DNA from: a bacterium
Lineage (GTDB): Bacteria > SAR324 > JACQKK01
Assembly (NCBI GenBank): GCA_965240465.1
Contig: OZ251219.1
Span: forward strand, 320,001-384,000
Length of the DNA: 64,000 nucleotides
Direction of reading: 5' to 3'
How positions within the stretch are numbered: position 1 is the stretch's first letter; every line of letters starts with the position of its first letter. Below, one piece after another: positions 1-64,000 of this stretch. The position numbers and the translations under genes are program-made. Under the pieces are notes generated by a model, which made no database searches, was not told the origin of the DNA, and saw only the letters and a program-made list of their open reading frames with translations.

Positions 1-1
1 T

Positions 2-1840
2 CTTGATAAAGACTTCATCAGCAACGACACCACCGACTACGATTCCGATGGTTGCCAAGATGACAGCACTGAAGACACTGATGGCGACAATGATAGCGTG
101 CTTGATGTTAATGATAGCTGTCCCAGAGGTGACAAAGGTTGGACCAGCACCACTGACGCCACCACTGGCACTGACAAAGATGATGATGGTTGTCAGGATG
201 CTACTAGCGAGGACCAAGATGGTGGTGATGGCAGTGATGAAGATAATGATGGTATTTCTGGCACTGACGCCAATAGCATTGAGCTTGATAAGTGCGAAGA
301 CGGCGACAAAGGCTGGACGAGCAATGACCAAACCGACAACGACAGCGATGGTTGTCGGGATGCTGGCGAGGATACCGATGACGACAATGACACCATCCTA
401 GACGTCACTGACGTGGATGACGACAACAACGGTCTAATAGATATTGCCACTGCTGAGGAGCTAATCAACATCCGCCACGATCTGGACGGCACTCACTATA
501 ATGATGGCAGTAATTCATCTGATGCGGGCTGTCCTACTACTAATCCCGTAGGTTGCAAGGGCTATGAACTACTCGGGGACATTGATTTAGTAGCCCCAGT
601 TAGCCCTGATACTAAAAACTGGGATCCCGTTGGTAACTATCACGATCCTTTTACCGCTACCTTAGAAGGCAATGGTTTCACCATCAGAAACCTAACCATT
701 AGCAATGGCTCCCAGTACACGGGCTTTTTGGGGGTCTTGAGGGGGACAGTCCAAAACTTGTCCTTTGTAGGAGGTTCAGTTACCAGTACGTACGGGGGGG
801 GTTTAGGCTCTACAGGGGTTCTGGCAGGTTATAATTATGGAACAATATCGGGTGTTGCTACGGGGCTCTTGGTATCTGTCAACCCAGGTTCCTCTGGCGA
901 TGTGGGCGGCTTGGTAGGTAGAAATGGTACTGATTACGGTAATGGTGCAGCCCTCATCCGAAATAGCTCTGCCACCGGCGATGTTAATGGCAGTGATGGT
1001 GCTGACAATGTAGGTGGCTTGGTAGGTAGGAATGATACTGGCACCATTCAGAATAGCTATGCCACTGGCAAGGTGAGTGGCGGTGATGGTATTGACTATG
1101 TAGGTGGCTTGGTAGGCCTTAATGAAAGCACCATTCAAAATGGCTCTGCCACTGGCAAGGTTATTGGCGGTGGTGGTATTGACAGGGCGGGTGGCTTGGT
1201 AGGTGAAAATGCTGGTGGCACCATTCAAAATAGCTCTGCCACTGGCAAGGTTGATGGCGGTGCTGGTGATGACTATGTAGGTGGCTTGGTAGGTCAAAAT
1301 GGTACTGGTGGCACCATTCAAAACAGCTATGCCACTGGCAAGGCTACTGGCGGTGCTGGTTATGAGGATAAGGTAGGTGGCTTGGTAGGATATTATTTTT
1401 CTGGAACCATCGGTAACAGTTATTCCCTAAGTGCTGTTGATGGAGGGTATGGTAGGTATACTACTGTGGGTCGCTTGGTTGGCAATAGAGTTAGTGGTAG
1501 CATTGTGAACAGCTATTATGATAAGAATAGTTCTATTGCAAACGGTACTCTATTAGTCTTGGGGATAGGCAAAACCAAAGCTCAGCTGAAAGCCATCAAT
1601 CTGGATCCCCCCGATAATCAGGCTGCTTGCGAAGCAGCTGGCGGAACTTGGGATGACACCGCATCATCGTGTACTTCTGGTAATCTAGCTGGCTGGAACG
1701 CCTTCAACTGGGAATTCCAAGCTGGCTTCTATCCCACCCTCAAGTCCTACAAGGTGGATTCCAGCGATGCCCAAATCGCAGGCGATCTACTCTGCGGGCA
1801 ATTACCCGAAGCTGACTTCGTTCAGTGTCCTACGCCTTAG
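2..1840 (+). CDS. TSP3-repeat/GLUG-repeat surface protein, array copy 1 (5'-truncated by window edge)
   Basis: Frame is open from position 2 (LDKDFISNDTTDYDSDGC...). Contains DxDxDGC repeats, DDDNNGLIDI...IRHDLDG...GC...GYEL linker, VGGLVG repeats and C-terminal LLCGQLPEADFVQC. Confidence 0.9.
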   Translation, partial: LDKDFISNDTTDYDSDGCQDDSTEDTDGDNDSVLDVNDSCPRGDKGWTSTTDATTGTDKDDDGCQDATSEDQDGGDGSDEDNDGISGTDANSIELDKCEDGDKGWTSNDQTDNDSDGCRDAGEDTDDDNDTILDVTDVDDDNNGLIDIATAEELINIRHDLDGTHYNDGSNSSDAGCPTTNPVGCKGYELLGDIDLVAPVSPDTKNWDPVGNYHDPFTATLEGNGFTIRNLTISNGSQYTGFLGVLRGTVQNLSFVGGSVTSTYGGGLGSTGVLAGYNYGTISGVATGLLVSVNPGSSGDVGGLVGRNGTDYGNGAALIRNSSATGDVNGSDGADNVGGLVGRNDTGTIQNSYATGKVSGGDGIDYVGGLVGLNESTIQNGSATGKVIGGGGIDRAGGLVGENAGGTIQNSSATGKVDGGAGDDYVGGLVGQNGTGGTIQNSYATGKATGGAGYEDKVGGLVGYYFSGTIGNSYSLSAVDGGYGRYTTVGRLVGNRVSGSIVNSYYDKNSSIANGTLLVLGIGKTKAQLKAINLDPPDNQAACEAAGGTWDDTASSCTSGNLAGWNAFNWEFQAGFYPTLKSYKVDSSDAQIAGDLLCGQLPEADFVQCPTP

Positions 1841-1886
1841 GCTAGTCCCCCCCAACTGCTTGAAAAAGGTAGCCGAGCATTCTTCT

Positions 1887-1921
1887 GGGAGTGAGTATTA
1901 ACTCACTCCCTTTTTCTTTTT
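1887..1921 (+). terminator. Intrinsic terminator (array-type)
   Basis: GGGAGTGAGT-atta-ACTCACTCCC hairpin followed by a T-tract. Confidence 0.9.
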
Positions 1922-1975
1922 GCCTGAAAAAGATACTAGGCAAATTGCCTGAAAAAGATACCTGACATTTCTTCT

Positions 1976-2005
1976 GGGAGTGAGTAGTACTCACTCCCTT
2001 TTTTT
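1976..2005 (+). terminator. Second tandem copy of the array-type terminator
   Basis: GGGAGTGAGT-agt-ACTCACTCCC followed by T7. Confidence 0.85.
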
Positions 2006-2072
2006 ATTCATTTTAAGGGGGGGACTAGGGGGATTTGGGGAGGGGGAGTGTAAGGGGAGATTCTCCTTAAAT

Positions 2073-2102
2073 TTGACCTGAAAACCCTTTTACTGATACT
2101 AT
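2073..2102 (+). promoter_or_regulatory. Putative sigma70 promoter for copy 2
   Basis: TTGACC-18 bp-TACTAT, with TG upstream of the -10. Confidence 0.45.
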
Positions 2103-2190
2103 ATTAAGTATGAAAACCATCTTATCACGAAAAATAACACTTAAATATTACCTAAGTACAGTCCTTCACCCCCAAATTGCAGGGTTGTCT

Positions 2191-4566
2191 ATGAAATTAT
2201 CAAAGAAATCATCCCTAAAGAAATTATCCCTCCTCTTAGCTAGTTTTATCCTCACCCTGTTTTTAGCTGGATGTGGTGACATTGGAAAGGATGAAGCGTT
2301 TGCTGATACCGATGCCGATGGTATCTTTGACAGCCGAGATTCATGCCCTGAAAGCCCTGCAGGCTTTATCAGCGATGACACCACCGACAGCGACGGCGAT
2401 GGTTGCGAGGACAGCACCGAGGATCAAGATGGTGGTGATGGCAGTGATGAAGATAATGATGGCAAGGTAGGTGCTTATGATGAATGTCCACGGGGTGAAG
2501 TTGGCTGGACGAGCAACGAGCAAACCGACTACGATGATGACGGTTGCCAAGACTCAGGCGAAGATACCGATGACGACAACGATAACGTGCTTGATACTAG
2601 TGATAGTTGTCCTGTAGGTGATACTGGCTGGGCGAGCAATGACAGAACCGACTACGATTCCGACGGCTGCTATGATGACAGCACTGAAGACAAAGATGAC
2701 GACAATGATGGAGTCCCCGATGTTGATCCAGACGGCGACACTACCAAAAATGACAAATGCCCCAAAGGCAATTTTTTCACCAGCATAAGCACCAGCAATA
2801 ATCCCGCAGCCATCACCGATAACGATGGCGACGGCTGCCAAGACAAAGATGAAGACAAAGATGACGACAACGATGGCTTGCTTGATACTAGTGATAGCTG
2901 TGCTGCGGGCGATACTGGCTGGAAAAGTAATAGCACCACCGACAACGATGGCGACGGCTGCCAAGACTCAGGTGAAGACACCAATGACGACAATGATGGC
3001 TTGCTTGATACTAATGATAGCTGTCCCGTAGGTAATATTGGCTGGAAGAGTAATAGCACCACCGACAAAGATGGTGACGGCTGCCAAGACTCAGATGAAG
3101 ACAAAGATGACGACAACAACGGTCTGATAGATATTGCCACTGCTGAGGAGCTAACCAACATCCGCCATGATTTGGACGGCACTCACTATAATGATGGCAG
3201 TAATTCATCTAATGCGGGTTGTCCTACCACTACCACTCCTCTGGGTTGCAAGGGCTATGAACTAATCGGGGACATTGTTTTGGTAGCCCCGACTGCTCCT
3301 GATACCAGCAACTGGGGAACTATCGCGGGTGATTTTACTGCTACCTTAGAAGGCAATGGCAATACCATCAGTAACCTAGCTATTGATTCTAACACCCAAT
3401 ACACGGGCTTTTTTGCATATATTAGTGGCACGGTACGAAACTTGGAATTTACTGGAGGTTCAGTTACCAGTAGCTTCATTTCTGGTACTGACACTGCCCC
3501 GAGTCATGTGGGTTCTTTGGCGGGTAGTAATGCTGGAACTATAGACAATGTTTCTGTTAGCGTCACGGTTTCCGTCGGTGGTGGCAATTTTAATCGGGTA
3601 GGTGGTTTAGTGGGTGCTTCTGGCGGCACTATAAACAACAGCCAAGCCACTGGTTCTGTTGATGGCGGTACTGATGGTCACGATAGTGTAGGTGGTTTAG
3701 TAGGTTATAATATCAGCGGCGTCATAAACAATAGCCGAGCCACTGGCAATGCTGATGGCGGTGCAGGAAATCTTGACAATGCGGGTGGTTTGGTAGGTTA
3801 TAATGATAATAATGGTATCATCAAGAATAGTTATGCTACTGGTTCTGCTAGGGGTGGTGCTGGCAATACGGATTCTGCGGGCGGTTTAGTGGGTATTTCT
3901 GATAGCTTCATCATCAAAAACTGCTACGCTACCGGTCCTGCTTATGGCGGGGCTGGCGATGATGACGCGGTAGGCGGTTTGGTAGGATTTTCTAGTAACA
4001 CGATTATCAAGAATAGTTATGCTACTGGTTTAGTCAGTGGTGGTAGTGGCAATGATGATTTAGGCGGCTTGGTGGGATATATTGTTTCTGGTAAAATCCA
4101 GAACAATTATTCCTTAGGTGCTGTTGATGGGGAAACTGAAAACGATGAAGTTGGTCGCTTGGTTGGCAAAAGGAATTCTTCTGGGATAATAATTACCAAC
4201 AACTATTACAATAGTGCAAGCACCCTGGATAATGGCGAGACCATAGAAGAACTTACGGGTACTGATGAAGCTACAGGCAAAACCGAAGCTCAGCTGAAAG
4301 CCATCAACCTGGATCCCCCCGATAATCAGGATGGTTGTGAAGCAGCTGGGGGAACTTGGGATGGTACATCATCGTGTACTTCTGGTAATCTAGCTAGCTG
4401 GAACGCTTTTGACTGGGATTCTGGCACAGACACCCAATACCCCACCCTGAAGTCCTATGAGGCTACTACTGATACCAACGCCACCCCTCCAACAGTCACC
4501 CAAATCGCAGGTGTTTTACTCTGCGAGCAACCCACCGATTTCGTTCAGTGTACTCCTACGCCTTAG
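2191..4566 (+). CDS. TSP3/GLUG surface lipoprotein, copy 2
   Basis: MKLSKKSSLKKLSLLLASFILTLFLAGC lipobox and same domain order as the other copies. Start moved to ATG 2191 by comparison with paralogues. Confidence 0.9.
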   Translation: MKLSKKSSLKKLSLLLASFILTLFLAGCGDIGKDEAFADTDADGIFDSRDSCPESPAGFISDDTTDSDGDGCEDSTEDQDGGDGSDEDNDGKVGAYDECPRGEVGWTSNEQTDYDDDGCQDSGEDTDDDNDNVLDTSDSCPVGDTGWASNDRTDYDSDGCYDDSTEDKDDDNDGVPDVDPDGDTTKNDKCPKGNFFTSISTSNNPAAITDNDGDGCQDKDEDKDDDNDGLLDTSDSCAAGDTGWKSNSTTDNDGDGCQDSGEDTNDDNDGLLDTNDSCPVGNIGWKSNSTTDKDGDGCQDSDEDKDDDNNGLIDIATAEELTNIRHDLDGTHYNDGSNSSNAGCPTTTTPLGCKGYELIGDIVLVAPTAPDTSNWGTIAGDFTATLEGNGNTISNLAIDSNTQYTGFFAYISGTVRNLEFTGGSVTSSFISGTDTAPSHVGSLAGSNAGTIDNVSVSVTVSVGGGNFNRVGGLVGASGGTINNSQATGSVDGGTDGHDSVGGLVGYNISGVINNSRATGNADGGAGNLDNAGGLVGYNDNNGIIKNSYATGSARGGAGNTDSAGGLVGISDSFIIKNCYATGPAYGGAGDDDAVGGLVGFSSNTIIKNSYATGLVSGGSGNDDLGGLVGYIVSGKIQNNYSLGAVDGETENDEVGRLVGKRNSSGIIITNNYYNSASTLDNGETIEELTGTDEATGKTEAQLKAINLDPPDNQDGCEAAGGTWDGTSSCTSGNLASWNAFDWDSGTDTQYPTLKSYEATTDTNATPPTVTQIAGVLLCEQPTDFVQCTPTP

Positions 4567-4651
4567 GATGGACTTTACCTCTTGACTTCTTGCCTCTTCG
4601 GGTGTTACGGTGGGGGCTGGCGCTTTCAAGCATTCTGACATAGGACTTTCC

Positions 4652-6558
4652 ATGCAAAGATTATCACTACTTTCGGCTTGTATTTTCGCTCTATTTTTAG
4701 CTAGCTGCGGGGGGAGTAGCGGGGGGTCTGTTGATACCGATTCCGATGGCGTCCCCGACAGCAAGGATCTGTGCAAAAATAGCCTTGACGAGAACTTCAT
4801 CAGCGACGACACCACCGACGCCGACAAGGACGGCTGCGAGGACAGCACCGAAGACCAAGATGGTGGTGATGGCAGTGATGAAGATAATGATGGCAAGGTA
4901 GGTGATGATGATAAATGTCCGCAGGGTGACACTAATTGGACGAGCATAAGCACTAGCACTGACCCTGCTGTAACTATCACCGACTACGATGGCGACGGTT
5001 GTCGGGATGCTGGCGAGGATACCGATGACGACAATGACACCATCCTAGACGTCACCGACGTGGATGACGACAACGACGGTCTAATAGAAATTGCCACTGC
5101 TGAGGAGCTAAACAACATCCGCCACGATCTGGACGGCACTCACTATGATGATGAACTAGCTGACACCGATACTGGTGATGAAGGCTCTAATGCGGGCTGC
5201 CCTACTACTACCACTCCCGTAGGTTGCAATGGCTATGAACTAGCGAATGATATTAGCTTGGCTTCCATTATAAACTGGGTACCAATTTCCGCGGTTTCTG
5301 CACTGTTTACCGCTACCTTAGAAGGCAATGATTATACCATCAGTAACCTAGTCATTGCCACCGACGCTACCACCCAATACACGGGCTTTTTTAGGACTTT
5401 GGGTGCAAATAGCATAGTCAAAAACTTGTCCTTGAAAGGTTCAGTTACCAGTAGCTACATTACTGGCCATAACACAAACCCCAACTTTGTAGGGGGTTTG
5501 GCAGGCAGTAATGGTGGAACAATATCGGGTGTTTCTGCGGGGGTCTCGGTCTCTGCTGGCACTGGCAACAGTGACTATGTAGGTGGCTTGGTAGGTAATA
5601 ATGATACTACTGGCACCATTCAAAATAGCTATGCCACTGGCTCTATTGCTGGCGGTGAGGGTGGTGCGCTGTGGGTGGTTTGGCAGGTTATTCTAATGGT
5701 ACCATCCAAAATAGCTATGCTACTGGTCCTGTTAGTGGCGGTGCTGATGGTGACTACGTGGGCGGCTTGGTGGGAGATATTGCTTCTGGAACCATTCAGA
5801 ACAGTTATTCCCTGAGTACTGTTAGCGGTGATGGTGGTGATGACTACGTGGGCGGCTTGGTGGGAGATATTGCTTCTGGAACCATTCAGAACAGTTATTC
5901 CCTGAGTACTGTTAGCGGTGATGGTGGTGATGACTCCGTGGGCGGCTTGGTGGGAGATATTGCTTCTGGAACCATTCAGAACAGTTATTCCCTGAGTACT
6001 GTTAGCGGTGATGGTGGTGATGACTCCGTGGGCGGCTTGGTGGGAGATATTGCTTCTGGAACCATTCAGAACAGTTATGCCTTAGGCGATGTGAATGGGG
6101 GCACTGGAGACGATAATGTGGGTCGCTTGGTTGGTAAAAAGATGAGTAGTGTAACAATTACCAGCAACTATTTTGATGGTGGGAGTACCCTAAGCGTAGT
6201 TGCTAACGAGGATACCAAACTAGCCCTTAGCGACCCCGAGGCAGTTGGCAAAACCAGTGTTACACTAAAAGAATACTGACTGCCCATCTTCAAACAAAAA
6301 TAAACAAGATTACCGAACCATTTTCTTAGCCAGCTGATTTGACAGGCGACAATAACGGCTGGAACGCCTTCAACTGGGCTTTTGGCAAGACTAGATAAAT
6401 GCCAAAAAAGCGAATACCCCACCCTCAAGTCTTATGAGACAGAAGGTACTGACTAACCAGTGGCAACCCTGACGACAACGATGGCACCCAAATTGATAGC
6501 AATTTACTCTGCGAGCAACCCGCAACCGATTTCGTTCAGTGTACCCCGTAATCCCTAA
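4652..6558 (+). pseudogene. TSP3/GLUG lipoprotein copy 3, frameshifted and 3'-disrupted (or assembly error)
   Basis: MQRLSLLSACIFALFLASC lipobox. Frame changes near 5660-5671 (ORFs 4610..5815 and 5671..6279). After ~6260 the C-terminal motifs (YPTLKSY, LLCEQP, DFVQC at ~6528) survive only as fragments broken by insertions and stops. Confidence 0.7.
5752..6078 (+). repeat. 90-bp tandem repeat, ~3.6 copies (one GLUG unit each)
   Basis: Near-identical units starting at 5752, 5842, 5932 and 6022. Confidence 0.9.
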
Positions 6559-7068
6559 GCAGATTATCTGTGGTTGCTCTTTCCAACTTTGCGTTCCTAA
6601 AAAGGAATGCCGCAGGACTGGACTTTTGCAAACCGTATTTGTGGGGGGTTAACAGAACGCATACTGGCAGAATGTTTCTGTGGGGCATACTAGCGAGATT
6701 CCCCATGGATTATCACCTTGTAGCCAGCTGTTTCTAGTTTGCCACTGTCTTCCACTGTCTTGGTAGGGTTTAAGTTCCATTGCCTTTGAAATGCCTGCCA
6801 TTCGCTTGGCTCCGTTATGCTACTTGGCTCCGCTTGGCTCCCTGATCGCCCGCTTCTGTGAAATACAACCTATTCTAAACTCGGTTATTAAAAAAATATC
6901 ATTTTATCAAAAAAAGCTTGACATGTCAATTAAATCATCAGGCAGCTGTCAGTGCTTAGAACAGTCTGGTTAAGCAATGCTTTTTAGCCAGCACTTTTTG
7001 GCCAGTTGCTAACGAGGCATCTCACGATGTACACTAGAATTCACAGCTATTAAACTGGAAAACTTATA

Positions 7069-9175
7069 ATGAGGTACAAATTATCCTTGATTTCAGCTTG
7101 TATCTGTGGTTGCTCTATTTAAAAAGGAAGCCAGGACTGGCTGTGTATAACAGAAGCATAGCAGTACTGGCAGTAACAACTGCTCGCTGATACCGATGGC
7201 GACGGCATCTAAACGATTTTCAAAAAAAGCAGATGGCACCACCGAGCTAGATAAATGCCGAACCAGCCTAAACCCCAATTTTGTCAGCGTTAGCACCAGC
7301 AATAACCCCGCAGATATCAACGACTACGATGCTGACGGCTGCGAGGATGACGGTACTTTTGAAGAAGACTTTGATGACGACAATGATGGGGTCAACGATG
7401 TTGATGCAAGCGACATGTCGCTAGACAAATGCCCCACAGGCATAATTGGCATTGCTGTCGCTTCTGATCCTGATATTGACAGCGACGGCTGTAAAAACTC
7501 CGAAGACACCGATGATGACGGTGATGGCGACCTAGACGATGTTGATGTGGATGATGATAATAACGGTCTAATAGAGCTCACCGCTACTACCCCCCTAACC
7601 AACATCCGCCACCAACTAGACGGCACTAGCTATAATGATGGCAGCACAGATTCTGATACGGGCTGTCCTACTGCTGATTCTAGTGCTCCTATTCCTGGTC
7701 CCGCAGGTTGCAATGGCTACGAACTAACTGGCGACATTGATTTAGGAACAGCTGGCGATTGGGATCCCGTTGGTACCAATAGCATTCCTTTTACCGCTAT
7801 CTTAGATGGCAACAGCTTTACCATCAATAACCTAGCCATTAGCAATGACGATGCGTACACGGGCTTTCTTGCGGTGTTAGGTACTAATGGCACGGTAAGA
7901 AACTTGTCTTTTGCAAAAAGTGCAACAGGCACGGGTTCAGTTACCACTAGCAATGCTGCCGGCAACTATATGGGGGTTTTGGTAGGTCGTAACAGAGGAG
8001 GAACAATATCCGATGTTTCTATTACGGGGATCTCGGTTACTGTCGGCGATGGTGGTAGTAATAACGTAGGTGGTTTGGTAGGTTATAACGAAAAAGGAAC
8101 AATATCCAATGTTTCTACTACGGGGACGGTTACTGTCGGCGATGGTGGTAGTAATAAAGTAGGTGGTTTGGTAGGTTATAACGAAAAAGGAACAATATCC
8201 AATGTTTCTACTACGGGGACGGTTACTGTCGGCGATGGTGATGAGGATCTTGTAGGTGGTTTGGTAGGTGATAATAAAGGCACCATCCAGAATGGCTCTG
8301 CCACTGGCAATGTGAATGGCGGTAGTGGTGATAAGGATCATGTAGGTGGTTTGGTAGGTTATCTTAATGGAAGTTCTGCTAGTAGAGCCATCATTCAAAA
8401 TAGCTCTGCCACTGGCTCTGTCACTAGCGGTGCTGGTACTACTAATCATGTAGGTGGCTTGGTGGGTCGTAGTAATGGTGATTCCACTATTCAAAGTAGC
8501 TCTGCCACTGGCATTGCTACTGGCGGTGCTGATGAGGATGATCGGGTAGGTGGCTTGGTGGGGAATTCTGGTGCCATCATTCAAAATAGCTATGCCACTG
8601 GCACTGCTAATGGTGGCAATGGTGATGATGATGGTATAGGCGGCTTGGTGGGATATAATTATGGAACCATTCAGAACAGTTATTCCCTGGGTACTGTTAA
8701 CGGTGGGGATGGTGGGGAGCCCGTGGGCGGCTTGGTGGGATTTTTTAGTGGTGGAACCATCCAGAACAGTTATGCCTTAGGCGATGTGAATGGGGGCACT
8801 GGAGACGATAATGTGGGACGTTTGATTGGTAAAAGTAATACTGGAGTAGTAGTTACAACTGCCAGCAACTATTTTGATGGTGGGAGCACCCTAAGCGTAG
8901 TTGCTAACGAGGATACCGAACTAACCCTTAGCGACCCCAAGGCGGTTGGCAAAACCAGTGCTGAACTCAAAACCTTGACTGCTGAAATCACCGACGCTGA
9001 CTTTACTGGCGACAATAACGGCTGGAGTACTAACAACTGGAATTTTGGTACAGACAGCACATACCCCAGCCTGAAGTCTTATGAGGTGGATCTCAGTAAT
9101 GCCCAAATCGCAGGCAAGTTACTCTGCGGGCAATTACCCGAAGCAGACTTCGTTCAGTGTACCAGTAATCCCTAG
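7069..9175 (+). CDS. TSP3/GLUG lipoprotein copy 4; signal-peptide region scrambled
   Basis: Intact frame from ~7220 to 9175 with all family motifs. 7069-7215 resembles a paralogue signal peptide (aaattatccttgatttcagcttgtat) but carries insertions and frameshifts. Confidence 0.75.
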
Positions 9176-9223
9176 GCTAGACCCCCCCCCAACTGCTTGA
9201 AAAGGGCAGCCGAGCATTCTTCT

Positions 9224-9258
9224 GGGAGTGAGTTAATACTCACTCCCTTTTTCTTTTT
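9224..9258 (+). terminator. Array-type intrinsic terminator
   Basis: GGGAGTGAGT-taat-ACTCACTCCC plus T-tract. Confidence 0.9.
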
Positions 9259-9346
9259 GGAGACTGCGTGTTGCTCTTTTAAGCACTTGGTAAACTTATC
9301 GCCAATGAAGTTCTGGCTGACTTTTTTAGTGTGTTAACCATTAAAC

Positions 9347-9375
9347 TTGACATTAGATAATTTATAGTATACACT
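9347..9375 (+). promoter_or_regulatory. Putative sigma70 promoter for copy 5
   Basis: TTGACA-17 bp-TACACT; AGGAGG SD before ATG 9471. Confidence 0.7.
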
Positions 9376-9470
9376 GACTAGATCGGGTTATTTTGTGCCC
9401 TAAGGTGTGTTGATTTACGGCGATTTGTGTTAATCCGTATCAATTGAACTTAACAATAGGAGGAATCTCA

Positions 9471-12400
9471 ATGGGAAAGTTATCATTACTCTCAAGCATT
9501 TTTATTATCACTCTTTTCCTAGCCAGCTGTGGTGGCAGTAGCGAAGAGAAAAAAGGTGTTGTAAACCCTGTTACTGATACCGATGGCGACGGCATCGACG
9601 ATTTTGAGGCAGATAGCACCACCAAGAAAGACCTATGCTCCCCTAGTAAAGATGGGAAATTTGTCAGTACCCCCATAACTGACCACGATCGCGACGGTTG
9701 CAAAGATGACGGCGAAGACCCCGATGACGACAATGATAACAAAAAAGATGCTGTTGATGACTGCGAAAAAAGCCCCAAAGGCTTCCTCAGCGGCGATAGA
9801 ACCACCGACTACGATGACGACGGCTGTAAAGATGATGACCCCGAAGACCCCGATGACGACAATGATACTGTCAACGATTTCGAGGTAAATGGCACCACCG
9901 AGAAAGATAAATGCCGCACCAGCGAAACCTCCGGCTTTATCAGCGTTAGCACCAGCAATAACCCCGCAGCTATCAACGACTACGATGGCGACGGCTGCGA
10001 AGATGCTGGCGAAGACGAAGATGACGACGATGATACTGTCAACGATTTCGAGGCAGATGGCACCACCGAGAAAGATAATTGCCGCACCAGCAAAACCTCC
10101 GGCTTTATCAGCGTTAGCACCAGCAATAACCCCCTAGCTATCAACGACTACGATGGCGACGGCTGCGAAGATGCTGGCGAAGACAAAGATGACGACGATG
10201 ATACTGTCAACGATTTTGAGGCAGATGGCACCACCGAGAAAGATAAATGCCGCACCAGCGAAACCTCAGGCTTTATCAGCGTTAGCACCAGCAATAACCC
10301 CCTAGATATCAACGACTACGATGGCGACGGCTGCGAAGATGCTGGCGAAGACAAAGATGACGACGATGATGGGGTCGCCGATTTTGAGGCAAATGGCACC
10401 ACCGAGAAAGATAAGTGCCCTCTTGTAGGCTTCACTACCGATAATAATGGCGACGGCTGCGAAGACACCACTACCGATAGCGATGGTGATACGGTATTCG
10501 ACGATTCTGACAGATGCATAACAAGCGAAACCTCCGGCTTTATCAGCGTTAGCACCAGCAATAACCCCCTAGCTATCAACGACTACGATGGCGACGGCTG
10601 CGAAGATGCTGGCGAAGACAAAGATGACGACGATGATGGGGTCGCCGATTTTGAGGCAAATGGCACCACCGAGAAAGATAAATGCCCTCTTGTAGGCTTC
10701 ACTACCGATAATAATGGCGACGGCTGCGAAGACACCACTACCGATAGCGATGGTGATACGGTATTCGACGATTCTGACAGATGCATAACAAGCAAAACCT
10801 CCAGCTTTATCAGCGTTAGCACCAGCAATAACCCCCTAGCTATCAACGACTACGATGGCGACGGCTGCGAAGATGCTGGCGAAGACAAAGATGACGACGA
10901 TGATACTGTCAACGATTTCGAGGCAGATGGCACCACCGAGAAAGATAAATGCCGCACCAGCGAAACCTCTGGCTTTATCAGCGTTAGCACCAGCAATAAC
11001 CCCCTAGATATCAACGACTACGATGGCGACGGCTGCGAAGATGCTGGCGAAGACGAAGATGACGACGATGATACTGTCAACGATTTCAAGGCAGATGGCA
11101 CCACCGAGAAAGATAATTGCCGCACCAGCGAAACCTCTGGCTTTATCAGCGTTAGCACCAGCAATAACCCCCTAGATATCAACGACTACGATGGCGACGG
11201 CTGCGAAGATGCTGGCGAAGACAAAGATGACAACAACAACGGTCTGATGGAAATTGCCACTGCTGATGAGCTAGGCAATATCCGCTACAGCCTGGATGGC
11301 ACTCGCTATGGTGATGGCAGTAGTTCATCTGATGCGGGCTGTCCTACTATTAATCCTGTGGGTTGCATTGGCTATGAATTAGCCAATGATATTGACTTGC
11401 TATCCGTCAACTTTGAACCCATTACGGGTAATTTTACCGCTATCTTAGAAGGCAATAATAAAACCATCAGCAACCTAGTCATTGTCACTGACGCTAACAC
11501 CAAAAACGCGGGCTTCTTTATATCCTTGGCTTCTGGTAGCACGGTACGGAACTTGTCCTTTGCAACAGGTTCAGTTACCAGTAACTATGTTGGTGGCACT
11601 CAAAACAGTCCCAACTTTGTAGGAGTTCTAGCCGCTGGTAATGTTGGAGTAATATCCGATGTTTCTATTACGGGGATCTCGGTTACTACCGGCGATGGTG
11701 ATTATGACCGTGTAGGTGGCTTAGTGGGTGGTAATATTAATACTGGCACCATCCAGGATAGCTCCTCTGCCGCTGTCTCTGTTACTGGAGGGGCTGGAAG
11801 TGACCAGGTGGGTGGCTTAGTGGGTAGTAATATTGGCACCATCCAGGATAGCTCCTCTGCCGCTGCCTCTGTTACTGGAGGTGCTGGAAGTGACCAGGTG
11901 GGTGGCTTAGTGGGTGGTAATATTGATACTGGCATCATCCAGGATAGCTCCTCTGCCGCTGACTCTGTTGCTGGAGGGGCTGATACTGACTATGTGGGTG
12001 GCTTGGTCGGTAGTAATTACCATATCATCCAAAGCAGCTCTGCCACTGGCAATGCTTATGGAGGGGCTGGAGGTGACCAGGTGGGCGGTTTGGTAGGTTC
12101 AAATGCTGCTGGAGGCATCATCCGAAATAGCTATGCCACTGGTGATGCTGATGGCAATGATAATGATCCTGGTATTGAATGGGTGGGTGGTTTGGTGGGT
12201 AGTAATTACAACATCATCCAAGACAGCTATGCCACTGGTGATGCTTATGGAAGTGAGAATAATGACTATGTCGGTGGCTTGGTGGGAGGTATTATTTCTG
12301 GAAGCATCAAGAATAGTTATGTCTTAGGCAATGTTGATGGTGGTGGTGGTAATGACCATGTTGGCTACTTGGTGGGCTGGAAATACGCTGGTACAATTGC

Positions 12401-12689
12401 CGCCAACTATTATTATGGTGATATCATGTTGAATAATGGTGAGACCGTATTCGCCCTTAACGACGACGAGGTTAAAATCAAAACCAGCGATAACTTAAAA
12501 GACTTGACTGCCATCATCAGCGAAGGTGATTTCGGTACGGGCAAAGGCTTTAGTACCAAAAACTGGGATTTTGGTTCAACAAGCCAATACCCCAGCCTGA
12601 AATCCTACAATTCCACCGCTGGCGAGGGCACTCTACTCTGCGGGCAATTACCCGAAGCTGACTTCGTTCAGTGTCCTCCTACGCCTTAG
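9471..12689 (+). CDS. TSP3/GLUG lipoprotein copy 5 (expanded Asp-rich repeat stalk)
   Basis: MGKLSLLSSIFIITLFLASC lipobox after AGGAGG; family motifs present. Confidence 0.92.
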   Translation: MGKLSLLSSIFIITLFLASCGGSSEEKKGVVNPVTDTDGDGIDDFEADSTTKKDLCSPSKDGKFVSTPITDHDRDGCKDDGEDPDDDNDNKKDAVDDCEKSPKGFLSGDRTTDYDDDGCKDDDPEDPDDDNDTVNDFEVNGTTEKDKCRTSETSGFISVSTSNNPAAINDYDGDGCEDAGEDEDDDDDTVNDFEADGTTEKDNCRTSKTSGFISVSTSNNPLAINDYDGDGCEDAGEDKDDDDDTVNDFEADGTTEKDKCRTSETSGFISVSTSNNPLDINDYDGDGCEDAGEDKDDDDDGVADFEANGTTEKDKCPLVGFTTDNNGDGCEDTTTDSDGDTVFDDSDRCITSETSGFISVSTSNNPLAINDYDGDGCEDAGEDKDDDDDGVADFEANGTTEKDKCPLVGFTTDNNGDGCEDTTTDSDGDTVFDDSDRCITSKTSSFISVSTSNNPLAINDYDGDGCEDAGEDKDDDDDTVNDFEADGTTEKDKCRTSETSGFISVSTSNNPLDINDYDGDGCEDAGEDEDDDDDTVNDFKADGTTEKDNCRTSETSGFISVSTSNNPLDINDYDGDGCEDAGEDKDDNNNGLMEIATADELGNIRYSLDGTRYGDGSSSSDAGCPTINPVGCIGYELANDIDLLSVNFEPITGNFTAILEGNNKTISNLVIVTDANTKNAGFFISLASGSTVRNLSFATGSVTSNYVGGTQNSPNFVGVLAAGNVGVISDVSITGISVTTGDGDYDRVGGLVGGNINTGTIQDSSSAAVSVTGGAGSDQVGGLVGSNIGTIQDSSSAAASVTGGAGSDQVGGLVGGNIDTGIIQDSSSAADSVAGGADTDYVGGLVGSNYHIIQSSSATGNAYGGAGGDQVGGLVGSNAAGGIIRNSYATGDADGNDNDPGIEWVGGLVGSNYNIIQDSYATGDAYGSENNDYVGGLVGGIISGSIKNSYVLGNVDGGGGNDHVGYLVGWKYAGTIAANYYYGDIMLNNGETVFALNDDEVKIKTSDNLKDLTAIISEGDFGTGKGFSTKNWDFGSTSQYPSLKSYNSTAGEGTLLCGQLPEADFVQCPPTP
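9864..11237 (+). repeat. Intragenic tandem repeat: 3x168 bp + 2x267 bp + 2x168 bp
   Basis: Unit starts at 9864, 10032, 10200, 10368, 10635, 10902 and 11070; near-identical DNA. Confidence 0.9.
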
Positions 12690-12737
12690 GATGGACCCTC
12701 GGCAGACTGCTTGAAAAAGGTAGCCAACCATTTTTCT

Positions 12738-12772
12738 GGGAGTGAGTTAATACTCACTCCCTTTCTTTTTTT
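12738..12772 (+). terminator. Array-type intrinsic terminator
   Basis: GGGAGTGAGT-taat-ACTCACTCCC plus T-tract. Confidence 0.9.
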
Positions 12773-12860
12773 GGGGACTGCATTTTGCTCTTTTAAGCAC
12801 TTGATAAACCGATCGCCAATGAAGTTCTGGCTGACTGTGTTCAGTGTGTAACCACTAAAC

Positions 12861-12889
12861 TTGACAGTAGCTAATTTTTGGTGCATAAT
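12861..12889 (+). promoter_or_regulatory. Putative sigma70 promoter for copy 6
   Basis: TTGACA-17 bp-CATAAT. Confidence 0.7.
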
Positions 12890-13000
12890 AGGCGGTATGG
12901 GTTGTCTTGTGCTCTAAGGTACATCACCCCAAGGTACATCAATTTGTGGCGGTTTATGTTAGATCATATCAGTCAAAATTAACGAATAGTAGGAAACTCA

Positions 13001-14821
13001 ATGAAAAAATTATCATTACTCTCAAGCATTTTTGTTATCACTCTTTTCTTAGCCAGCTGTGGCGGTAGTGAAGATAAGAACGATGGCGGTAGCGAAGATA
13101 AGAAAGGTGTTGTAGACCCTGTTACTGATACCGATGGCGATGGAATCAACGATTTCAAGGCAGATGGCACCACCAAGCTAGATAGATGCCAACCAAGCGA
13201 AGACATCACCTTTAGAAGCACTGCCGCCAACGACCGCGATAGCGACGGCTGCGAAGATGCTGGCGAAGACAAAGATGACGACAATGATGGGATCAACGAT
13301 GTTGATATAAACGGCAACGAGCTAGATCAATGCCCCGAAGGCATAATTGGCATTGGAAATGACCTAGATAACGACGGCTGTAAAAACTCCAAAGACACCG
13401 ATGATGACAACGATACCATACTTGATACTGCTGATGCCTGTCCCAGAGGCATAATTGGCACTAACGATCCCGATGCTGACAGCGACGGCTGTAAAGATTC
13501 AGTGGATGTCGATGACGACAACAACGGTCTAATAGAAATCGCCACTGCTGCCGAGCTAGACAACATCCGCTACCAACTGGACGGCACTAGCTATAAAACA
13601 AGTGCCAACGATATAGGCTCTGATACGGGCTGTCCTACTGCTGATCCTGTGGGTTGCAATGGCTACGAACTAGCTGGCGACATTGATCTTTCTTCCATTA
13701 CCGACTTTGAACCCATTGGACCATCAGGCAGTCCTTTCACGGCTATCTTTGAAGGCAATGGCAACACCATCAGCAACCTAATCATTAGCAATGACACTAG
13801 ATACGTCGGTTTCTTTGGAATCTTGGGTGCTAGTAGCGAAGTCCGAAACTTGTCCTTTGCAAAAAGTGCAACGGACACAGGTTCAGTTACCAGTAGAAAC
13901 ATCTCTATTTCTACTGAAATTGGTAGCGTGGGAACCCTGGCAGGCGAAAATAGAGGAACAATATCCAATGTTTCCACTGCTCTCTCTGTTTCCGTTGATC
14001 TCAATACTTCCGTAACTGGTCCCAAGTATGTAGGTGGCTTGGTAGGTGAGAGTACGAGTACTGGTACCATACAAAACAGCTCTGCCACTGGAAATGTCAG
14101 CGGCGGTAGCGGTGGTGACACCATAGGTGGCTTGACGGGATCAGGAACTGTAACGAACAGTTACTACTCCACAGGCACTGTTGATGGGGGTAGCGGTAAT
14201 GACACCGTAGGTGGCTTGACGGGATCAGGAACTGTAACGAACAGTTACTACTCCACAGGCACTGTTGATGGGGGTAGCGATAATGACAGAGTAGGTGGCT
14301 TGACGGGATTGGGAAGTGTAACGAACAGCTACTCCACAGGCACTGTTAATGGGGGTAGCGGTAATGACAAAGTAGGTGGCTTGACGGGATTGGGAAGTGT
14401 AACGAACAGCTACTCCATAGCCACTGTTAATGGGGGTACTGGTACCGATACAGTCGGTCACTTAACTGTCCCTATTAGTATCTCGGCGAATCCTGTTGTT
14501 ACTAACAGCTATTATGATAGTGGTATCACCCCGACGGAAGGGACCCTCCAAACCTATGGGACCGGCAAAACCAGCGACCAGCTGAAAGCCATCAACAATG
14601 TTGCCTCCATTACTGATACTACTTGCACTAGTGCTGGGGGAACTTGGGATGGCACTGCATGCACCGATGGGCATCTGAACCTTAGTACCGACAACTGGGA
14701 TTTCACTGCTGGCAAATACCCCAGCCTGAAATCCTACAAGGTGGATGCCAACGATGCCCAAATCGCAGGCGATCTACTCTGTAACCAACCCACCGACTTC
14801 GTTCAGTGTGCTATGCCTTAG
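13001..14821 (+). CDS. TSP3/GLUG lipoprotein copy 6
   Basis: MKKLSLLSSIFVITLFLASC lipobox; shortened VGGLTG repeats; LLCNQPTDFVQC. Confidence 0.92.
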   Translation: MKKLSLLSSIFVITLFLASCGGSEDKNDGGSEDKKGVVDPVTDTDGDGINDFKADGTTKLDRCQPSEDITFRSTAANDRDSDGCEDAGEDKDDDNDGINDVDINGNELDQCPEGIIGIGNDLDNDGCKNSKDTDDDNDTILDTADACPRGIIGTNDPDADSDGCKDSVDVDDDNNGLIEIATAAELDNIRYQLDGTSYKTSANDIGSDTGCPTADPVGCNGYELAGDIDLSSITDFEPIGPSGSPFTAIFEGNGNTISNLIISNDTRYVGFFGILGASSEVRNLSFAKSATDTGSVTSRNISISTEIGSVGTLAGENRGTISNVSTALSVSVDLNTSVTGPKYVGGLVGESTSTGTIQNSSATGNVSGGSGGDTIGGLTGSGTVTNSYYSTGTVDGGSGNDTVGGLTGSGTVTNSYYSTGTVDGGSDNDRVGGLTGLGSVTNSYSTGTVNGGSGNDKVGGLTGLGSVTNSYSIATVNGGTGTDTVGHLTVPISISANPVVTNSYYDSGITPTEGTLQTYGTGKTSDQLKAINNVASITDTTCTSAGGTWDGTACTDGHLNLSTDNWDFTAGKYPSLKSYKVDANDAQIAGDLLCNQPTDFVQCAMP

Positions 14822-14930
14822 GCATTGCCCTACCTCCTCTCCTGACTCTTGCCTCCTCGGGTGCTACCTTAGGGGCGGTACTTTCACGCATTCTAACTAG
14901 GACTACCCAAATAATGTAACAGGATTACCC

Positions 14931-17801
14931 ATGAAAAAATTATCACTACTTTCGGCTTGTATTTTCGCTCTATTTTTAGCTAGCTGCGGAGGGGGTATAA
15001 GTAGCGGGGGTGGCAGTTCCAAGCCTGCTGATGCCGATTCCGATGGCGTCCCTGATCTTGTAGACCAATGCTCTCCTAGTGCTGATGAGAAATTCATCAG
15101 TACCTCCAAAACCGACTACGATAGCGACGGTTGCAAAGATGACGACCCTCACGGAGAAGACGATGATGACGACAATGATAAAGTCCCCGATGTTGATCCA
15201 AACGGCGACCCTACCAAAGATGACAAATGCCCCAAAGGCAGTTTGTTCACCAGCATAAGCACCAGCACTGACTCCACCGTAACTATCACCGACTACGATA
15301 GCGACGGTTGCAAAGATGACGACCCTCACGGAGAAGACGATGATGACGACAATGATGGAGTCCCCGATGTTGATCCAAACGGCGACCCTACCAAAAATGA
15401 CAAATGCCCCAAAGGCAATTTGTTCACCAGCATAAGCACCAGCACTGACTCCACCGTAACTATCACCGACGTTGATGGCGACGGCTGTGAAGATGGCACC
15501 ACCGAAGATATTGACCTTGACGGAGATGGTCAAAGAAATTCAGCGGATGACGATGATGACGGTGATGGCAAAGAAGATGTTGCTGATGCCTGTCCCAGAG
15601 GCATTATTGGCACTGTCGGTCTTGATATTGACGACGATGGCTGTAAAAATGCCGAAGATGATGATGATGACGGTGACAACGAACCAGACACAACTGATGT
15701 GGATGATGATAATGACGGTCTGATAGAGATTGCCACTGCTACCGAGCTAAACAATATCCGCTACAGCCTGGATGGCACTCGCTATGATGATGATGAAGAT
15801 GACAGCACCGGTAATGAAGGCTCTAATGCAGGCTGTCCTACTACTAATCCCGTAGGTTGCAATGGCTATAAATTAACCAGTGACATTGACTTGGGATCCA
15901 ACAACTTTGAACCCATTGTAGGAGGTTTTACCGCTATATTAGAAGGCAATTATAAAACCATCCACAACCTAGTCATTGTCACTGACGCTAACACCAGAAA
16001 CGCGGGCTTCTTTATGCTCTTGGCTACTGGCAGCACGGTACAGAACTTGTCCTTTGCAACAGGTTCAGTTACCAGTGGCTATATTGGTGGCACTCAAAGC
16101 AGTGCCAACTATATAGGGGTTCTAGCCGCTGGTAATGATGGAGCAATATCCAATGTTTCTACTACGGGGATCTCGGTTACTGCCGGCAATGGTGATTATG
16201 ACCATGTAGGTGGCTTGGTGGGTGATAATACTAATACTGGCACCATCCAGGGTAGCTCTGCCACTGGCAATGTTGCTGGCGGTGATGGTAGTGGTGACAA
16301 TGTAGGTGGCTTAGTGGGTGGTAATGCTGGCACCATCAAAAATGGCTCTGCCACTGGCAATGTTGCTAGCGGTGATGGAAGTGACCAGGTGGGCGGTTTG
16401 GTAGGTGATAATACTAGTACTGGCACCATCAAAAATAGCTCTGCCACTGGCAATGTTACTGATGGTGCTGGCGGTAGTTTTGTAGGTGGCTTGATAGGGA
16501 GTAATTACAATATCATCCAAGACAGTTATGCCACTGGCAATGTTGATGGAGGTGCTGGAGATGACCAGGTGGGCGGTTTGGTGGGTGGTAATGCTGGCAC
16601 CATCAAAAATAGCCGTGCCACTACTGGCTCTGTTGCTGGAGGTGACGGAAATGACCGTGTAGGTGGCTTGGCAGGGAGTAATACAAATATCATCCAAGAC
16701 AGTGATGCCACTGGCAACGTTGCTGGAGGTGACGGAAATGACCGTGTAGGTGGCTTAGTGGGTGGTAATACTAATACTGGCACCATCCAAAGCGGCTCTG
16801 CCACTGGCAACGTTGCTGGAGGTGACGGAAATGACCGTGTAGGTGGCTTAGTGGGTGGTAATACTAATACTGGCACCATCCAAAGCAGCTCTGCTAGTGC
16901 GAATAATGACTATGTAGGTGGCTTGGTAGGTTATAATAATGGAGGCACCATCAGAAATAGCTATGCCACTGGAAATGCTGCTGGAGGTGACGGAAATGAC
17001 CGTATAGGTGGCTTAGTGGGTAGTAATACTGGCACCATCAGAAATAGCTATGCCACTACTGGCGATGTTGCTGGAGGTGCAAATGATGACTATGTAGGTG
17101 GCTTGGTAGGTTATAATAATGGCACCATCAGAGGTAGCTATGCCACTACTGGCGATGTTGCTGGAGGTGCGAATAATGACTATGTAGGTGGCTTGGTAGG
17201 TTATAATAATGGCACCATCGGAAATAGCTATGCCACTACTGGCGACGTTGCTGGAGGTGCGAATAATGACTATGTAGGTGGCTTGGTGGGTAGTAATTAC
17301 AACATCATCCAAGACAGCTATGCCGCTGGAAAGGCCGATGGAGGTGCGAATGATGACTATGTAGGTGGCTTGGTGGGAATTCTTTTTGCTGGAAGCATCA
17401 AGAATAATTATGTCCTAGGCAATGTTGACGGTGGTGATGGTAATAGTGACTGGGTTGGCTACTTGATGGGCTCGAGAAGCAACACTGATACTACAGCTGC
17501 TGGCAACTATTATAATAGTGAGAGTAGCCGTGAGGGTGCTGAGGAAGAATTAACCCTTAACAACACCGAGGTTAGAAGCAAAACCAGCGACAAACTAAAA
17601 AAATTGACTGCCAATAACACCGAAACTGACTTTGGTGCGGGTAATCGCTGGAATAAATACAACTGGGATTTTGGCACAAACACCGAATACCCCACCTTGA
17701 AGTCCTTCAGGGTGGATTCCAACAATGACCAAATTGAGGGCTATTTACTCTGTGGACAAAAACCCACAGGCGACTTCGTTCAGTGTATCTCTACGCCTTA
17801 A
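14931..17801 (+). CDS. TSP3/GLUG lipoprotein copy 7 (expanded GLUG region)
   Basis: MKKLSLLSACIFALFLASC lipobox; many VGGLVG units; LLCGQKPTGDFVQC. Confidence 0.92.
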   Translation: MKKLSLLSACIFALFLASCGGGISSGGGSSKPADADSDGVPDLVDQCSPSADEKFISTSKTDYDSDGCKDDDPHGEDDDDDNDKVPDVDPNGDPTKDDKCPKGSLFTSISTSTDSTVTITDYDSDGCKDDDPHGEDDDDDNDGVPDVDPNGDPTKNDKCPKGNLFTSISTSTDSTVTITDVDGDGCEDGTTEDIDLDGDGQRNSADDDDDGDGKEDVADACPRGIIGTVGLDIDDDGCKNAEDDDDDGDNEPDTTDVDDDNDGLIEIATATELNNIRYSLDGTRYDDDEDDSTGNEGSNAGCPTTNPVGCNGYKLTSDIDLGSNNFEPIVGGFTAILEGNYKTIHNLVIVTDANTRNAGFFMLLATGSTVQNLSFATGSVTSGYIGGTQSSANYIGVLAAGNDGAISNVSTTGISVTAGNGDYDHVGGLVGDNTNTGTIQGSSATGNVAGGDGSGDNVGGLVGGNAGTIKNGSATGNVASGDGSDQVGGLVGDNTSTGTIKNSSATGNVTDGAGGSFVGGLIGSNYNIIQDSYATGNVDGGAGDDQVGGLVGGNAGTIKNSRATTGSVAGGDGNDRVGGLAGSNTNIIQDSDATGNVAGGDGNDRVGGLVGGNTNTGTIQSGSATGNVAGGDGNDRVGGLVGGNTNTGTIQSSSASANNDYVGGLVGYNNGGTIRNSYATGNAAGGDGNDRIGGLVGSNTGTIRNSYATTGDVAGGANDDYVGGLVGYNNGTIRGSYATTGDVAGGANNDYVGGLVGYNNGTIGNSYATTGDVAGGANNDYVGGLVGSNYNIIQDSYAAGKADGGANDDYVGGLVGILFAGSIKNNYVLGNVDGGDGNSDWVGYLMGSRSNTDTTAAGNYYNSESSREGAEEELTLNNTEVRSKTSDKLKKLTANNTETDFGAGNRWNKYNWDFGTNTEYPTLKSFRVDSNNDQIEGYLLCGQKPTGDFVQCISTP

Positions 17802-17823
17802 GACATATCGGGCAGATTGTCTA

Positions 17824-17852
17824 TTGACATCCACCCCACCTGGGGTTATCGT
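17824..17852 (+). promoter_or_regulatory. Putative sigma70 promoter for copy 8
   Basis: TTGACA-17 bp-TATCGT. Confidence 0.55.
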
Positions 17853-17918
17853 GAGAGCAAGTGCTTTCTCTTGCCAATGGGACATCTTTTTTAAAGAATG
17901 TAATAGAGGATATGTCAC

Positions 17919-19481
17919 ATGCAATTATCGCTTAGGAAAATATCCCTCCTCTCAGCCAGTTTTGTTATTGCTTCACTTTTAGCCAGCTGTGGAGGGGGTG
18001 GCTCTATCAACACCGTTGATACCGATTCTGATGGCATCCCAGACACCCAAGATGTAGATGATGACGGAGATGGTTTAATAGAGCTTCACAATGCTACCGA
18101 GCTCAGTAACATCCGCTATGATCTGGACGGCACTCACTATGATGATGATCATGATGACAGCACCGGTAATGAAGGCTCTAACGCTGGCTGTCCTACTACT
18201 AATCCCGTGGGTTGCATTGGCTATGAACTAGCTGATGACATTGACTTAGCGACTGACCCTGCTACCAGCGACTGGGTACCTATCGCGGGGAATTTTATCG
18301 CTACCTTGGAAGGCAATGACTACACCATCAGTAACCTTGTTATCTCCGACGATACCAAATATACCGGTTTATTTACAAACTTGGATTCTGATAGCACGGT
18401 ACAAAACTTGTCCTTTGCGGAAGGTTCAGTTACCAGTAGCTACATTACTAGCACTAGCGAACTTAGCTTTGTAGGAGTTCTAGCGGGCATTAATATTGGA
18501 ACAATATCCAATGTTTCTGTTGGGCTATCGGTTTTTGCCGGCACGAGCGACGATAACCTTGTAGGTGGCTTGGTGGGTGTTAATACTGGCACCATCGTAA
18601 ATAGCTCTGCCACTGGAAATGCCGATGGAGGTGCGGGTAATAATGATAGGGTGGGTGGCTTGGTAGGTGGTTCTCTTTATGGTGGTACCATCCAAAATAG
18701 CTCTGCCACTGGAAATGCCGATGGAGGTGCGGGTAATCATGATAGGGTGGGTGGCTTGGTGGGTTATAATTATGGCAGCACCATCCAAGGTAGCTCTGCC
18801 ACTGGCAATGCTAATGGTGGTAAGGGTGATGATGACTATGTGGGTGGCTTGGTGGGTTATAATGCTGCTGGAAGCACCATTATGGGTTATAATGCTGCTG
18901 TAAGCACCATTCAAAATAGCTATGCCACTGGAAAGGCTGATGGAGGTGCTGGTATTGACTATGTGGGTGGCTTGGTGGGTTATAATGCTGATGGAAGCAC
19001 CATTCAAAATAGCTATGCCACTGGAAAGGCCAATGGAGGTGCAGATTCCGACCGGGTGGGCGGCTTAGTGGGATATATTTATAGTGGAACCTTACAGAAC
19101 AGTTATTCCATAGGTGCTGTTGATGGTGGTGGTGCAACTGATGATGGTGGTGCAACTGATGATGTTGGCCGTTTAGTTGGTGGTAGAGAACCTAATACAA
19201 TTATTACGGCTTCCGACATCTATTATAGTAGTCAGAGTGCCCTTGATAATGGTAGGGAGTTAACAATCCTTGGGATCAGCAAAACCAACGATGAACTAAA
19301 ATCCTTGGTTGACAGTAATACAGGTTGGGATACCAAAAACTGGAATTTTGGTTCAACAAGCCAATACCCCAGCTTAAAGTCTTACAAAGAGAATTCCAGC
19401 GGTGAACAAGTTAATGGCAAGTTACTCTGTGACCAACCCACCGACTTCGTTCAATGTCCTACGCATGCCCCTACGTCTTAA
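17919..19481 (+). CDS. TSP3/GLUG lipoprotein copy 8 (minimal stalk)
   Basis: MQLSLRKISLLSASFVIASLLASC lipobox; family motifs present. Confidence 0.92.
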   Translation: MQLSLRKISLLSASFVIASLLASCGGGGSINTVDTDSDGIPDTQDVDDDGDGLIELHNATELSNIRYDLDGTHYDDDHDDSTGNEGSNAGCPTTNPVGCIGYELADDIDLATDPATSDWVPIAGNFIATLEGNDYTISNLVISDDTKYTGLFTNLDSDSTVQNLSFAEGSVTSSYITSTSELSFVGVLAGINIGTISNVSVGLSVFAGTSDDNLVGGLVGVNTGTIVNSSATGNADGGAGNNDRVGGLVGGSLYGGTIQNSSATGNADGGAGNHDRVGGLVGYNYGSTIQGSSATGNANGGKGDDDYVGGLVGYNAAGSTIMGYNAAVSTIQNSYATGKADGGAGIDYVGGLVGYNADGSTIQNSYATGKANGGADSDRVGGLVGYIYSGTLQNSYSIGAVDGGGATDDGGATDDVGRLVGGREPNTIITASDIYYSSQSALDNGRELTILGISKTNDELKSLVDSNTGWDTKNWNFGSTSQYPSLKSYKENSSGEQVNGKLLCDQPTDFVQCPTHAPTS

Positions 19482-19590
19482 GGCTACACCCTTAACTACC
19501 ATCCTTACCTCCTTGGTTGCTTTGGTTGCTACCGTGGGAGATAGCACTTTCTGGCGGCACAGCCTTTCTTAGCTACTAAAAGGACTAACC

Positions 19591-21537
19591 ATGCGAAAAT
19601 TATCTCTCCTTTCAGCCAGTGTCTTCTCTCTATTCTTAGCCAGCTGTGGGGGCAGGGGCGGTGGAAGGTCTGCTGATACAGATTCTGATGGCATCTTTGA
19701 TAGCAAGGATTCGTGCCGCAACAGCTCCACAGGCTTCATCAGCACCCCCGAAACCGACTACGATGGCGACGGCTGCAAAGATAGCACCGAAGATGTAGAT
19801 GATGACGGAGATGGTTTAATAGAGCTTCACAATGCTACCGAGCTCAATAACATCCGCCATGATTTGGACGGCACTCACTATGATGACAGAACCAGTAATG
19901 AAGGCTCTAACGCGGGCTGTCCTACTACTAATCCCGTGGGTTGCATTGGCTATGAACTAGCCGATGACATTGACTTAGCGACTGACCCTGCTACCAGCGA
20001 CTGGGTACCTATCGCGGGGAATTTTATCGCTACCTTAGAAGGCAATGGTCACAGCATCAATAACCTAACCATTGACAGAGACTCTCTATCCGTGGGACTC
20101 TTTGAGGTCTTGGCTACTGAAGGCATAGTCCAAAATTTATCTTTTGTAGGAGGTTCAGTTGTTAGTAGATCTAATTCTAGCAATAGCCTTGTGGGGGTTC
20201 TGGTAGGCAAGAGTTTTGGAACAATATCCGATGTTTCTGTGGGGCTATCGGTTTCCATCAGAATGGTGATTGATTTTGGCACTGTGGGTGGCTTGGTGGG
20301 TGTTAATGCTGATGGCGGCACCATCCAAGGTAGCTTTGCCACTGGAAAGGCCGATGGAGGTGGTGGTAGTAGAGAAGCAGTAGGCGGCTTGGTAGGTGTT
20401 AATGAGGGCACCATCCAAGGTAGCTTTGCCACTGGAAAGACCGATGGAGGTGACGGTAATAGAGACGCCGTGGGCGGCTTAGTAGGTGTTAATGCTGGTG
20501 GCGGCATCATCCAAGGTAGCTTTGCCACTGGAAAGGCTGATGGAGGTGATGGTAATGCAGACTATGTGGGTGGCTTGTTGGGTTATAATGGTGAAAGCAC
20601 CATCGTAAATAGCTATGCCACTGGAAATGTCAGTGATGATGCTGGTGATGGAGACTTTGTGGGTGGCTTGGCAGGTTATAATGGTAGTGGAAGCACCATC
20701 CAAGGTAGCTATGCCACTGGCAAAGTTGCTGGCGGTGATGGTAATACAGATATTGTGGGCGGCTTGGTAAGTTATAATTTTCAAAGCAATATTGAAGATA
20801 GCTATGCCACTGGAGATGCTGATGGCAATAATGGTAATACAGACGTAGTAGGCGGCTTGGTAGGTTCTAATATTGGCAGCATCATCCAAAACAGCTATGC
20901 TACTGGCAAAGTTGCTGGTGGTGATGGTAATGGAGACGTAGTGGGCGGCTTAGTAGGTGGGCATTACAAAAGTGGCACCATCCAAAACAGCTATGCCACT
21001 GGCAAAGCTGATGGCGGTAATGGTGATGATGATAGAGTGGGCGGCTTGGTAGGTAATCTTTATGGTACGATCAAAAATAGCTATGCCACTGGCAAAGCTG
21101 CTGGCGGTAATGGTGATGGTGACCATGTGGGCGGCTTGGTGGGATATGTTTACTTTGGAATCCTCCAGAAAAATTATTCCCTCAGTGATGTTGATGGGGG
21201 TGCTGGAAACGATAATGTTGGCCGTTTAGTTGGCAGTAGAGAAGATAGTACAATGACGGCTTCCGACAGCTATTATAGTAATCAGAGTGCCTTTAATAAT
21301 AGTGGGACCGTATTAGACCTTGGGATCAGCAAAACCAACGATGAACTAAAATCCTTGGTTGACAGTAATACAGGTTGGGATACCAAAAACTGGAATTTTG
21401 GTTCAACAAGCCAATACCCCAGCTTAAAGTCCTACAAAGAGAATTCCATCGGTACCCAAATCGCAGGTGATCTACTCTGTGGACAAAAACCCACAGACGA
21501 CTTCGTTCAGTGTCCTACGCCTGCCCCTACGCCTTAA
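19591..21537 (+). CDS. TSP3/GLUG lipoprotein copy 9
   Basis: MRKLSLLSASVFSLFLASC lipobox; family motifs present. Confidence 0.92.
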   Translation: MRKLSLLSASVFSLFLASCGGRGGGRSADTDSDGIFDSKDSCRNSSTGFISTPETDYDGDGCKDSTEDVDDDGDGLIELHNATELNNIRHDLDGTHYDDRTSNEGSNAGCPTTNPVGCIGYELADDIDLATDPATSDWVPIAGNFIATLEGNGHSINNLTIDRDSLSVGLFEVLATEGIVQNLSFVGGSVVSRSNSSNSLVGVLVGKSFGTISDVSVGLSVSIRMVIDFGTVGGLVGVNADGGTIQGSFATGKADGGGGSREAVGGLVGVNEGTIQGSFATGKTDGGDGNRDAVGGLVGVNAGGGIIQGSFATGKADGGDGNADYVGGLLGYNGESTIVNSYATGNVSDDAGDGDFVGGLAGYNGSGSTIQGSYATGKVAGGDGNTDIVGGLVSYNFQSNIEDSYATGDADGNNGNTDVVGGLVGSNIGSIIQNSYATGKVAGGDGNGDVVGGLVGGHYKSGTIQNSYATGKADGGNGDDDRVGGLVGNLYGTIKNSYATGKAAGGNGDGDHVGGLVGYVYFGILQKNYSLSDVDGGAGNDNVGRLVGSREDSTMTASDSYYSNQSAFNNSGTVLDLGISKTNDELKSLVDSNTGWDTKNWNFGSTSQYPSLKSYKENSIGTQIAGDLLCGQKPTDDFVQCPTPAPTP

Positions 21538-21663
21538 GGCTACACACCCCCTTAACTACCTCTTGATCTTGCCTCCTTAGTTGCTACGATTGCCATGGTT
21601 GCTACCGTGGGAGATAGCACTTTCTGGCGGCACAGTCTTTCTTAGCTACTAAAAGGACTGACC

Positions 21664-23547
21664 ATGCGAAAATTATCTCTCCTTTCAGCCAGTGTCTTCT
21701 CTCTATTCTTAGCCAGCTGTGGGGGCAGGGGCGGTGGGAGGTCTGCTGATACAGATTCTGATGGCATCTTTGATAGCAAGGATTCGTGCCGCAACAGCTC
21801 CACAGGCTTCATCAGCACCCCCGAAACCGACTACGATGGCGACGGCTGCAAAGATAGCACCGAAGATGTAGATGATGACGGAGATGGTTTAATAGAGCTT
21901 CACAATGCTACCGAGCTCAATAACATCCGCCATGATTTGGACGGCACTCACTATGATGACAGAACCAGTAATGAAGGCTCTAACGCGGGCTGTCCTACTA
22001 CTAATCCCGTGGGTTGCATTGGCTATGAACTAGCCGATGACATTGACTTAGCGACTGACCCTGCTACCAGCGACTGGGTACCTATTGCGGGGAATTTTAT
22101 CGCTACCTTAGAAGGCAATGGTCACAGCATCAATAACCTAACCATTGACAGAGACTCTCAATTCACGGGATTATTTGGGGTCTTGGGTTCCGAAGGCACA
22201 GTCCAAAATTTATCTTTTGTAGGAGGTTCAGTTGTTAGTAGCTATAATTCTAGCAGTTATGAGAGCTATGCGGGGGTTCTGGTAGGCAGTAGTTTTGGAA
22301 CAATATCCGATGTTTCTGCGGGGCTATCGATTTTTGCCAGCGCGGCTAGCTCTGTGGGTGGCTTGGTAGGTTATAACAAGGGAAATATCCAAAATAGCTC
22401 TGCCACTGGAAATGTCGATGGTGGTGGTGGTAGTGAAGAAGCAGTAGGCGGCTTGGTAGGTTATAATTACGGCATTATCCAGGGTAGCTCTGCTACTGGA
22501 AATGTCGGTGGTGGTGCCGGTGATAGAAACTCAGTGGGCGGCTTAGTAGGTGTTAATACTGATGGCGGCACCATTCAAGGTAGCTTTGCCACTGGAAAGG
22601 CCGATGGAGATGCTGGTGATAGAGACGTAGTGGGCGGCTTGGTAGGTTATAATTTTAGAGGCGGCAATATCGAAGATAGCTATGCCATTGGAAAGGCCGA
22701 TGGAGGTGATGGTGAGCGTGATAGGGTTGGTGGCTTGGTGGGTATCTCTTCTATTGGTAGCCTCATCCAAAACAGCTATGCCACTGGCAATGCTAATGGT
22801 GGTAAGGGTGATGATGACTATGTGGGTGGCTTAGTAGGTAGGAATTACGAAAGTGGCACCATTCAAAACAGCCACGCCATTATCCGAAACAGCTACGCCA
22901 CTGGAAAGGCCGATGGCGGTGATGGTAATGAAGACTTTGTGGGTGGCTTGGTAGGTTCTTCTAATCGTTACACCATTATTCAAAACAGCTATGCCGCTGG
23001 CAATGCTGATGGCGGTAAGGGTGATGGTGATAGAGTGGGCGGCTTGGCAGGTAATCTTGATGGTACGATCAAAAATAGCTATGCCACTGGCAATGGTAAT
23101 GGCAGCAATGGTAATGGTGACTATGTGGGTGGCTTGGTGGGATATGTTTACTTTGGAATCCTCCAGAAAAGTTATTCCCTCAGTGATGTTGATGGGGGTG
23201 CTGGAAACGATAATGTTGGCCGCTTGGTCGGATATAACGATCAGGGAACAATTAGTAGCAATTATTATTATAGTGGGGGTAGCTTAGCTAGTGGTGATAC
23301 TGAAGAAAGACTTGAAGGTACTAATGAGGCTGAGGGTAAGGACCTTACTCAACTAGGAGCGTTGGATGTTAACACCACCGTTAAGGACTTTGGGGCAGGT
23401 AACAGTTGGAGTACTAACAATTGGCAGTTCACCAATACCAAATACCCCAGCTTAAAGTCCTACAAAGAGAATTCCAGCGGTGAACAAGTTAATGGCAAGT
23501 TACTCTGTGACCAACCCACCGACTTCGTTCAATGTCCTACGCCTTAA
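21664..23547 (+). CDS. TSP3/GLUG lipoprotein copy 10
   Basis: Same N-terminal ~165 aa as copy 9; different GLUG and C-terminal region. Confidence 0.92.
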   Translation: MRKLSLLSASVFSLFLASCGGRGGGRSADTDSDGIFDSKDSCRNSSTGFISTPETDYDGDGCKDSTEDVDDDGDGLIELHNATELNNIRHDLDGTHYDDRTSNEGSNAGCPTTNPVGCIGYELADDIDLATDPATSDWVPIAGNFIATLEGNGHSINNLTIDRDSQFTGLFGVLGSEGTVQNLSFVGGSVVSSYNSSSYESYAGVLVGSSFGTISDVSAGLSIFASAASSVGGLVGYNKGNIQNSSATGNVDGGGGSEEAVGGLVGYNYGIIQGSSATGNVGGGAGDRNSVGGLVGVNTDGGTIQGSFATGKADGDAGDRDVVGGLVGYNFRGGNIEDSYAIGKADGGDGERDRVGGLVGISSIGSLIQNSYATGNANGGKGDDDYVGGLVGRNYESGTIQNSHAIIRNSYATGKADGGDGNEDFVGGLVGSSNRYTIIQNSYAAGNADGGKGDGDRVGGLAGNLDGTIKNSYATGNGNGSNGNGDYVGGLVGYVYFGILQKSYSLSDVDGGAGNDNVGRLVGYNDQGTISSNYYYSGGSLASGDTEERLEGTNEAEGKDLTQLGALDVNTTVKDFGAGNSWSTNNWQFTNTKYPSLKSYKENSSGEQVNGKLLCDQPTDFVQCPTP

Positions 23548-23671
23548 GGCTACACCCTTAAACTACCGCTTGACTCTTGCCTCCTTAATTGCTACGGTTG
23601 CTACGGTTGCTACCATGGGAGATAGCACTTTCTGGCGGCACAGCCTTTCTTAGCTACTAAAAGGACTGACC

Positions 23672-25810
23672 ATGCGAAAATTATCCCTCCTTTCAGCCAG
23701 TGTCTTCTCTCTATTCTTAGCCAGCTGTGGGGGCGGTATAGATGCATCTGGAGGCACTGATACAGATTCTGATGGCATCTTTGATAGCAAGGATTCGTGC
23801 CGCAACAGCCCCACAGGCTTCATCAGCACCCCCGAAACCGACTACGATGGCGACGGCTGCAAAGATAATAGCAAAGAAGACCTCGATGACGACAATGATA
23901 GGGTAACCGATGATACTGACAAATGCGACAAAGGCACCCTTGGCTTCATCAGCACCCCCGAAACCGACTACGATGGCGACGGCTGCAAAGATAATAGCAA
24001 AGAAGACCTCGATGACGACAATGACGGCGTATACGATGTTAATGCAGAAGGCCACAAGCTAGACAAATGCCCCAAAGGCAGTTTATTCAAAAGCATAAGC
24101 ACCAGCACTGACCCCAACGTAACTATCACCGACTACGATGGCGATGGTTGCAAAGATGACGACATTGAAGACAATGATGACGACAATGATGAGGTCAATG
24201 ATGTTGATGGCGATGGCAACATTGTAGACCTATGCCGAAAAAGTGCTAATAAGAAATTTGTCAGCAACGACACCACCGACCGCGACCGCGACGGCTGCGA
24301 AGATGCCAATGACGAAGATCAAGATGATGGCAGTGGCAAGGATGAAGATAATGATGGCAAATTTGGCACTGACCCCAATAACTCCACTATTGAGCTTGAT
24401 AAATGTGAAAACGGCGATAAAGGCTGGACTAGTCAACCCAGCACCGACGAAGATGATGATGGTTGTCAGGATGATGGCGAAGATGTGGATAAAGACAATG
24501 ACGGTCTAATAGAGATTAACGATGCTTTAGAGCTAAACAACATCCGCTATGATTTGGCAGGCACTAGCTATGATGATAACACAGGTGAACCGTCTAGTAC
24601 TGGCTGTCCCTCTGCGGGTTGCAGTGGCTATGAACTAGCGAATGACATTACTTTTGAAGACCCAAACATCATCCCTAGCAACTGGGACCCAATTGGTGAC
24701 GACAGCAACCCTTTTACCGCTACCTTAGAAGGCAATGACAATACCATCCGCAACCTTGTTATAGTCAATAGTACCCAAACAGATTCCGGATTTTTTATAA
24801 AACTGGATGGGACAGTCCAAAACTTGTCCTTTGAAGAAGGTTCAGTTACCAATACGTACACCGATGACATTAGCGACAGCACTACAGGGGTTCTGGCAAG
24901 CTATAATAGTAGAACTGGAACAATATACAATGTTTCTATTGGGCTCTCTATCTCTGCCGCTGATAGAAGAAACATTGTAGGTAGCTCGGTAGCTAGTAAT
25001 ATAGGTAGCTTGGTAGCTAGTAATAGAGGCACCATCCGAGATAGTTCTGCTACCGGAAATGTTGTTGGCAGTGCCGGTAACAATGACCGGGTAGGTGGCT
25101 TGGTAGGTGTAAATTACGTTGCTGGTACCATCAGAAATAGCTATGCTGCTGGCAATGTTTATGGAAGGGATGGTAATGATTTTGTGGGCGGCTTGGTAGG
25201 TTCTTCTTATGGTACCATCGGAAATAGCTATGCCACTGGCAATGTTTATGGAGAAGGTGGTAATGACCAGGTAGGTGGCTTGCTGGGTTCTGGTGATGGT
25301 GCCATCAGAAATAGCTATGCCACTGGCAATGTTGATGGCGGTACTGGCGATGACTCTGTGGGTGGCTTGCTGGGATATGCTGATAATAAATATGCTTATG
25401 TAACCCTCAGTAACAGTTATTCCTTAGGCAATGTTGATGGAGGGGATGGTAGCGATACAGTGGGACGCTTGCTCGGCAAAAAAGGCACTGGACCTGAGAC
25501 AATTGCAATTACCAACAACTATTATAATAGTGGTAGCACCCTAACCGTCTCTGGCGAGGATACCGAACTAACCCTTGTAGCCGCTGAGGCTAAGGACAAA
25601 ACCAGCCCCGACCTAAAAACCTTGACTGCCAACACCACCGAAGCTGACTTTGGTGCGAATAATCGCTGGAATGTATTCAACTGGGATTTTGGTTCAACAA
25701 GCCAATACCCCAGTCTGAGGTCTTATGAAAAGAATTCCAGTGGTAACCAAATTAAGGGTGGATTACTCTGTAACCAACCCACCGACTTCGTTCAGTGTTC
25801 TACAAACTAG
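23672..25810 (+). CDS. TSP3/GLUG lipoprotein copy 11
   Basis: MRKLSLLSASVFSLFLASC lipobox; family motifs present. Confidence 0.92.
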   Translation: MRKLSLLSASVFSLFLASCGGGIDASGGTDTDSDGIFDSKDSCRNSPTGFISTPETDYDGDGCKDNSKEDLDDDNDRVTDDTDKCDKGTLGFISTPETDYDGDGCKDNSKEDLDDDNDGVYDVNAEGHKLDKCPKGSLFKSISTSTDPNVTITDYDGDGCKDDDIEDNDDDNDEVNDVDGDGNIVDLCRKSANKKFVSNDTTDRDRDGCEDANDEDQDDGSGKDEDNDGKFGTDPNNSTIELDKCENGDKGWTSQPSTDEDDDGCQDDGEDVDKDNDGLIEINDALELNNIRYDLAGTSYDDNTGEPSSTGCPSAGCSGYELANDITFEDPNIIPSNWDPIGDDSNPFTATLEGNDNTIRNLVIVNSTQTDSGFFIKLDGTVQNLSFEEGSVTNTYTDDISDSTTGVLASYNSRTGTIYNVSIGLSISAADRRNIVGSSVASNIGSLVASNRGTIRDSSATGNVVGSAGNNDRVGGLVGVNYVAGTIRNSYAAGNVYGRDGNDFVGGLVGSSYGTIGNSYATGNVYGEGGNDQVGGLLGSGDGAIRNSYATGNVDGGTGDDSVGGLLGYADNKYAYVTLSNSYSLGNVDGGDGSDTVGRLLGKKGTGPETIAITNNYYNSGSTLTVSGEDTELTLVAAEAKDKTSPDLKTLTANTTEADFGANNRWNVFNWDFGSTSQYPSLRSYEKNSSGNQIKGGLLCNQPTDFVQCSTN

Positions 25811-25868
25811 GCTAGACCCCCCCCCCCCCCTCCCCGACTGCTTGAAAAAGGCAGCCGAGCATTCTTCT

Positions 25869-25902
25869 GGGAGTGAGCTATACTCACTCCCTTTCTTTTT
25901 TT
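25869..25902 (+). terminator. Array-type intrinsic terminator
   Basis: GGGAGTGAG-ctata-CTCACTCCC plus T-tract. Confidence 0.9.
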
Positions 25903-25990
25903 GGGGACTGCATTTTGCTCTTTTAAGCACTTGATAAACTTATCGCCAATGAAGTTCTGGCTGACTGTGTTCAGTGTGTAACCACTAAAC

Positions 25991-26019
25991 TTGACAGTAG
26001 CTAATTTTTGGTGCATAAT
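25991..26019 (+). promoter_or_regulatory. Putative sigma70 promoter for copy 12 (duplicate of 12861-12889)
   Basis: TTGACA-17 bp-CATAAT. Confidence 0.7.
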
Positions 26020-26130
26020 AGGCAGTATGGGTTGTCTTGTGCTCTAAGGTACATCACCCCAAGGTACATCAATTTGTGACGGTTTATGTTAGATCATATC
26101 AGTCAAAATTAACGGATAGTAGGAAACTCA

Positions 26131-27846
26131 ATGAAAAAATTATCATTACTCTCAAGCATTTTTGTTATCACTCTGTTCTTAGCCAGCTGTGGCGGTAGTA
26201 AAGATAAGAAAGGTGTTGTAGACCCTGTTACTGATACCGATGGCGATGGAATCAACGATTTTGAGGCAGATGGCACCACCAAGCTAGATAGATGCCAATC
26301 AAGCGAAGACACCACCTTTAGAAGCACGGCCACCAACGACCGCGATCGCGACGGCTGCAAAGATGACGGCGAAGACAAAGATGACGACAATGATGGGATC
26401 AACGATGTTGATATAAACGGCAACGAGCTAGATAAATGTCCTTTTGAAAAACCCACTACCGATGATAATGGCGACGGCTGCGAAGACACCTCTACTGATA
26501 GCGATGGCGATAACATAAACGACGACATTGACGTGGATGATGACAACAACGGTCTGATAGAACTCACCGCTACTACCCTAACCAACATCCGCTACCAACT
26601 GGACGGCACTACCTATAAAACAAATGCCAGCGATACAGGCTCTACCATGGGTTGTTCTACTGTTGATCCCATAGGTTGCAATGGCTATGAAATAACCAAT
26701 GACCTTGATCTTGTTGGCAACTTTGAACCCGTTGCAGGGAATTTCATCGCTATATTTGACGGCAATAATAATACCATCAATGACCTAACCATTGACAATA
26801 GCACTCAGTACACTGGCTTCTTCACTACGGTGGCTTCTGCTGGTGAAGTAAGAAGTATAAACTTTGTTGGTGGCTCAATCACCAGTAGCTTTACCAGTGA
26901 TTCAAACAATGTTAGCTATGTGGGAGTTCTGGCAGGCAAGAATGAGGGAACAGTATCCGATATTTCTGCCAATCTTTCGGTTTCTATTGGTGCGGGCATA
27001 AGTAACAATACAGGTGGCTTGATAGGCGAAAATAGTGGTATCCTGCAGGACAGCCAATCTTCTGGCAATATCAGCGGCGGTACCGGTAACAATGATAATG
27101 TGGGTGGCTTGGTAGGTTCCAATAATGGTGGCACCATCCAAAACAGCCGAGCCACTGGCAATGCCAGCGGCGGTACCGGTAACATTGATAGTGTGGGTGG
27201 CTTGGCAGGTACAAATAAATCCAGTACTAGCATTATCCGAAACAGTTATGCGGTCGGTTCTGCCAAGGGTAATGCTGGTGAGGATGATAATGTGGGTGGC
27301 TTGGTAGGTTTTAATGGTAGCACCATCCAGAACAGTTATGCTATCGGTTCTGCCAACGGTGGTAGTGGTAATGACTATGTGGGTGGCTTAGTGGGATTTA
27401 TTTCTCAAGGAACCATCCTGAACAGTTATGCCTTAGGCGATGTGAATGGGGACAATGGAGCAGCCAGTGATAGAGTGGGTGGCTTAGTTGGTAAGGTGCT
27501 GGTTGGTACGATTTCAGGTAACTATTTTGATAGTGATAGTGGATTAATTGGTAATGAAAAAGAAACCTTTGCAGCTTCCGAAGCTCTGGGCAAAACCAGC
27601 GACCAGCTGAAAGCCATCAACAATGTTGCCCCCACTACTAATACTACTTGCACTAGTGCTGGGGGAACTTGGGATGGCACTGCATGCACCGATGGGCATC
27701 TGAACCTTAGTACCAACAACTGGGATTTCACTGCTGACAAATACCCCAGCCTGAAGTCCTACAAAGAAGATGCTAGCGATGTCCAAGTTGAGGGTGTTTT
27801 ACTCTGTAACCAATCCACCGACTTCGTTCAGTGTACTACAAACTAG
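26131..27846 (+). CDS. TSP3/GLUG lipoprotein copy 12
   Basis: MKKLSLLSSIFVITLFLASC lipobox; family motifs present. Confidence 0.92.
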   Translation: MKKLSLLSSIFVITLFLASCGGSKDKKGVVDPVTDTDGDGINDFEADGTTKLDRCQSSEDTTFRSTATNDRDRDGCKDDGEDKDDDNDGINDVDINGNELDKCPFEKPTTDDNGDGCEDTSTDSDGDNINDDIDVDDDNNGLIELTATTLTNIRYQLDGTTYKTNASDTGSTMGCSTVDPIGCNGYEITNDLDLVGNFEPVAGNFIAIFDGNNNTINDLTIDNSTQYTGFFTTVASAGEVRSINFVGGSITSSFTSDSNNVSYVGVLAGKNEGTVSDISANLSVSIGAGISNNTGGLIGENSGILQDSQSSGNISGGTGNNDNVGGLVGSNNGGTIQNSRATGNASGGTGNIDSVGGLAGTNKSSTSIIRNSYAVGSAKGNAGEDDNVGGLVGFNGSTIQNSYAIGSANGGSGNDYVGGLVGFISQGTILNSYALGDVNGDNGAASDRVGGLVGKVLVGTISGNYFDSDSGLIGNEKETFAASEALGKTSDQLKAINNVAPTTNTTCTSAGGTWDGTACTDGHLNLSTNNWDFTADKYPSLKSYKEDASDVQVEGVLLCNQSTDFVQCTTN

Positions 27847-27892
27847 GCTAGACCCCCCCCCCAACTGCTTGAAAAATAGAGCAGACCATTTT

Positions 27893-27925
27893 GGGAGTGA
27901 GTTAATACTCACTCCCTTTTTCTTT
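27893..27925 (+). terminator. Array-type intrinsic terminator
   Basis: GGGAGTGAGT-taat-ACTCACTCCC plus T-tract. Confidence 0.9.
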
Positions 27926-27955
27926 CTGGGGGGACAACCAATCTCTTTTAAGCAC

Positions 27956-27984
27956 TTGACAAACTGATCGCGATACCCTACACT
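27956..27984 (+). promoter_or_regulatory. Putative sigma70 promoter driving the non-coding segment
   Basis: TTGACA(27956-61)-17 bp-TACACT(27979-84), just after the copy 12 terminator. Confidence 0.6.
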
Positions 27985-27990
27985 CACATT

Positions 27991-28625
27991 ATCAAAACAT
28001 TTTTAGTGATCCAAACTGCAGTTATGCCGAACCTAGGCTGGTAAGGATAGGTTCGCTAAGGGTTTTAGATAACGAATGAAAGGGGATTGGTGGGTAGTGA
28101 CCGCCTGAGGTTCCGTCATACCGAAGGGTGGATCATGTGTGTCCTTTGTTGCCTTTTGGCATATGTTTTGGCACACGCAAATGACGAGGAAGATGAGGAG
28201 GTAGATTGCACCGAAATCTCTTCTCCCCTCCGCAAATGAGTAGAACTTAGGCAAGTCCTAGATTCCTGCCATTAAGGGATTAAAACGCGGATCAAGCAGT
28301 CGCAGAAACACTAGCGGGAGTTTAATAGCTCCGAAGGTCGTGGAACGCCGTTTCTGTTTTGGTGAGTACTTTTAGTACTTTTTCCAAGGTATAATTTCAC
28401 GCCTAGTACCGAGCTGGGACTGAGCAATTTTAATTAATTGCCAGAGCGAAAGCGAACGTCAGTCTCGGTTCACTTAGTGGCATCCTTTCGGTAGCCACTA
28501 GCGAAGCTGAGGTCGTCATTGCAAACCGTAAGACTTCGCGGGAGGACCGTGCCATCATCTCAGGGTGAGGATTTTTGAGAATAATGGAGCAAGCGATGAC
28601 ATTCCTCACCAAGCCTCTTTCATTC
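27991..28625 (+). ncRNA. Candidate large structured non-coding RNA (family not recognised)
   Basis: No credible ORF; upstream promoter; long end-to-end stem 28074-28101/28598-28625 with G-U pairs on the + strand; many nested internal helices. Confidence 0.55.
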
Positions 28626-28721
28626 TACCCCCCCCGACTGCACCTTAGGCTACCTCCCCCCCCTCACCTTGATTTCTCCATCACCCTGCTCTTAAAGGCA
28701 TGCCAGATGGCAGAAGATAAC

Positions 28722-28750
28722 TTGACAACACCCCCTCTGCCTGCCATGAT
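28722..28750 (+). promoter_or_regulatory. Putative sigma70 promoter for copy 13
   Basis: TTGACA-17 bp-CATGAT; GGAGG SD before ATG 28818. Confidence 0.6.
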
Positions 28751-28817
28751 GAAGACTGGCGATTTCTCAAAGCTGAGGAATGCCCTAGCCTTTCGCATCC
28801 ATATCGGAGGATTTCTG

Positions 28818-30791
28818 ATGAAAGAATTATCATTACTATCAGCCAGTTGTATTCTGGCTCTATTTTTAGCTAGCTGCGGGGGGGGTAGTAGCGGGGGGGG
28901 GGGTGGCGGCGGGGTTGTAGATACCGATGGCGATGGCATACCCGACAGCAAGGATTTATGCAAAAATAGCATTGACGAGAACTTCATCAGCAGTAGCACC
29001 ACCGACGCCGACAAGGACGGTTGCAAAGATGACGACCCTAACGGAGAAGACCAAGATCGTGGTAATGGTAAAGACAAAGATAATGATGGCAAGGTAGGTG
29101 CTGATGATAAATGTCCGCAAGGTGAAACTAACTGGACGAGCATAAGCACTAGCACTGACCCCGCTGTAACTATCACCGACAATGACAGCGATGGTTGTCG
29201 GGATGCTGGCGAGGATGTAGATGACGACAATAACGGTCTAATAGAAATTGCCACTGCTCTGGAGCTAAACAACATCCGCCACGATTTGGACGGCACTCAC
29301 TATGATGAAGATGAAGATGACAGCACCAATATAGGCTCTAATACGGGTTGTTCTACTACTAATCCCGTAGGTTGCAATGGCTACGAACTAGCTGGCGACA
29401 TTGATATTTCTTCCATTATCAACTTTGTTCCCATTGGTAGCTTACCCGATCCTTTTTCTGCTATCTTACAAGGTAATGATTATACCATCAGTAACCTAAA
29501 AATTGCCACCGACAATCCCACCAGATTCACGGGCTTTTTTGCGGTTTTGGGTACTAATAGCACGGTACGGAACTTGTCCTTTGAAATGGGTTCAGTTTCC
29601 AGTAGCAACGGTAATGCTACTTTTGATAATGTCAACTATGTGGGGGTTCTGGCAGGCACAAATAAAGGAACAATATCGGGTGTTTCTGCTGATATATCAG
29701 TTTCTGCCAGTGAAGATACCTTTAACTATGTAGGTGGCTTGGTAAGTCATAATAGTGGCACCATCAGTTCTAGCCATGCCACTGGCTCTGCCACTGTCTC
29801 TGCTGCCGGTGGTAAACTTAGTCTAGTGGGTGGCTTGGTAAGTGCAAATTTTGGCATCATCAGTTCTAGCTCTGCCACTGGCTCTGCCACTGGCGGTGGT
29901 GTTGGTAATAACTGGGTAGGTGGCTTGGTAGGTTATAATTCATCCACCATCCAAGATAGTTATGCCACTGGCTTTGCCACTGGCGGTGCTAATAGTGACT
30001 TTGTCGGTGGCTTGGTAGGTGATAATTTTAGTGGCACCATCAGTTCTAGCCATGCCACTGGCAAGGCTGATGGCGGTGGTGGTGGTGACTTTGTCGGTGG
30101 CTTGGTAGGTTATCATGAGTTTCACACCACCATCATCAGAAATAGCTATGCCACTGGCAAGGCTGATGGCGGTGCTGGTGATGACATTGTCGGTGGCTTG
30201 GTAGGTTCGAATGAGAATACCATCAAGAATAGCTATGCCACTGGCAAGGCTGATGGCGGTGCTGGTGATGACATTGTCGGTGGCTTAGTGGGATTTATTG
30301 CTAATGCTTCCACAACCATCAGTAACAGTTACGCCTTAGGAACTGTTGATGGAGGTGCTGACGGCGATGAAGTGGGTCGCTTGCTTGGCAAAAAAGGGAC
30401 TGGTAGTATTGGGACAATTACAATTACCAGCAACTATTATGATAGTGGTAGTAGCTTAACTGGCGAAAGTCCCCTATCCCTTCCAGATACCGAAGCTCTG
30501 GGCAGGACCAAAGCCCGGCTGAAAGCCAACAACAATGTTGCCCCCGATAGTGATACTGCTTGCAGTAGTGCTGGGGGAACTTGGAGTAGTGCTGCATGCA
30601 CCTATGGGCATCTGGACTTTAGTACCGACAACTGGGATTTCACTGCTGACAAATACCCCAGCCTGAGGTCTTATAAGACTACCACTGATACCAGCACCCC
30701 CCCCGTGGTCACCCAAATCGCAGGCGATCTGCTCTGTGGGCAATTACCCGAAGCTGACTTCGTTCAGTGTCCCCCCTCCACTACGCCTTAG
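28818..30791 (+). CDS. TSP3/GLUG lipoprotein copy 13
   Basis: MKELSLLSASCILALFLASC lipobox after GGAGG (ORF-track start 28575 is too far upstream); family motifs present. Confidence 0.92.
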   Translation: MKELSLLSASCILALFLASCGGGSSGGGGGGGVVDTDGDGIPDSKDLCKNSIDENFISSSTTDADKDGCKDDDPNGEDQDRGNGKDKDNDGKVGADDKCPQGETNWTSISTSTDPAVTITDNDSDGCRDAGEDVDDDNNGLIEIATALELNNIRHDLDGTHYDEDEDDSTNIGSNTGCSTTNPVGCNGYELAGDIDISSIINFVPIGSLPDPFSAILQGNDYTISNLKIATDNPTRFTGFFAVLGTNSTVRNLSFEMGSVSSSNGNATFDNVNYVGVLAGTNKGTISGVSADISVSASEDTFNYVGGLVSHNSGTISSSHATGSATVSAAGGKLSLVGGLVSANFGIISSSSATGSATGGGVGNNWVGGLVGYNSSTIQDSYATGFATGGANSDFVGGLVGDNFSGTISSSHATGKADGGGGGDFVGGLVGYHEFHTTIIRNSYATGKADGGAGDDIVGGLVGSNENTIKNSYATGKADGGAGDDIVGGLVGFIANASTTISNSYALGTVDGGADGDEVGRLLGKKGTGSIGTITITSNYYDSGSSLTGESPLSLPDTEALGRTKARLKANNNVAPDSDTACSSAGGTWSSAACTYGHLDFSTDNWDFTADKYPSLRSYKTTTDTSTPPVVTQIAGDLLCGQLPEADFVQCPPSTTP

Positions 30792-30837
30792 GCTAGCCCC
30801 CCTCCCCCGACTGCTTGAAGAAGTCAGCCGAGCATTT

Positions 30838-30867
30838 GGGAGTGAGTCTCACTCCCTTTTTGTTTTT
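30838..30867 (+). terminator. Array-type intrinsic terminator (shortened loop)
   Basis: GGGAGTGA-gtc-TCACTCCC plus T-tract. Confidence 0.8.
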
Positions 30868-30968
30868 GGGGACTGCGTGTTGTTATTTTAATCATCAGAG
30901 GAGAAGGATTTTTAGTTTGCCCCTTGTGTGAAGCCCTTTTATTGCACTATCCTTGGGTTTGGGTCAGA

Positions 30969-31057
30969 GGAGAGGTGACTGAGTGGCCGAAAGTGGCAGA
31001 TTGCTAATCTGTTGTGTGGGGAAACTTGCACCGCGGGTTCGAATCCCGCCCTCTCCG
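30969..31057 (+). tRNA. tRNA-Ser(GCT)
   Basis: GGAGAGG/CCTCTCC acceptor stem, anticodon arm GCAGA-TTGCTAA-TCTGT, long variable arm, GGTTCGAATCC T-arm; CCA not encoded. Confidence 0.96.
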
Positions 31058-31079
31058 TTATTTGTATGGAAGTTAGCTG

Positions 31080-32402
31080 ATGTTTGAGTGGAGGTTAGTA
31101 TTGGATCAGTTGGGTGGTAGTTTAACAAGGGGTAGTTTTGTGCGAGATTTTTTTTGGTATGGAGGAGTGAATGGGTTACAGGCGTTAATTCCATTGTGTT
31201 TATTACCTTTTATTACTCGGACGGTATCTAGCGAGCAATATGGTTTATATGGTTTTTTTATTGCGGTGGTGTTGTTATTTCATCCTTTTGTGCGTTTGGG
31301 GATGGACAGTTCGGTATTGTACAAGACGTTCACTTCTTCGAGCGAGCGTTTAAGTGAGTATTGGGGAACGGCATTAACGCTATGTTTTTTAGTGGGAGGG
31401 GTATTAGCGATGGTGGCTTGGTTTTTTCCTATTTTGTCTAGTTGGGGTATTCGGGGTTTATCTGAGCAAGGGGTTGGCATGGGGGTGTTACAGAGGTGGT
31501 TGCCGTTGGTGATAATGATTGCCTTATTTGAGAATGTGTTGGCGATTTTGCGTGCTTTTTCTATAGCGATAAGCAAGCGGATATATTATGCGGTATTGAC
31601 TTTGGGTCAGCGGTTGCTGTGGGCTTTATTGGCGATTTGGCTAGTGGTTTTGGGTGGTGAGCAGGCGGGTGGATTATTATTATCGCAGGTATATTCATTA
31701 TTGTTGCTGGTTTTATTGGGATTAGTTTGGTTATGGAGGATGGGGTATTTGAAGTTAGCGATCAAGTCAGAGGATATTTTACATAGTTTTAGGTATGGCT
31801 TACCGTTGGTATTGCAAGTATTTTCTTTCAACATGATTCAATATTCGGACCGTTTTTTCTTAAAAGTGATTAGTGGTTTGGATAGTTTGGGAGTGTATGT
31901 AGCGGGTACGCAAGTATCTTTAGCTTTTTTTGTTTTTACGGCTTCTTTGCAATCTATTTGGCATCCGTGGGTTTTTGCTCGTCTTGCTAGCGATAGTTAT
32001 GATCGGCTATTAAGGATAAAGCGTGCCTTATTGTTGTTATGTCCTATTTTATTGTTGCTTGCGATTGCGGCGTCAGTGGTGTTGATACCGCTTACCAGAT
32101 TGTTGACTACGGGAGTATTTTCACAAGCGGTGGTGGTGGTTCCTTGGCTGGTTTTTGCTCATGCGGCTCAGGGATTTTACCTTATTTTTTCGGTATTTCT
32201 GTTGTACCAGGGACGTACTTTACTGGCAGCGATTATTGCTTTTAGTGCCTTTTGCTGTAATTTGGCTCTAAATTATCCTTTTATTGTGGAGCGCGGCATT
32301 GTTGGGGCGGCCCAGGCCACTTTGTTGGCTAATCTTGTTTCGGCGGGATTATGTATATTGTTTGTGAGGGACTGGAACACGAAAATATCTCCTGCGAGTT
32401 AG
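31080..32402 (+). CDS. Oligosaccharide/polysaccharide flippase (Wzx/MOP family)
   Basis: Multi-TM protein with LPFITR..YG.Y, YGLPL, SDRFFL, LGVY and GIVGAA motifs; start may be GTG ~31140. Confidence 0.8.
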   Translation: MFEWRLVLDQLGGSLTRGSFVRDFFWYGGVNGLQALIPLCLLPFITRTVSSEQYGLYGFFIAVVLLFHPFVRLGMDSSVLYKTFTSSSERLSEYWGTALTLCFLVGGVLAMVAWFFPILSSWGIRGLSEQGVGMGVLQRWLPLVIMIALFENVLAILRAFSIAISKRIYYAVLTLGQRLLWALLAIWLVVLGGEQAGGLLLSQVYSLLLLVLLGLVWLWRMGYLKLAIKSEDILHSFRYGLPLVLQVFSFNMIQYSDRFFLKVISGLDSLGVYVAGTQVSLAFFVFTASLQSIWHPWVFARLASDSYDRLLRIKRALLLLCPILLLLAIAASVVLIPLTRLLTTGVFSQAVVVVPWLVFAHAAQGFYLIFSVFLLYQGRTLLAAIIAFSAFCCNLALNYPFIVERGIVGAAQATLLANLVSAGLCILFVRDWNTKISPAS

Positions 32403-32564
32403 AATAACTTTGGAATGAGGTAGGGATTCAGAAAATAGATTCGGTGGTGATTGCACAACTTGCCACCTTGCAGTATCTTTCAAGCAGTGGCGTCTGGGCA
32501 ACCTCAAAACAGGGCAACCTCAAAACAGGGAAGCTCGCGCCTATGATATTTTTGGGTCTCACTA

Positions 32565-33803
32565 ATGGAAGTTAAAAACAATCAGCTCTATCTGGGAGGG
32601 TGTGATGTCGGTTCCTTAGCCGAGGCATTTGATACTCCTCTGTACGTGTACGAAGAATCGGTGCTGAGGGAGCAATGTCGTTATTTCAAGGATTGTTTTT
32701 CGGCAGCTCCTGGCGAGCTGCACTATGCGATGAAAGCCAATTCCAATCCTGCCATCCTAAGATTGATTCGCGAAGAAGGAATGTTCCTAGATACGGTTTC
32801 TCCATTTGAGGTACAGCTAGCCTTGGAATGCGACTTTAAACCTCATCAATTATTGTTCACCGGTAGCAATTGCACCCCTGCTGAGCTACAGTGGGTACTC
32901 TCTCAGGAAGTAGCCATCAATGTTGGTTCCCTGGATGAGATTAAAACGATCGGTCAGCTAAAGCCAGATTCCAGCCTTGGTCTGCGTATCAATGCAGATT
33001 TAGGCAAGGGTCATCATCCTCATGTGATGACTGGCGGACCGCATTCCAAGCTGGGAATATATCACGACCAATTGCACCAAGCCCTTGATATTCTGCGTCA
33101 GTACAATCTTAAGGTAAGTGGCATACATTGTCATATAGGTACTGATCTGCTTAACCCAGAGGACATCATCCAAAACATGGAGCTGACCCTGGGCTACGCC
33201 CTGGAATTTCCTGAATTGGATTTTGTAGATTTCGGCGGCGGCTTTGGCATTCCCTACCGACCCGATGATAACATGCTACCCCTGAAAGAACTGGGACAGC
33301 AAATGTGTGCCAGATTCAATAAATTCCTTAACCAGTATCGACGCCCAGTACACATGAAACTTGAGCCAGGTCGTTTCCTAACTGCCCAAGCAGGAGTGCT
33401 ACTGGTGAGCATTACCACCATTTCATCTACTCCTGAGCATCTATTTGTGGGAGTGAATTCAGGATTCGGACACCTAATGCGGCCAGTTCTTTATGGATCA
33501 TATCACGAGATAGTCAACGCTTCCCGCATGCAAGGTGAGGCTATCCCCGTAGCCGTAGCAGGCAATCTGTGTGAGGCTGGCGATATATTCACCCAAAACG
33601 AACAAGGCATTGAACACCACTCCCTCACTAAACCCCAAGTCGGAGATATATTAGCAATCCTAGACTGCGGTGCTTATGGGCTCTCCCTATCTAGCAATTA
33701 CAACATGAGGGCTCTTCCAGCAGAAATACTAGTAGCTAAAGGAAACTCCACCCTGATCCGCCGCCGTCAAACCTATCAAGACCTTACTGGCACTTTTCTT
33801 TAA
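32565..33803 (+). CDS. lysA: Diaminopimelate decarboxylase
   Basis: TPLYVY, YAMKANSN (PLP Lys), HCHIG, DFGGGFG, EPGRFL, GNLCEAGD, GAYG...SNYN. Confidence 0.93.
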   Translation: MEVKNNQLYLGGCDVGSLAEAFDTPLYVYEESVLREQCRYFKDCFSAAPGELHYAMKANSNPAILRLIREEGMFLDTVSPFEVQLALECDFKPHQLLFTGSNCTPAELQWVLSQEVAINVGSLDEIKTIGQLKPDSSLGLRINADLGKGHHPHVMTGGPHSKLGIYHDQLHQALDILRQYNLKVSGIHCHIGTDLLNPEDIIQNMELTLGYALEFPELDFVDFGGGFGIPYRPDDNMLPLKELGQQMCARFNKFLNQYRRPVHMKLEPGRFLTAQAGVLLVSITTISSTPEHLFVGVNSGFGHLMRPVLYGSYHEIVNASRMQGEAIPVAVAGNLCEAGDIFTQNEQGIEHHSLTKPQVGDILAILDCGAYGLSLSSNYNMRALPAEILVAKGNSTLIRRRQTYQDLTGTFL

Positions 33804-34080
33804 CGGAAACAGATTGAAAAAACATTAGGAACACGGGCTACCACACCATGAAAAAAATAATTGCAATGTTAAGCAAAATATGCAATCATGCACTCATGCC
33901 GTTCCTCTATAGAAATTCTTGAGAGCAAACAAGCCTAAGAATGTCAGTCGCTCAGTGGGTGATGAATGGCGTACACAGACAACGCACGCTGGAGCATGTT
34001 GACAGCGATAGCTGATGAAATATTAGCCCATAAGAAATTGTTACACGGAGGAAGCACTTTCTTAAATAAAAGGAGTCAAC

Positions 34081-34320
34081 ATGGATAAATTAAGCAATGA
34101 GTATGCTTTTTATAAAAAGAACAAGCCTGCTCTAAAAGAAAAATATGACAATAAGTACATTGCCCTAAAGGACAATAAGGTAATAACCAGTGCTGATAGT
34201 AGGCAAGAAGCAGTTAAATATATGCTAGATAATGACTACATTTTGGGAGAATTTCTAGTGCACTTAGTCTCTGATGACTCGGACATAGTACATAAATTTC
34301 CCTCAAGGATACATTTTTAG
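34081..34320 (+). CDS. Small DUF5678-like protein
   Basis: AAGGAG SD; L.EKY.NKYIAL...VI.SAD pattern; AT-rich. Confidence 0.6.
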   Translation: MDKLSNEYAFYKKNKPALKEKYDNKYIALKDNKVITSADSRQEAVKYMLDNDYILGEFLVHLVSDDSDIVHKFPSRIHF

Positions 34321-34367
34321 TTTCGTGTTATTTGTTTAACAAACTCAGACTAATGCTTTCCACCAAT

Positions 34368-35486
34368 TCAGTTTCTCACGGCAGGGTTTTGATAGAACGG
34401 TTTTTTCACTACCATGGCTTCTACGCCCCGACCACGGATTTCCACCGTTAACGGAGTTCCTTGCTTGGCGGCTTCTTTTTTTACTTTGGCGAGGGCAATG
34501 GATTTGCTACTGGTAGGCGAATGCGAACCTGAGGTGATTATTCCTACCTTTTGCCCTTGGTAGAATATGGAGCAGTGCTGTCTTGGAATACCTTTATCGG
34601 TCAGTTCAAGGGCGATTAGGCGGTCGTGGGTATTTTGCTGACGGTGCTGAGATAGGACTTTTTTGCCGATGAAGTCATCTTCGGTGTTCAGTTTAACCGC
34701 CCAGCCGAGGGCACACTCCAAGGGGTGCCATTTTTCTAGGAGTTCATGTCCGTACAGAGACATGGCGGCTTCCAAACGGAGGGTATCACGAGCGATTAAT
34801 CCGATGGGTAAGATTTTCAGCTGTTGAGTTAATTTCCGCCAGAGCATGGGTGCGTTTGCCAGAGACACCGATATTTCCACCCCTGGTTCTCCTGTGTATC
34901 CAGTGCGGGCGATGAATACTGGGCATTCAAACAGAGTGGCTTCCATCCAGCTATAGTAAGCCAGTTGGGTTGGTGAGGGAGTGGTATGCGGGCTAAGTTT
35001 TTCCAGGACCAGCGGACCTTGTGCTGCCAGCAGGCATTTGGTAGGAGAGATATCTTGCAGCTTCACTTGGTATTGTTCTGCCAATGTTTTCAGCCATTGG
35101 AAATCCTTTTCTCGGTTGGCTCCGTTCACGATGACTCGCCAATATTCTGAGTTCTGGCGATAGACGATCAGATCATCCAACACCCCGCCATCAGCTTGGC
35201 ACATGGGCGAGTAGAGGGCTTGACCATCTGTGATACTGCGGACATCATTGGTAAGGGCGTATTGCAGAAACTCGGTAGCACTACTGCCATGGAGGCAAAA
35301 TTGCCCCATGTGAGAGATGTCAAATAGTCCCGCCTGATTTCTGACGGCGTGGTGTTCTGCCAATGGCTGAGAGTAATAAAGAGGCATTTGATAGCCTGCG
35401 AAATCTCCCATTTTGGCACCTAAGGAGCGATGTTCTGCATCAAGGGGTAGTTGTTTCATTTTTAGGTAGGGAAGAGCATTAGGCAT
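34368..35486 (-). CDS. gcvT: Glycine cleavage system aminomethyltransferase T
   Basis: EHHAVR..AGLFDISHMG, ARTGYTGE.GVE, ARDTLRLEA, KGIPR; start may be 35459. Confidence 0.95.
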   Translation of the reverse strand: MPNALPYLKMKQLPLDAEHRSLGAKMGDFAGYQMPLYYSQPLAEHHAVRNQAGLFDISHMGQFCLHGSSATEFLQYALTNDVRSITDGQALYSPMCQADGGVLDDLIVYRQNSEYWRVIVNGANREKDFQWLKTLAEQYQVKLQDISPTKCLLAAQGPLVLEKLSPHTTPSPTQLAYYSWMEATLFECPVFIARTGYTGEPGVEISVSLANAPMLWRKLTQQLKILPIGLIARDTLRLEAAMSLYGHELLEKWHPLECALGWAVKLNTEDDFIGKKVLSQHRQQNTHDRLIALELTDKGIPRQHCSIFYQGQKVGIITSGSHSPTSSKSIALAKVKKEAAKQGTPLTVEIRGRGVEAMVVKKPFYQNPAVRN

Positions 35487-35562
35487 GGCTAGTTGGTATG
35501 GCTAGTTGGTATGGCTAGTTGGCATGGCTAATTGGCATGGCTAGTTGGTATGGCTAGTTGGA
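35485..35562. repeat. 13-bp tandem repeat x6 (ATGGCTAGTTGGY)
   Basis: Read directly; between murE and gcvT. Confidence 0.9.
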
Positions 35563-35597
35563 GTCATAGTCTCTTGAGCATCAATGATGACTGGAGC

Positions 35598-37178
35598 TTA
35601 TTCCTTTTTTTGGGAAGTTGAGAGGAATTGTTGAGCAATAAGGACATCGGAGAAGGGGTGGAATTGGTCGTTGATCTCTTGATAGGTTTCATGTCCCTTG
35701 CCCACGATGAGCACCACATCTCCGGGGACTGCCCGTTTTAGGATTTGACGGATTGCTTCTTGGCGGTTGCTGATTTGCTCAGCAGCTTGGGATTTTAGTC
35801 CTTGGGCAATTTGCTTTATGATGCTCATGGGATCTTCATTGCGAGGGTTATCGGAGGTTAGTACGATGTCATCGGCTTGGCTGGCGGCTTCGCCCATGAG
35901 AGGTCTTTTTTCTTGATCGCGATTACCGCCGCAACCAAATAGCAATCGCAGCCGACCGTTGGGTGCTAGCAGGGAACGGGTATCTCTGAGCAGTGTTTTA
36001 AGGGCTTCTGGGGTATGGGCGTAATCCACCAGCACCTCAAATGGTTGGCTGATAATACGCTGCATGCGTCCTGGGATGGTTTGGCAGTATTCGGCAGTGG
36101 CTGCAATTTTTGCTAATGGTTGTTCCATGACCAGCAACATTCCCACACTAGCCAGAAAGTTTTCCAGCTGAAAATATCCTGGCAGAGGAAAAGAAAAGGG
36201 TTCACGCTGTCCCTCAAAGCACAGCCAGCCTTCTTGTTGTTGAGCGGGCGAGCGAGGATTTTTTTCAATAAATAGGGCTGCCTTGGAACTACCCCAACTG
36301 AGGACTTGGCGTTTTTTTTGTTCTAATTTAAGCATCAGTTGCTGTCCTGCTTGGTGAGATATATTCACTACTGCCTTAGCTGAGGTAGCTAAAAAGGGAG
36401 AAAATTTGGCTTCTTGATAAGCCTCCAAGCTGCCGTGCCAATCTAGGTGATCTCGTCCTAAGTTGGTAAAAGCCAAAGCCTCAAAATTCAGTCCATCACA
36501 ACGATGCTGAGTCCAACCGATGGAACTTACCTCAATGGCAGCATAAGGAACACCTTCTGAAACCAGAGTAGCTAAAAATGACTGAAGATGTGGATTCTCA
36601 GGAGTGGTCAAATGAGGGGAGTGCACTGGTTGAGGATAAGATTCAGTTGCATCTGTTCCTCCAGACATCCCTAACGTGCCAGCTACCCCGCAAGGAATGT
36701 CCATAGAGTGCAACATCTGACTTATAAATTGGGTTATGCTGGTCTTGCCATTGGTACCCACCACTCCTAGCAAATTAAGTTTGTGAGATGGATTATCAAA
36801 TAACTCTGCCGATAAAGCCGATAACGCCCGACGGGGATGAGGAGTAAAAAATACCCCCAAGCGACAACCAGAACCCTCCAATAAAGGTAACCACTCCTTA
36901 TAATGCTCCTCCCGACTTAAAAATAATGCCCGCGCCCCACGCTCTAAAGCCTCCCTCACAAACTGAGAACCATCCCGCTGCCTGCCAGATAAAGCAAAAA
37001 AACCGCCCCCCTCCCTTACTTCTCGGGAGTCCACCTCCAACATCCTTACAATGTCCGAACCATCGGTATACCTCCCCTGAGATACCAAGGTGTGCCGAGC
37101 CACCGTCTCCAGTGATAAACCAAAGTCTGTCTTTAATCCAGATCTCATACCGCCTGACCGTATCCTAATTTTGCCCAT
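35598..37178 (-). CDS. murE: UDP-MurNAc-tripeptide synthetase (meso-DAP type)
   Basis: GTNGKTS, TTPE, EVSS, TNLGRDHLDWH, VDYAHTP, GCGGNRD..KRP, DNPR, GKGHE. Confidence 0.95.
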   Translation of the reverse strand: MGKIRIRSGGMRSGLKTDFGLSLETVARHTLVSQGRYTDGSDIVRMLEVDSREVREGGGFFALSGRQRDGSQFVREALERGARALFLSREEHYKEWLPLLEGSGCRLGVFFTPHPRRALSALSAELFDNPSHKLNLLGVVGTNGKTSITQFISQMLHSMDIPCGVAGTLGMSGGTDATESYPQPVHSPHLTTPENPHLQSFLATLVSEGVPYAAIEVSSIGWTQHRCDGLNFEALAFTNLGRDHLDWHGSLEAYQEAKFSPFLATSAKAVVNISHQAGQQLMLKLEQKKRQVLSWGSSKAALFIEKNPRSPAQQQEGWLCFEGQREPFSFPLPGYFQLENFLASVGMLLVMEQPLAKIAATAEYCQTIPGRMQRIISQPFEVLVDYAHTPEALKTLLRDTRSLLAPNGRLRLLFGCGGNRDQEKRPLMGEAASQADDIVLTSDNPRNEDPMSIIKQIAQGLKSQAAEQISNRQEAIRQILKRAVPGDVVLIVGKGHETYQEINDQFHPFSDVLIAQQFLSTSQKKE

Positions 37179-37380
37179 AAAGTAAAATCAAAGGCTGATA
37201 ACCCATCCCCGAATACCTTACATTCCTTAGATCTTGCTCTTAACTTATCCCCAACTCTGGCCCCCTTGACAACACACCTAGCTATTTCTTACATTCCTAT
37301 CATAACTTCTGCTCGCCGAAGATCACCTAAAACCTTTATCTTCCGCGGATGTAAGCAGGCTATCCAGCTGGAGAAACTAG

Positions 37381-37449
37381 ACAATACAAGCGAAAACAAT
37401 ACAGGCGAAAACAATACAGGCGAAAACAATACAGGCGAAAACAATACAA
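37381..37449. repeat. 15-bp tandem repeat, ~4.5 copies (ACAATACAGGCGAAA)
   Basis: Read directly; just upstream of tRNA-Gln. Confidence 0.9.
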
Positions 37450-37463
37450 ATGAAGCTAGATAG

Positions 37464-37535
37464 TGGGGCGTAGCCAAGTGGTAAGGCATCGGGTTTTGAT
37501 CTCGACATACGCAGGTTCGATCCCTGCCGCCCCAG
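37464..37535 (+). tRNA. tRNA-Gln(TTG)
   Basis: TGGGGCG/CGCCCCA acceptor stem, TCGGG-TTTTGAT-CTCGA anticodon arm, GGTTCGATCC T-arm; CCA not encoded. Confidence 0.96.
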
Positions 37536-37587
37536 CTTGTTTCGGAGAGCTCAGTGCCATTGGTTCTGTAAGCCAGAGATATTGGTG

Positions 37588-37685
37588 CTGAGCTATTAGT
37601 ACTGAGCTATTAGTACTGAGCTATTAGTACTGAGCTATTAGTACTGAGCTATTAGTACTGAGCTATTAGTACTGAGCTATTAGTA
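37588..37685. repeat. 14-bp perfect tandem repeat x7 (CTGAGCTATTAGTA)
   Basis: Read directly; no spacers. Confidence 0.95.
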
Positions 37686-37766
37686 CTGAAATATCGGTGC
37701 TGAACTATTGGCAGCTATCAACACCGAGCCATCACACCGAGCTATTGGTATGAGAGTTCGGGTGTT

Positions 37767-39953
37767 TTAGGGACTGATCCTCTGCCATGATTTTTGGCGG
37801 ATCTGCAGGAAGGAGACTTCTTTTTCTATTTGCCCCGAGGTTCCGTATCGGGACCAACCAGCGATGCCCTGGAACACTCGTCCATCTTTAAGCGAGCGTG
37901 CCAATTTCCAGCGAGAATGATTACGAGGAGAACCCAGCAGAGCTTGCAAGTATCGCAGGGTGTCATAACCGATGGTGGGGTAGTAAGAGGGGGATTGGTA
38001 TTGATAGCGATAGCCAAACATCAAGCGATGGAGGTGTAAGAATTTTTGGAAACGGATGTTTTGGTTGCTGTGGTCAATGGTGTTGCTGATGACCGCATTT
38101 AGTAATTGATTTTCTCTGGTAGCGAGCAGGTTATTATTGTTCCAGAAGCGATTGCCAAGCATTTGGACTTGTTCTGCATCCACGGTGGCGGGGTAGCGGG
38201 CGATTTGGGTAAGGTCTAGCACTTCTCGGGAGCTGATGGGAATGAACAAAGCCTCAAAGTCCACGATGGGATCTGGGTGGGGGTCGCCAGAGTCTTTCAG
38301 TAGCTGTTGCTGAGCTAGGCTAAGCGGACGATTTAGTCCGGTGAAATTTGAGAAGATAGTTTCCAATCCCAAGCCTTGTTTAGCAGCTCTCTTACCGAGG
38401 CGATGTAGGGGTTCAAATCCGGCAACGGCTACGATTTTGCCTTGGCGGGCAGATATTTCACTCCAGAATAGGTCTCGCATCAGCCGTCCTGGGGAGGTTT
38501 TCGGGTAGAGGATGGCAAAGCGTTTCAGTTGGAGGTATCCTACCGCGAAATCTGCCAGATCGGCGATTTCGGTTTGGATTGAGCGGCTGTTTTTGAAGAC
38601 GAATTGGGATTGCTCAGGCAGTTTCATGCTGGGGGAGAAAGCGAGCAGGGGGATATTTTCGGCAGCGGCGGCTTGGGCGGCGGCTTCTGATTCCACCTTA
38701 GCCAAGGGTCCGATGATGGCGATGACTTTTTCCTGTCTGGCGAGTTCTCGTACTGCCCGAAATGCTTGTCGGGGCTGATTTCCAGTATCTCTAAGTACCA
38801 GTTCAATTGGTGGGGCTGAGATATTTTTTCCTTTGGGGAGAGCCGCGAAAGAAGTTTTTAGTAGGTGAAAGGGTAGGGTAGGGTTTCGCAATGGGGTTTG
38901 AGGTATTCTATCTTGCACTGCCAAACGCAAGCCATCCAATATTTGAGCAGAGTATTGCTTCAATTGACTGCTACTACTGCTAAAGGGTAGCAGTACGCCT
39001 ATTTTGAAGGGCTGTATTTTTTTGCCTTGTTCGGCTATTTCGCGTTTCCATTGTTTGACATTTTGCTTATCTGAGGAGGATTTCTTTTTGGCCTTAGCCA
39101 GTGATTTGCGAGCTTTATCAATTTGTCCTGCGTTGAGAAAAACTGGGGTACTGATGTTGTAACGACGATTTTCTAACCAAGTATCCCGCGGGTGTCCTTG
39201 GATAAAGCGTTCCAGAGCTTGGGGGTCATTAAGATAGCTAAGCATGCGTTCGGCATCTTTTTGGGAAGCCCGAGGGCGTTCAAGAGGTAGCTTTTGGTAT
39301 TCCAGCAACCAAGCGGCGGCGGCGGTAAATTGTTGTTTACGAGCTTTGACTTCAGCTTGGATGAGTAGCCATTCTGCTTGCTGCCAAAGGGGAAGTTTTT
39401 GCCGTGGTGGTGGATTTACCAAGGGAGCTGCCTTAAAGCTTTTGCCTTGTCGGAAGCGGGCTTGGTAAAGATGAAACAGGGCTTGGTATCCACCTCCCGA
39501 AGATTTAAGTGCCTTAGCCAAAGCCTCTTGTGCTGCGGGGAACAGGCGATTAGGATTAGATTGCAGGCTGTTTAGTAGCAAAAGAGCACACTCTCGCTTA
39601 CGCTTGGAAGCCAGTAGCAGCTTATTCTTGCTGAGGAGCTGAAAATTAACTAAACCCACCAATCGCGAACATTCATCCAGGGCGATTTCTTGGGGGTCTG
39701 CGGCTGGATAATCCTGACGACCTAGGGAGAGGGAGCTATCGGGGTTAGCGGTGGTGTTTTGTGAGGGGGATAGGGTTTTAGCTGAGATGTTCCATGGTTT
39801 GCTCAAGGCACTTTGGGCATTAATGCTAGTGGGTACAATGGAGCACAGGATAAGGAGCATCAAGGTCCTCAGCGATAACTCGGGGCAGTACTGGGAGAGC
39901 GAGTAGCAGCGGGAACGGGGATGCATAGATTGGGCAGGATTTTGGGGATGCAT
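37767..39953 (-). CDS. LpoA/LppC-like penicillin-binding protein activator (periplasmic binding fold)
   Basis: KIGVLLPFS, VIAIIGPL, AILYP, DFEALFIP, GYD and FQGIAG motifs; true start probably further downstream. Confidence 0.7.
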   Translation of the reverse strand: MHPQNPAQSMHPRSRCYSLSQYCPELSLRTLMLLILCSIVPTSINAQSALSKPWNISAKTLSPSQNTTANPDSSLSLGRQDYPAADPQEIALDECSRLVGLVNFQLLSKNKLLLASKRKRECALLLLNSLQSNPNRLFPAAQEALAKALKSSGGGYQALFHLYQARFRQGKSFKAAPLVNPPPRQKLPLWQQAEWLLIQAEVKARKQQFTAAAAWLLEYQKLPLERPRASQKDAERMLSYLNDPQALERFIQGHPRDTWLENRRYNISTPVFLNAGQIDKARKSLAKAKKKSSSDKQNVKQWKREIAEQGKKIQPFKIGVLLPFSSSSSQLKQYSAQILDGLRLAVQDRIPQTPLRNPTLPFHLLKTSFAALPKGKNISAPPIELVLRDTGNQPRQAFRAVRELARQEKVIAIIGPLAKVESEAAAQAAAAENIPLLAFSPSMKLPEQSQFVFKNSRSIQTEIADLADFAVGYLQLKRFAILYPKTSPGRLMRDLFWSEISARQGKIVAVAGFEPLHRLGKRAAKQGLGLETIFSNFTGLNRPLSLAQQQLLKDSGDPHPDPIVDFEALFIPISSREVLDLTQIARYPATVDAEQVQMLGNRFWNNNNLLATRENQLLNAVISNTIDHSNQNIRFQKFLHLHRLMFGYRYQYQSPSYYPTIGYDTLRYLQALLGSPRNHSRWKLARSLKDGRVFQGIAGWSRYGTSGQIEKEVSFLQIRQKSWQRISP

Positions 39954-39972
39954 AGATTGGGCAGGATTTTAG

Positions 39973-40911
39973 TTAGTACACATGAATATCCGAACGCTTA
40001 CGCAGAGTGGTCAGCAGGTTTTTCAGTCGCCTTTGTTCTTCTTGCTTACGGATGAGTTGGCGAAAGCGTTGCTTTTCTTGGGAGAGCATTTTACGGCAGT
40101 CTTGGGATTCAATTTGACGGCGGGCAAATACCTTGATGATATGTAATCCAAAACGGGTCTGCGTGGGAAAACTTACTTGACCCGGTTTTAGCAAAAAGGT
40201 AGCTTCCTCAAACGGACGCACCAGCTGACCGCGTTTTATATATCCTAGGCGTCCTTGATTTCTTGAGGCAAATGGGTCTTGTGAATAACGGACGGCTAGT
40301 TTGGTAAATTTTTCTCCCGCTAGTACTCGCTTGCGTAGCAGTAATAGCTTATCCCGTTGCTTAACTGAAACCTCTCTTCTTAGAATATGCCCTACATCCA
40401 CCTCATAATTGACCGAAGAATCCCGACTACAAACATCCATCACCTGCCGTTCTGAAATCACTACCTTGGCTGATACTTCTTGAACCATCACTTGTTGAGC
40501 TAATAGCTGTCGCACCAATATCTTGTGCGTCTGAATCTCGCCCAGGGCATATAGCAAACTTCCCTTCCGACGGCGTAGGGCATCCAACTGACGCTCTACC
40601 TGCTTTTCTGAAACCGACAACGATAATTGCTCTCCATGGATTGCCAACAACAGACTATTCACCAACTCTTGCTGCAAATTTTGTTCTAAGTTGCCTAATT
40701 GCTCAGCTAAGGCCTGACCGCTTAATCTTTGGCGGAGATCCCGAATTTGCACCTGTTTTAGGAGCTTAAATTCTCGTTGGGTGATGATCTTTTCATTGAC
40801 GGCGAGCTTAACTCCGTCCACCAGCACGGGAGCAGACCATCCCCGAGGAGGGAGGATCATTGCCATCAGCAGTACGAGCAGGGCTATTTTTGAGAACATT
40901 ATCTTATTCAA
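39973..40911 (-). CDS. SurA-like parvulin peptidyl-prolyl isomerase
   Basis: AVNEKIIT N-domain; HIL...F..LA..YSQD....GRLG......PFEEA.F.L..GQVS...TRFGLHII rotamase motif. Confidence 0.85.
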   Translation of the reverse strand: MNKIMFSKIALLVLLMAMILPPRGWSAPVLVDGVKLAVNEKIITQREFKLLKQVQIRDLRQRLSGQALAEQLGNLEQNLQQELVNSLLLAIHGEQLSLSVSEKQVERQLDALRRRKGSLLYALGEIQTHKILVRQLLAQQVMVQEVSAKVVISERQVMDVCSRDSSVNYEVDVGHILRREVSVKQRDKLLLLRKRVLAGEKFTKLAVRYSQDPFASRNQGRLGYIKRGQLVRPFEEATFLLKPGQVSFPTQTRFGLHIIKVFARRQIESQDCRKMLSQEKQRFRQLIRKQEEQRRLKNLLTTLRKRSDIHVY

Positions 40912-41726
40912 TTGGCTACCTCTTGCCTCAGGCGTTGCAGAGGAAAATTACTCCGTGACGGATTCTTTTCCAGACTAAGTACCCGCCATTGCTTAAACAA
41001 TCTTCCATTCAGGGTGTAGCTGACCTGAGAAGGAAAATAAGCTGATTGTGGCAAAGATAGTTTGCCATTGGTAAGGACCATAAAGTTGTCATAATGCTGT
41101 ACCAAAGCATATGCTCCCCGCTTGTCATGAATTAGAGTTTCTAAACGCACCGCCCGAAAGGGGTCTTGGCTGAGCCACAAAGATCGCTGAGATCCTTCCC
41201 CCAGCAATAGCAAATAACCCAACTTAGGATGCCTTGCTAAGCTAGTTTGTTGCGGATTTATTCCCCAGAACCCCAAGTGATTTTTCCAATCGGCAGCCCG
41301 ATTGGATAGCAAATCTACATAGGGAGGCTGAATATCCCAAACCGACCAAGGTCCACCTGCCAGCTGTCGTTGCCTTTCACGGCTACCATCCCGCACATAA
41401 ATATGCTGGAGCTTGCCCTCCAGAGAAAAACTCTCTACCCCCAAAAACTGCTCTGCTGCTATCCAATAAACCTTCTGCTTCCAGCTGCGTGAGCGGTTCT
41501 CCTGCGGAATTGCACCCTCGCCAGAAGACTTAGCAAAAACCGTAACCTGAGCGGTTATAATAGCACTCGTTATCACTGGAGAACGTTCTTCCACCCACTC
41601 CCAAATGGTGTCAACGGCTGGCAAATACCCCTGAACCGAACCCCCACTGCCCGCTACCCCAACCACCAACAGCACCAATAAAAATGCTCGCCAACCCCTA
41701 ATCTTTGAATGATAACTTCCCTGCAT
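40908..41726 (-). CDS. Exported hypothetical protein
   Basis: 272-aa ORF with signal-like N-terminus; overlaps the SurA-like start by 4 nt. Confidence 0.7.
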   Translation of the reverse strand: MQGSYHSKIRGWRAFLLVLLVVGVAGSGGSVQGYLPAVDTIWEWVEERSPVITSAIITAQVTVFAKSSGEGAIPQENRSRSWKQKVYWIAAEQFLGVESFSLEGKLQHIYVRDGSRERQRQLAGGPWSVWDIQPPYVDLLSNRAADWKNHLGFWGINPQQTSLARHPKLGYLLLLGEGSQRSLWLSQDPFRAVRLETLIHDKRGAYALVQHYDNFMVLTNGKLSLPQSAYFPSQVSYTLNGRLFKQWRVLSLEKNPSRSNFPLQRLRQEVAN

Positions 41727-41834
41727 AAATTAATCCTAGCTGAAAACCTTCTATCTCTCGTTCTTAGGTGGCACTCCTCCGCTTAAATCAGACGATGTTC
41801 ACCCTCTGCTAGGTATTTTATAACATGCCTAATC

Positions 41835-42815
41835 CTACATGTTCTCAGCTAGTTCTTTTCTAGCAGCCTCCAAAATACCCAAAGCATTCTGACGACAAAG
41901 CTGCTCAGCTACTTCATCTGCCAATTGCTGCCAATTATGCGGTTCTTGCCACCCATGGGCAAATGCTGTCTGGCTCCCCTCCAAAGAAGTTACCCGACCC
42001 CTTAAATGTAACTTCTTATTCTCCATCCTCGCCAAAGCCCCCACCGGAGCAAAACAACCTCCACTTAAATTAGTAAGCAAACGCCTTTCAGTCAACACAC
42101 AACGCTCTAAAATAGGTTGTCGCAGAGGTGCTAGCAAATTAGCAATATCGGAGCGTCCCTTAAGATATTGGCATGCCAACGCCCCTTGAGCCGGAGACGG
42201 AAGTAAGATCTCCAATCCAATGTACGAAGAAATCTTATCATTCAACCCCAACCGATGAACACCAGCCGCCGCCAAAATAACCCCATCCACCAGATCAGCA
42301 CCATTGCTACCTTCTCGCAGTGCCTGTTCAACCCGAGTATCAACATTCCCCCGCCAAGCCTTAAAAGATAAATCCCGACGCCAACTACATAATTGACTCT
42401 GTCGCCTGAGACTACTCGTCCCCAAACATGCCCCCTGAGGAAGATCCTCCAATCCGCCATGCTTGCTCACCAACACATCTCTCACATCTTCTCTCTCCGA
42501 TACCAAACACCACTCCAACTGCTCCGCTGAACTGGATTCAATGTCCTTGCAAGAGGCTACCACCAACTCTATTTCCCCTGCCAGCAAAGCCTTCTCCAAG
42601 GTGCTATTAAAAATACCTCCTCCCCTCTCCGCATATAAATTCACCATGGAAACCCCCTGAAAAACATCCCCTAGCGACTCCCTAACACATTCCTCACAAC
42701 GCAAATTAGGCCATCGCAATTGTAATTGCCTAATCACTTGGCGCGCTTGAAGCAAAGCTAATCGGCTACCTCTGGTGCCAACCCTCAATTTCCCTGAGAA
42801 GATTTTCTTACTCAC
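41835..42815 (-). CDS. hemC: Hydroxymethylbilane synthase (porphobilinogen deaminase)
   Basis: GTRGSRLAL.Q, REDVRD, GTSSLRR, RGNVDTR, ILAAAG, QGAL, GGC..PVG; start set at GTG 42815 (uncertain). Confidence 0.9.
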   Translation of the reverse strand: MSKKIFSGKLRVGTRGSRLALLQARQVIRQLQLRWPNLRCEECVRESLGDVFQGVSMVNLYAERGGGIFNSTLEKALLAGEIELVVASCKDIESSSAEQLEWCLVSEREDVRDVLVSKHGGLEDLPQGACLGTSSLRRQSQLCSWRRDLSFKAWRGNVDTRVEQALREGSNGADLVDGVILAAAGVHRLGLNDKISSYIGLEILLPSPAQGALACQYLKGRSDIANLLAPLRQPILERCVLTERRLLTNLSGGCFAPVGALARMENKKLHLRGRVTSLEGSQTAFAHGWQEPHNWQQLADEVAEQLCRQNALGILEAARKELAENM

Positions 42816-43048
42816 ATACACCCTTTGTGGATCACCCCCCTCCCTCTTTTCTCCCCTTACTAGTTGGCAGATTGCTGGATTGCTGGTCTGACCTAAACCC
42901 ATTTCATCCTAGGAACGGATTGTACCACAACAATACCAGTTATGGTGTAGGCTAGAACTCAGCGTGAAAAATGAGAAAATTACCAAGTTCTAGTATCAAA
43001 GAAATAATAGCAAGGAAATAATAGCAAAGGAATAATGGCAAAGGAATA

Positions 43049-44272
43049 ATGGGAACAGCAAAACTCTCTATAACACAATTGAAGTTGCCGGGCTTACGAG
43101 TGCTAATGCGGGTGGATTTCAATGTACCCTTAGACGAGCAAGGTCAGGTTGCCGATGACTATCGGCTGTTAGAGTCCCTGCCGAGTATAAAGCATATTTT
43201 AGAGCGTGGGGGGCGTTTAATTTTAATATCGCATTTAGGACGACCGTCGGGGAAGCCAGTCAGCCAGTATTCGCTGCAGCCAGTCGCCCAAAGATTGGAA
43301 GCTCTGCTGGGACAGACAGTCCGTTTTTGTGCCGATATTCTAGGCGAGCAAGCTCAAGCAGCGGTAAAATCTTTGCTACCAGGGCAAGTGCTTTTGCTGG
43401 AGAACCTACGCTTTAACCCTAGTGAAATCACCAATGACGCTCAATTTGCTCGTCAATTGGCAGATTTTGGAGATGTGTTCATCAGTGATGCATTTGGGGT
43501 ATTGCATCGTACTCAGGCTTCTACTGAGGCTCTGCCCCATTGTTTTAAGCAGGCAGCCTGTGGATTGCTGGTAGAAAAAGAAGTTCAATTTTTGCAAACC
43601 TTATTCAAAGATCGCCGTCGCAAGCCTACCGTAGCCGTTTTAGGAGGGAAGAAAGTTTCCGACAAAATGGGGTTGATCCGAGCTCTGTTGCAGAAGGTGA
43701 ATACCGTCATGATCGGTGGAGCCATGGCTTACACCTTCTTAAAGGCGAAGGGGAATACCATTGGAGATTCCCCGGTGGAAGAAGAGCAACTAGAACTGGC
43801 AGCCGAGCTGGAACTATTTAGCCTGCAACAAGGTAAAGCCCTGCTCCTGCCCTTAGATCACCTCATCGCCCCGAGTGCGACAACATCCCGCAAACGAGCA
43901 TCAGCTGGAGAAACAAACAGCGTCTGTGGCGGAGTTAACATTCCCCCAGGGATGGTAGGAATGGATATAGGTCCGATGACCTTGCAAGCTTATATCAACA
44001 GCGTATTGCGTTCTAAATTGGTTATCTGGAATGGTCCCCTAGGAGTGTTTGAACAACCCGCCTTTGCCAAGGGTACTTTGGATTTAGCTGCCGCCATGGC
44101 CAGATCCGATGCCACCACTCTGGTCGGAGGAGGCGAATCGGTAGCTGCCATTCGCCAAGCAGGACTGCAACAACAGATTACCCGTATCTCCACTGGTGGT
44201 GGTGCTACTCTAGCCTTTCTAGAAGATAAACCCCTCCCCGGCCTAGCCGCCCTAACCGATGCTAGTACCTAG
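43049..44272 (+). CDS. pgk: Phosphoglycerate kinase
   Basis: RVDFNVP, SHLGRP, LLENLRF, GGKKVSDK, WNGPLGVFE, STGGGA. Confidence 0.97.
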   Translation: MGTAKLSITQLKLPGLRVLMRVDFNVPLDEQGQVADDYRLLESLPSIKHILERGGRLILISHLGRPSGKPVSQYSLQPVAQRLEALLGQTVRFCADILGEQAQAAVKSLLPGQVLLLENLRFNPSEITNDAQFARQLADFGDVFISDAFGVLHRTQASTEALPHCFKQAACGLLVEKEVQFLQTLFKDRRRKPTVAVLGGKKVSDKMGLIRALLQKVNTVMIGGAMAYTFLKAKGNTIGDSPVEEEQLELAAELELFSLQQGKALLLPLDHLIAPSATTSRKRASAGETNSVCGGVNIPPGMVGMDIGPMTLQAYINSVLRSKLVIWNGPLGVFEQPAFAKGTLDLAAAMARSDATTLVGGGESVAAIRQAGLQQQITRISTGGGATLAFLEDKPLPGLAALTDAST

Positions 44273-44638
44273 CTCCTGATGGCTGGATGAGTATTGGCAA
44301 AATATCTGCCAGCTTTGGCAAAGTTCTAGCATGAAGGCATGCTAGGTGGTTCTGAAGAGGGAGCAGGGGGCGGGCATGATTGCAGGGGGCAGGCATGATT
44401 CAGGAGGCGGGCATAGGTGCGGGCAGGGCGAGTTAGTGGGGGGGGGGGAGGGGGGGTCTTTCAGCTGAGTCATCAATCATTTTGGGCTAAGCATTGGTCG
44501 GAAAGAATAAAGCCAGAAGAGGAAAGATATGCAAAGAAATATGACAAGAAAAGCCACGCCAAGAAAAGCCAAAATAGGAAAGATATGCAAAGAAATATGA
44601 CAAGAAAAGCCACGCCAAGAAGAGCCATGCAAAGAAAT

Positions 44639-45493
44639 ATGCCAAGTATGGCACTAGTTTGGTGGCTGGCTATGGCAATCCTAAGCCAATTTCCCTTGAT
44701 TACCCAAGCTAAGCCAGCAGTTTTTGCATTCAATCCTAAGGTAGGGATTGAGCGTCTTTCACTTTCCACAGAACGTATAACCAGCCAAGAGGATTTTTTC
44801 CTGCAGGTTTCTCTTTACAACCGAGGCCCACAATCACTGCAAGTATGGATTCTAGCCCAGCTAGAATCTCGCCCTGACCACGGAGCAAAAACCATTCTCA
44901 AGCCGCACTGGAAGAAGGTTCAGTTACCGCCATCTTTTAATCGCAATTTGTTTTTGCCCTTAGCGACTCCATCCCGATCGGGCTTTTGGCAAGTGAGGGT
45001 CAACTTGTTTGGTCCCGAACAAAAACAATCACTTTTGCCTGCCAGCTACACCCTCCCCTTTAGCAGCAGCTACGGAGGTATAGAGGAAATCTCCTCAGAA
45101 ATGGCCCTGAGCGAAAAAACATTCTCGCCAACCATCAACCTAGTACTCCCCGATCTAGCTTGGGAAGCCATTCAGGTTATTCCTACTAAAACCAATCAAT
45201 TCCACCTAAGAGGATTACTCATCAACCAAGGTGGTAGCCCAGCTAAGCATATTGTCTTGCATGGAATTTATGCTACCCCCGATAACTCCAATAAACTTCA
45301 ATCATTGGAAACACCCGTGCTTATTAACTTACTATCCCCAGGAGAACAAATATGGGTAGATATCAAAGATGAATTCCCTCCCCAAGCCAAAAACCCCACT
45401 CGCATAGGAATACAAGCCGATCCCAAAAACCTCATCCCAGAAGCCCAAGAGGATAATAACGATGTCTATGCCTCGCCCTTTGTTTTTCGCTAG
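44639..45493 (+). CDS. Exported protein with C-terminal CARDB-like Ig domain
   Basis: Signal-like MALVWWLAMAIL...A; LPDL...INQG...ADPKNLIPEAQEDNN signature; start uncertain. Confidence 0.6.
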   Translation: MPSMALVWWLAMAILSQFPLITQAKPAVFAFNPKVGIERLSLSTERITSQEDFFLQVSLYNRGPQSLQVWILAQLESRPDHGAKTILKPHWKKVQLPPSFNRNLFLPLATPSRSGFWQVRVNLFGPEQKQSLLPASYTLPFSSSYGGIEEISSEMALSEKTFSPTINLVLPDLAWEAIQVIPTKTNQFHLRGLLINQGGSPAKHIVLHGIYATPDNSNKLQSLETPVLINLLSPGEQIWVDIKDEFPPQAKNPTRIGIQADPKNLIPEAQEDNNDVYASPFVFR

Positions 45494-45717
45494 CTCATCG
45501 GGAGCAAACTTAAAGCAGGCTCAAATCAAACTTAAAGCAGGATAATAACGATGTCTATGCCTCGCCCTTTGTTTTTCGCTAGCTCATCGGGAGCAAACTT
45601 AAAGCAGGCTTAAATCAAATTTAAAGGAGGATAATAACGATGTCTATGCCTCGCCCTTTGTTTTTCGCTAGCTCATCGGGAGCAAACTTAAAGCAGGCTC
45701 AAATCAAACTTAAAGGA
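45451..45717. repeat. 89-bp tandem repeat x3
   Basis: Units start at 45451, 45540 and 45629; spans the stop codons of two convergent genes. Confidence 0.93.
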
Positions 45718-46717
45718 GGCTCAAAGCTACTTCTGCCAGCCGATTGCAGTATCCCCATTCATTGTCGTACCAAGCGAGAAGCTTCACCATTTTTCCTCCT
45801 ATCAGTTTGGTACTGGGAGCATCTAGAATGGAAGAGTGAGTATTGCCTTTGAAATCTATGGATACCAAGGGCTCATCGCTGTACTGCAGAATTCCCTTTA
45901 AGTGTCCCTCAGCAGCTTCCTTCAGCTTGGCATTGATGCCTCCTTGGCTGGCTGGCTCGCTAAGAATAGCGGTGAAATCCACCACCGAGCAAGTGGGGAT
46001 CGGCACTCGGATGGCGAATCCGTCTAGCTTTCCTTGCAATTCAGGTAGCACTAAACCGATCGCACTAGCAGCCCCAGTAGTGGTAGGGATCATGGAAAGA
46101 GCCGCCGCACGTGCTCTTCTGAGATCTTTATTAGATCTATCAAGGGTGTGTTGATCATTGGTGTAGGCGTGGATGGTGGTCATCAAGCCATGGGAGATTC
46201 CCCAGTTTTGATGGAGTACTTGGGCTAAGGGAGCTAGGCAATTAGTAGTACAAGAGGCATTGGAGATCACATGATGCTGGTCGGGCTGATAGCGATCTAG
46301 ATTAACTCCCTTTACCAAGGTTATATCTACATCTTTGGCAGGAGCGGAGATCAACACTTTTTTAGCCCCTGCCTGTAAATGAACACTGGCTGAAGCTCTG
46401 TCTACAAAATGGCCAGTACATTCCAGCATCACTTGGATGCCTTGGGCTTGTAGAGGTAATTTGGCAGGATCTCTTTCGGCAGAGACCATGATTTTTTTAC
46501 CGTCCACTACCAAGTTATTGCCATCTGTACGCACCTCTGCAGAGAAGATGCCGTAATTGGAATCGTACTTCAGCAGGTGTGCCAGAGTTTCTACTCCAGC
46601 GGGATCGTTGATCAGTTTAACTTCAAAGTTTGAGTTATCAAAGTTTGGGTTATTGCGGGATGCCCGCAAGACATTGCGGCCAACCCGTCCAAATCCATTT
46701 ATTCCTATGGCAGTCAT
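45710..46717 (-). CDS. gap: Glyceraldehyde-3-phosphate dehydrogenase, type I
   Basis: GINGFGRVGR, SNASCTTNCLAP, WYDNEWGY. Confidence 0.97.
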   Translation of the reverse strand: MTAIGINGFGRVGRNVLRASRNNPNFDNSNFEVKLINDPAGVETLAHLLKYDSNYGIFSAEVRTDGNNLVVDGKKIMVSAERDPAKLPLQAQGIQVMLECTGHFVDRASASVHLQAGAKKVLISAPAKDVDITLVKGVNLDRYQPDQHHVISNASCTTNCLAPLAQVLHQNWGISHGLMTTIHAYTNDQHTLDRSNKDLRRARAAALSMIPTTTGAASAIGLVLPELQGKLDGFAIRVPIPTCSVVDFTAILSEPASQGGINAKLKEAAEGHLKGILQYSDEPLVSIDFKGNTHSSILDAPSTKLIGGKMVKLLAWYDNEWGYCNRLAEVALSLL

Positions 46718-46834
46718 TAATTCAATTTAACAAATAATAAATTCTGATATTTGCTAGACGATGCTAGCCTATCCGAGCAGTAAAATAAACCCTATCTTTT
46801 TCGGAGTTTATCATTTAGTCCTCAGCTACTCTTT

Positions 46835-46912
46835 TTAAGCATTCCAATTTAAGCATTCCAATTTAAGCATTCCAATTTAAGCATTCCAATTTAAGCATTC
46901 CAATTTAAGCAT
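46835..46912. repeat. 14-bp tandem repeat, ~5.5 copies (TTTAAGCATTCCAA)
   Basis: Read directly; in the gap/ribBA divergent region. Confidence 0.9.
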
Positions 46913-47091
46913 CTCAATAATCATCCACCACCAGCTAGCATGCTAATTAGCAATTGCCAATTAGCAATTGCCAATTGCTACACTTGTTGGGATAATGAGG
47001 GGCTACGGGTGATGGTTTTCGTTGCCCTTCAAACAACGCTCTTCGCATGTCATCTTAACCATAAGCTTAGCTATCGTCCTATCTATTTATC

Positions 47092-48363
47092 ATGGCTGAA
47101 AAGACCTCTCCTGAATCGGTCCCAGAAGATACCACCGTTACCATAGGCTCGGATTTATCTTTGGCTAGGTCCCACCATTTTGACAGCGTGCAAGCTGCCA
47201 TAGAAGCCTTCGGTCGCGGGGAGATGGTGATAATGGCGGATGATGAAAGCCGAGAAAATGAGGGCGATTTAGTCTGTGCTGCTCAGTATGTAACTCCTGA
47301 GATTATAAATTTTATGGCTCGTAAGGCCGGGGGATTGATATGTATGGCCTTGCATGCAGAGATCGTAAAGCAACTGAAATTGCCCATGATGGTGCAAGAA
47401 AATAACAGTACCCATGGCACTCCCTTTACGGTGAGTGTGGAAGCTCGCCGCGGGGTTACCACTGGCATTTCTGCCTTTGATCGTGCCCATACCATTCGTA
47501 CTGCTACCGATCCTGAAGCTTTACCCGAAGATTTGGTATCCCCAGGGCATGTATTTCCTCTAAAAGCCGAGGAAGGCGGAGTGCTAGTAAGAGCTGGTCA
47601 AACCGAAGGCTCGGTAGACTTAGCCTTGATGGCAGGATTACGCCCAGCGGGGGTATTGTGTGAAATAATGGATGAGGATGGGCGAATGGCACGCTATCCT
47701 CGTCTGCGTCAATTTGCTGATGAGTATGGCATCAAGTTCATTACCATTTCCGATCTAATCGCTTGGAGGAAGTGCAAGGAGATCTCTGTTCGTCGGTTGG
47801 CTTCTTGTACCTTACCTACTGCGGTGGGCAAATTCCAAATGATTGGTTATCAACACCAGAACAAGAAATTTGATTATGTTGCCCTTACCAAAGGTAGCTG
47901 GAAAGCTGATGAGCCTGTGCTGGTACGGGTGCATTCTCAGTGTTTGACTGGTGATGTATTTTCCTCATTGCGTTGTGATTGCGGCAGTCAATTGCAAGCA
48001 GCCATGCGTATGGTAGCCGCAGAAAAGGGAGTAGTGCTTTATCTGCCTCAGGAAGGACGCGGGATCGGGCTGATAAATAAGATCCGAGCTTATGCTATCC
48101 AAGACCAAGGAGCAGACACCGTGGAGGCCAATCACCGCTTAGGCTTCAACGAAGATTTACGTCATTATGGCATCGGAGCTCAAATCCTCAGCGATATGGG
48201 TATCCGCAAGATGCGTCTCATTACCAACAATCCTCGCAAGATTGTCGGGCTTTCAGGTCACGGACTGGAGGTGGTGGATAGGGTCCCCTTGAAAATCACC
48301 CCCGCCGATGAAAATCGCCAATACCTGCGGGTGAAAAAAGAAAAACTGGGACACATGCTTTGA
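47092..48363 (+). CDS. ribBA: Bifunctional DHBP synthase / GTP cyclohydrolase II
   Basis: DDESRENEGDL, TTGISAFDR, PGHVFPL; RVHSQCLTGD..SLRCDCG, QEGRGIGL. Confidence 0.97.
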   Translation: MAEKTSPESVPEDTTVTIGSDLSLARSHHFDSVQAAIEAFGRGEMVIMADDESRENEGDLVCAAQYVTPEIINFMARKAGGLICMALHAEIVKQLKLPMMVQENNSTHGTPFTVSVEARRGVTTGISAFDRAHTIRTATDPEALPEDLVSPGHVFPLKAEEGGVLVRAGQTEGSVDLALMAGLRPAGVLCEIMDEDGRMARYPRLRQFADEYGIKFITISDLIAWRKCKEISVRRLASCTLPTAVGKFQMIGYQHQNKKFDYVALTKGSWKADEPVLVRVHSQCLTGDVFSSLRCDCGSQLQAAMRMVAAEKGVVLYLPQEGRGIGLINKIRAYAIQDQGADTVEANHRLGFNEDLRHYGIGAQILSDMGIRKMRLITNNPRKIVGLSGHGLEVVDRVPLKITPADENRQYLRVKKEKLGHML

Positions 48364-48377
48364 ACAAGAGCTAAGCC

Positions 48378-48851
48378 ATGGCTGAATCTTCCGCACCTGC
48401 AACCGCAGAGAGCTTGAAAATCGCTATTTTGGTAGCCCGATTTAATCAAATAGTCACCGAAAGACTGCAGGACGGAGCCCAAAAAGCCTTTCAACAGGCA
48501 GGTGAATCTCCCTCGCAACTGGATGTTATCCACACCCCAGGTGCATTTGAGCTCCCTCAACTCGCCGCCCAGCTAGCCCGCTCAGGCAAGCACCATGCTC
48601 TGGTAGCCCTAGGGGCGGTCATCCAGGGTGAAACCACCCACTTTGAATATCTAAGCAGCAGTACCATTCAGGGGCTGATGCAGATAAGCCTCCAGTATCA
48701 TCTACCAATCGGGCTGGGAGTGCTGACGGTGAAATCCCTAGCCCAAGCACTAGAACGAACCCAAGCTGACAACAGCAATAAGGGGCATGAAGCCATGAGA
48801 AGTGCCCTAGAAATGTCTCAGCTATTACGCTCGCTTAAAAGCCCAGATTAG
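48378..48851 (+). CDS. ribH: 6,7-dimethyl-8-ribityllumazine synthase
   Basis: ARFN, PGAFELP, LGAVIQGETTHFEY, NKG.EA. Confidence 0.95.
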   Translation: MAESSAPATAESLKIAILVARFNQIVTERLQDGAQKAFQQAGESPSQLDVIHTPGAFELPQLAAQLARSGKHHALVALGAVIQGETTHFEYLSSSTIQGLMQISLQYHLPIGLGVLTVKSLAQALERTQADNSNKGHEAMRSALEMSQLLRSLKSPD

Positions 48852-49012
48852 CTCTTTCCTTACGCTCTTCAGTGCCTATTTATAGTCCTACTGCTCCTCC
48901 CCCTACTGCTCCTCTTGCCCCCTACTGCCCCTCCCTCTGCCCTTCATCCTTGCCACACCCTCTGCCCTTCATCCTTGCCCCTCGCCACACCCTTTGCCAG
49001 CCAAACACCTGT

Positions 49013-50341
49013 ATGAGTAAGATAATCAACTGGCAGGGTAGCAATGAATTGCAACAGATTGGTGAGAAACTACAAAGGGCTGGGGGGCGTCCTATTTTGG
49101 TGGGTGGCTGGGTTCGTGACCGCATCTTGGGACTGCCTGCTGGTCACGATTATGATGTAGAGGTATTTGGACTATCTGCTGAAAAGCTCTCCGCTCTGCT
49201 AGGCACTTTTGGTACCATACACGCGGTGGGAAAGCACTTTGGGGTTTTCAAATTAGATATCAAGAACAGCCATTATGATTTTAGTCTCCCTCGCCGTGAA
49301 AGCAATATCGGACCTGGACACAAGAATTTTACCATCAACACCGACCCCAAACTGGATTATCAAGAGGCTGCTTCTCGCCGTGATTTTACCATCAATAGTT
49401 TGGGATATGCCTTCTTGGAAGACACCCTCTTAGATCCCTTTAATGGGTACACTCACTTACAGAAACGTTGGTTACAGCACATCAGCCCGGCCTTTGCCGA
49501 AGACCCTCTTAGAGTACTAAGGGCCATGCAGCTGGCGGCTCGCTTTGGTTTGGAAATCGCTCCTGAAACCCTGATCATCTGCCGAAAACAAGACCTCGCT
49601 GAACTTCCTAAGGAACGCATCTGGGAAGAATGGAAAAAACTGCTCCTGACTAGCAAACCATCTCAAGGACTGAGTTGGGCTCCTCAATTGGGCATTTGCG
49701 ATTTCTTTCCGCCTCTTAAGAAACTCTTTCACCATCGTCAGCACTGGGAACAAACTCTCTCCTCCTTAGACAAACTGGCTACCATCAAGCAGGAACACCC
49801 CAAAAATCAACAACTAGTTCTCATGCTGGCTGGCTTGTTATTCTACTTGGATGAACACCCCAACCCACCGCCACTTCCTCGCCCACTGAGTCAACTTCCC
49901 CACGCCATCTCCATGCTAGAAAGCCTCATCGGAGAACAACATCTCTCCAAAGATGTACTTGCACTGCTGGCTGATGCCCTTACCCCGCAGCAGATCCGTT
50001 GTCAACCAACCTCAGCCATGGGCGATTTAGGCAGATTATCCCTCAGAGTTCCAATCGCTCTGTTACATACCCTGCTATTGAGTACCTCGCCTGAAGCCCT
50101 CACTTCATGGCTTGAAAAGCAATCCCAGCAATACCTAGTCTGGGAGACCGCCCCGACCCCCTTAATAAAGGGCAAACACCTACTAGAACTGGGCTACTTG
50201 CCAGGCTCAGCAATGGGAAAATTGCTTAAACGGGCATTTCAAGCTCAACTAAATGGACACTTCTCCTCCCAGCCCGAGGGCTTGAAATGGCTAAAACAAC
50301 AACCACTACTTGGCAAATCCTTAGAGAAAAAACCCCGATAA
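49013..50341 (+). CDS. cca: tRNA nucleotidyltransferase (class II, CCA- or A-adding)
   Basis: LVGGWVRD, DYDVEV, RRDFTIN, EDPLRVLR, ERIWEEW.K; start moved to ATG 49013. Confidence 0.85.
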   Translation: MSKIINWQGSNELQQIGEKLQRAGGRPILVGGWVRDRILGLPAGHDYDVEVFGLSAEKLSALLGTFGTIHAVGKHFGVFKLDIKNSHYDFSLPRRESNIGPGHKNFTINTDPKLDYQEAASRRDFTINSLGYAFLEDTLLDPFNGYTHLQKRWLQHISPAFAEDPLRVLRAMQLAARFGLEIAPETLIICRKQDLAELPKERIWEEWKKLLLTSKPSQGLSWAPQLGICDFFPPLKKLFHHRQHWEQTLSSLDKLATIKQEHPKNQQLVLMLAGLLFYLDEHPNPPPLPRPLSQLPHAISMLESLIGEQHLSKDVLALLADALTPQQIRCQPTSAMGDLGRLSLRVPIALLHTLLLSTSPEALTSWLEKQSQQYLVWETAPTPLIKGKHLLELGYLPGSAMGKLLKRAFQAQLNGHFSSQPEGLKWLKQQPLLGKSLEKKPR

Positions 50342-50883
50342 TCATTGCTCCCACTCCCTCTCCTCCCTCTAACTCTCTACCCTTTCTTCAGCAAAACGAC
50401 AGCTCCAACTCTAAAATAAGAAGTACCCTCTTGCGTCTGAAGACGAAAGAGCGAAGTGGATCATAAAAATCCCACTGATAAAAAATTGTTTCTAAAATGT
50501 TTGAGAGAGATAATTAGCAGAAAAGCTATAAGCACCGCCAAAAACTCCCTCCTAGTGAGGGGTAAGCAGAAAGGGGGGAGGGGTGAGGGAGAGGGGAGGC
50601 AGAAAGGGGGGAGGACAAAACCCCTTCCTGCCCGTTGTGGGAGACTTGCATCCCACAATTAAATTCTTTCAAACTAAAAGCTATCTTAGCACTCTGCATA
50701 TCCACCTTGATTTCATTATTACCAACATCAGCACTTGTGAATATCTTTATCAGGGTTATAAACAACCGCTACCTGCATATCCACCAACACCCAAAAACAT
50801 TAAAAACAGCCTTATCTTAGCACCTGCTACCCAGCAGAACGAATCACATACTACTTAATTTAGTTGATTTATATGATCTTGTC

Positions 50884-51163
50884 AATGTTTTTTACTTAAA
50901 ATAATTTATTTTTATGCCCTCAATAACAATCTGAACCGATTATCAATTTAAGATGCTACCTTTTGGCAGGTCGGCATTCAAAATAGCTGATCTTCTGGGG
51001 GACGGTACCACAAACAAGGTATTAATGTTTTTTACTTAAAATAATTTATTTTTATGTCCTCAATAACAATCTGAACCGATTATCAATTTAAGGTGCTACC
51101 TTTTGGCGGGTCGGCATTCAAAGTAGCTGATCTTCTGGGGGACGGTACCACAAATAAGGTATT
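50884..51163. repeat. 140-bp tandem duplication x2
   Basis: Units start at 50884 and 51024, with a few substitutions. Confidence 0.9.
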
Positions 51164-51222
51164 AAAGACAATTAATATATTTATAATTTCAGAAAAACAT
51201 CAATTGCTAGTAGTTTTTCAGT

Positions 51223-53742
51223 TTAAGTAGCAACTATATTGACCAGCTTGTTTTCCACCACGATCACCTTTTTAATTTTCTTATTTTGCAGCTGTTTTTT
51301 AATGGTTGGATTTTGCAGAGCTTTATTTTGGAGCTCTTTTGCGGTGTGATTGGTCATGACTTCAATTCGTTCTCTCACCTTACCATTGATTTGCAGGACC
51401 AAGGTGGTGGTGAGTTTTTTAATGTAATCCGACTGGTATTGAGGCCAAGGTTGGAGATGTACGCTGGATTCGGGGTGCCTTTTTCGCCAGAGTTCTTCGG
51501 TAATGAAGGGAGCGATTGGTGCTAGCATTAGGATAATGAGTTCGGTCAATTCATTCCACAAGGAGGTGTCTTGTAGTTGAGTTTGATGAGTTTTGAGTAC
51601 AGAACGACAGTGCATAAGGGCGGCTATCAGAGTGTTGAATTTAAATTTTTGGTAATCAGCAGTAGCCTTTTGGAGGGTTTGATGTATCAGGGAGCGTAAT
51701 TTTTCTTTTAGTTCGGGTGGTGATTCTTTAGGCGAGGGAGTTGTTTTAGAGCAGAGTTTCCAGACGTCTTGGATAAAGCGTTTCATGCCTTCTATGCCGC
51801 GTGGGTTCCAAGGTCCTCCTTGGTTCCAGGGGCCGATGAACATAAGATAAGCCCGAATGGTATCCGCCCCGTAGCGTTCCAATAGTTCATCGGGATTGAC
51901 CACATTGCCGCGGGATTTAGACATTTTTTCCCCGTCTGCACCCAAGATTGTGCCCTGATTATAGAGTTTTCGGATGGGTTCCCGATGGGGGAGCAATTTG
52001 GCATCTGCCAGAGCACGAGCGTAGAATCTCAGATAAAGCAGGTGCATTATGGCGTGTTCAATACCGCCTGTATATTGACTGATAGGCAACCATTTTTGGA
52101 TTTCATTAGCATCCCAAGGGGCGTCGCGGGTGGTTAGTTGTTGTTGTTTTTTCCAGTAGGGGGATAGGTAGGCGTACATATACCAAGAAGAACAAACGAA
52201 GGTATCCATGGTATCGGTTTCTCTTTGGGCTGCCTTTCCGCATTGAGGGCAAGTAGTATTAAGAAAACCGGAGTGTTTTTTCAGGGGGCTTTCCCCAGTG
52301 GGTTCAAATACGGCATCATTTGGTAGCAAGACTGGCAGGTCTTTTTCTGGAGCAGGAATCGTCCCGCACTGGGGGCAGTAAATGATGGGGATCGGAGTTC
52401 CCCACATACGCTGCCGAGAAATGAGCCAATCCCGCAAACGATAATTGACGGTCCGCTTTCCTAATCCTTGGGCGGTCAGCCATTCGGCAGTACGCTGAAA
52501 GCTTTTTGGCCAGGGAGTGCCATCAAATTCACCGCTATTGCACATGATGCTTCCTTCCTTAGCCGTGTAAGCTCCAGAGGGGGGAGGCATAGCCTCTGCT
52601 GAAGATTGCTTGACCGACCTGAGAACAGATTTGATAGGTAGCTGATATTTAATCGCAAAAGCCCAGTCGCGTTCATCATGAGCAGGCACCGCCATAACGG
52701 CACCAGTACCGTATCCCATAATCACATAATCAGCTACCCAGACGGGTATAGCCTCTTTATTAAAGGGATTGGTTACATAAGCTCCACTGAAGACACCATC
52801 TTTTTCCTGACCTTCTGCCGAGCGTTCAATTTCACTTTTGCCAGCTGCCCGTTCCCGATAATCGCGTACCGCAGCCAGATGCTCAGGCGGGGTGATGGAA
52901 TCCAGCAGAGGATGCTCAGGGGAAATAACACAGAAGGTTATGCCAAAGGCGGTATCTGGTCTAGTGGTGAACACTTGCAATTTGAGGTCGGTTTTTTCGG
53001 TAAAGAGCAGCTCAAATTCCACTCCTTCTGAGCGACCAATCCAATTAGTTTGCATGGTGCAGACCGCTTCAGGCCAATCCATTTGGCTAAAATCCAGCAA
53101 TTCTTCGGCGTAGCGGGTAATACGATATTTCCACTGATTGAGCAATTTTTTTACTACTCGTGTATCACAACGTTCGCATTTGCGTTCTTCGCCTATCACT
53201 TGCTCGCGTGCCAGAGTGGTATTGCACTGCGGACAAAAATCCACCGCCGCGTGCTCCCTATATGCCAATCCCTGCCGATAAAAAAGCAAAAATATCCACT
53301 GATTCCACTTGTAATAATCCGCTTCACAACTAATGATTTCATTCTTCCAAGCCCACATTGCTCCCATCCGTCGCAACTGACCTCGCATGCGTTCAATGTT
53401 TTTATAAGTCCATTCCTTAGGATGCAAACCATGCTTAATAGCCGCATTCTCTGCTGGAAGACCAAAGGCATCAAAGCCGATTGGAAAAAAAACGTCATAG
53501 CCCTGCATCCTCTTAAAACGCGCCCCTGCATCCGAAGGTGCCATCGCATACCAATGACCAATGTGTAAATCACCCGATGGATAAGGTAACATGGTCAGCC
53601 AATAAAAGGGCTTTTTAGGCTCTGCCGATTTCTCATACAGACCCTCAGCTTCCCAGCGAGTACTCCAACGAGCTTCTACCTCACTAGGTTGGTACTTCTT
53701 TTCCCTTCCCCCGTTATCTGCCACCGATACTTCCATCACCAC
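51223..53742 (-). CDS. leuS: Leucine--tRNA ligase
   Basis: MLPYPSGDLHIGH, DAFGLPAENAAI, TTRPDT, GTGAVMAVPAHD, KMSKS. Confidence 0.97.
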   Translation of the reverse strand: MVMEVSVADNGGREKKYQPSEVEARWSTRWEAEGLYEKSAEPKKPFYWLTMLPYPSGDLHIGHWYAMAPSDAGARFKRMQGYDVFFPIGFDAFGLPAENAAIKHGLHPKEWTYKNIERMRGQLRRMGAMWAWKNEIISCEADYYKWNQWIFLLFYRQGLAYREHAAVDFCPQCNTTLAREQVIGEERKCERCDTRVVKKLLNQWKYRITRYAEELLDFSQMDWPEAVCTMQTNWIGRSEGVEFELLFTEKTDLKLQVFTTRPDTAFGITFCVISPEHPLLDSITPPEHLAAVRDYRERAAGKSEIERSAEGQEKDGVFSGAYVTNPFNKEAIPVWVADYVIMGYGTGAVMAVPAHDERDWAFAIKYQLPIKSVLRSVKQSSAEAMPPPSGAYTAKEGSIMCNSGEFDGTPWPKSFQRTAEWLTAQGLGKRTVNYRLRDWLISRQRMWGTPIPIIYCPQCGTIPAPEKDLPVLLPNDAVFEPTGESPLKKHSGFLNTTCPQCGKAAQRETDTMDTFVCSSWYMYAYLSPYWKKQQQLTTRDAPWDANEIQKWLPISQYTGGIEHAIMHLLYLRFYARALADAKLLPHREPIRKLYNQGTILGADGEKMSKSRGNVVNPDELLERYGADTIRAYLMFIGPWNQGGPWNPRGIEGMKRFIQDVWKLCSKTTPSPKESPPELKEKLRSLIHQTLQKATADYQKFKFNTLIAALMHCRSVLKTHQTQLQDTSLWNELTELIILMLAPIAPFITEELWRKRHPESSVHLQPWPQYQSDYIKKLTTTLVLQINGKVRERIEVMTNHTAKELQNKALQNPTIKKQLQNKKIKKVIVVENKLVNIVAT

Positions 53743-53816
53743 TCAACTTTCTTATTTTCTAGATTTACTTTTCTCACAGCGGAGTACCATCAAAAAACTG
53801 ATTTGTGCATTTATCG

Positions 53817-55100
53817 CTAGTTATTGCTTGGTTGTGCCATCAAGAATGCCATTGAGCGATTGCCCTTTATCTTGTTGCATTGCGGACATAGCAATTGTAG
53901 GTTGCCGCGTTCATTTCCGCCACCATCGCTTTTAGGAATGATGTGGTCAATATCAAAATTATCTCTGGGGAAATGTATCTTACATCCATTGCATTTGCCA
54001 TTTTGTTTGCCAAACATGAAGAATTTATCTTCTTTGGTGGGATTTCTTTTATAATCCACATCTGTTCGGGTAGGTATATCTTCTCGGTAGATTGGTTTGC
54101 TTCTGAAGAAATCTTCTGGGACTTCGTTTTTTAGTCTGGTTTTTACCAACTCAAAGGCTTTGGGGGATACATCAATACCGATCCATTCACGCTCCAAACG
54201 CGAGGCTGCGATGCAAGTGGTGGCACAGCCACAGAATGGATCCAGCACTAGTCCTTTTGCGGGGCAGGATGCCTCAATAATGCGTTCTACCAATGCTAGG
54301 GGCTTTTGAGTAGGGTATCCCGTGCGTTCCTTTGCTTGAGAATTAAGGATGTTCAATTTTTTGTCTCGCAAATATGTCCAGGTATCATTTTCTATTACTC
54401 CTTTTTTCCTAACGTACACTACCTGATAACCTTTATTTTTATATTTTTCAATGACCGCTTCGGGGGTGTTCTCTTTTTCATAAATCAATAATTGTCCTTG
54501 CCCATTGATGATATTTGTATGGTATGGAGTGGTGGTTTGCTTTTCAACATAAAGCGGTATGAAGATATGTTTGCCTTGCTTCTTTGCATAATACAAAATC
54601 ACATCGTGATTCTTTTGAAAATGGTTTATAACATTGCTCCATTTACCATAATTCCAAACAACCTCATTCATAAAATTGCTAGTCCCAAATATCGTATCCA
54701 GCAGCAGCTTAAGGTAATGACTCGCAGTAGGATCGCAATGCAGATACAAACTCCCCGTCTCTTTTAAGATGCGATGCATCTCAAACAAGCGTACCGCCAT
54801 GTAAATGAGATAATACTTGGCAGAACGGCTGCCTATATCTCCTACGGCATCCAAGTACTTATAGAGCCTTGGCTGTTTGGCTTTGATTTCTTCATGCCAT
54901 TCATCTTTAACCGATTCTTCGTGCCAAATATCATCAAAATCAGCTCCTTCTGCCTCGGAGCCTACTGGGGCATGAAACTTTTTTCCTTTGTTGAAAGGTG
55001 GATCAAGATAAATCAGGTCAATGCTATTGCTGTTGACACCTCGCAGGATGGGCAGGTTATCGTGGCAAAAAATGGTATGGGATTTCAGAGTAGTTTGCAT
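53817..55100 (-). CDS. N6-adenine/N4-cytosine DNA methyltransferase fused to C-terminal HNH domain
   Basis: DLIYLDPPF, YPTQKP, VLDPFCGCATT (beta-class order); CNGC...DIDHIIPKSDGG.....NLQLLCPQCN. Confidence 0.88.
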   Translation of the reverse strand: MQTTLKSHTIFCHDNLPILRGVNSNSIDLIYLDPPFNKGKKFHAPVGSEAEGADFDDIWHEESVKDEWHEEIKAKQPRLYKYLDAVGDIGSRSAKYYLIYMAVRLFEMHRILKETGSLYLHCDPTASHYLKLLLDTIFGTSNFMNEVVWNYGKWSNVINHFQKNHDVILYYAKKQGKHIFIPLYVEKQTTTPYHTNIINGQGQLLIYEKENTPEAVIEKYKNKGYQVVYVRKKGVIENDTWTYLRDKKLNILNSQAKERTGYPTQKPLALVERIIEASCPAKGLVLDPFCGCATTCIAASRLEREWIGIDVSPKAFELVKTRLKNEVPEDFFRSKPIYREDIPTRTDVDYKRNPTKEDKFFMFGKQNGKCNGCKIHFPRDNFDIDHIIPKSDGGGNERGNLQLLCPQCNKIKGNRSMAFLMAQPSNN

Positions 55101-55148
55101 GATATTTATACTCAGAAAAACTTAGCTCCTGACCGAGACATCCCTTGC

Positions 55149-55790
55149 CTAAAAAACTTGTAGCCAGGGTACTAGTCTTTGCCCGATGCTGAAAATTATC
55201 TGGAAGATAGGGACGCCAATAACGCTAAGCAAAATCAGCATCATTAAAGCAGCAGAGCCATAGCGATCATTGAAATCATTGTAGGCTCGGGATGCTCCCT
55301 TACTGAGAAAATAAGGCAGGATGTAGTGTCCGTCCAGTGGTCCTAGGGGGATGAGATTAAACAACATCAGTACCAGATTGATGATTGCCAGATAGGAAAA
55401 AAACAACCGAATTGCTGGGCTGGTCAGTACTGGTATATCAACCTTAAGCAGCAGGGAAAACAAGTTCACCGCGGTGAAGGCGATCAACAAGTTCATCAGC
55501 GGACCGGCGGCGGCTACCACCAGTATTGCCCAGCGCGAACGCATACGCGATGGATTAAAGGGGACTGGCTTAGCATAACCGAAGCCCACCATTACCACCA
55601 TCAGCAGCCCGATGGCATCAATATGGGCTAGGGGGTTGAGAGTTAATCTTCCCAGACGGGCGGCGGTATCGTCGCCAAAGCACTGGGCTGCCCAGGCGTG
55701 TCCCCATTCATGAGCACTAAGAGAGATAACAAGGGCAATGATGATCAGAAAAAAAAGTGCGAACTGACCTTGGAATAAAAGCGTAATCAT
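55149..55790 (-). CDS. Site-2 protease family (M50) protein
   Basis: HEWGH, GRLTLNPLAHID, AAGP.MN, FNLIPLGPLDG. Confidence 0.93.
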   Translation of the reverse strand: MITLLFQGQFALFFLIIIALVISLSAHEWGHAWAAQCFGDDTAARLGRLTLNPLAHIDAIGLLMVVMVGFGYAKPVPFNPSRMRSRWAILVVAAAGPLMNLLIAFTAVNLFSLLLKVDIPVLTSPAIRLFFSYLAIINLVLMLFNLIPLGPLDGHYILPYFLSKGASRAYNDFNDRYGSAALMMLILLSVIGVPIFQIIFSIGQRLVPWLQVF

Positions 55791-55883
55791 GGATCCTCCT
55801 AGGAGTGGTACAAACGAGCATTATCATAGCCCAAGCTGCCGCGATATCGGGGTAATATGATGAGAATTCAAGGTAGGGGGGAG

Positions 55884-58800
55884 CTATTTTTTTTTCAGGT
55901 ATTTGGTAATGGCTCGGTGTTGTCGGGCTGCTTCTGATATCTGGTTTCGGTAGGAAGCGTGCGGACCTTGTGGGAGCTTGTCTTTGACATATTGGTAGTG
56001 ACGCAGAGAATTTTTCCACTGCCTTAGTTGATGATATATCACTGCCAGCCGATAATGTACTGGGATTTCCCAAGCGGTGTTGGTGATTGGTCTTTTAGCC
56101 AAGGAAACCAGTTCGGTGAGGGCTTTGCGATGTTGTTGGAGGGCAATTTCCATGTCTATCAGCGTGAGGGAGCTATCAAGGGCGATTTCATCGGTGCTGC
56201 CATTATCGGCTTGTTTCAGGAAACGTCTGGCTGCGGGCGTATTATTTAGGCTGGAATGCAGTTGTCCCATACGAAAGGCTTGAATTCGGCGGCGGGGGTC
56301 TGCCTTGGGGATATTTACCCGTAGTGCTTGATGATAAGCCAGCAATTGTTTAGCATTTTCGGGTAGTGGTAGTCGGGTTTGCAGGTATTCTAAAGTTTCC
56401 CACTGGTATTGCCATTCCAGCCCGATCCTAAGGGCTTGCTGATAGCTAAGCAGGGCTGGATTGGTTTGCTTTTTGAGTTCCAGTTGTTTGCCTTGCTTAA
56501 AATAAACCACTCCCAGTCGTTTTTGTATTTCTTGTTTCAGGGTTGGTTGTTCTTTTAGCAGTGCCATTCTCTTTTTTAGAATTTCAATCAGCAGGGGATA
56601 TTCTCCTTTTCCGTGCAGTGACTGTGACCATTCCTGCAGAGCCTCTTGCTGCTGAGGAGCAGGCAAGCGGGCCGAATTTTTTAGCAAGCCCGATAAGAGT
56701 CTTTTCGCCTGATGGTTGGATAATTTACCCGGTTTTTTTAGTCCTTTTGCCAGCTGGGCTGCCAACGCCCGCCGCTGTATTTTGTCCCTACCTGCCTTAG
56801 ACAAGTTTCCCGATAGGGCAGATTTTAGTACTCGCAATTTGGCAGCTGGGTCCTGACGATGATGGGCTGCCAAGCCCAGTACGGCGATTTCCTTGAGTAT
56901 CTGCGGGGTTTGCTTTTTCTCAATTGCTGGCTGATACCACTTCCGCAGTAGTTTCTCCTCGGCAGGCAGGAAAGAAGTTGTACGCCAGAATTCGTGCAGT
57001 GATAAAAAGCTACGCTGAAAAATCAGAGGGGATTGGTTGGCATGGTTTTGCTGGAGCAGAATTGGTATCGCTTGCAATGCTCGTTTGGTCTGCAGTAGAT
57101 ATTCTGCAAACCACCCTGAGGCTTCTATCTGTCGCGATAGTGGATTTTTGGCATCATTCATTACCGAGAGATAATACTCAGCAGCAGTAGCTTGTTGACT
57201 GGGGGTTGAGCTCTTGGTGGTTGAGCTCTTGGTGGTTGAGCTCTTGGTGGTTGAGATTTGTAATTGCCAAGAGAAAATTTCCAGCCAGCGAGACTCCTGT
57301 TTGCTTAAGGGTTTATAATTCTGCAAGCGTTTGCGTGCCTGCTTAAAACGGCTGGCTTGAATATCACTCTGCTGGAGGGCGTTAAGGGCTGCCAAAGAAA
57401 ATATGGGGACTGCCGTATTCAATAGGTTTTGATATTGCTCAGCAGACCGCCTAGTTTGTTTAAGCACCGCGTAAGCTAGGGCTAATTGAAATTGCCAAGC
57501 TGGGTTATTACTCAGGGTGGTCGGCCAATCTTCAGCCAAAGAAACCAAGCACGATGCTCGTCCAGTGAGTACACAAGCATAAGAAGCCGTCTTGATGGCT
57601 GTTTTATAGCTCAAGGAAGCAGGAGTATTTTTTCTCAGCACTCTCAAGTACGATTGGGACTGCGGTTGAGATTGTCCTACTGCAAATTGGGCTGAGAGTA
57701 ATAATTCTCCCCAGCTGAGAAAACCCAGCTGAGAATGCAATTCTAGTGGCTTAAGCTCTCTGATGGCTGCTTTATGCTGTCCCTTACGAGCTTGACAAAT
57801 TCCCCACATAAAATGTAGCTGCGGTCCGAAATTTTCCTTAGCCTTAGCTGCCGCAGGAGAGCTGGAGTTAAGATTAGCTCTAACCTTCCGACAATCCCCA
57901 TCGGCAAAACCTCTTAAAAAGGGCTGGAAACTTCTGCGATGCGGGCGATAAATTTGTTCCGCCAGCGCCAAGGCATATTCCTTAAAAGAAGGAGGTTGCA
58001 ATCCATTGGTTCCAGATAGCCCATACCGCAAATGAAACAATTGGGGCTTGCCGATAAGGTGAGGTCGCTGACTTAAAGCCAGAGCTAAATGCTCCTGAGC
58101 AAGCTTATTTTTATTTAGCTCAAAATACTCCTGCCCCACCTCTAAATATGCTCCTGCCCGAAAGGTGAGATCACTGGTGTTTAAGTAGGTTTTTAGGTGC
58201 TGAATATACCGCACCCGCTCTTTGTCGGTAGGCTGCACCCGCTCTTTGTCGGTAGGAGGAATAGTATTTTTTATGAGCCGTGCATGTTGATAAAGCAATC
58301 TGGAGTAATCGTGGACAGAGGCATAACAACAAAGCAATAAACGAGATACCGATAGTGCCTCTCTAAAGCGTTTTTGTTTTTGATAATCCTGTCGCAATTT
58401 TTCCAGTAAGCGAGCCTTTTCCTGATATGCACCTGAGGCATGTGGATAGGCATGTGGATGGGCATGTGGATGGGCATGTGGATGGGCATGTAGATAGGCA
58501 TTAAGTGATTGCCGAGAAAGCTTGTCATTTTGCCAAGCTTGGATTCTCAATTTAGTTGCCAGTATTTGGGGCGTATCAGGAACATCGGCAGGATTTTTAG
58601 CCTTGTTTAGAATGCGGAGGGCTGCCTGAGGGTTTTGCCTATCTAGCTGCCTTTCGGCATGGAACGCCAACAAGCTAGGCAAAAGAGGATGGCGAGGACT
58701 TCTTTGAGCCAGGGTATTCAACCTGCGTTTGGCTTTTTTCCAAGCTATTGAGTTATCCAGCAGAGGAATCTGTAGCACTAAGGCTTGGGCAGTAAATAAA

Positions 58801-59165
58801 CTGTTAGGAAATCTATTCATTAGATTTTCCAATGATTTCTTCGCCAACAAACCCTTCTGCAACTGCAACGCAGCCCGAGTCTGAATCAGCAACACCTCAT
58901 CCAAACGACCAGATTTGGGAAAACTCCGCTGGTATCGCCTAGCTAAATTTAAGACGGTCCGATGCTCATGGTTGTCAGAAGCTTGCCTCAGGATGAAAAT
59001 CTGCTTCAAACTCTGAGACACCAATTGACTACCCCAGCCCGATCGCACCCCCAACATTCCCTCTAGTAATAATAGCAGTAGTAGGCAGATGAACCATCGC
59101 CCCAGCAGAAATCCGCCTCGCCCGTTCTTCCGATAACCTAAAAAACCACCCATCTTAAAATTCAT
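55884..59165 (-). CDS. Large exported TPR-like alpha-helical protein
   Basis: 1093-aa ORF with signal-like N-terminus and TPR-like helical patterns; internal HPHA and STTKS repeats. Confidence 0.7.
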   Translation of the reverse strand: MNFKMGGFLGYRKNGRGGFLLGRWFICLLLLLLLEGMLGVRSGWGSQLVSQSLKQIFILRQASDNHEHRTVLNLARRYQRSFPKSGRLDEVLLIQTRAALQLQKGLLAKKSLENLMNRFPNSLFTAQALVLQIPLLDNSIAWKKAKRRLNTLAQRSPRHPLLPSLLAFHAERQLDRQNPQAALRILNKAKNPADVPDTPQILATKLRIQAWQNDKLSRQSLNAYLHAHPHAHPHAHPHAYPHASGAYQEKARLLEKLRQDYQKQKRFREALSVSRLLLCCYASVHDYSRLLYQHARLIKNTIPPTDKERVQPTDKERVRYIQHLKTYLNTSDLTFRAGAYLEVGQEYFELNKNKLAQEHLALALSQRPHLIGKPQLFHLRYGLSGTNGLQPPSFKEYALALAEQIYRPHRRSFQPFLRGFADGDCRKVRANLNSSSPAAAKAKENFGPQLHFMWGICQARKGQHKAAIRELKPLELHSQLGFLSWGELLLSAQFAVGQSQPQSQSYLRVLRKNTPASLSYKTAIKTASYACVLTGRASCLVSLAEDWPTTLSNNPAWQFQLALAYAVLKQTRRSAEQYQNLLNTAVPIFSLAALNALQQSDIQASRFKQARKRLQNYKPLSKQESRWLEIFSWQLQISTTKSSTTKSSTTKSSTPSQQATAAEYYLSVMNDAKNPLSRQIEASGWFAEYLLQTKRALQAIPILLQQNHANQSPLIFQRSFLSLHEFWRTTSFLPAEEKLLRKWYQPAIEKKQTPQILKEIAVLGLAAHHRQDPAAKLRVLKSALSGNLSKAGRDKIQRRALAAQLAKGLKKPGKLSNHQAKRLLSGLLKNSARLPAPQQQEALQEWSQSLHGKGEYPLLIEILKKRMALLKEQPTLKQEIQKRLGVVYFKQGKQLELKKQTNPALLSYQQALRIGLEWQYQWETLEYLQTRLPLPENAKQLLAYHQALRVNIPKADPRRRIQAFRMGQLHSSLNNTPAARRFLKQADNGSTDEIALDSSLTLIDMEIALQQHRKALTELVSLAKRPITNTAWEIPVHYRLAVIYHQLRQWKNSLRHYQYVKDKLPQGPHASYRNQISEAARQHRAITKYLKKK

Positions 59166-59382
59166 TCTTCTCCCGCCATGCCAGATAATTCATGCCTGAT
59201 AATTCATGCCTGATAATTCTGCCTGATAATTCTGCCAAACTCAGTAAAGACCACCATTAAGCACGAAATATGGGATATTCCTCTCTTAAAGGTTGTATCA
59301 TATTTTACGATGCTTGTTGGCACCACAGACCGCAACCTCGTAGGGGGGTGCTTGTTTTTTGATCGCCAGCTTTTCTGAGTAG

Positions 59383-60073
59383 TTGAATATTTTTTCCGCC
59401 CGAGTTTCCATTATCATTCCGCTGCTTAATGAGGCTGCCTTGACTGTCCCAGCTCTGCAGCGATTAGGTGCCATTTCAGGTCAGGCAGAGGTGGTGGTGG
59501 TGGATGGTGGTTCAACCGATGGTAGTCGGGAGTTAGCAGCTCCATTTTGTCGGGTATTGCAAAGTGAGCCCAATCGTGCTCGGCAGTGATATGGGGGTCC
59601 GCAATAGTAGCGGTGATTGGCTTTTATTCTTGCACCTTGATACCACCCTACCTTCATCTTTTTTGCGAGATATGGCTACCCTGGCACAACGAAATTGCCA
59701 AGCAGGAGCTTTCCGTCTGCAAATTGAGGGAAACTCTCTCTGGCTGAGGTTACTAAGTTGGGGTGCTAATTGGCGAACCAAGTATAGAAACATCGCCTTA
59801 GGAGACCAAGCCTGCTTTGTAAAACGAGACCTGTTTGAGCGTCTGGGAGGATTTCCTGAACTACCCATGATGGAGGATTATGCTTTCTCTTTGAAGGTTA
59901 AGCAAGCAAGGATTCGCTGGCGATTGGCACCCAGCGTGGTGTGTACTTCGGGTATTCGCTGGCAGCAGCAAGGATTTTGGCGTACTTGGTGGTTATTTCG
60001 GTGCTTATTTTATCAATTTCATCATCACCCCGATTTTCTCATCATGCTTAAGAAATATCCTCCCTCACGCTAA
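59383..60073 (+). pseudogene. TIGR04283-like GT2 glycosyltransferase, frameshifted at ~59587
   Basis: VSIIIP.LNE, VVDGGSTD and NRARQ followed by TGA; the +1 frame continues LLFLHLDT, GDQACFV, GGFPELP.MED, TS..RW. Confidence 0.75.
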
Positions 60074-60094
60074 ACCCAAGCCAGAGTTGTCTAT

Positions 60095-60826
60095 ATGCCA
60101 CCAGCTACCAGTCCTCGGTCTCTTGATATGGTACATCTGGTTATCTTTTGCCGAGCCCCGCAACCAGGGCAGGTTAAAACTCGTCTGATCCCCACCTTAG
60201 GAGCCCACGGTGCCTGCGAGCTACAAATGGAATGCTTGCATGACATTCTTACAGAATCCCTTAATTGGTGCCTTCAAGACCGTTGTCGCAAAGCACACTT
60301 TTTTTATACTCCGCCTCATTGTTTGGCTAAATTTGCAAACTGGGGAATACCCATCCCGCCCGAATTCAGTACTCATCCCCAAGTGGGCGATAACCTAGCT
60401 CAACGCATAAAACACGCCATCGCCACGGTGCAGGCAGAGGGCGACCCCGCCAAGGCCAACAAAAAATCGGTGGTACTGCTGATAGCTAGCGACCTCCCTC
60501 TGTTAAACCACCAACATCTGGAAGAAGCCCTACTAGCTCTAGCTCATCACGATGTAGTCTTCGGACCCTCCCCAGATGGAGGCTACTACTTGATCGGCAC
60601 GCATCATTCTCATAAATGGCTCACCTTTCCTCCTACCGATGTACTAGCTAAAAACTTGCAATCCGCACGCGATCATAATCTATCTTGGGCTTGCATCTCT
60701 TCTCTGCCAGATCTGGACGTAGAAGTAGATCTATGGAGTACCCTGAAAAACTCTCAATCTGTTCAGCATACCCAACTTCGGGCGGTGCAATGGCTGATGC
60801 AATGGGCTCGCAAACAATGCCCATAG
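60095..60826 (+). CDS. TIGR04282-like (DUF2064/CofC-like) transferase
   Basis: P.PGQVKTRL, Q.GDNL..R, SDLP, VFGPSPDGGYYLIG, DLD...DL. Confidence 0.85.
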   Translation: MPPATSPRSLDMVHLVIFCRAPQPGQVKTRLIPTLGAHGACELQMECLHDILTESLNWCLQDRCRKAHFFYTPPHCLAKFANWGIPIPPEFSTHPQVGDNLAQRIKHAIATVQAEGDPAKANKKSVVLLIASDLPLLNHQHLEEALLALAHHDVVFGPSPDGGYYLIGTHHSHKWLTFPPTDVLAKNLQSARDHNLSWACISSLPDLDVEVDLWSTLKNSQSVQHTQLRAVQWLMQWARKQCP

Positions 60827-60973
60827 AAACAATGGCTCATAGAAACAATGGCTCATAGAAACAATGAGTGTAAAAACAATCCTAAAACTGATAGCCTGAA
60901 AACTGACATACTATTAAATCTAATTACTGCCTTTCAACCATCTTTATTTCTTTGCCTGTCTGGATGATTCACC

Positions 60974-61396
60974 ATGAATAATACCTTTATAGCTAATGCT
61001 TTATTTGTTTTCTTTTTGTTATCTGCTTGTAGCGGGATAGCCAAATATCCTACTCCACCCGTAAATCTGTTCTCCAACAATAACCAAGGAGCAGAAAAAA
61101 AAGTCTGGATAGAAGAGATCATCCCTCAAGCATGTGCTTCCGGTAGCAAACACAGGAAGGTAAAAAGTTGCACCAAAAAAGGAAAAAAATATCTAGAACG
61201 TGAAGCCTCGCCAGCCATAATTGTTGGAAATATGTGCCGTCAATTTACTTCTTATCTCAGTCAGGCATCCTGCTTTAAGCAAGCTGCCGACAATTCCCGA
61301 CATGGACCCCTATTGACATTCAAAAATAGCTGTGCCGATACCCAAAAAACCCCCAAGGACTTCGTTAGATGCATCAATAGTGGATACAATTTGTAA
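60974..61396 (+). CDS. Small Cys-rich lipoprotein
   Basis: FFLLSAC lipobox; six further Cys residues. Confidence 0.65.
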   Translation: MNNTFIANALFVFFLLSACSGIAKYPTPPVNLFSNNNQGAEKKVWIEEIIPQACASGSKHRKVKSCTKKGKKYLEREASPAIIVGNMCRQFTSYLSQASCFKQAADNSRHGPLLTFKNSCADTQKTPKDFVRCINSGYNL

Positions 61397-61462
61397 GGGC
61401 TCGGTTCTGCTATTCGTCCCGCAGTCAAATTGAGAATTCAGGCATTTGTTATGCCCGCGGGA

Positions 61463-62299
61463 TCACAGCCAGCGGACCTCGGTCCCCGCGTGTAAATACT
61501 GATACCCATTTGCTAGGCGTACTTTCAGCAAACCTTGTTCATTTACGCCTTCTATGACCCCCTTGTGCCATTGACCCTCCAACCTCAGCTGCACCCGACC
61601 ACTCCCCCACCATGCCAACCGACGCCAACTCTCTAAGCAGGCACTAAGACCGATAGATTTCCCCGTACCACCACCTGACCCAGCTGCTATCGGCTCTACT
61701 TGGCAGCGTCCACGCCAAGCAAATAACCGTGCCAAGATTTTTCCAAACAAAGCTGACATAACCACTTCCTGACCCAGTAATTCGCTCAGCGTGCTTAACC
61801 GAGAACGCAATGCTACTGGATATTCCTTCAGAGACCCCCGTACATTCACTCCCACTCCTATCACTAAAGCTTGCCGACCTCCATTATATCGCCCTCCTTC
61901 CACCAACACCCCAGCTATCTTTTTACCCTCCTTACTATCCGATGCTACCCCGAGTACATCATTCGGCCACTTCAGGCGACATTCCAAACCGCTCTCCTCA
62001 CACACCGCCTCAGCCACTGCCACCGAGACCATCAAACCCATCAAACCCACCGCAGACTGCGGCCAGCCATGCCACACCAAGCTAAATTGCAACTGCTTTC
62101 CCGACACCGAAAACCATTTCCGACCCCGATGACCCTTACCTCCAACTTGATGTAAAGCACACACAACTAAGCCATCTTCTGTCAAAAACTCCTTCTCTGC
62201 CAAGAGCAGCTCATTAGTGGACTTCACCTTCGGCAATACCACCAGTCGCCAGCCACTAGGCACGGTAGTCTGCGATATTTGAGTAAGGAGATCTGTCAT
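61463..62299 (-). CDS. birA: Biotin--[acetyl-CoA carboxylase] ligase (no HTH)
   Basis: STN, Q.GGKGHRGRKW, LKWPNDV, KKIAGVL.E, IGVGVN. Confidence 0.92.
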   Translation of the reverse strand: MTDLLTQISQTTVPSGWRLVVLPKVKSTNELLLAEKEFLTEDGLVVCALHQVGGKGHRGRKWFSVSGKQLQFSLVWHGWPQSAVGLMGLMVSVAVAEAVCEESGLECRLKWPNDVLGVASDSKEGKKIAGVLVEGGRYNGGRQALVIGVGVNVRGSLKEYPVALRSRLSTLSELLGQEVVMSALFGKILARLFAWRGRCQVEPIAAGSGGGTGKSIGLSACLESWRRLAWWGSGRVQLRLEGQWHKGVIEGVNEQGLLKVRLANGYQYLHAGTEVRWL

Positions 62300-62384
62300 T
62301 GGGTTTTCCTTTTTTATCTTTTAGCTAGCTATTTCTAGTAGCTTAGATCCAGAACTTTTTTTAGGCATTGCCTTACATCCCAAT

Positions 62385-63524
62385 CTACCTCAGCCACACC
62401 GAAACCACCCTTGAGGACAACGACGCCCGACTGTTTTTGTCGCGAGGGATGTTAACCAAAGCTTCAATTTGGGATTCAATTCCACTGGCATCAGTAATGA
62501 TGCTAACCCAGTAATAAGTGTTAATAGTGGATAAAAGATAGTTGGTACCAAAATTATCGTTAAAACCCAGTTCCTCCAATGCTTTTGACAAGGATTGAGT
62601 ACCATAGAGGGGACGAATTTCATCTTCTGGCAAAAGCACCGCGGCGATTTCCTCAGCTCGGTCGGCGTAGGGCTGAATGCCATCTCTGGTAATACGATTG
62701 TTATTAGAGCTAAGAGTGCTAGTGAATTGACGGCGTTTTAGGTGAGAGACAATTTCCTGACGACTAGCGGTGTTAACATTGATCCTCTCTGGTAGAAACC
62801 AGCTTTGGTTGCCAAAGCGAGGTAGCACAGTAAAATAATTGTTCCAAGTTCCCCAAGGAATTTTGCTTTCTAGTACTCCACGCAACAAGCGGATCTCGTT
62901 GAAATCATCCAACATGCTATTTTTTACAGCTACAGGCAGGATGCCAAATGAATAAGATTCCGACTCAGCTCCTGAGGCTCCACTGGCACCATTGTATTCA
63001 GTATCATCGCTATCAGTCCAATCAACCGTGGCCGCATATATCTGAGCTGCGATGTATTCTGAAACATTTTCTGGTGGGGCTCCCAGTTGAATGGCAGGCA
63101 GGGGAATTTCCTGCATAGTCGCCCAAAACAACTCCCAGCGAATCCGATCTCGGTCGCTATTGGGTTGCAGGCTATTTAATTCATTAAGATTGTAAAGATG
63201 GTCAAGGGGGCGGACCGATATTGATTGGACTATCACATTGCCAAATCGTAGCTGCTTTTTCCCCGCCAATGCTTGCAATTTAGCTAATTCAGTGAAAAAC
63301 AATACCTCATCCAATTGCATAACTTTAGTGATCAGCCTAAGTCCTGAGCGAGCTGCATAGCGTGCCTTTTGGGCATCTTGGTGGGTACGCAATGCCCGAA
63401 TTTCCAAACCCATATCAAAGAATGATTCGCTGACAAATACCGTCAACAACAACACCGCCAGTAAGACGGTCAGCAAGGCTACCCCCCTTGGTTTCACAAC
63501 AGAAGATGATGATGCAGGCAACAT
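62385..63524 (-). CDS. gspK: Type II secretion minor pseudopilin K
   Basis: RG/VALLTVLL prepilin site without E5; NLN.L, DWTDSD, KN....EIRLLRG, RINVNTAS. Confidence 0.85.
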   Translation of the reverse strand: MLPASSSSVVKPRGVALLTVLLAVLLLTVFVSESFFDMGLEIRALRTHQDAQKARYAARSGLRLITKVMQLDEVLFFTELAKLQALAGKKQLRFGNVIVQSISVRPLDHLYNLNELNSLQPNSDRDRIRWELFWATMQEIPLPAIQLGAPPENVSEYIAAQIYAATVDWTDSDDTEYNGASGASGAESESYSFGILPVAVKNSMLDDFNEIRLLRGVLESKIPWGTWNNYFTVLPRFGNQSWFLPERINVNTASRQEIVSHLKRRQFTSTLSSNNNRITRDGIQPYADRAEEIAAVLLPEDEIRPLYGTQSLSKALEELGFNDNFGTNYLLSTINTYYWVSIITDASGIESQIEALVNIPRDKNSRASLSSRVVSVWLR

Positions 63525-63559
63525 AGCACAAGATGCAATAGGTTCAATAATCCAAGCGA

Positions 63560-64000
63560 TTAGAGTTTAATAACTTCAGAAGTCAGATTTATTTCTATTT
63601 GGTGTACTTCCAGCTTGACTGGGATTTCCTCAGCTTGAGGATGATTGTCTTCTACTGCAATTTTAAGCGTAAAGCGGATCGCCAACGGCAAACTCCGCGA
63701 GGTTTTGGAATCCCATTTTTGGATCCATTTTGCTCGGGGAGATGATAAAAATTCTACCTGAAAACCACGTAACCTCTCGGTGATGGTGAACTGGCGTCCG
63801 CCTTCTTGGATGTTGTCATCCAGATAATAATCTTCCCGACGAATGAGTCGAAAATTTTCCGGGTCATCAGTTTCTTCAATCAGGTATCCAATTTCATGTA
63901 GTCGGGGATCCGCCTCTGGTTTCTCACGATGCAACAAAGCTGGTCGGGTTGCATGAAAACTAAGCTCGGTGAACTTCCCCTCTGGACTCAGCTGCTTGGT
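63560..64000 (-). CDS. Type II secretion pseudopilin J-like protein, 3' part (runs off window)
   Basis: EIGY....LIRRED...D...GG and W...WDS....LP.AIR; directly upstream of gspK. Confidence 0.65.
   Translation of the reverse strand, partial: TKQLSPEGKFTELSFHATRPALLHREKPEADPRLHEIGYLIEETDDPENFRLIRREDYYLDDNIQEGGRQFTITERLRGFQVEFLSSPRAKWIQKWDSKTSRSLPLAIRFTLKIAVEDNHPQAEEIPVKLEVHQIEINLTSEVIKL

Follow-up and report, generated by a model that had tools for sequence, protein, structure and literature searches.

Bacterial non-coding RNAs as large and complex as the one considered here are rare, and large ornate bacterial RNAs are regarded as likely performers of unusual biochemistry. HEARO RNAs can be multi-copy in a genome, as are Correia and MITE repeats, which have inverted arms, may carry promoters and lie between surface-protein genes. 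ROOL, with an average length of 581 nt (PMC5737381), is described as an RNA-only 8-mer cage, and GOLLD and OLE are described in the same report as homo-oligomers made of RNA only, with 14 and 2 copies, respectively, part of OLE also binding proteins (PMC12286853). For OLE, very high expression is reported, along with anchoring to the membrane through a protein partner (PMC3413148), and HEARO, or omega-RNA of IscB-IsrB elements, measures 343 nt in one case (PMC12286853).

The locus compared with these systems lies in a window of 64,000 nt of contig OZ251219.1 from a SAR324 bacterium, to which the coordinates below refer unless a genome position is indicated. We propose that positions 27956-28625 of the + strand probably encode, as a stand-alone gene, a large non-coding RNA with a high degree of structure, the gene being one of seven paralogues, and that the product is a functional structured RNA is a reading we hold slightly more firmly still. 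The preliminary description had suggested a large structured RNA with its own promoter, possibly of a new class, which is now supported by the seven paralogues, by covariation, by the absence of an Rfam match and by the absence of a coding signal. The features of the locus are the following.

27893..27926, + strand: intrinsic terminator (10-bp stem, T-run), belonging to the upstream GLUG-motif lipoprotein gene
27956..27984, + strand: sigma-70 promoter, with -35 TTGACA at 27956-27961, a 17-nt spacer and -10 TACACT at 27979-27984
27991..28073, + strand: 5' leader with the partly conserved motifs AUCAAAACAUUUUUAGUGAU and AAACUGCAG (copy alignments)
28074..28099, + strand: 5' arm of the closing helix P1, paired in 7/7 copies, with compensatory changes and, in copy c5, matched deletions
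28097..28136, + strand: P2 hairpin, stem sequence varying by copy, double changes at 5/10 stem pairs
28137..28176, + strand: variable hairpin P2.1 (GUGUGUC/GGCACAC), double changes at 7/7 pairs, indels in the loop
28177..28191, + strand: conserved strand GCAAAUGACGAGGAA with two alternative partners
28188..28224, + strand: P4 hairpin, with AGGAGGU (28196-28202) and UGCACCGWAAUCUCUU (28207-28222), both in 7/7 copies
28225..28549, + strand: central domain of many helices, in the five long copies only and missing from both mini copies
28550..28599, + strand: 3' hairpin (CCAU..AUGG, UCUC..GAGA) and conserved junction GAGCAAGCGAUGA, two helices invariant, a related motif in the mini copies
28600..28625, + strand: 3' arm of P1, where similarity between copies stops
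28626..28715, + strand: C-rich, G-poor tail (39 C and 13 G in 90 nt, two C8 runs)
28722..30791, + strand: next GLUG lipoprotein gene with a separate promoter, outside the RNA unit

The upstream ORF (26131-27846) contains GLUG repeats, and its terminator consists of a stem at 27893-27916 followed by a T-run, with the promoter of the RNA starting just downstream at 27956. Because this terminator precedes the promoter, the RNA gene is a separate transcription unit; the promoter TTGACA-17-TACACT right after a terminator had been pointed out before, and its coordinates and letters are as then claimed. All seven copies have the arrangement TTGACA-17-TAnnnT, which occurs at only 32 sites genome-wide, and seven of the ten occurrences of CTTGACAAAC are at promoters of RNA copies. 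Judged from the promoter, transcription would start near 27991, and the leader that follows contains a local hairpin (28028-28055) that is perfect in c1-c3 only. The RNA-bearing spacer spans 972 nt, compared to 124-320 nt for the other spacers of the local lipoprotein array (from ORF coordinates), and is thus the single long spacer that it had been taken for; the RNA gene in it is not unique, as the genome has seven copies. Inspection of the tail at 28626..28715 revealed no clear intrinsic terminator 3' of the RNA gene, and its base composition suggests that it possibly is a Rho loading site. The downstream gene has its promoter, TTGACA-17-CATGAT, at 28722-50 and its ATG at 28819, and the encoded GLUG lipoprotein carries the lipobox LASC (by reading). 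A tRNA-Ser is located 2.3 kb downstream, at the window copy only.

In the 1.6-Mb genome, a covariance model search identified seven copies of the RNA gene, five long (c1-c5) and two mini (m1 and m2), in agreement with BLAST, which recovered five full-length copies at 100, 95, 93, 74 and 68% identity together with a 152-nt partial match corresponding to m2. The long copies measure ~640 nt, counted from the inferred start, and are 68-100% identical, and the minis retain the promoter, the closing helix and the core without ~325 nt of the long form, scoring 28-34 bits only against the first covariance model; the leader of m2 has the same motifs as that of the long copies. Similarity between copies extends from ~5 nt upstream of the -35 box to the 3' arm of P1, and the flanks differ. 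Paralogue variation only was detected in three DNA sequencing runs, and a second study has one identical 175-nt contig. Four of the seven copies are positioned directly 3' of a GLUG lipoprotein gene and are co-oriented with it, two of the copies being inside arrays, and the other three are found amid housekeeping genes: one separates a UvrD-like helicase from an AAA_15 ATPase, one is 3' of lipoamide dehydrogenase, and one has an aromatic amino acid lyase gene on one side and ATP synthase genes on the other. The downstream gene is convergent at 4/7 copies (read from ORF coordinates), and therefore the copies are not leaders. A NadC-like protein is also encoded among the neighbours of the copies. 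The two hypothetical ORFs beside the minis show no relationship to each other, one of them being an artefact of tandem repeats.

The RNA is closed by P1, a 26-nt helix with 81% Watson-Crick pairs and the longest inverted repeat of the region. The pairing of the arm at 28074 with the arm ending at 28625, recognized in the preliminary description from the window copy, is confirmed and is kept in 7/7 copies, including c5, where both arms carry matched deletions. In one sequence alone P1 is only moderately unusual, with an ungapped 26-nt window of P1 quality occurring in 2/200 dinucleotide shuffles of c1, and the weight of the evidence derives from the maintenance of the helix in all seven copies. 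For m2, 39-42/200 shuffles are as good in the ungapped test, which is not significant because its P1 has bulges, and the P1 duplex energy gives z = -1.7 in a poorly designed test on 200x200-nt duplexes. A possible pairing between the 3' arm and the start regions of lipoprotein genes (AUGAAAG) was discarded, the match being too short and too common.

Inside P1, the P2 loop is conserved as UGAGGUUC(C)GUCAYAUMCCG at 28107-28125, and the conserved strand at 28177-28191 can pair either with this loop (28111-28119), forming a pseudoknot, or with 28513-28522, forming a long-range helix. The latter (28177-28187/28513-22) comprises 10 pairs, two of which show one-sided, wobble-compatible changes, and is included in the minimum free energy fold of m1. 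Its 3' strand belongs to the central domain, which also contains the helices 28302-09/28350-57, 28416-23/28459-66 and 28475-81/28494-500 as well as a GAAA-capped hairpin at 28446-53. Most helices anticipated in the preliminary description are found again among the paralogues, with varying support. TGTGTGTC/GGCACACG shows double changes at 7/7 pairs, TAGTGGC/GCCACTA has two compensatory pairs, and GCGAAG/CTTCGC has one, in c5 (read from the alignment). CAGAAAC/GTTTCTG, of 8 bp, is invariant and hence uninformative on covariation; GGGACTGA/TCAGTCTC consists of six invariant pairs, C28460 being unique to the window copy. TTCCGTCAT/ATGACGAGGAA is compatible with the alignments and has one compensatory event, GUCAU/AUGAC in long copies and GUCAC/GUGAC in minis, but competes with the long-range helix, and GAGGAG/CTTCTC is present in a different register from the one proposed, the real pairing being GGAAGA-GA with UC-UCUUCU. 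The helix CGAACCTA/TAGGTTCG is perfect in c1-c3, but not in the other copies. The alternative fold via the competing arm GGTGAGGA is not conserved, as this arm falls in a stretch deleted from c4 and c5. By eye, the conserved loops contain nothing convincing in the way of a K-turn, T-loop or tetraloop receptor.

Support for the fold at the RNA level comes from covariation. In the alignment of the long copies, 94.7% of cells are paired and 20/190 pairs show double changes, compared to 6.5 +/- 2.1 in shuffled controls (0/500 reach 20) and to 3-8 pairs when partners are slid; for the core shared by all seven copies, the count is 16/40 pairs versus 5.8 +/- 1.7 shuffled (0/500 reach 16) and 2-5 with slid partners. 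These double-change counts are inflated, since the alignments also supplied the structures that were tested on them and A6 had been fitted to the model, and they are drawn from paralogues of one genome representing ~4 independent lineages (c1-3, c4, c5 and the minis). The consensus energy is -151.4 kcal/mol for the + strand versus -116.8 kcal/mol for the - strand, and 142 G-U cells stand against 16 A-C cells; the G-U bias of the helices fits the + strand only, in agreement with the earlier remark that the imperfect, G-U-rich pairs fit an RNA of this strand. Excess folding stability over shuffles was detected for the window copy (z = -3.0), but the opposite strand performs better in this comparison (z = -5.9; only 20 shuffles). 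On their RNA strand, the minis reach z = -6.3 and -7.4 (200 shuffles), and opposite strands also fold better than shuffles, with z from -4.7 to -5.9.

The sequence does not belong to a described RNA family in the searches performed. Scanning of the window against Rfam with cmscan returned two tRNAs only at gathering scores, positions 27800-28800 gave six noise hits of 16-24 bits at E<=10 (eukaryotic, viral and Streptococcus RNA families), and the four other copies scanned gave none at E<=1; the expected absence of a known family thus stands for five copies, as does that of matches to the raiA, HEARO, ROOL, GOLLD and OLE models. ROOL is alike in size, many helices, multistem junctions, possible pseudoknots and lack of coding capacity. 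ROOL, however, occurs in several phyla, frequently within prophages or close to tRNAs, whereas the candidate RNA is in one genome, beside GLUG lipoprotein and housekeeping genes without phage similarity, where its seven diverged paralogues fall into two size classes. GOLLD and OLE are likewise large, ornate, stand-alone RNAs, and GOLLD shares the prophage and tRNA context of ROOL from which the present locus departs. Like RNase P RNA and, as a pattern, group I introns, the candidate combines large optional domains with a core that a terminal helix closes, but its copies have their own promoters, interrupt no gene and give no Rfam signal for introns or RNase P; the RNase P RNA of the genome is a single match of 256.8 bits at 225900-226344, outside all seven copies. 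For 6S RNA (RF00013), the genome yielded no hit at E<=1 with a model that detects only 5/14 controls; 6S RNA, at ~185 nt with a closing stem and a central bubble, differs in size and architecture. HEARO has an adjacent nuclease ORF as part of a mobile element, and such an ORF is found at none of the seven copies. The reverse transcriptase expected for a retron RNA, a group II intron or a DGR RNA is absent, as RVT_1 has no match genome-wide in a search that was positive in three control genomes.

Relatives outside this genome were equally elusive: neither 87 further genomes of the phylum nor the pattern scans yielded the homologues that had been hoped for. BLAST found none in 40 relatives, and covariance model R2 found none in the 87 other genomes across the class, which are all the phylum genomes searched. 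Two weak matches were set aside: one in a single one of 40 relatives (G014; model R1, E<=1), lacking the family motifs and treated as unrelated since it is a multi-copy repeat specific to that genome, and one in 1/63 genomes of the order (G002; model R2, E = 0.09), reading as GC-rich coding DNA. The same-genus genome has no match at E<=10; its helicase orthologue, 56% identical, is directly followed by an apparent coding sequence without RNA-like motifs, and a second synteny probe found no orthologue there. Among pattern scans, a 21-mer that is not conserved in the minis hit one Xylanibacter locus in species genomes, without a match to R2, the seven-copy pattern hit one locus in JGI metagenomes that reads as coding DNA, and a 16-mer hit 28 loci, none extending to the 22-nt motif; R2 matched none of 30 loci from pattern scans at E<=1. 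Four pattern scans of viral contigs gave no match, blastn against phage and plasmid collections was empty, and a search by motif found none of three conserved motifs in the papers searched. The RNA is hence known from one genome only, a distribution equally compatible with a lineage-specific RNA and with an element that is young or selfish.

Several readings that dispense with a functional RNA were weighed against these data. A selfish or formerly mobile non-coding repeat, of the MITE or Correia type or mobilized through RNA, in which the fold is a by-product of a promoter-bearing element with inverted arms, is improbable. It would account for multiple copies in a small genome, for inverted arms of 20-26 nt and for the absence of the unit from the genome of the same genus as well as from 86 further ones in the phylum; other members of the family have multi-copy intergenic repeats of their own, and c1-c3 are located in duplicated lipoprotein-array segments, with a degenerate second copy of the upstream module after c3. 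However, in Correia and MITE elements, which mostly measure 100-300 bp, the inverted repeats are terminal and targets are duplicated, whereas here the arms are internal, as the conserved unit begins ~120 nt upstream of the 5' arm, and no target-site duplication or flanking direct repeat was seen by eye in the flanks of the aligned copies. The arms diverge in sequence between copies, yet remain complementary within each and show G-U pairs on one strand only, which points to selection at the RNA level rather than transposase binding. The copies are in addition old, given identities down to 68% and the low scores of the minis, and all retain the promoter and helices; the 33 neighbouring proteins scanned include no transposase, integrase or reverse transcriptase. 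The idea of an RNA-based mobile remnant, raised in the preliminary description, accordingly lacks support. Very improbable is an element acting as DNA, such as a cruciform or a site of recombination or gene conversion, that serves to vary surface proteins without an RNA function. The placement of four copies directly after GLUG lipoprotein genes, the position of two copies within arrays, and the hypervariable poly-C/poly-A tracts beside c1-c3 are in its favour, but three copies lie amid housekeeping genes, a conserved promoter is included in the unit, and the excess of G-U over A-C cells with a consensus 35 kcal/mol better on the + strand is unexpected for a cruciform.

Protein-based readings fare worse still. 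The preliminary description had noted no credible ORF, and in the window copy the longest frames are indeed 50-73 aa, with no Pfam match in any of five frames at E<=0.1; only 5/17, 2/21 and 4/25 of the indels that separate copies have a length divisible by three, and substitutions between copies show neither 3-base periodicity nor a codon-like pattern. It is hardly credible that AGGAGGU is the ribosome binding site of a small-protein gene or translated leader with the short frame (U/C)UG CAC CGW AAU CUC UUY. The motif is invariant in 7/7 copies and complementary to the 16S 3' tail at genome position 772036, and the first six codons are conserved with synonymous variation only (CGA/CGT, TTC/TTT). 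On the other hand, the start is UUG in four copies and CUG in three, only 3-5 nt past AGGAGGU, the peptides share six residues and then stop after 11-31 codons at unrelated positions, the frame covers <10% of the conserved unit, and AGGAGGU is partly within the P4 helix. That a protein gene has decayed here, or that an exceptionally long spacer is structured by chance, is close to refuted: at first reading this was the sole long spacer of its array, and the single-sequence fold excess could arise by chance, but seven copies with conserved boundaries, compensatory changes far above controls and the lack of Pfam signal, of indels in threes and of codon periodicity contradict it.

Based on the reading of the locus as a gene for a structured RNA, we suggest the following model. 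Seven promoters suggest that the RNA would be made in quantity, and the -35 context appears to precede also a gene reading as ribosomal protein S1. Each RNA can fold into a compact body, closed by a helix of 20-26 bp, from ~85 nt past the inferred start to the 3' end, which may result from Rho-dependent termination or from trimming back to P1. P1, P2 with its conserved loop, the variable hairpin, the strand with two partners, P4 and the 3' junction form the core shared by all seven, to which the long copies add a multi-helix domain of ~325 nt. By analogy with OLE, ROOL and GOLLD, the RNA may act in trans as a stable folded particle, with the invariant loops as putative binding surfaces for a protein partner or other copies of the RNA, and would be neither a cis leader nor a piece of mobile DNA. 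Provided that it is a functional structured RNA, we tentatively favor a role as scaffold or ribonucleoprotein, short of even odds; self-assembly or catalysis is considerably less probable, and regulation via base pairing or sequestration somewhat more doubtful again.

There is a small chance that the RNA is the founding member of a new class, with a core of ~220-250 nt, a terminal closing helix and a possible pseudoknot or switch, dedicated to catalysis or to assembly of an RNA-only or RNA-protein particle, in which mini and expanded forms from seven paralogues might co-assemble. Recent structures of ROOL, GOLLD and OLE revealed unexpected RNA-only assemblies (PMC12286853), and a new RNA of ~640 nt would be an independent example alongside them, and the first large ornate RNA from outside the usual phyla. 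Its fold is well supported, the natural mini version would delimit the essential core, and the seven diverged copies within one genome offer covariation without other species. That a reduced genome of 1.6 Mb spends ~4 kb and seven strong promoters on this RNA argues for an important cellular role, and, if the reading is true, the RNA, kept in seven copies, would be a major constituent of the cell in an obscure lineage with a reduced genome.

We show that the stretch at 27956-28625 is a conserved, promoter-bearing non-coding unit that occurs in seven diverged copies in the studied genome (a single contig of 1,599,138 bp, 45.4% G+C, with the window at 320001-384000) and whose helices are maintained on the plus strand. 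The sequence in the preliminary description, with its promoter just past a terminator, proved correct on re-reading, and the long closing helix that it had claimed is the longest inverted repeat of the region. The copy in the window, c1, is laid out as follows.

up to 27846, plus strand: upstream GLUG-motif lipoprotein gene (open reading frame and GLUG match)
27893-27916, plus strand: intrinsic terminator with 10-bp stem and T-run, 3' of the GLUG lipoprotein gene
27956-27984, plus strand: promoter TTGACA-17-TACACT, downstream of the terminator
28074-28099 with 28600-28625, plus strand: closing helix P1, 26 nt, 81% Watson-Crick

All frames crossing the region have 73 aa or fewer, and Pfam matches none of the five short ones at E<=0.1, in agreement with the claimed absence of a credible reading frame. 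An ungapped 26-nt inverted window of P1 quality arose in 2 of 200 shuffles of c1, an excess that for c1 alone is suggestive, not decisive. The RNA of c1 folds at -213.8 kcal/mol with the excess stability that had been predicted (z = -3.0, 20 shuffles), as does its opposite strand (z = -5.9), so that single-sequence folding cannot choose the strand. No intrinsic terminator was found 3' of the RNA gene, and C exceeds G in the following 90 nt of all seven copies, in c4 by only 14 to 12; from these two features, the 3' end would be set by Rho or by trimming. Directly 3' of the P1 arm (28626-28670), poly-C and poly-A runs vary in length among the near-identical c1-c3 (C8/C8 in the window copy, C9-A5-...-C10-A8 in c2), and poly-C/poly-G runs are also present past the stop of the upstream gene and within the part of the lipoprotein gene that encodes the signal peptide (28868-28900); all of these look like slippage-prone tracts. 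In each of X1 and X2, two DNA sequencing runs of one sample, one contig joins 27862 to 28719 via 25 other letters, which is probably a paralogous array junction without the RNA gene and less likely a deletion variant.

BLAST locates five full-length stretches in the genome, the long copies c1-c5 (100, 95, 93, 74 and 68% identity), and a covariance model of the 5' core recovers the same five together with two that have diverged much further, at 1328586 (+) and 1572151 (-). These minis, m1 and m2, have the same promoter type, closing helix, P2 loop and P4 hairpin as the long copies, also keep the GCAARUGACG strand and a related 3' junction, and lack the central domain of ~325 nt. Genome-wide, TGCACCGNAATCTCT has exactly seven occurrences, one in each RNA copy. 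When c1, c4 and c5 are aligned with their flanks, similarity extends from a few bases 5' of the -35 box to the end of the 3' arm, and the repeated unit is thus promoter plus RNA. All seven copies carry TTGACA-17-TAnnnT, a pattern with only 32 sites on both strands of the genome, and seven of the ten occurrences of CTTGACAAAC lie at RNA copies; judged from these promoters, the RNA would be transcribed, probably strongly. One of the other three CTTGACAAAC sites, with the same extended -35 context (AACTTGACAAAC, G000:C1:842814), precedes a putative ribosomal protein S1 gene, by reading of its translation. The studied genome seems rich in tandem repeats: a long purine-rich array lies beyond the CTTGACAAAC site at 607915, ~22-nt repeats (GCCAAGTGCTTCGCTAAGTGCC-like) lie downstream of m2 (L043:1120-1300, minus strand), and about a dozen 16-nt units (AGCATTAGAACATGCA) separate the promoter of m1 from its P1 5' arm (L042:1290-1460; G000:C1 ~1328375-1328545), making the m1 leader ~160 nt longer than those of the other copies.

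The most direct structural evidence, which needs no statistics, is the exchange of P2 stems, the upkeep of P1 and the confinement of indels to hairpins. Around a common conserved loop, the long copies build the P2 stem from GACCGCC/GGUGGAUC, m1 from AAAGUGCC/GGCACUUU and m2 from GCCUGA/UCAGGC. P1 is present in all seven copies despite sequence change, including a joint loss in c5 of 4 nt from one arm and 5 nt from the other, and the larger indels among c1-c3 are confined to two predicted hairpins, P2.1 and 28416-28466, the latter enlarged by a 26-nt insert in c2, which the DNA sequencing runs show as well, and by a longer insert in c3. The RNAalifold consensus of the five long copies comprises 190 pairs in 30 helices, with 94.7% of cells paired. 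In counts that lean toward structure, since the alignments counted also supplied that structure and the paralogues represent perhaps four independent lineages, double-sided changes affect 20 of these pairs (6.5 +/- 2.1 in shuffles, 0/500 as high; 3-8 with partners slid by 1-3 columns) and 16 of 40 pairs in the seven-copy core aligned to the covariance model (5.8 +/- 1.7, 0/500; 2-5 with slid partners), including 5 of the 10 P2 pairs and all 7 of the hairpin that follows. Compensatory change, proposed earlier as a check, hence exceeds the controls, among paralogues of one genome. The consensus fold reaches -151.4 on the plus strand against -116.8 on the opposite one, a difference of 35 kcal/mol, and the claimed G-U bias toward plus-strand RNA pairing is borne out by 142 G-U versus 16 A-C cells. 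This preference agrees with the promoter direction; past the 3' arm, the aligned flanks of c1, c4 and c5 share no conserved sequence that might act as an opposite-strand promoter.

The conserved strand 28177-28191 has two candidate partners. The helix with the P2 loop (UUCCGUCAU, 28111-19) in the preliminary description gains one compensatory event, GUCAU/AUGAC in long copies and GUCAC/GUGAC in minis, and would form a pseudoknot, but a rival partner exists. This is UCGUCAUUGC (28513-22), which gives a 10-bp long-range helix around P4 and the central domain, with two one-sided, wobble-compatible changes, a counterpart in the m1 minimum-free-energy fold and, by reading, a possible one in m2. As both share one strand, the full pseudoknot and the full long-range helix are mutually exclusive; a conformational switch or partial coexistence is possible. 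The alternative fold suggested earlier, in which GGTGAGGA competes for the 3' arm, is not conserved, as the segment is absent from c4 and c5.

Translation is a weak rival. Between copies, indel lengths divisible by three account for 5 of 17, 2 of 21 and 4 of 25 events, and substitutions are spread evenly across the three phases. A short frame after AGGAGGU would fit the presence of this motif in all seven copies, its complementarity to the 16S 3' tail at 772036, and the sequence (U/C)UG CAC CGW AAU CUC UUY 3-5 nt past it, whose two variable bases are synonymous; however, three copies would need a CUG start, and the peptides share only six residues before stops after 11-31 codons at unrelated places. 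AGGAGGU may be a binding motif.

A co-oriented GLUG lipoprotein gene lies immediately 5' of each of c1-c4, and c1 and c2 also have such a gene downstream. The remaining three copies lie among housekeeping genes, as follows.

c5: flanked by a UvrD-like helicase and an AAA_15 ATPase
m1: following a lipoamide-dehydrogenase-like gene
m2: an aromatic amino acid lyase gene on one side, ATP synthase genes on the other

At four of the seven copies the downstream gene is convergent, from ORF coordinates, so that the RNA is not a leader. GLUG proteins, which make up 13 of the 33 scanned neighbours, are a large surface-lipoprotein family in this 1.6-Mb genome, with arrays at 20092-30791 of the window and in the extracted loci L045, L046, L047 and L050; one read closely has an N-terminal lipobox (…LFLASCGGG). 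At G000:C1:716938-716970, ~150 nt past c3, a degenerate second copy of the module preceding the RNA promoter (GGACAACACCAATCTCTTTTAAGCACTTGATAA), with its -35 box spoiled, lies just ahead of the stop of the convergent uvrB, which suggests that c3 arrived via duplication or recombination of an array segment.

Rfam returned only two tRNAs for the whole window at gathering scores, six noise matches (16-24 bits) to RNA families of eukaryotes, viruses and Streptococcus for the RNA region at E<=10, and none for four other copies at E<=1. Besides the six paralogues of c1, the homologue search yielded no true relative: BLAST found none in 40 relatives, a same-genus genome has no match at E<=10, and the 87 other genomes examined of the class, which are also all those examined of the phylum, contain neither a seven-copy-model match at E<=0.01 nor the core pattern. 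The same-genus genome is distant, as protein identity of its helicase orthologue reaches just 56%; an apparent coding sequence directly follows that orthologue, and RNA-like motifs were not found there. A single 19-bit partial match of the seven-copy model among the 63 other genomes of the order lies in what reads as coding DNA. A weak match (E = 0.077) in G014, a genome of the same family, is a G014-specific multi-copy repeat without the family motifs, judged unrelated; this intergenic element (L037, set A7; 60 BLAST matches) combines a GC-rich hairpin, a short conserved stretch and a terminator-like hairpin, and a 40-nt REP-like part of its region recurs in at least four other family genomes. 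An exact 21-mer scan of a species-genome collection, weakened because the minis do not conserve this 21-mer, gave one locus. JGI metagenomes also gave one exact-pattern locus, which reads as coding DNA, and four exact-pattern scans of viral sequence gave no match. A 16-mer is present at 28 viral loci, about the chance rate (rough estimate), the motif being extended in none, and the covariance model matches none of these 30 pattern-scan loci. Phage and plasmid collections (blastn) gave no match, and three conserved RNA motifs do not occur in the literature searched.

This narrow distribution would fit the main rival, a selfish multi-copy repeat, as would the repeat-rich relatives. Against it, the inverted arms lie inside the unit, the copies preserve complementarity and not sequence, pairing is strand-specific and a mobilising gene is absent: no transposase, integrase, reverse transcriptase or RNA-guided nuclease was detected at E<=1e-5 among the 33 neighbouring proteins, and RVT_1 has no match in the whole genome. 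A DNA-level role in recombination of the lipoprotein arrays does not explain the unit, since three copies sit outside arrays and the strand asymmetry would be left unexplained. The seven copies form a real new family of large structured RNA genes that is probably functional, in line with the unannotated, possibly new class proposed at the outset, and we hold a functional structured RNA to be likely.

Normal RNase P RNA is encoded elsewhere in the genome. The genome also has a tRNA-Sec gene and one tRNA-Ile/tRNA-Ala pair, such as rRNA operon spacers contain. The 6S model (RF00013) has no match genome-wide at E<=1, and 6S RNA differs from the seven-copy RNA in size and architecture. The family is not a member of any described one; its kind, the large ornate bacterial non-coding RNA of undefined function, is already known. 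The minis define a core of ~220-250 nt; the long copies carry an additional peripheral domain, an arrangement shared with RNase P RNAs and group I introns. Loops and junctions hold many invariant nucleotides, which suggests tertiary contacts or a partner. The proposed mechanism is an analogy to OLE, ROOL and GOLLD (PMC12286853): the RNA would act in trans as a stable folded particle, and our preferred reading is a scaffold for a protein or for further copies of the RNA; it might instead be catalytic, or sequester ribosomes or a regulator via AGGAGGU.
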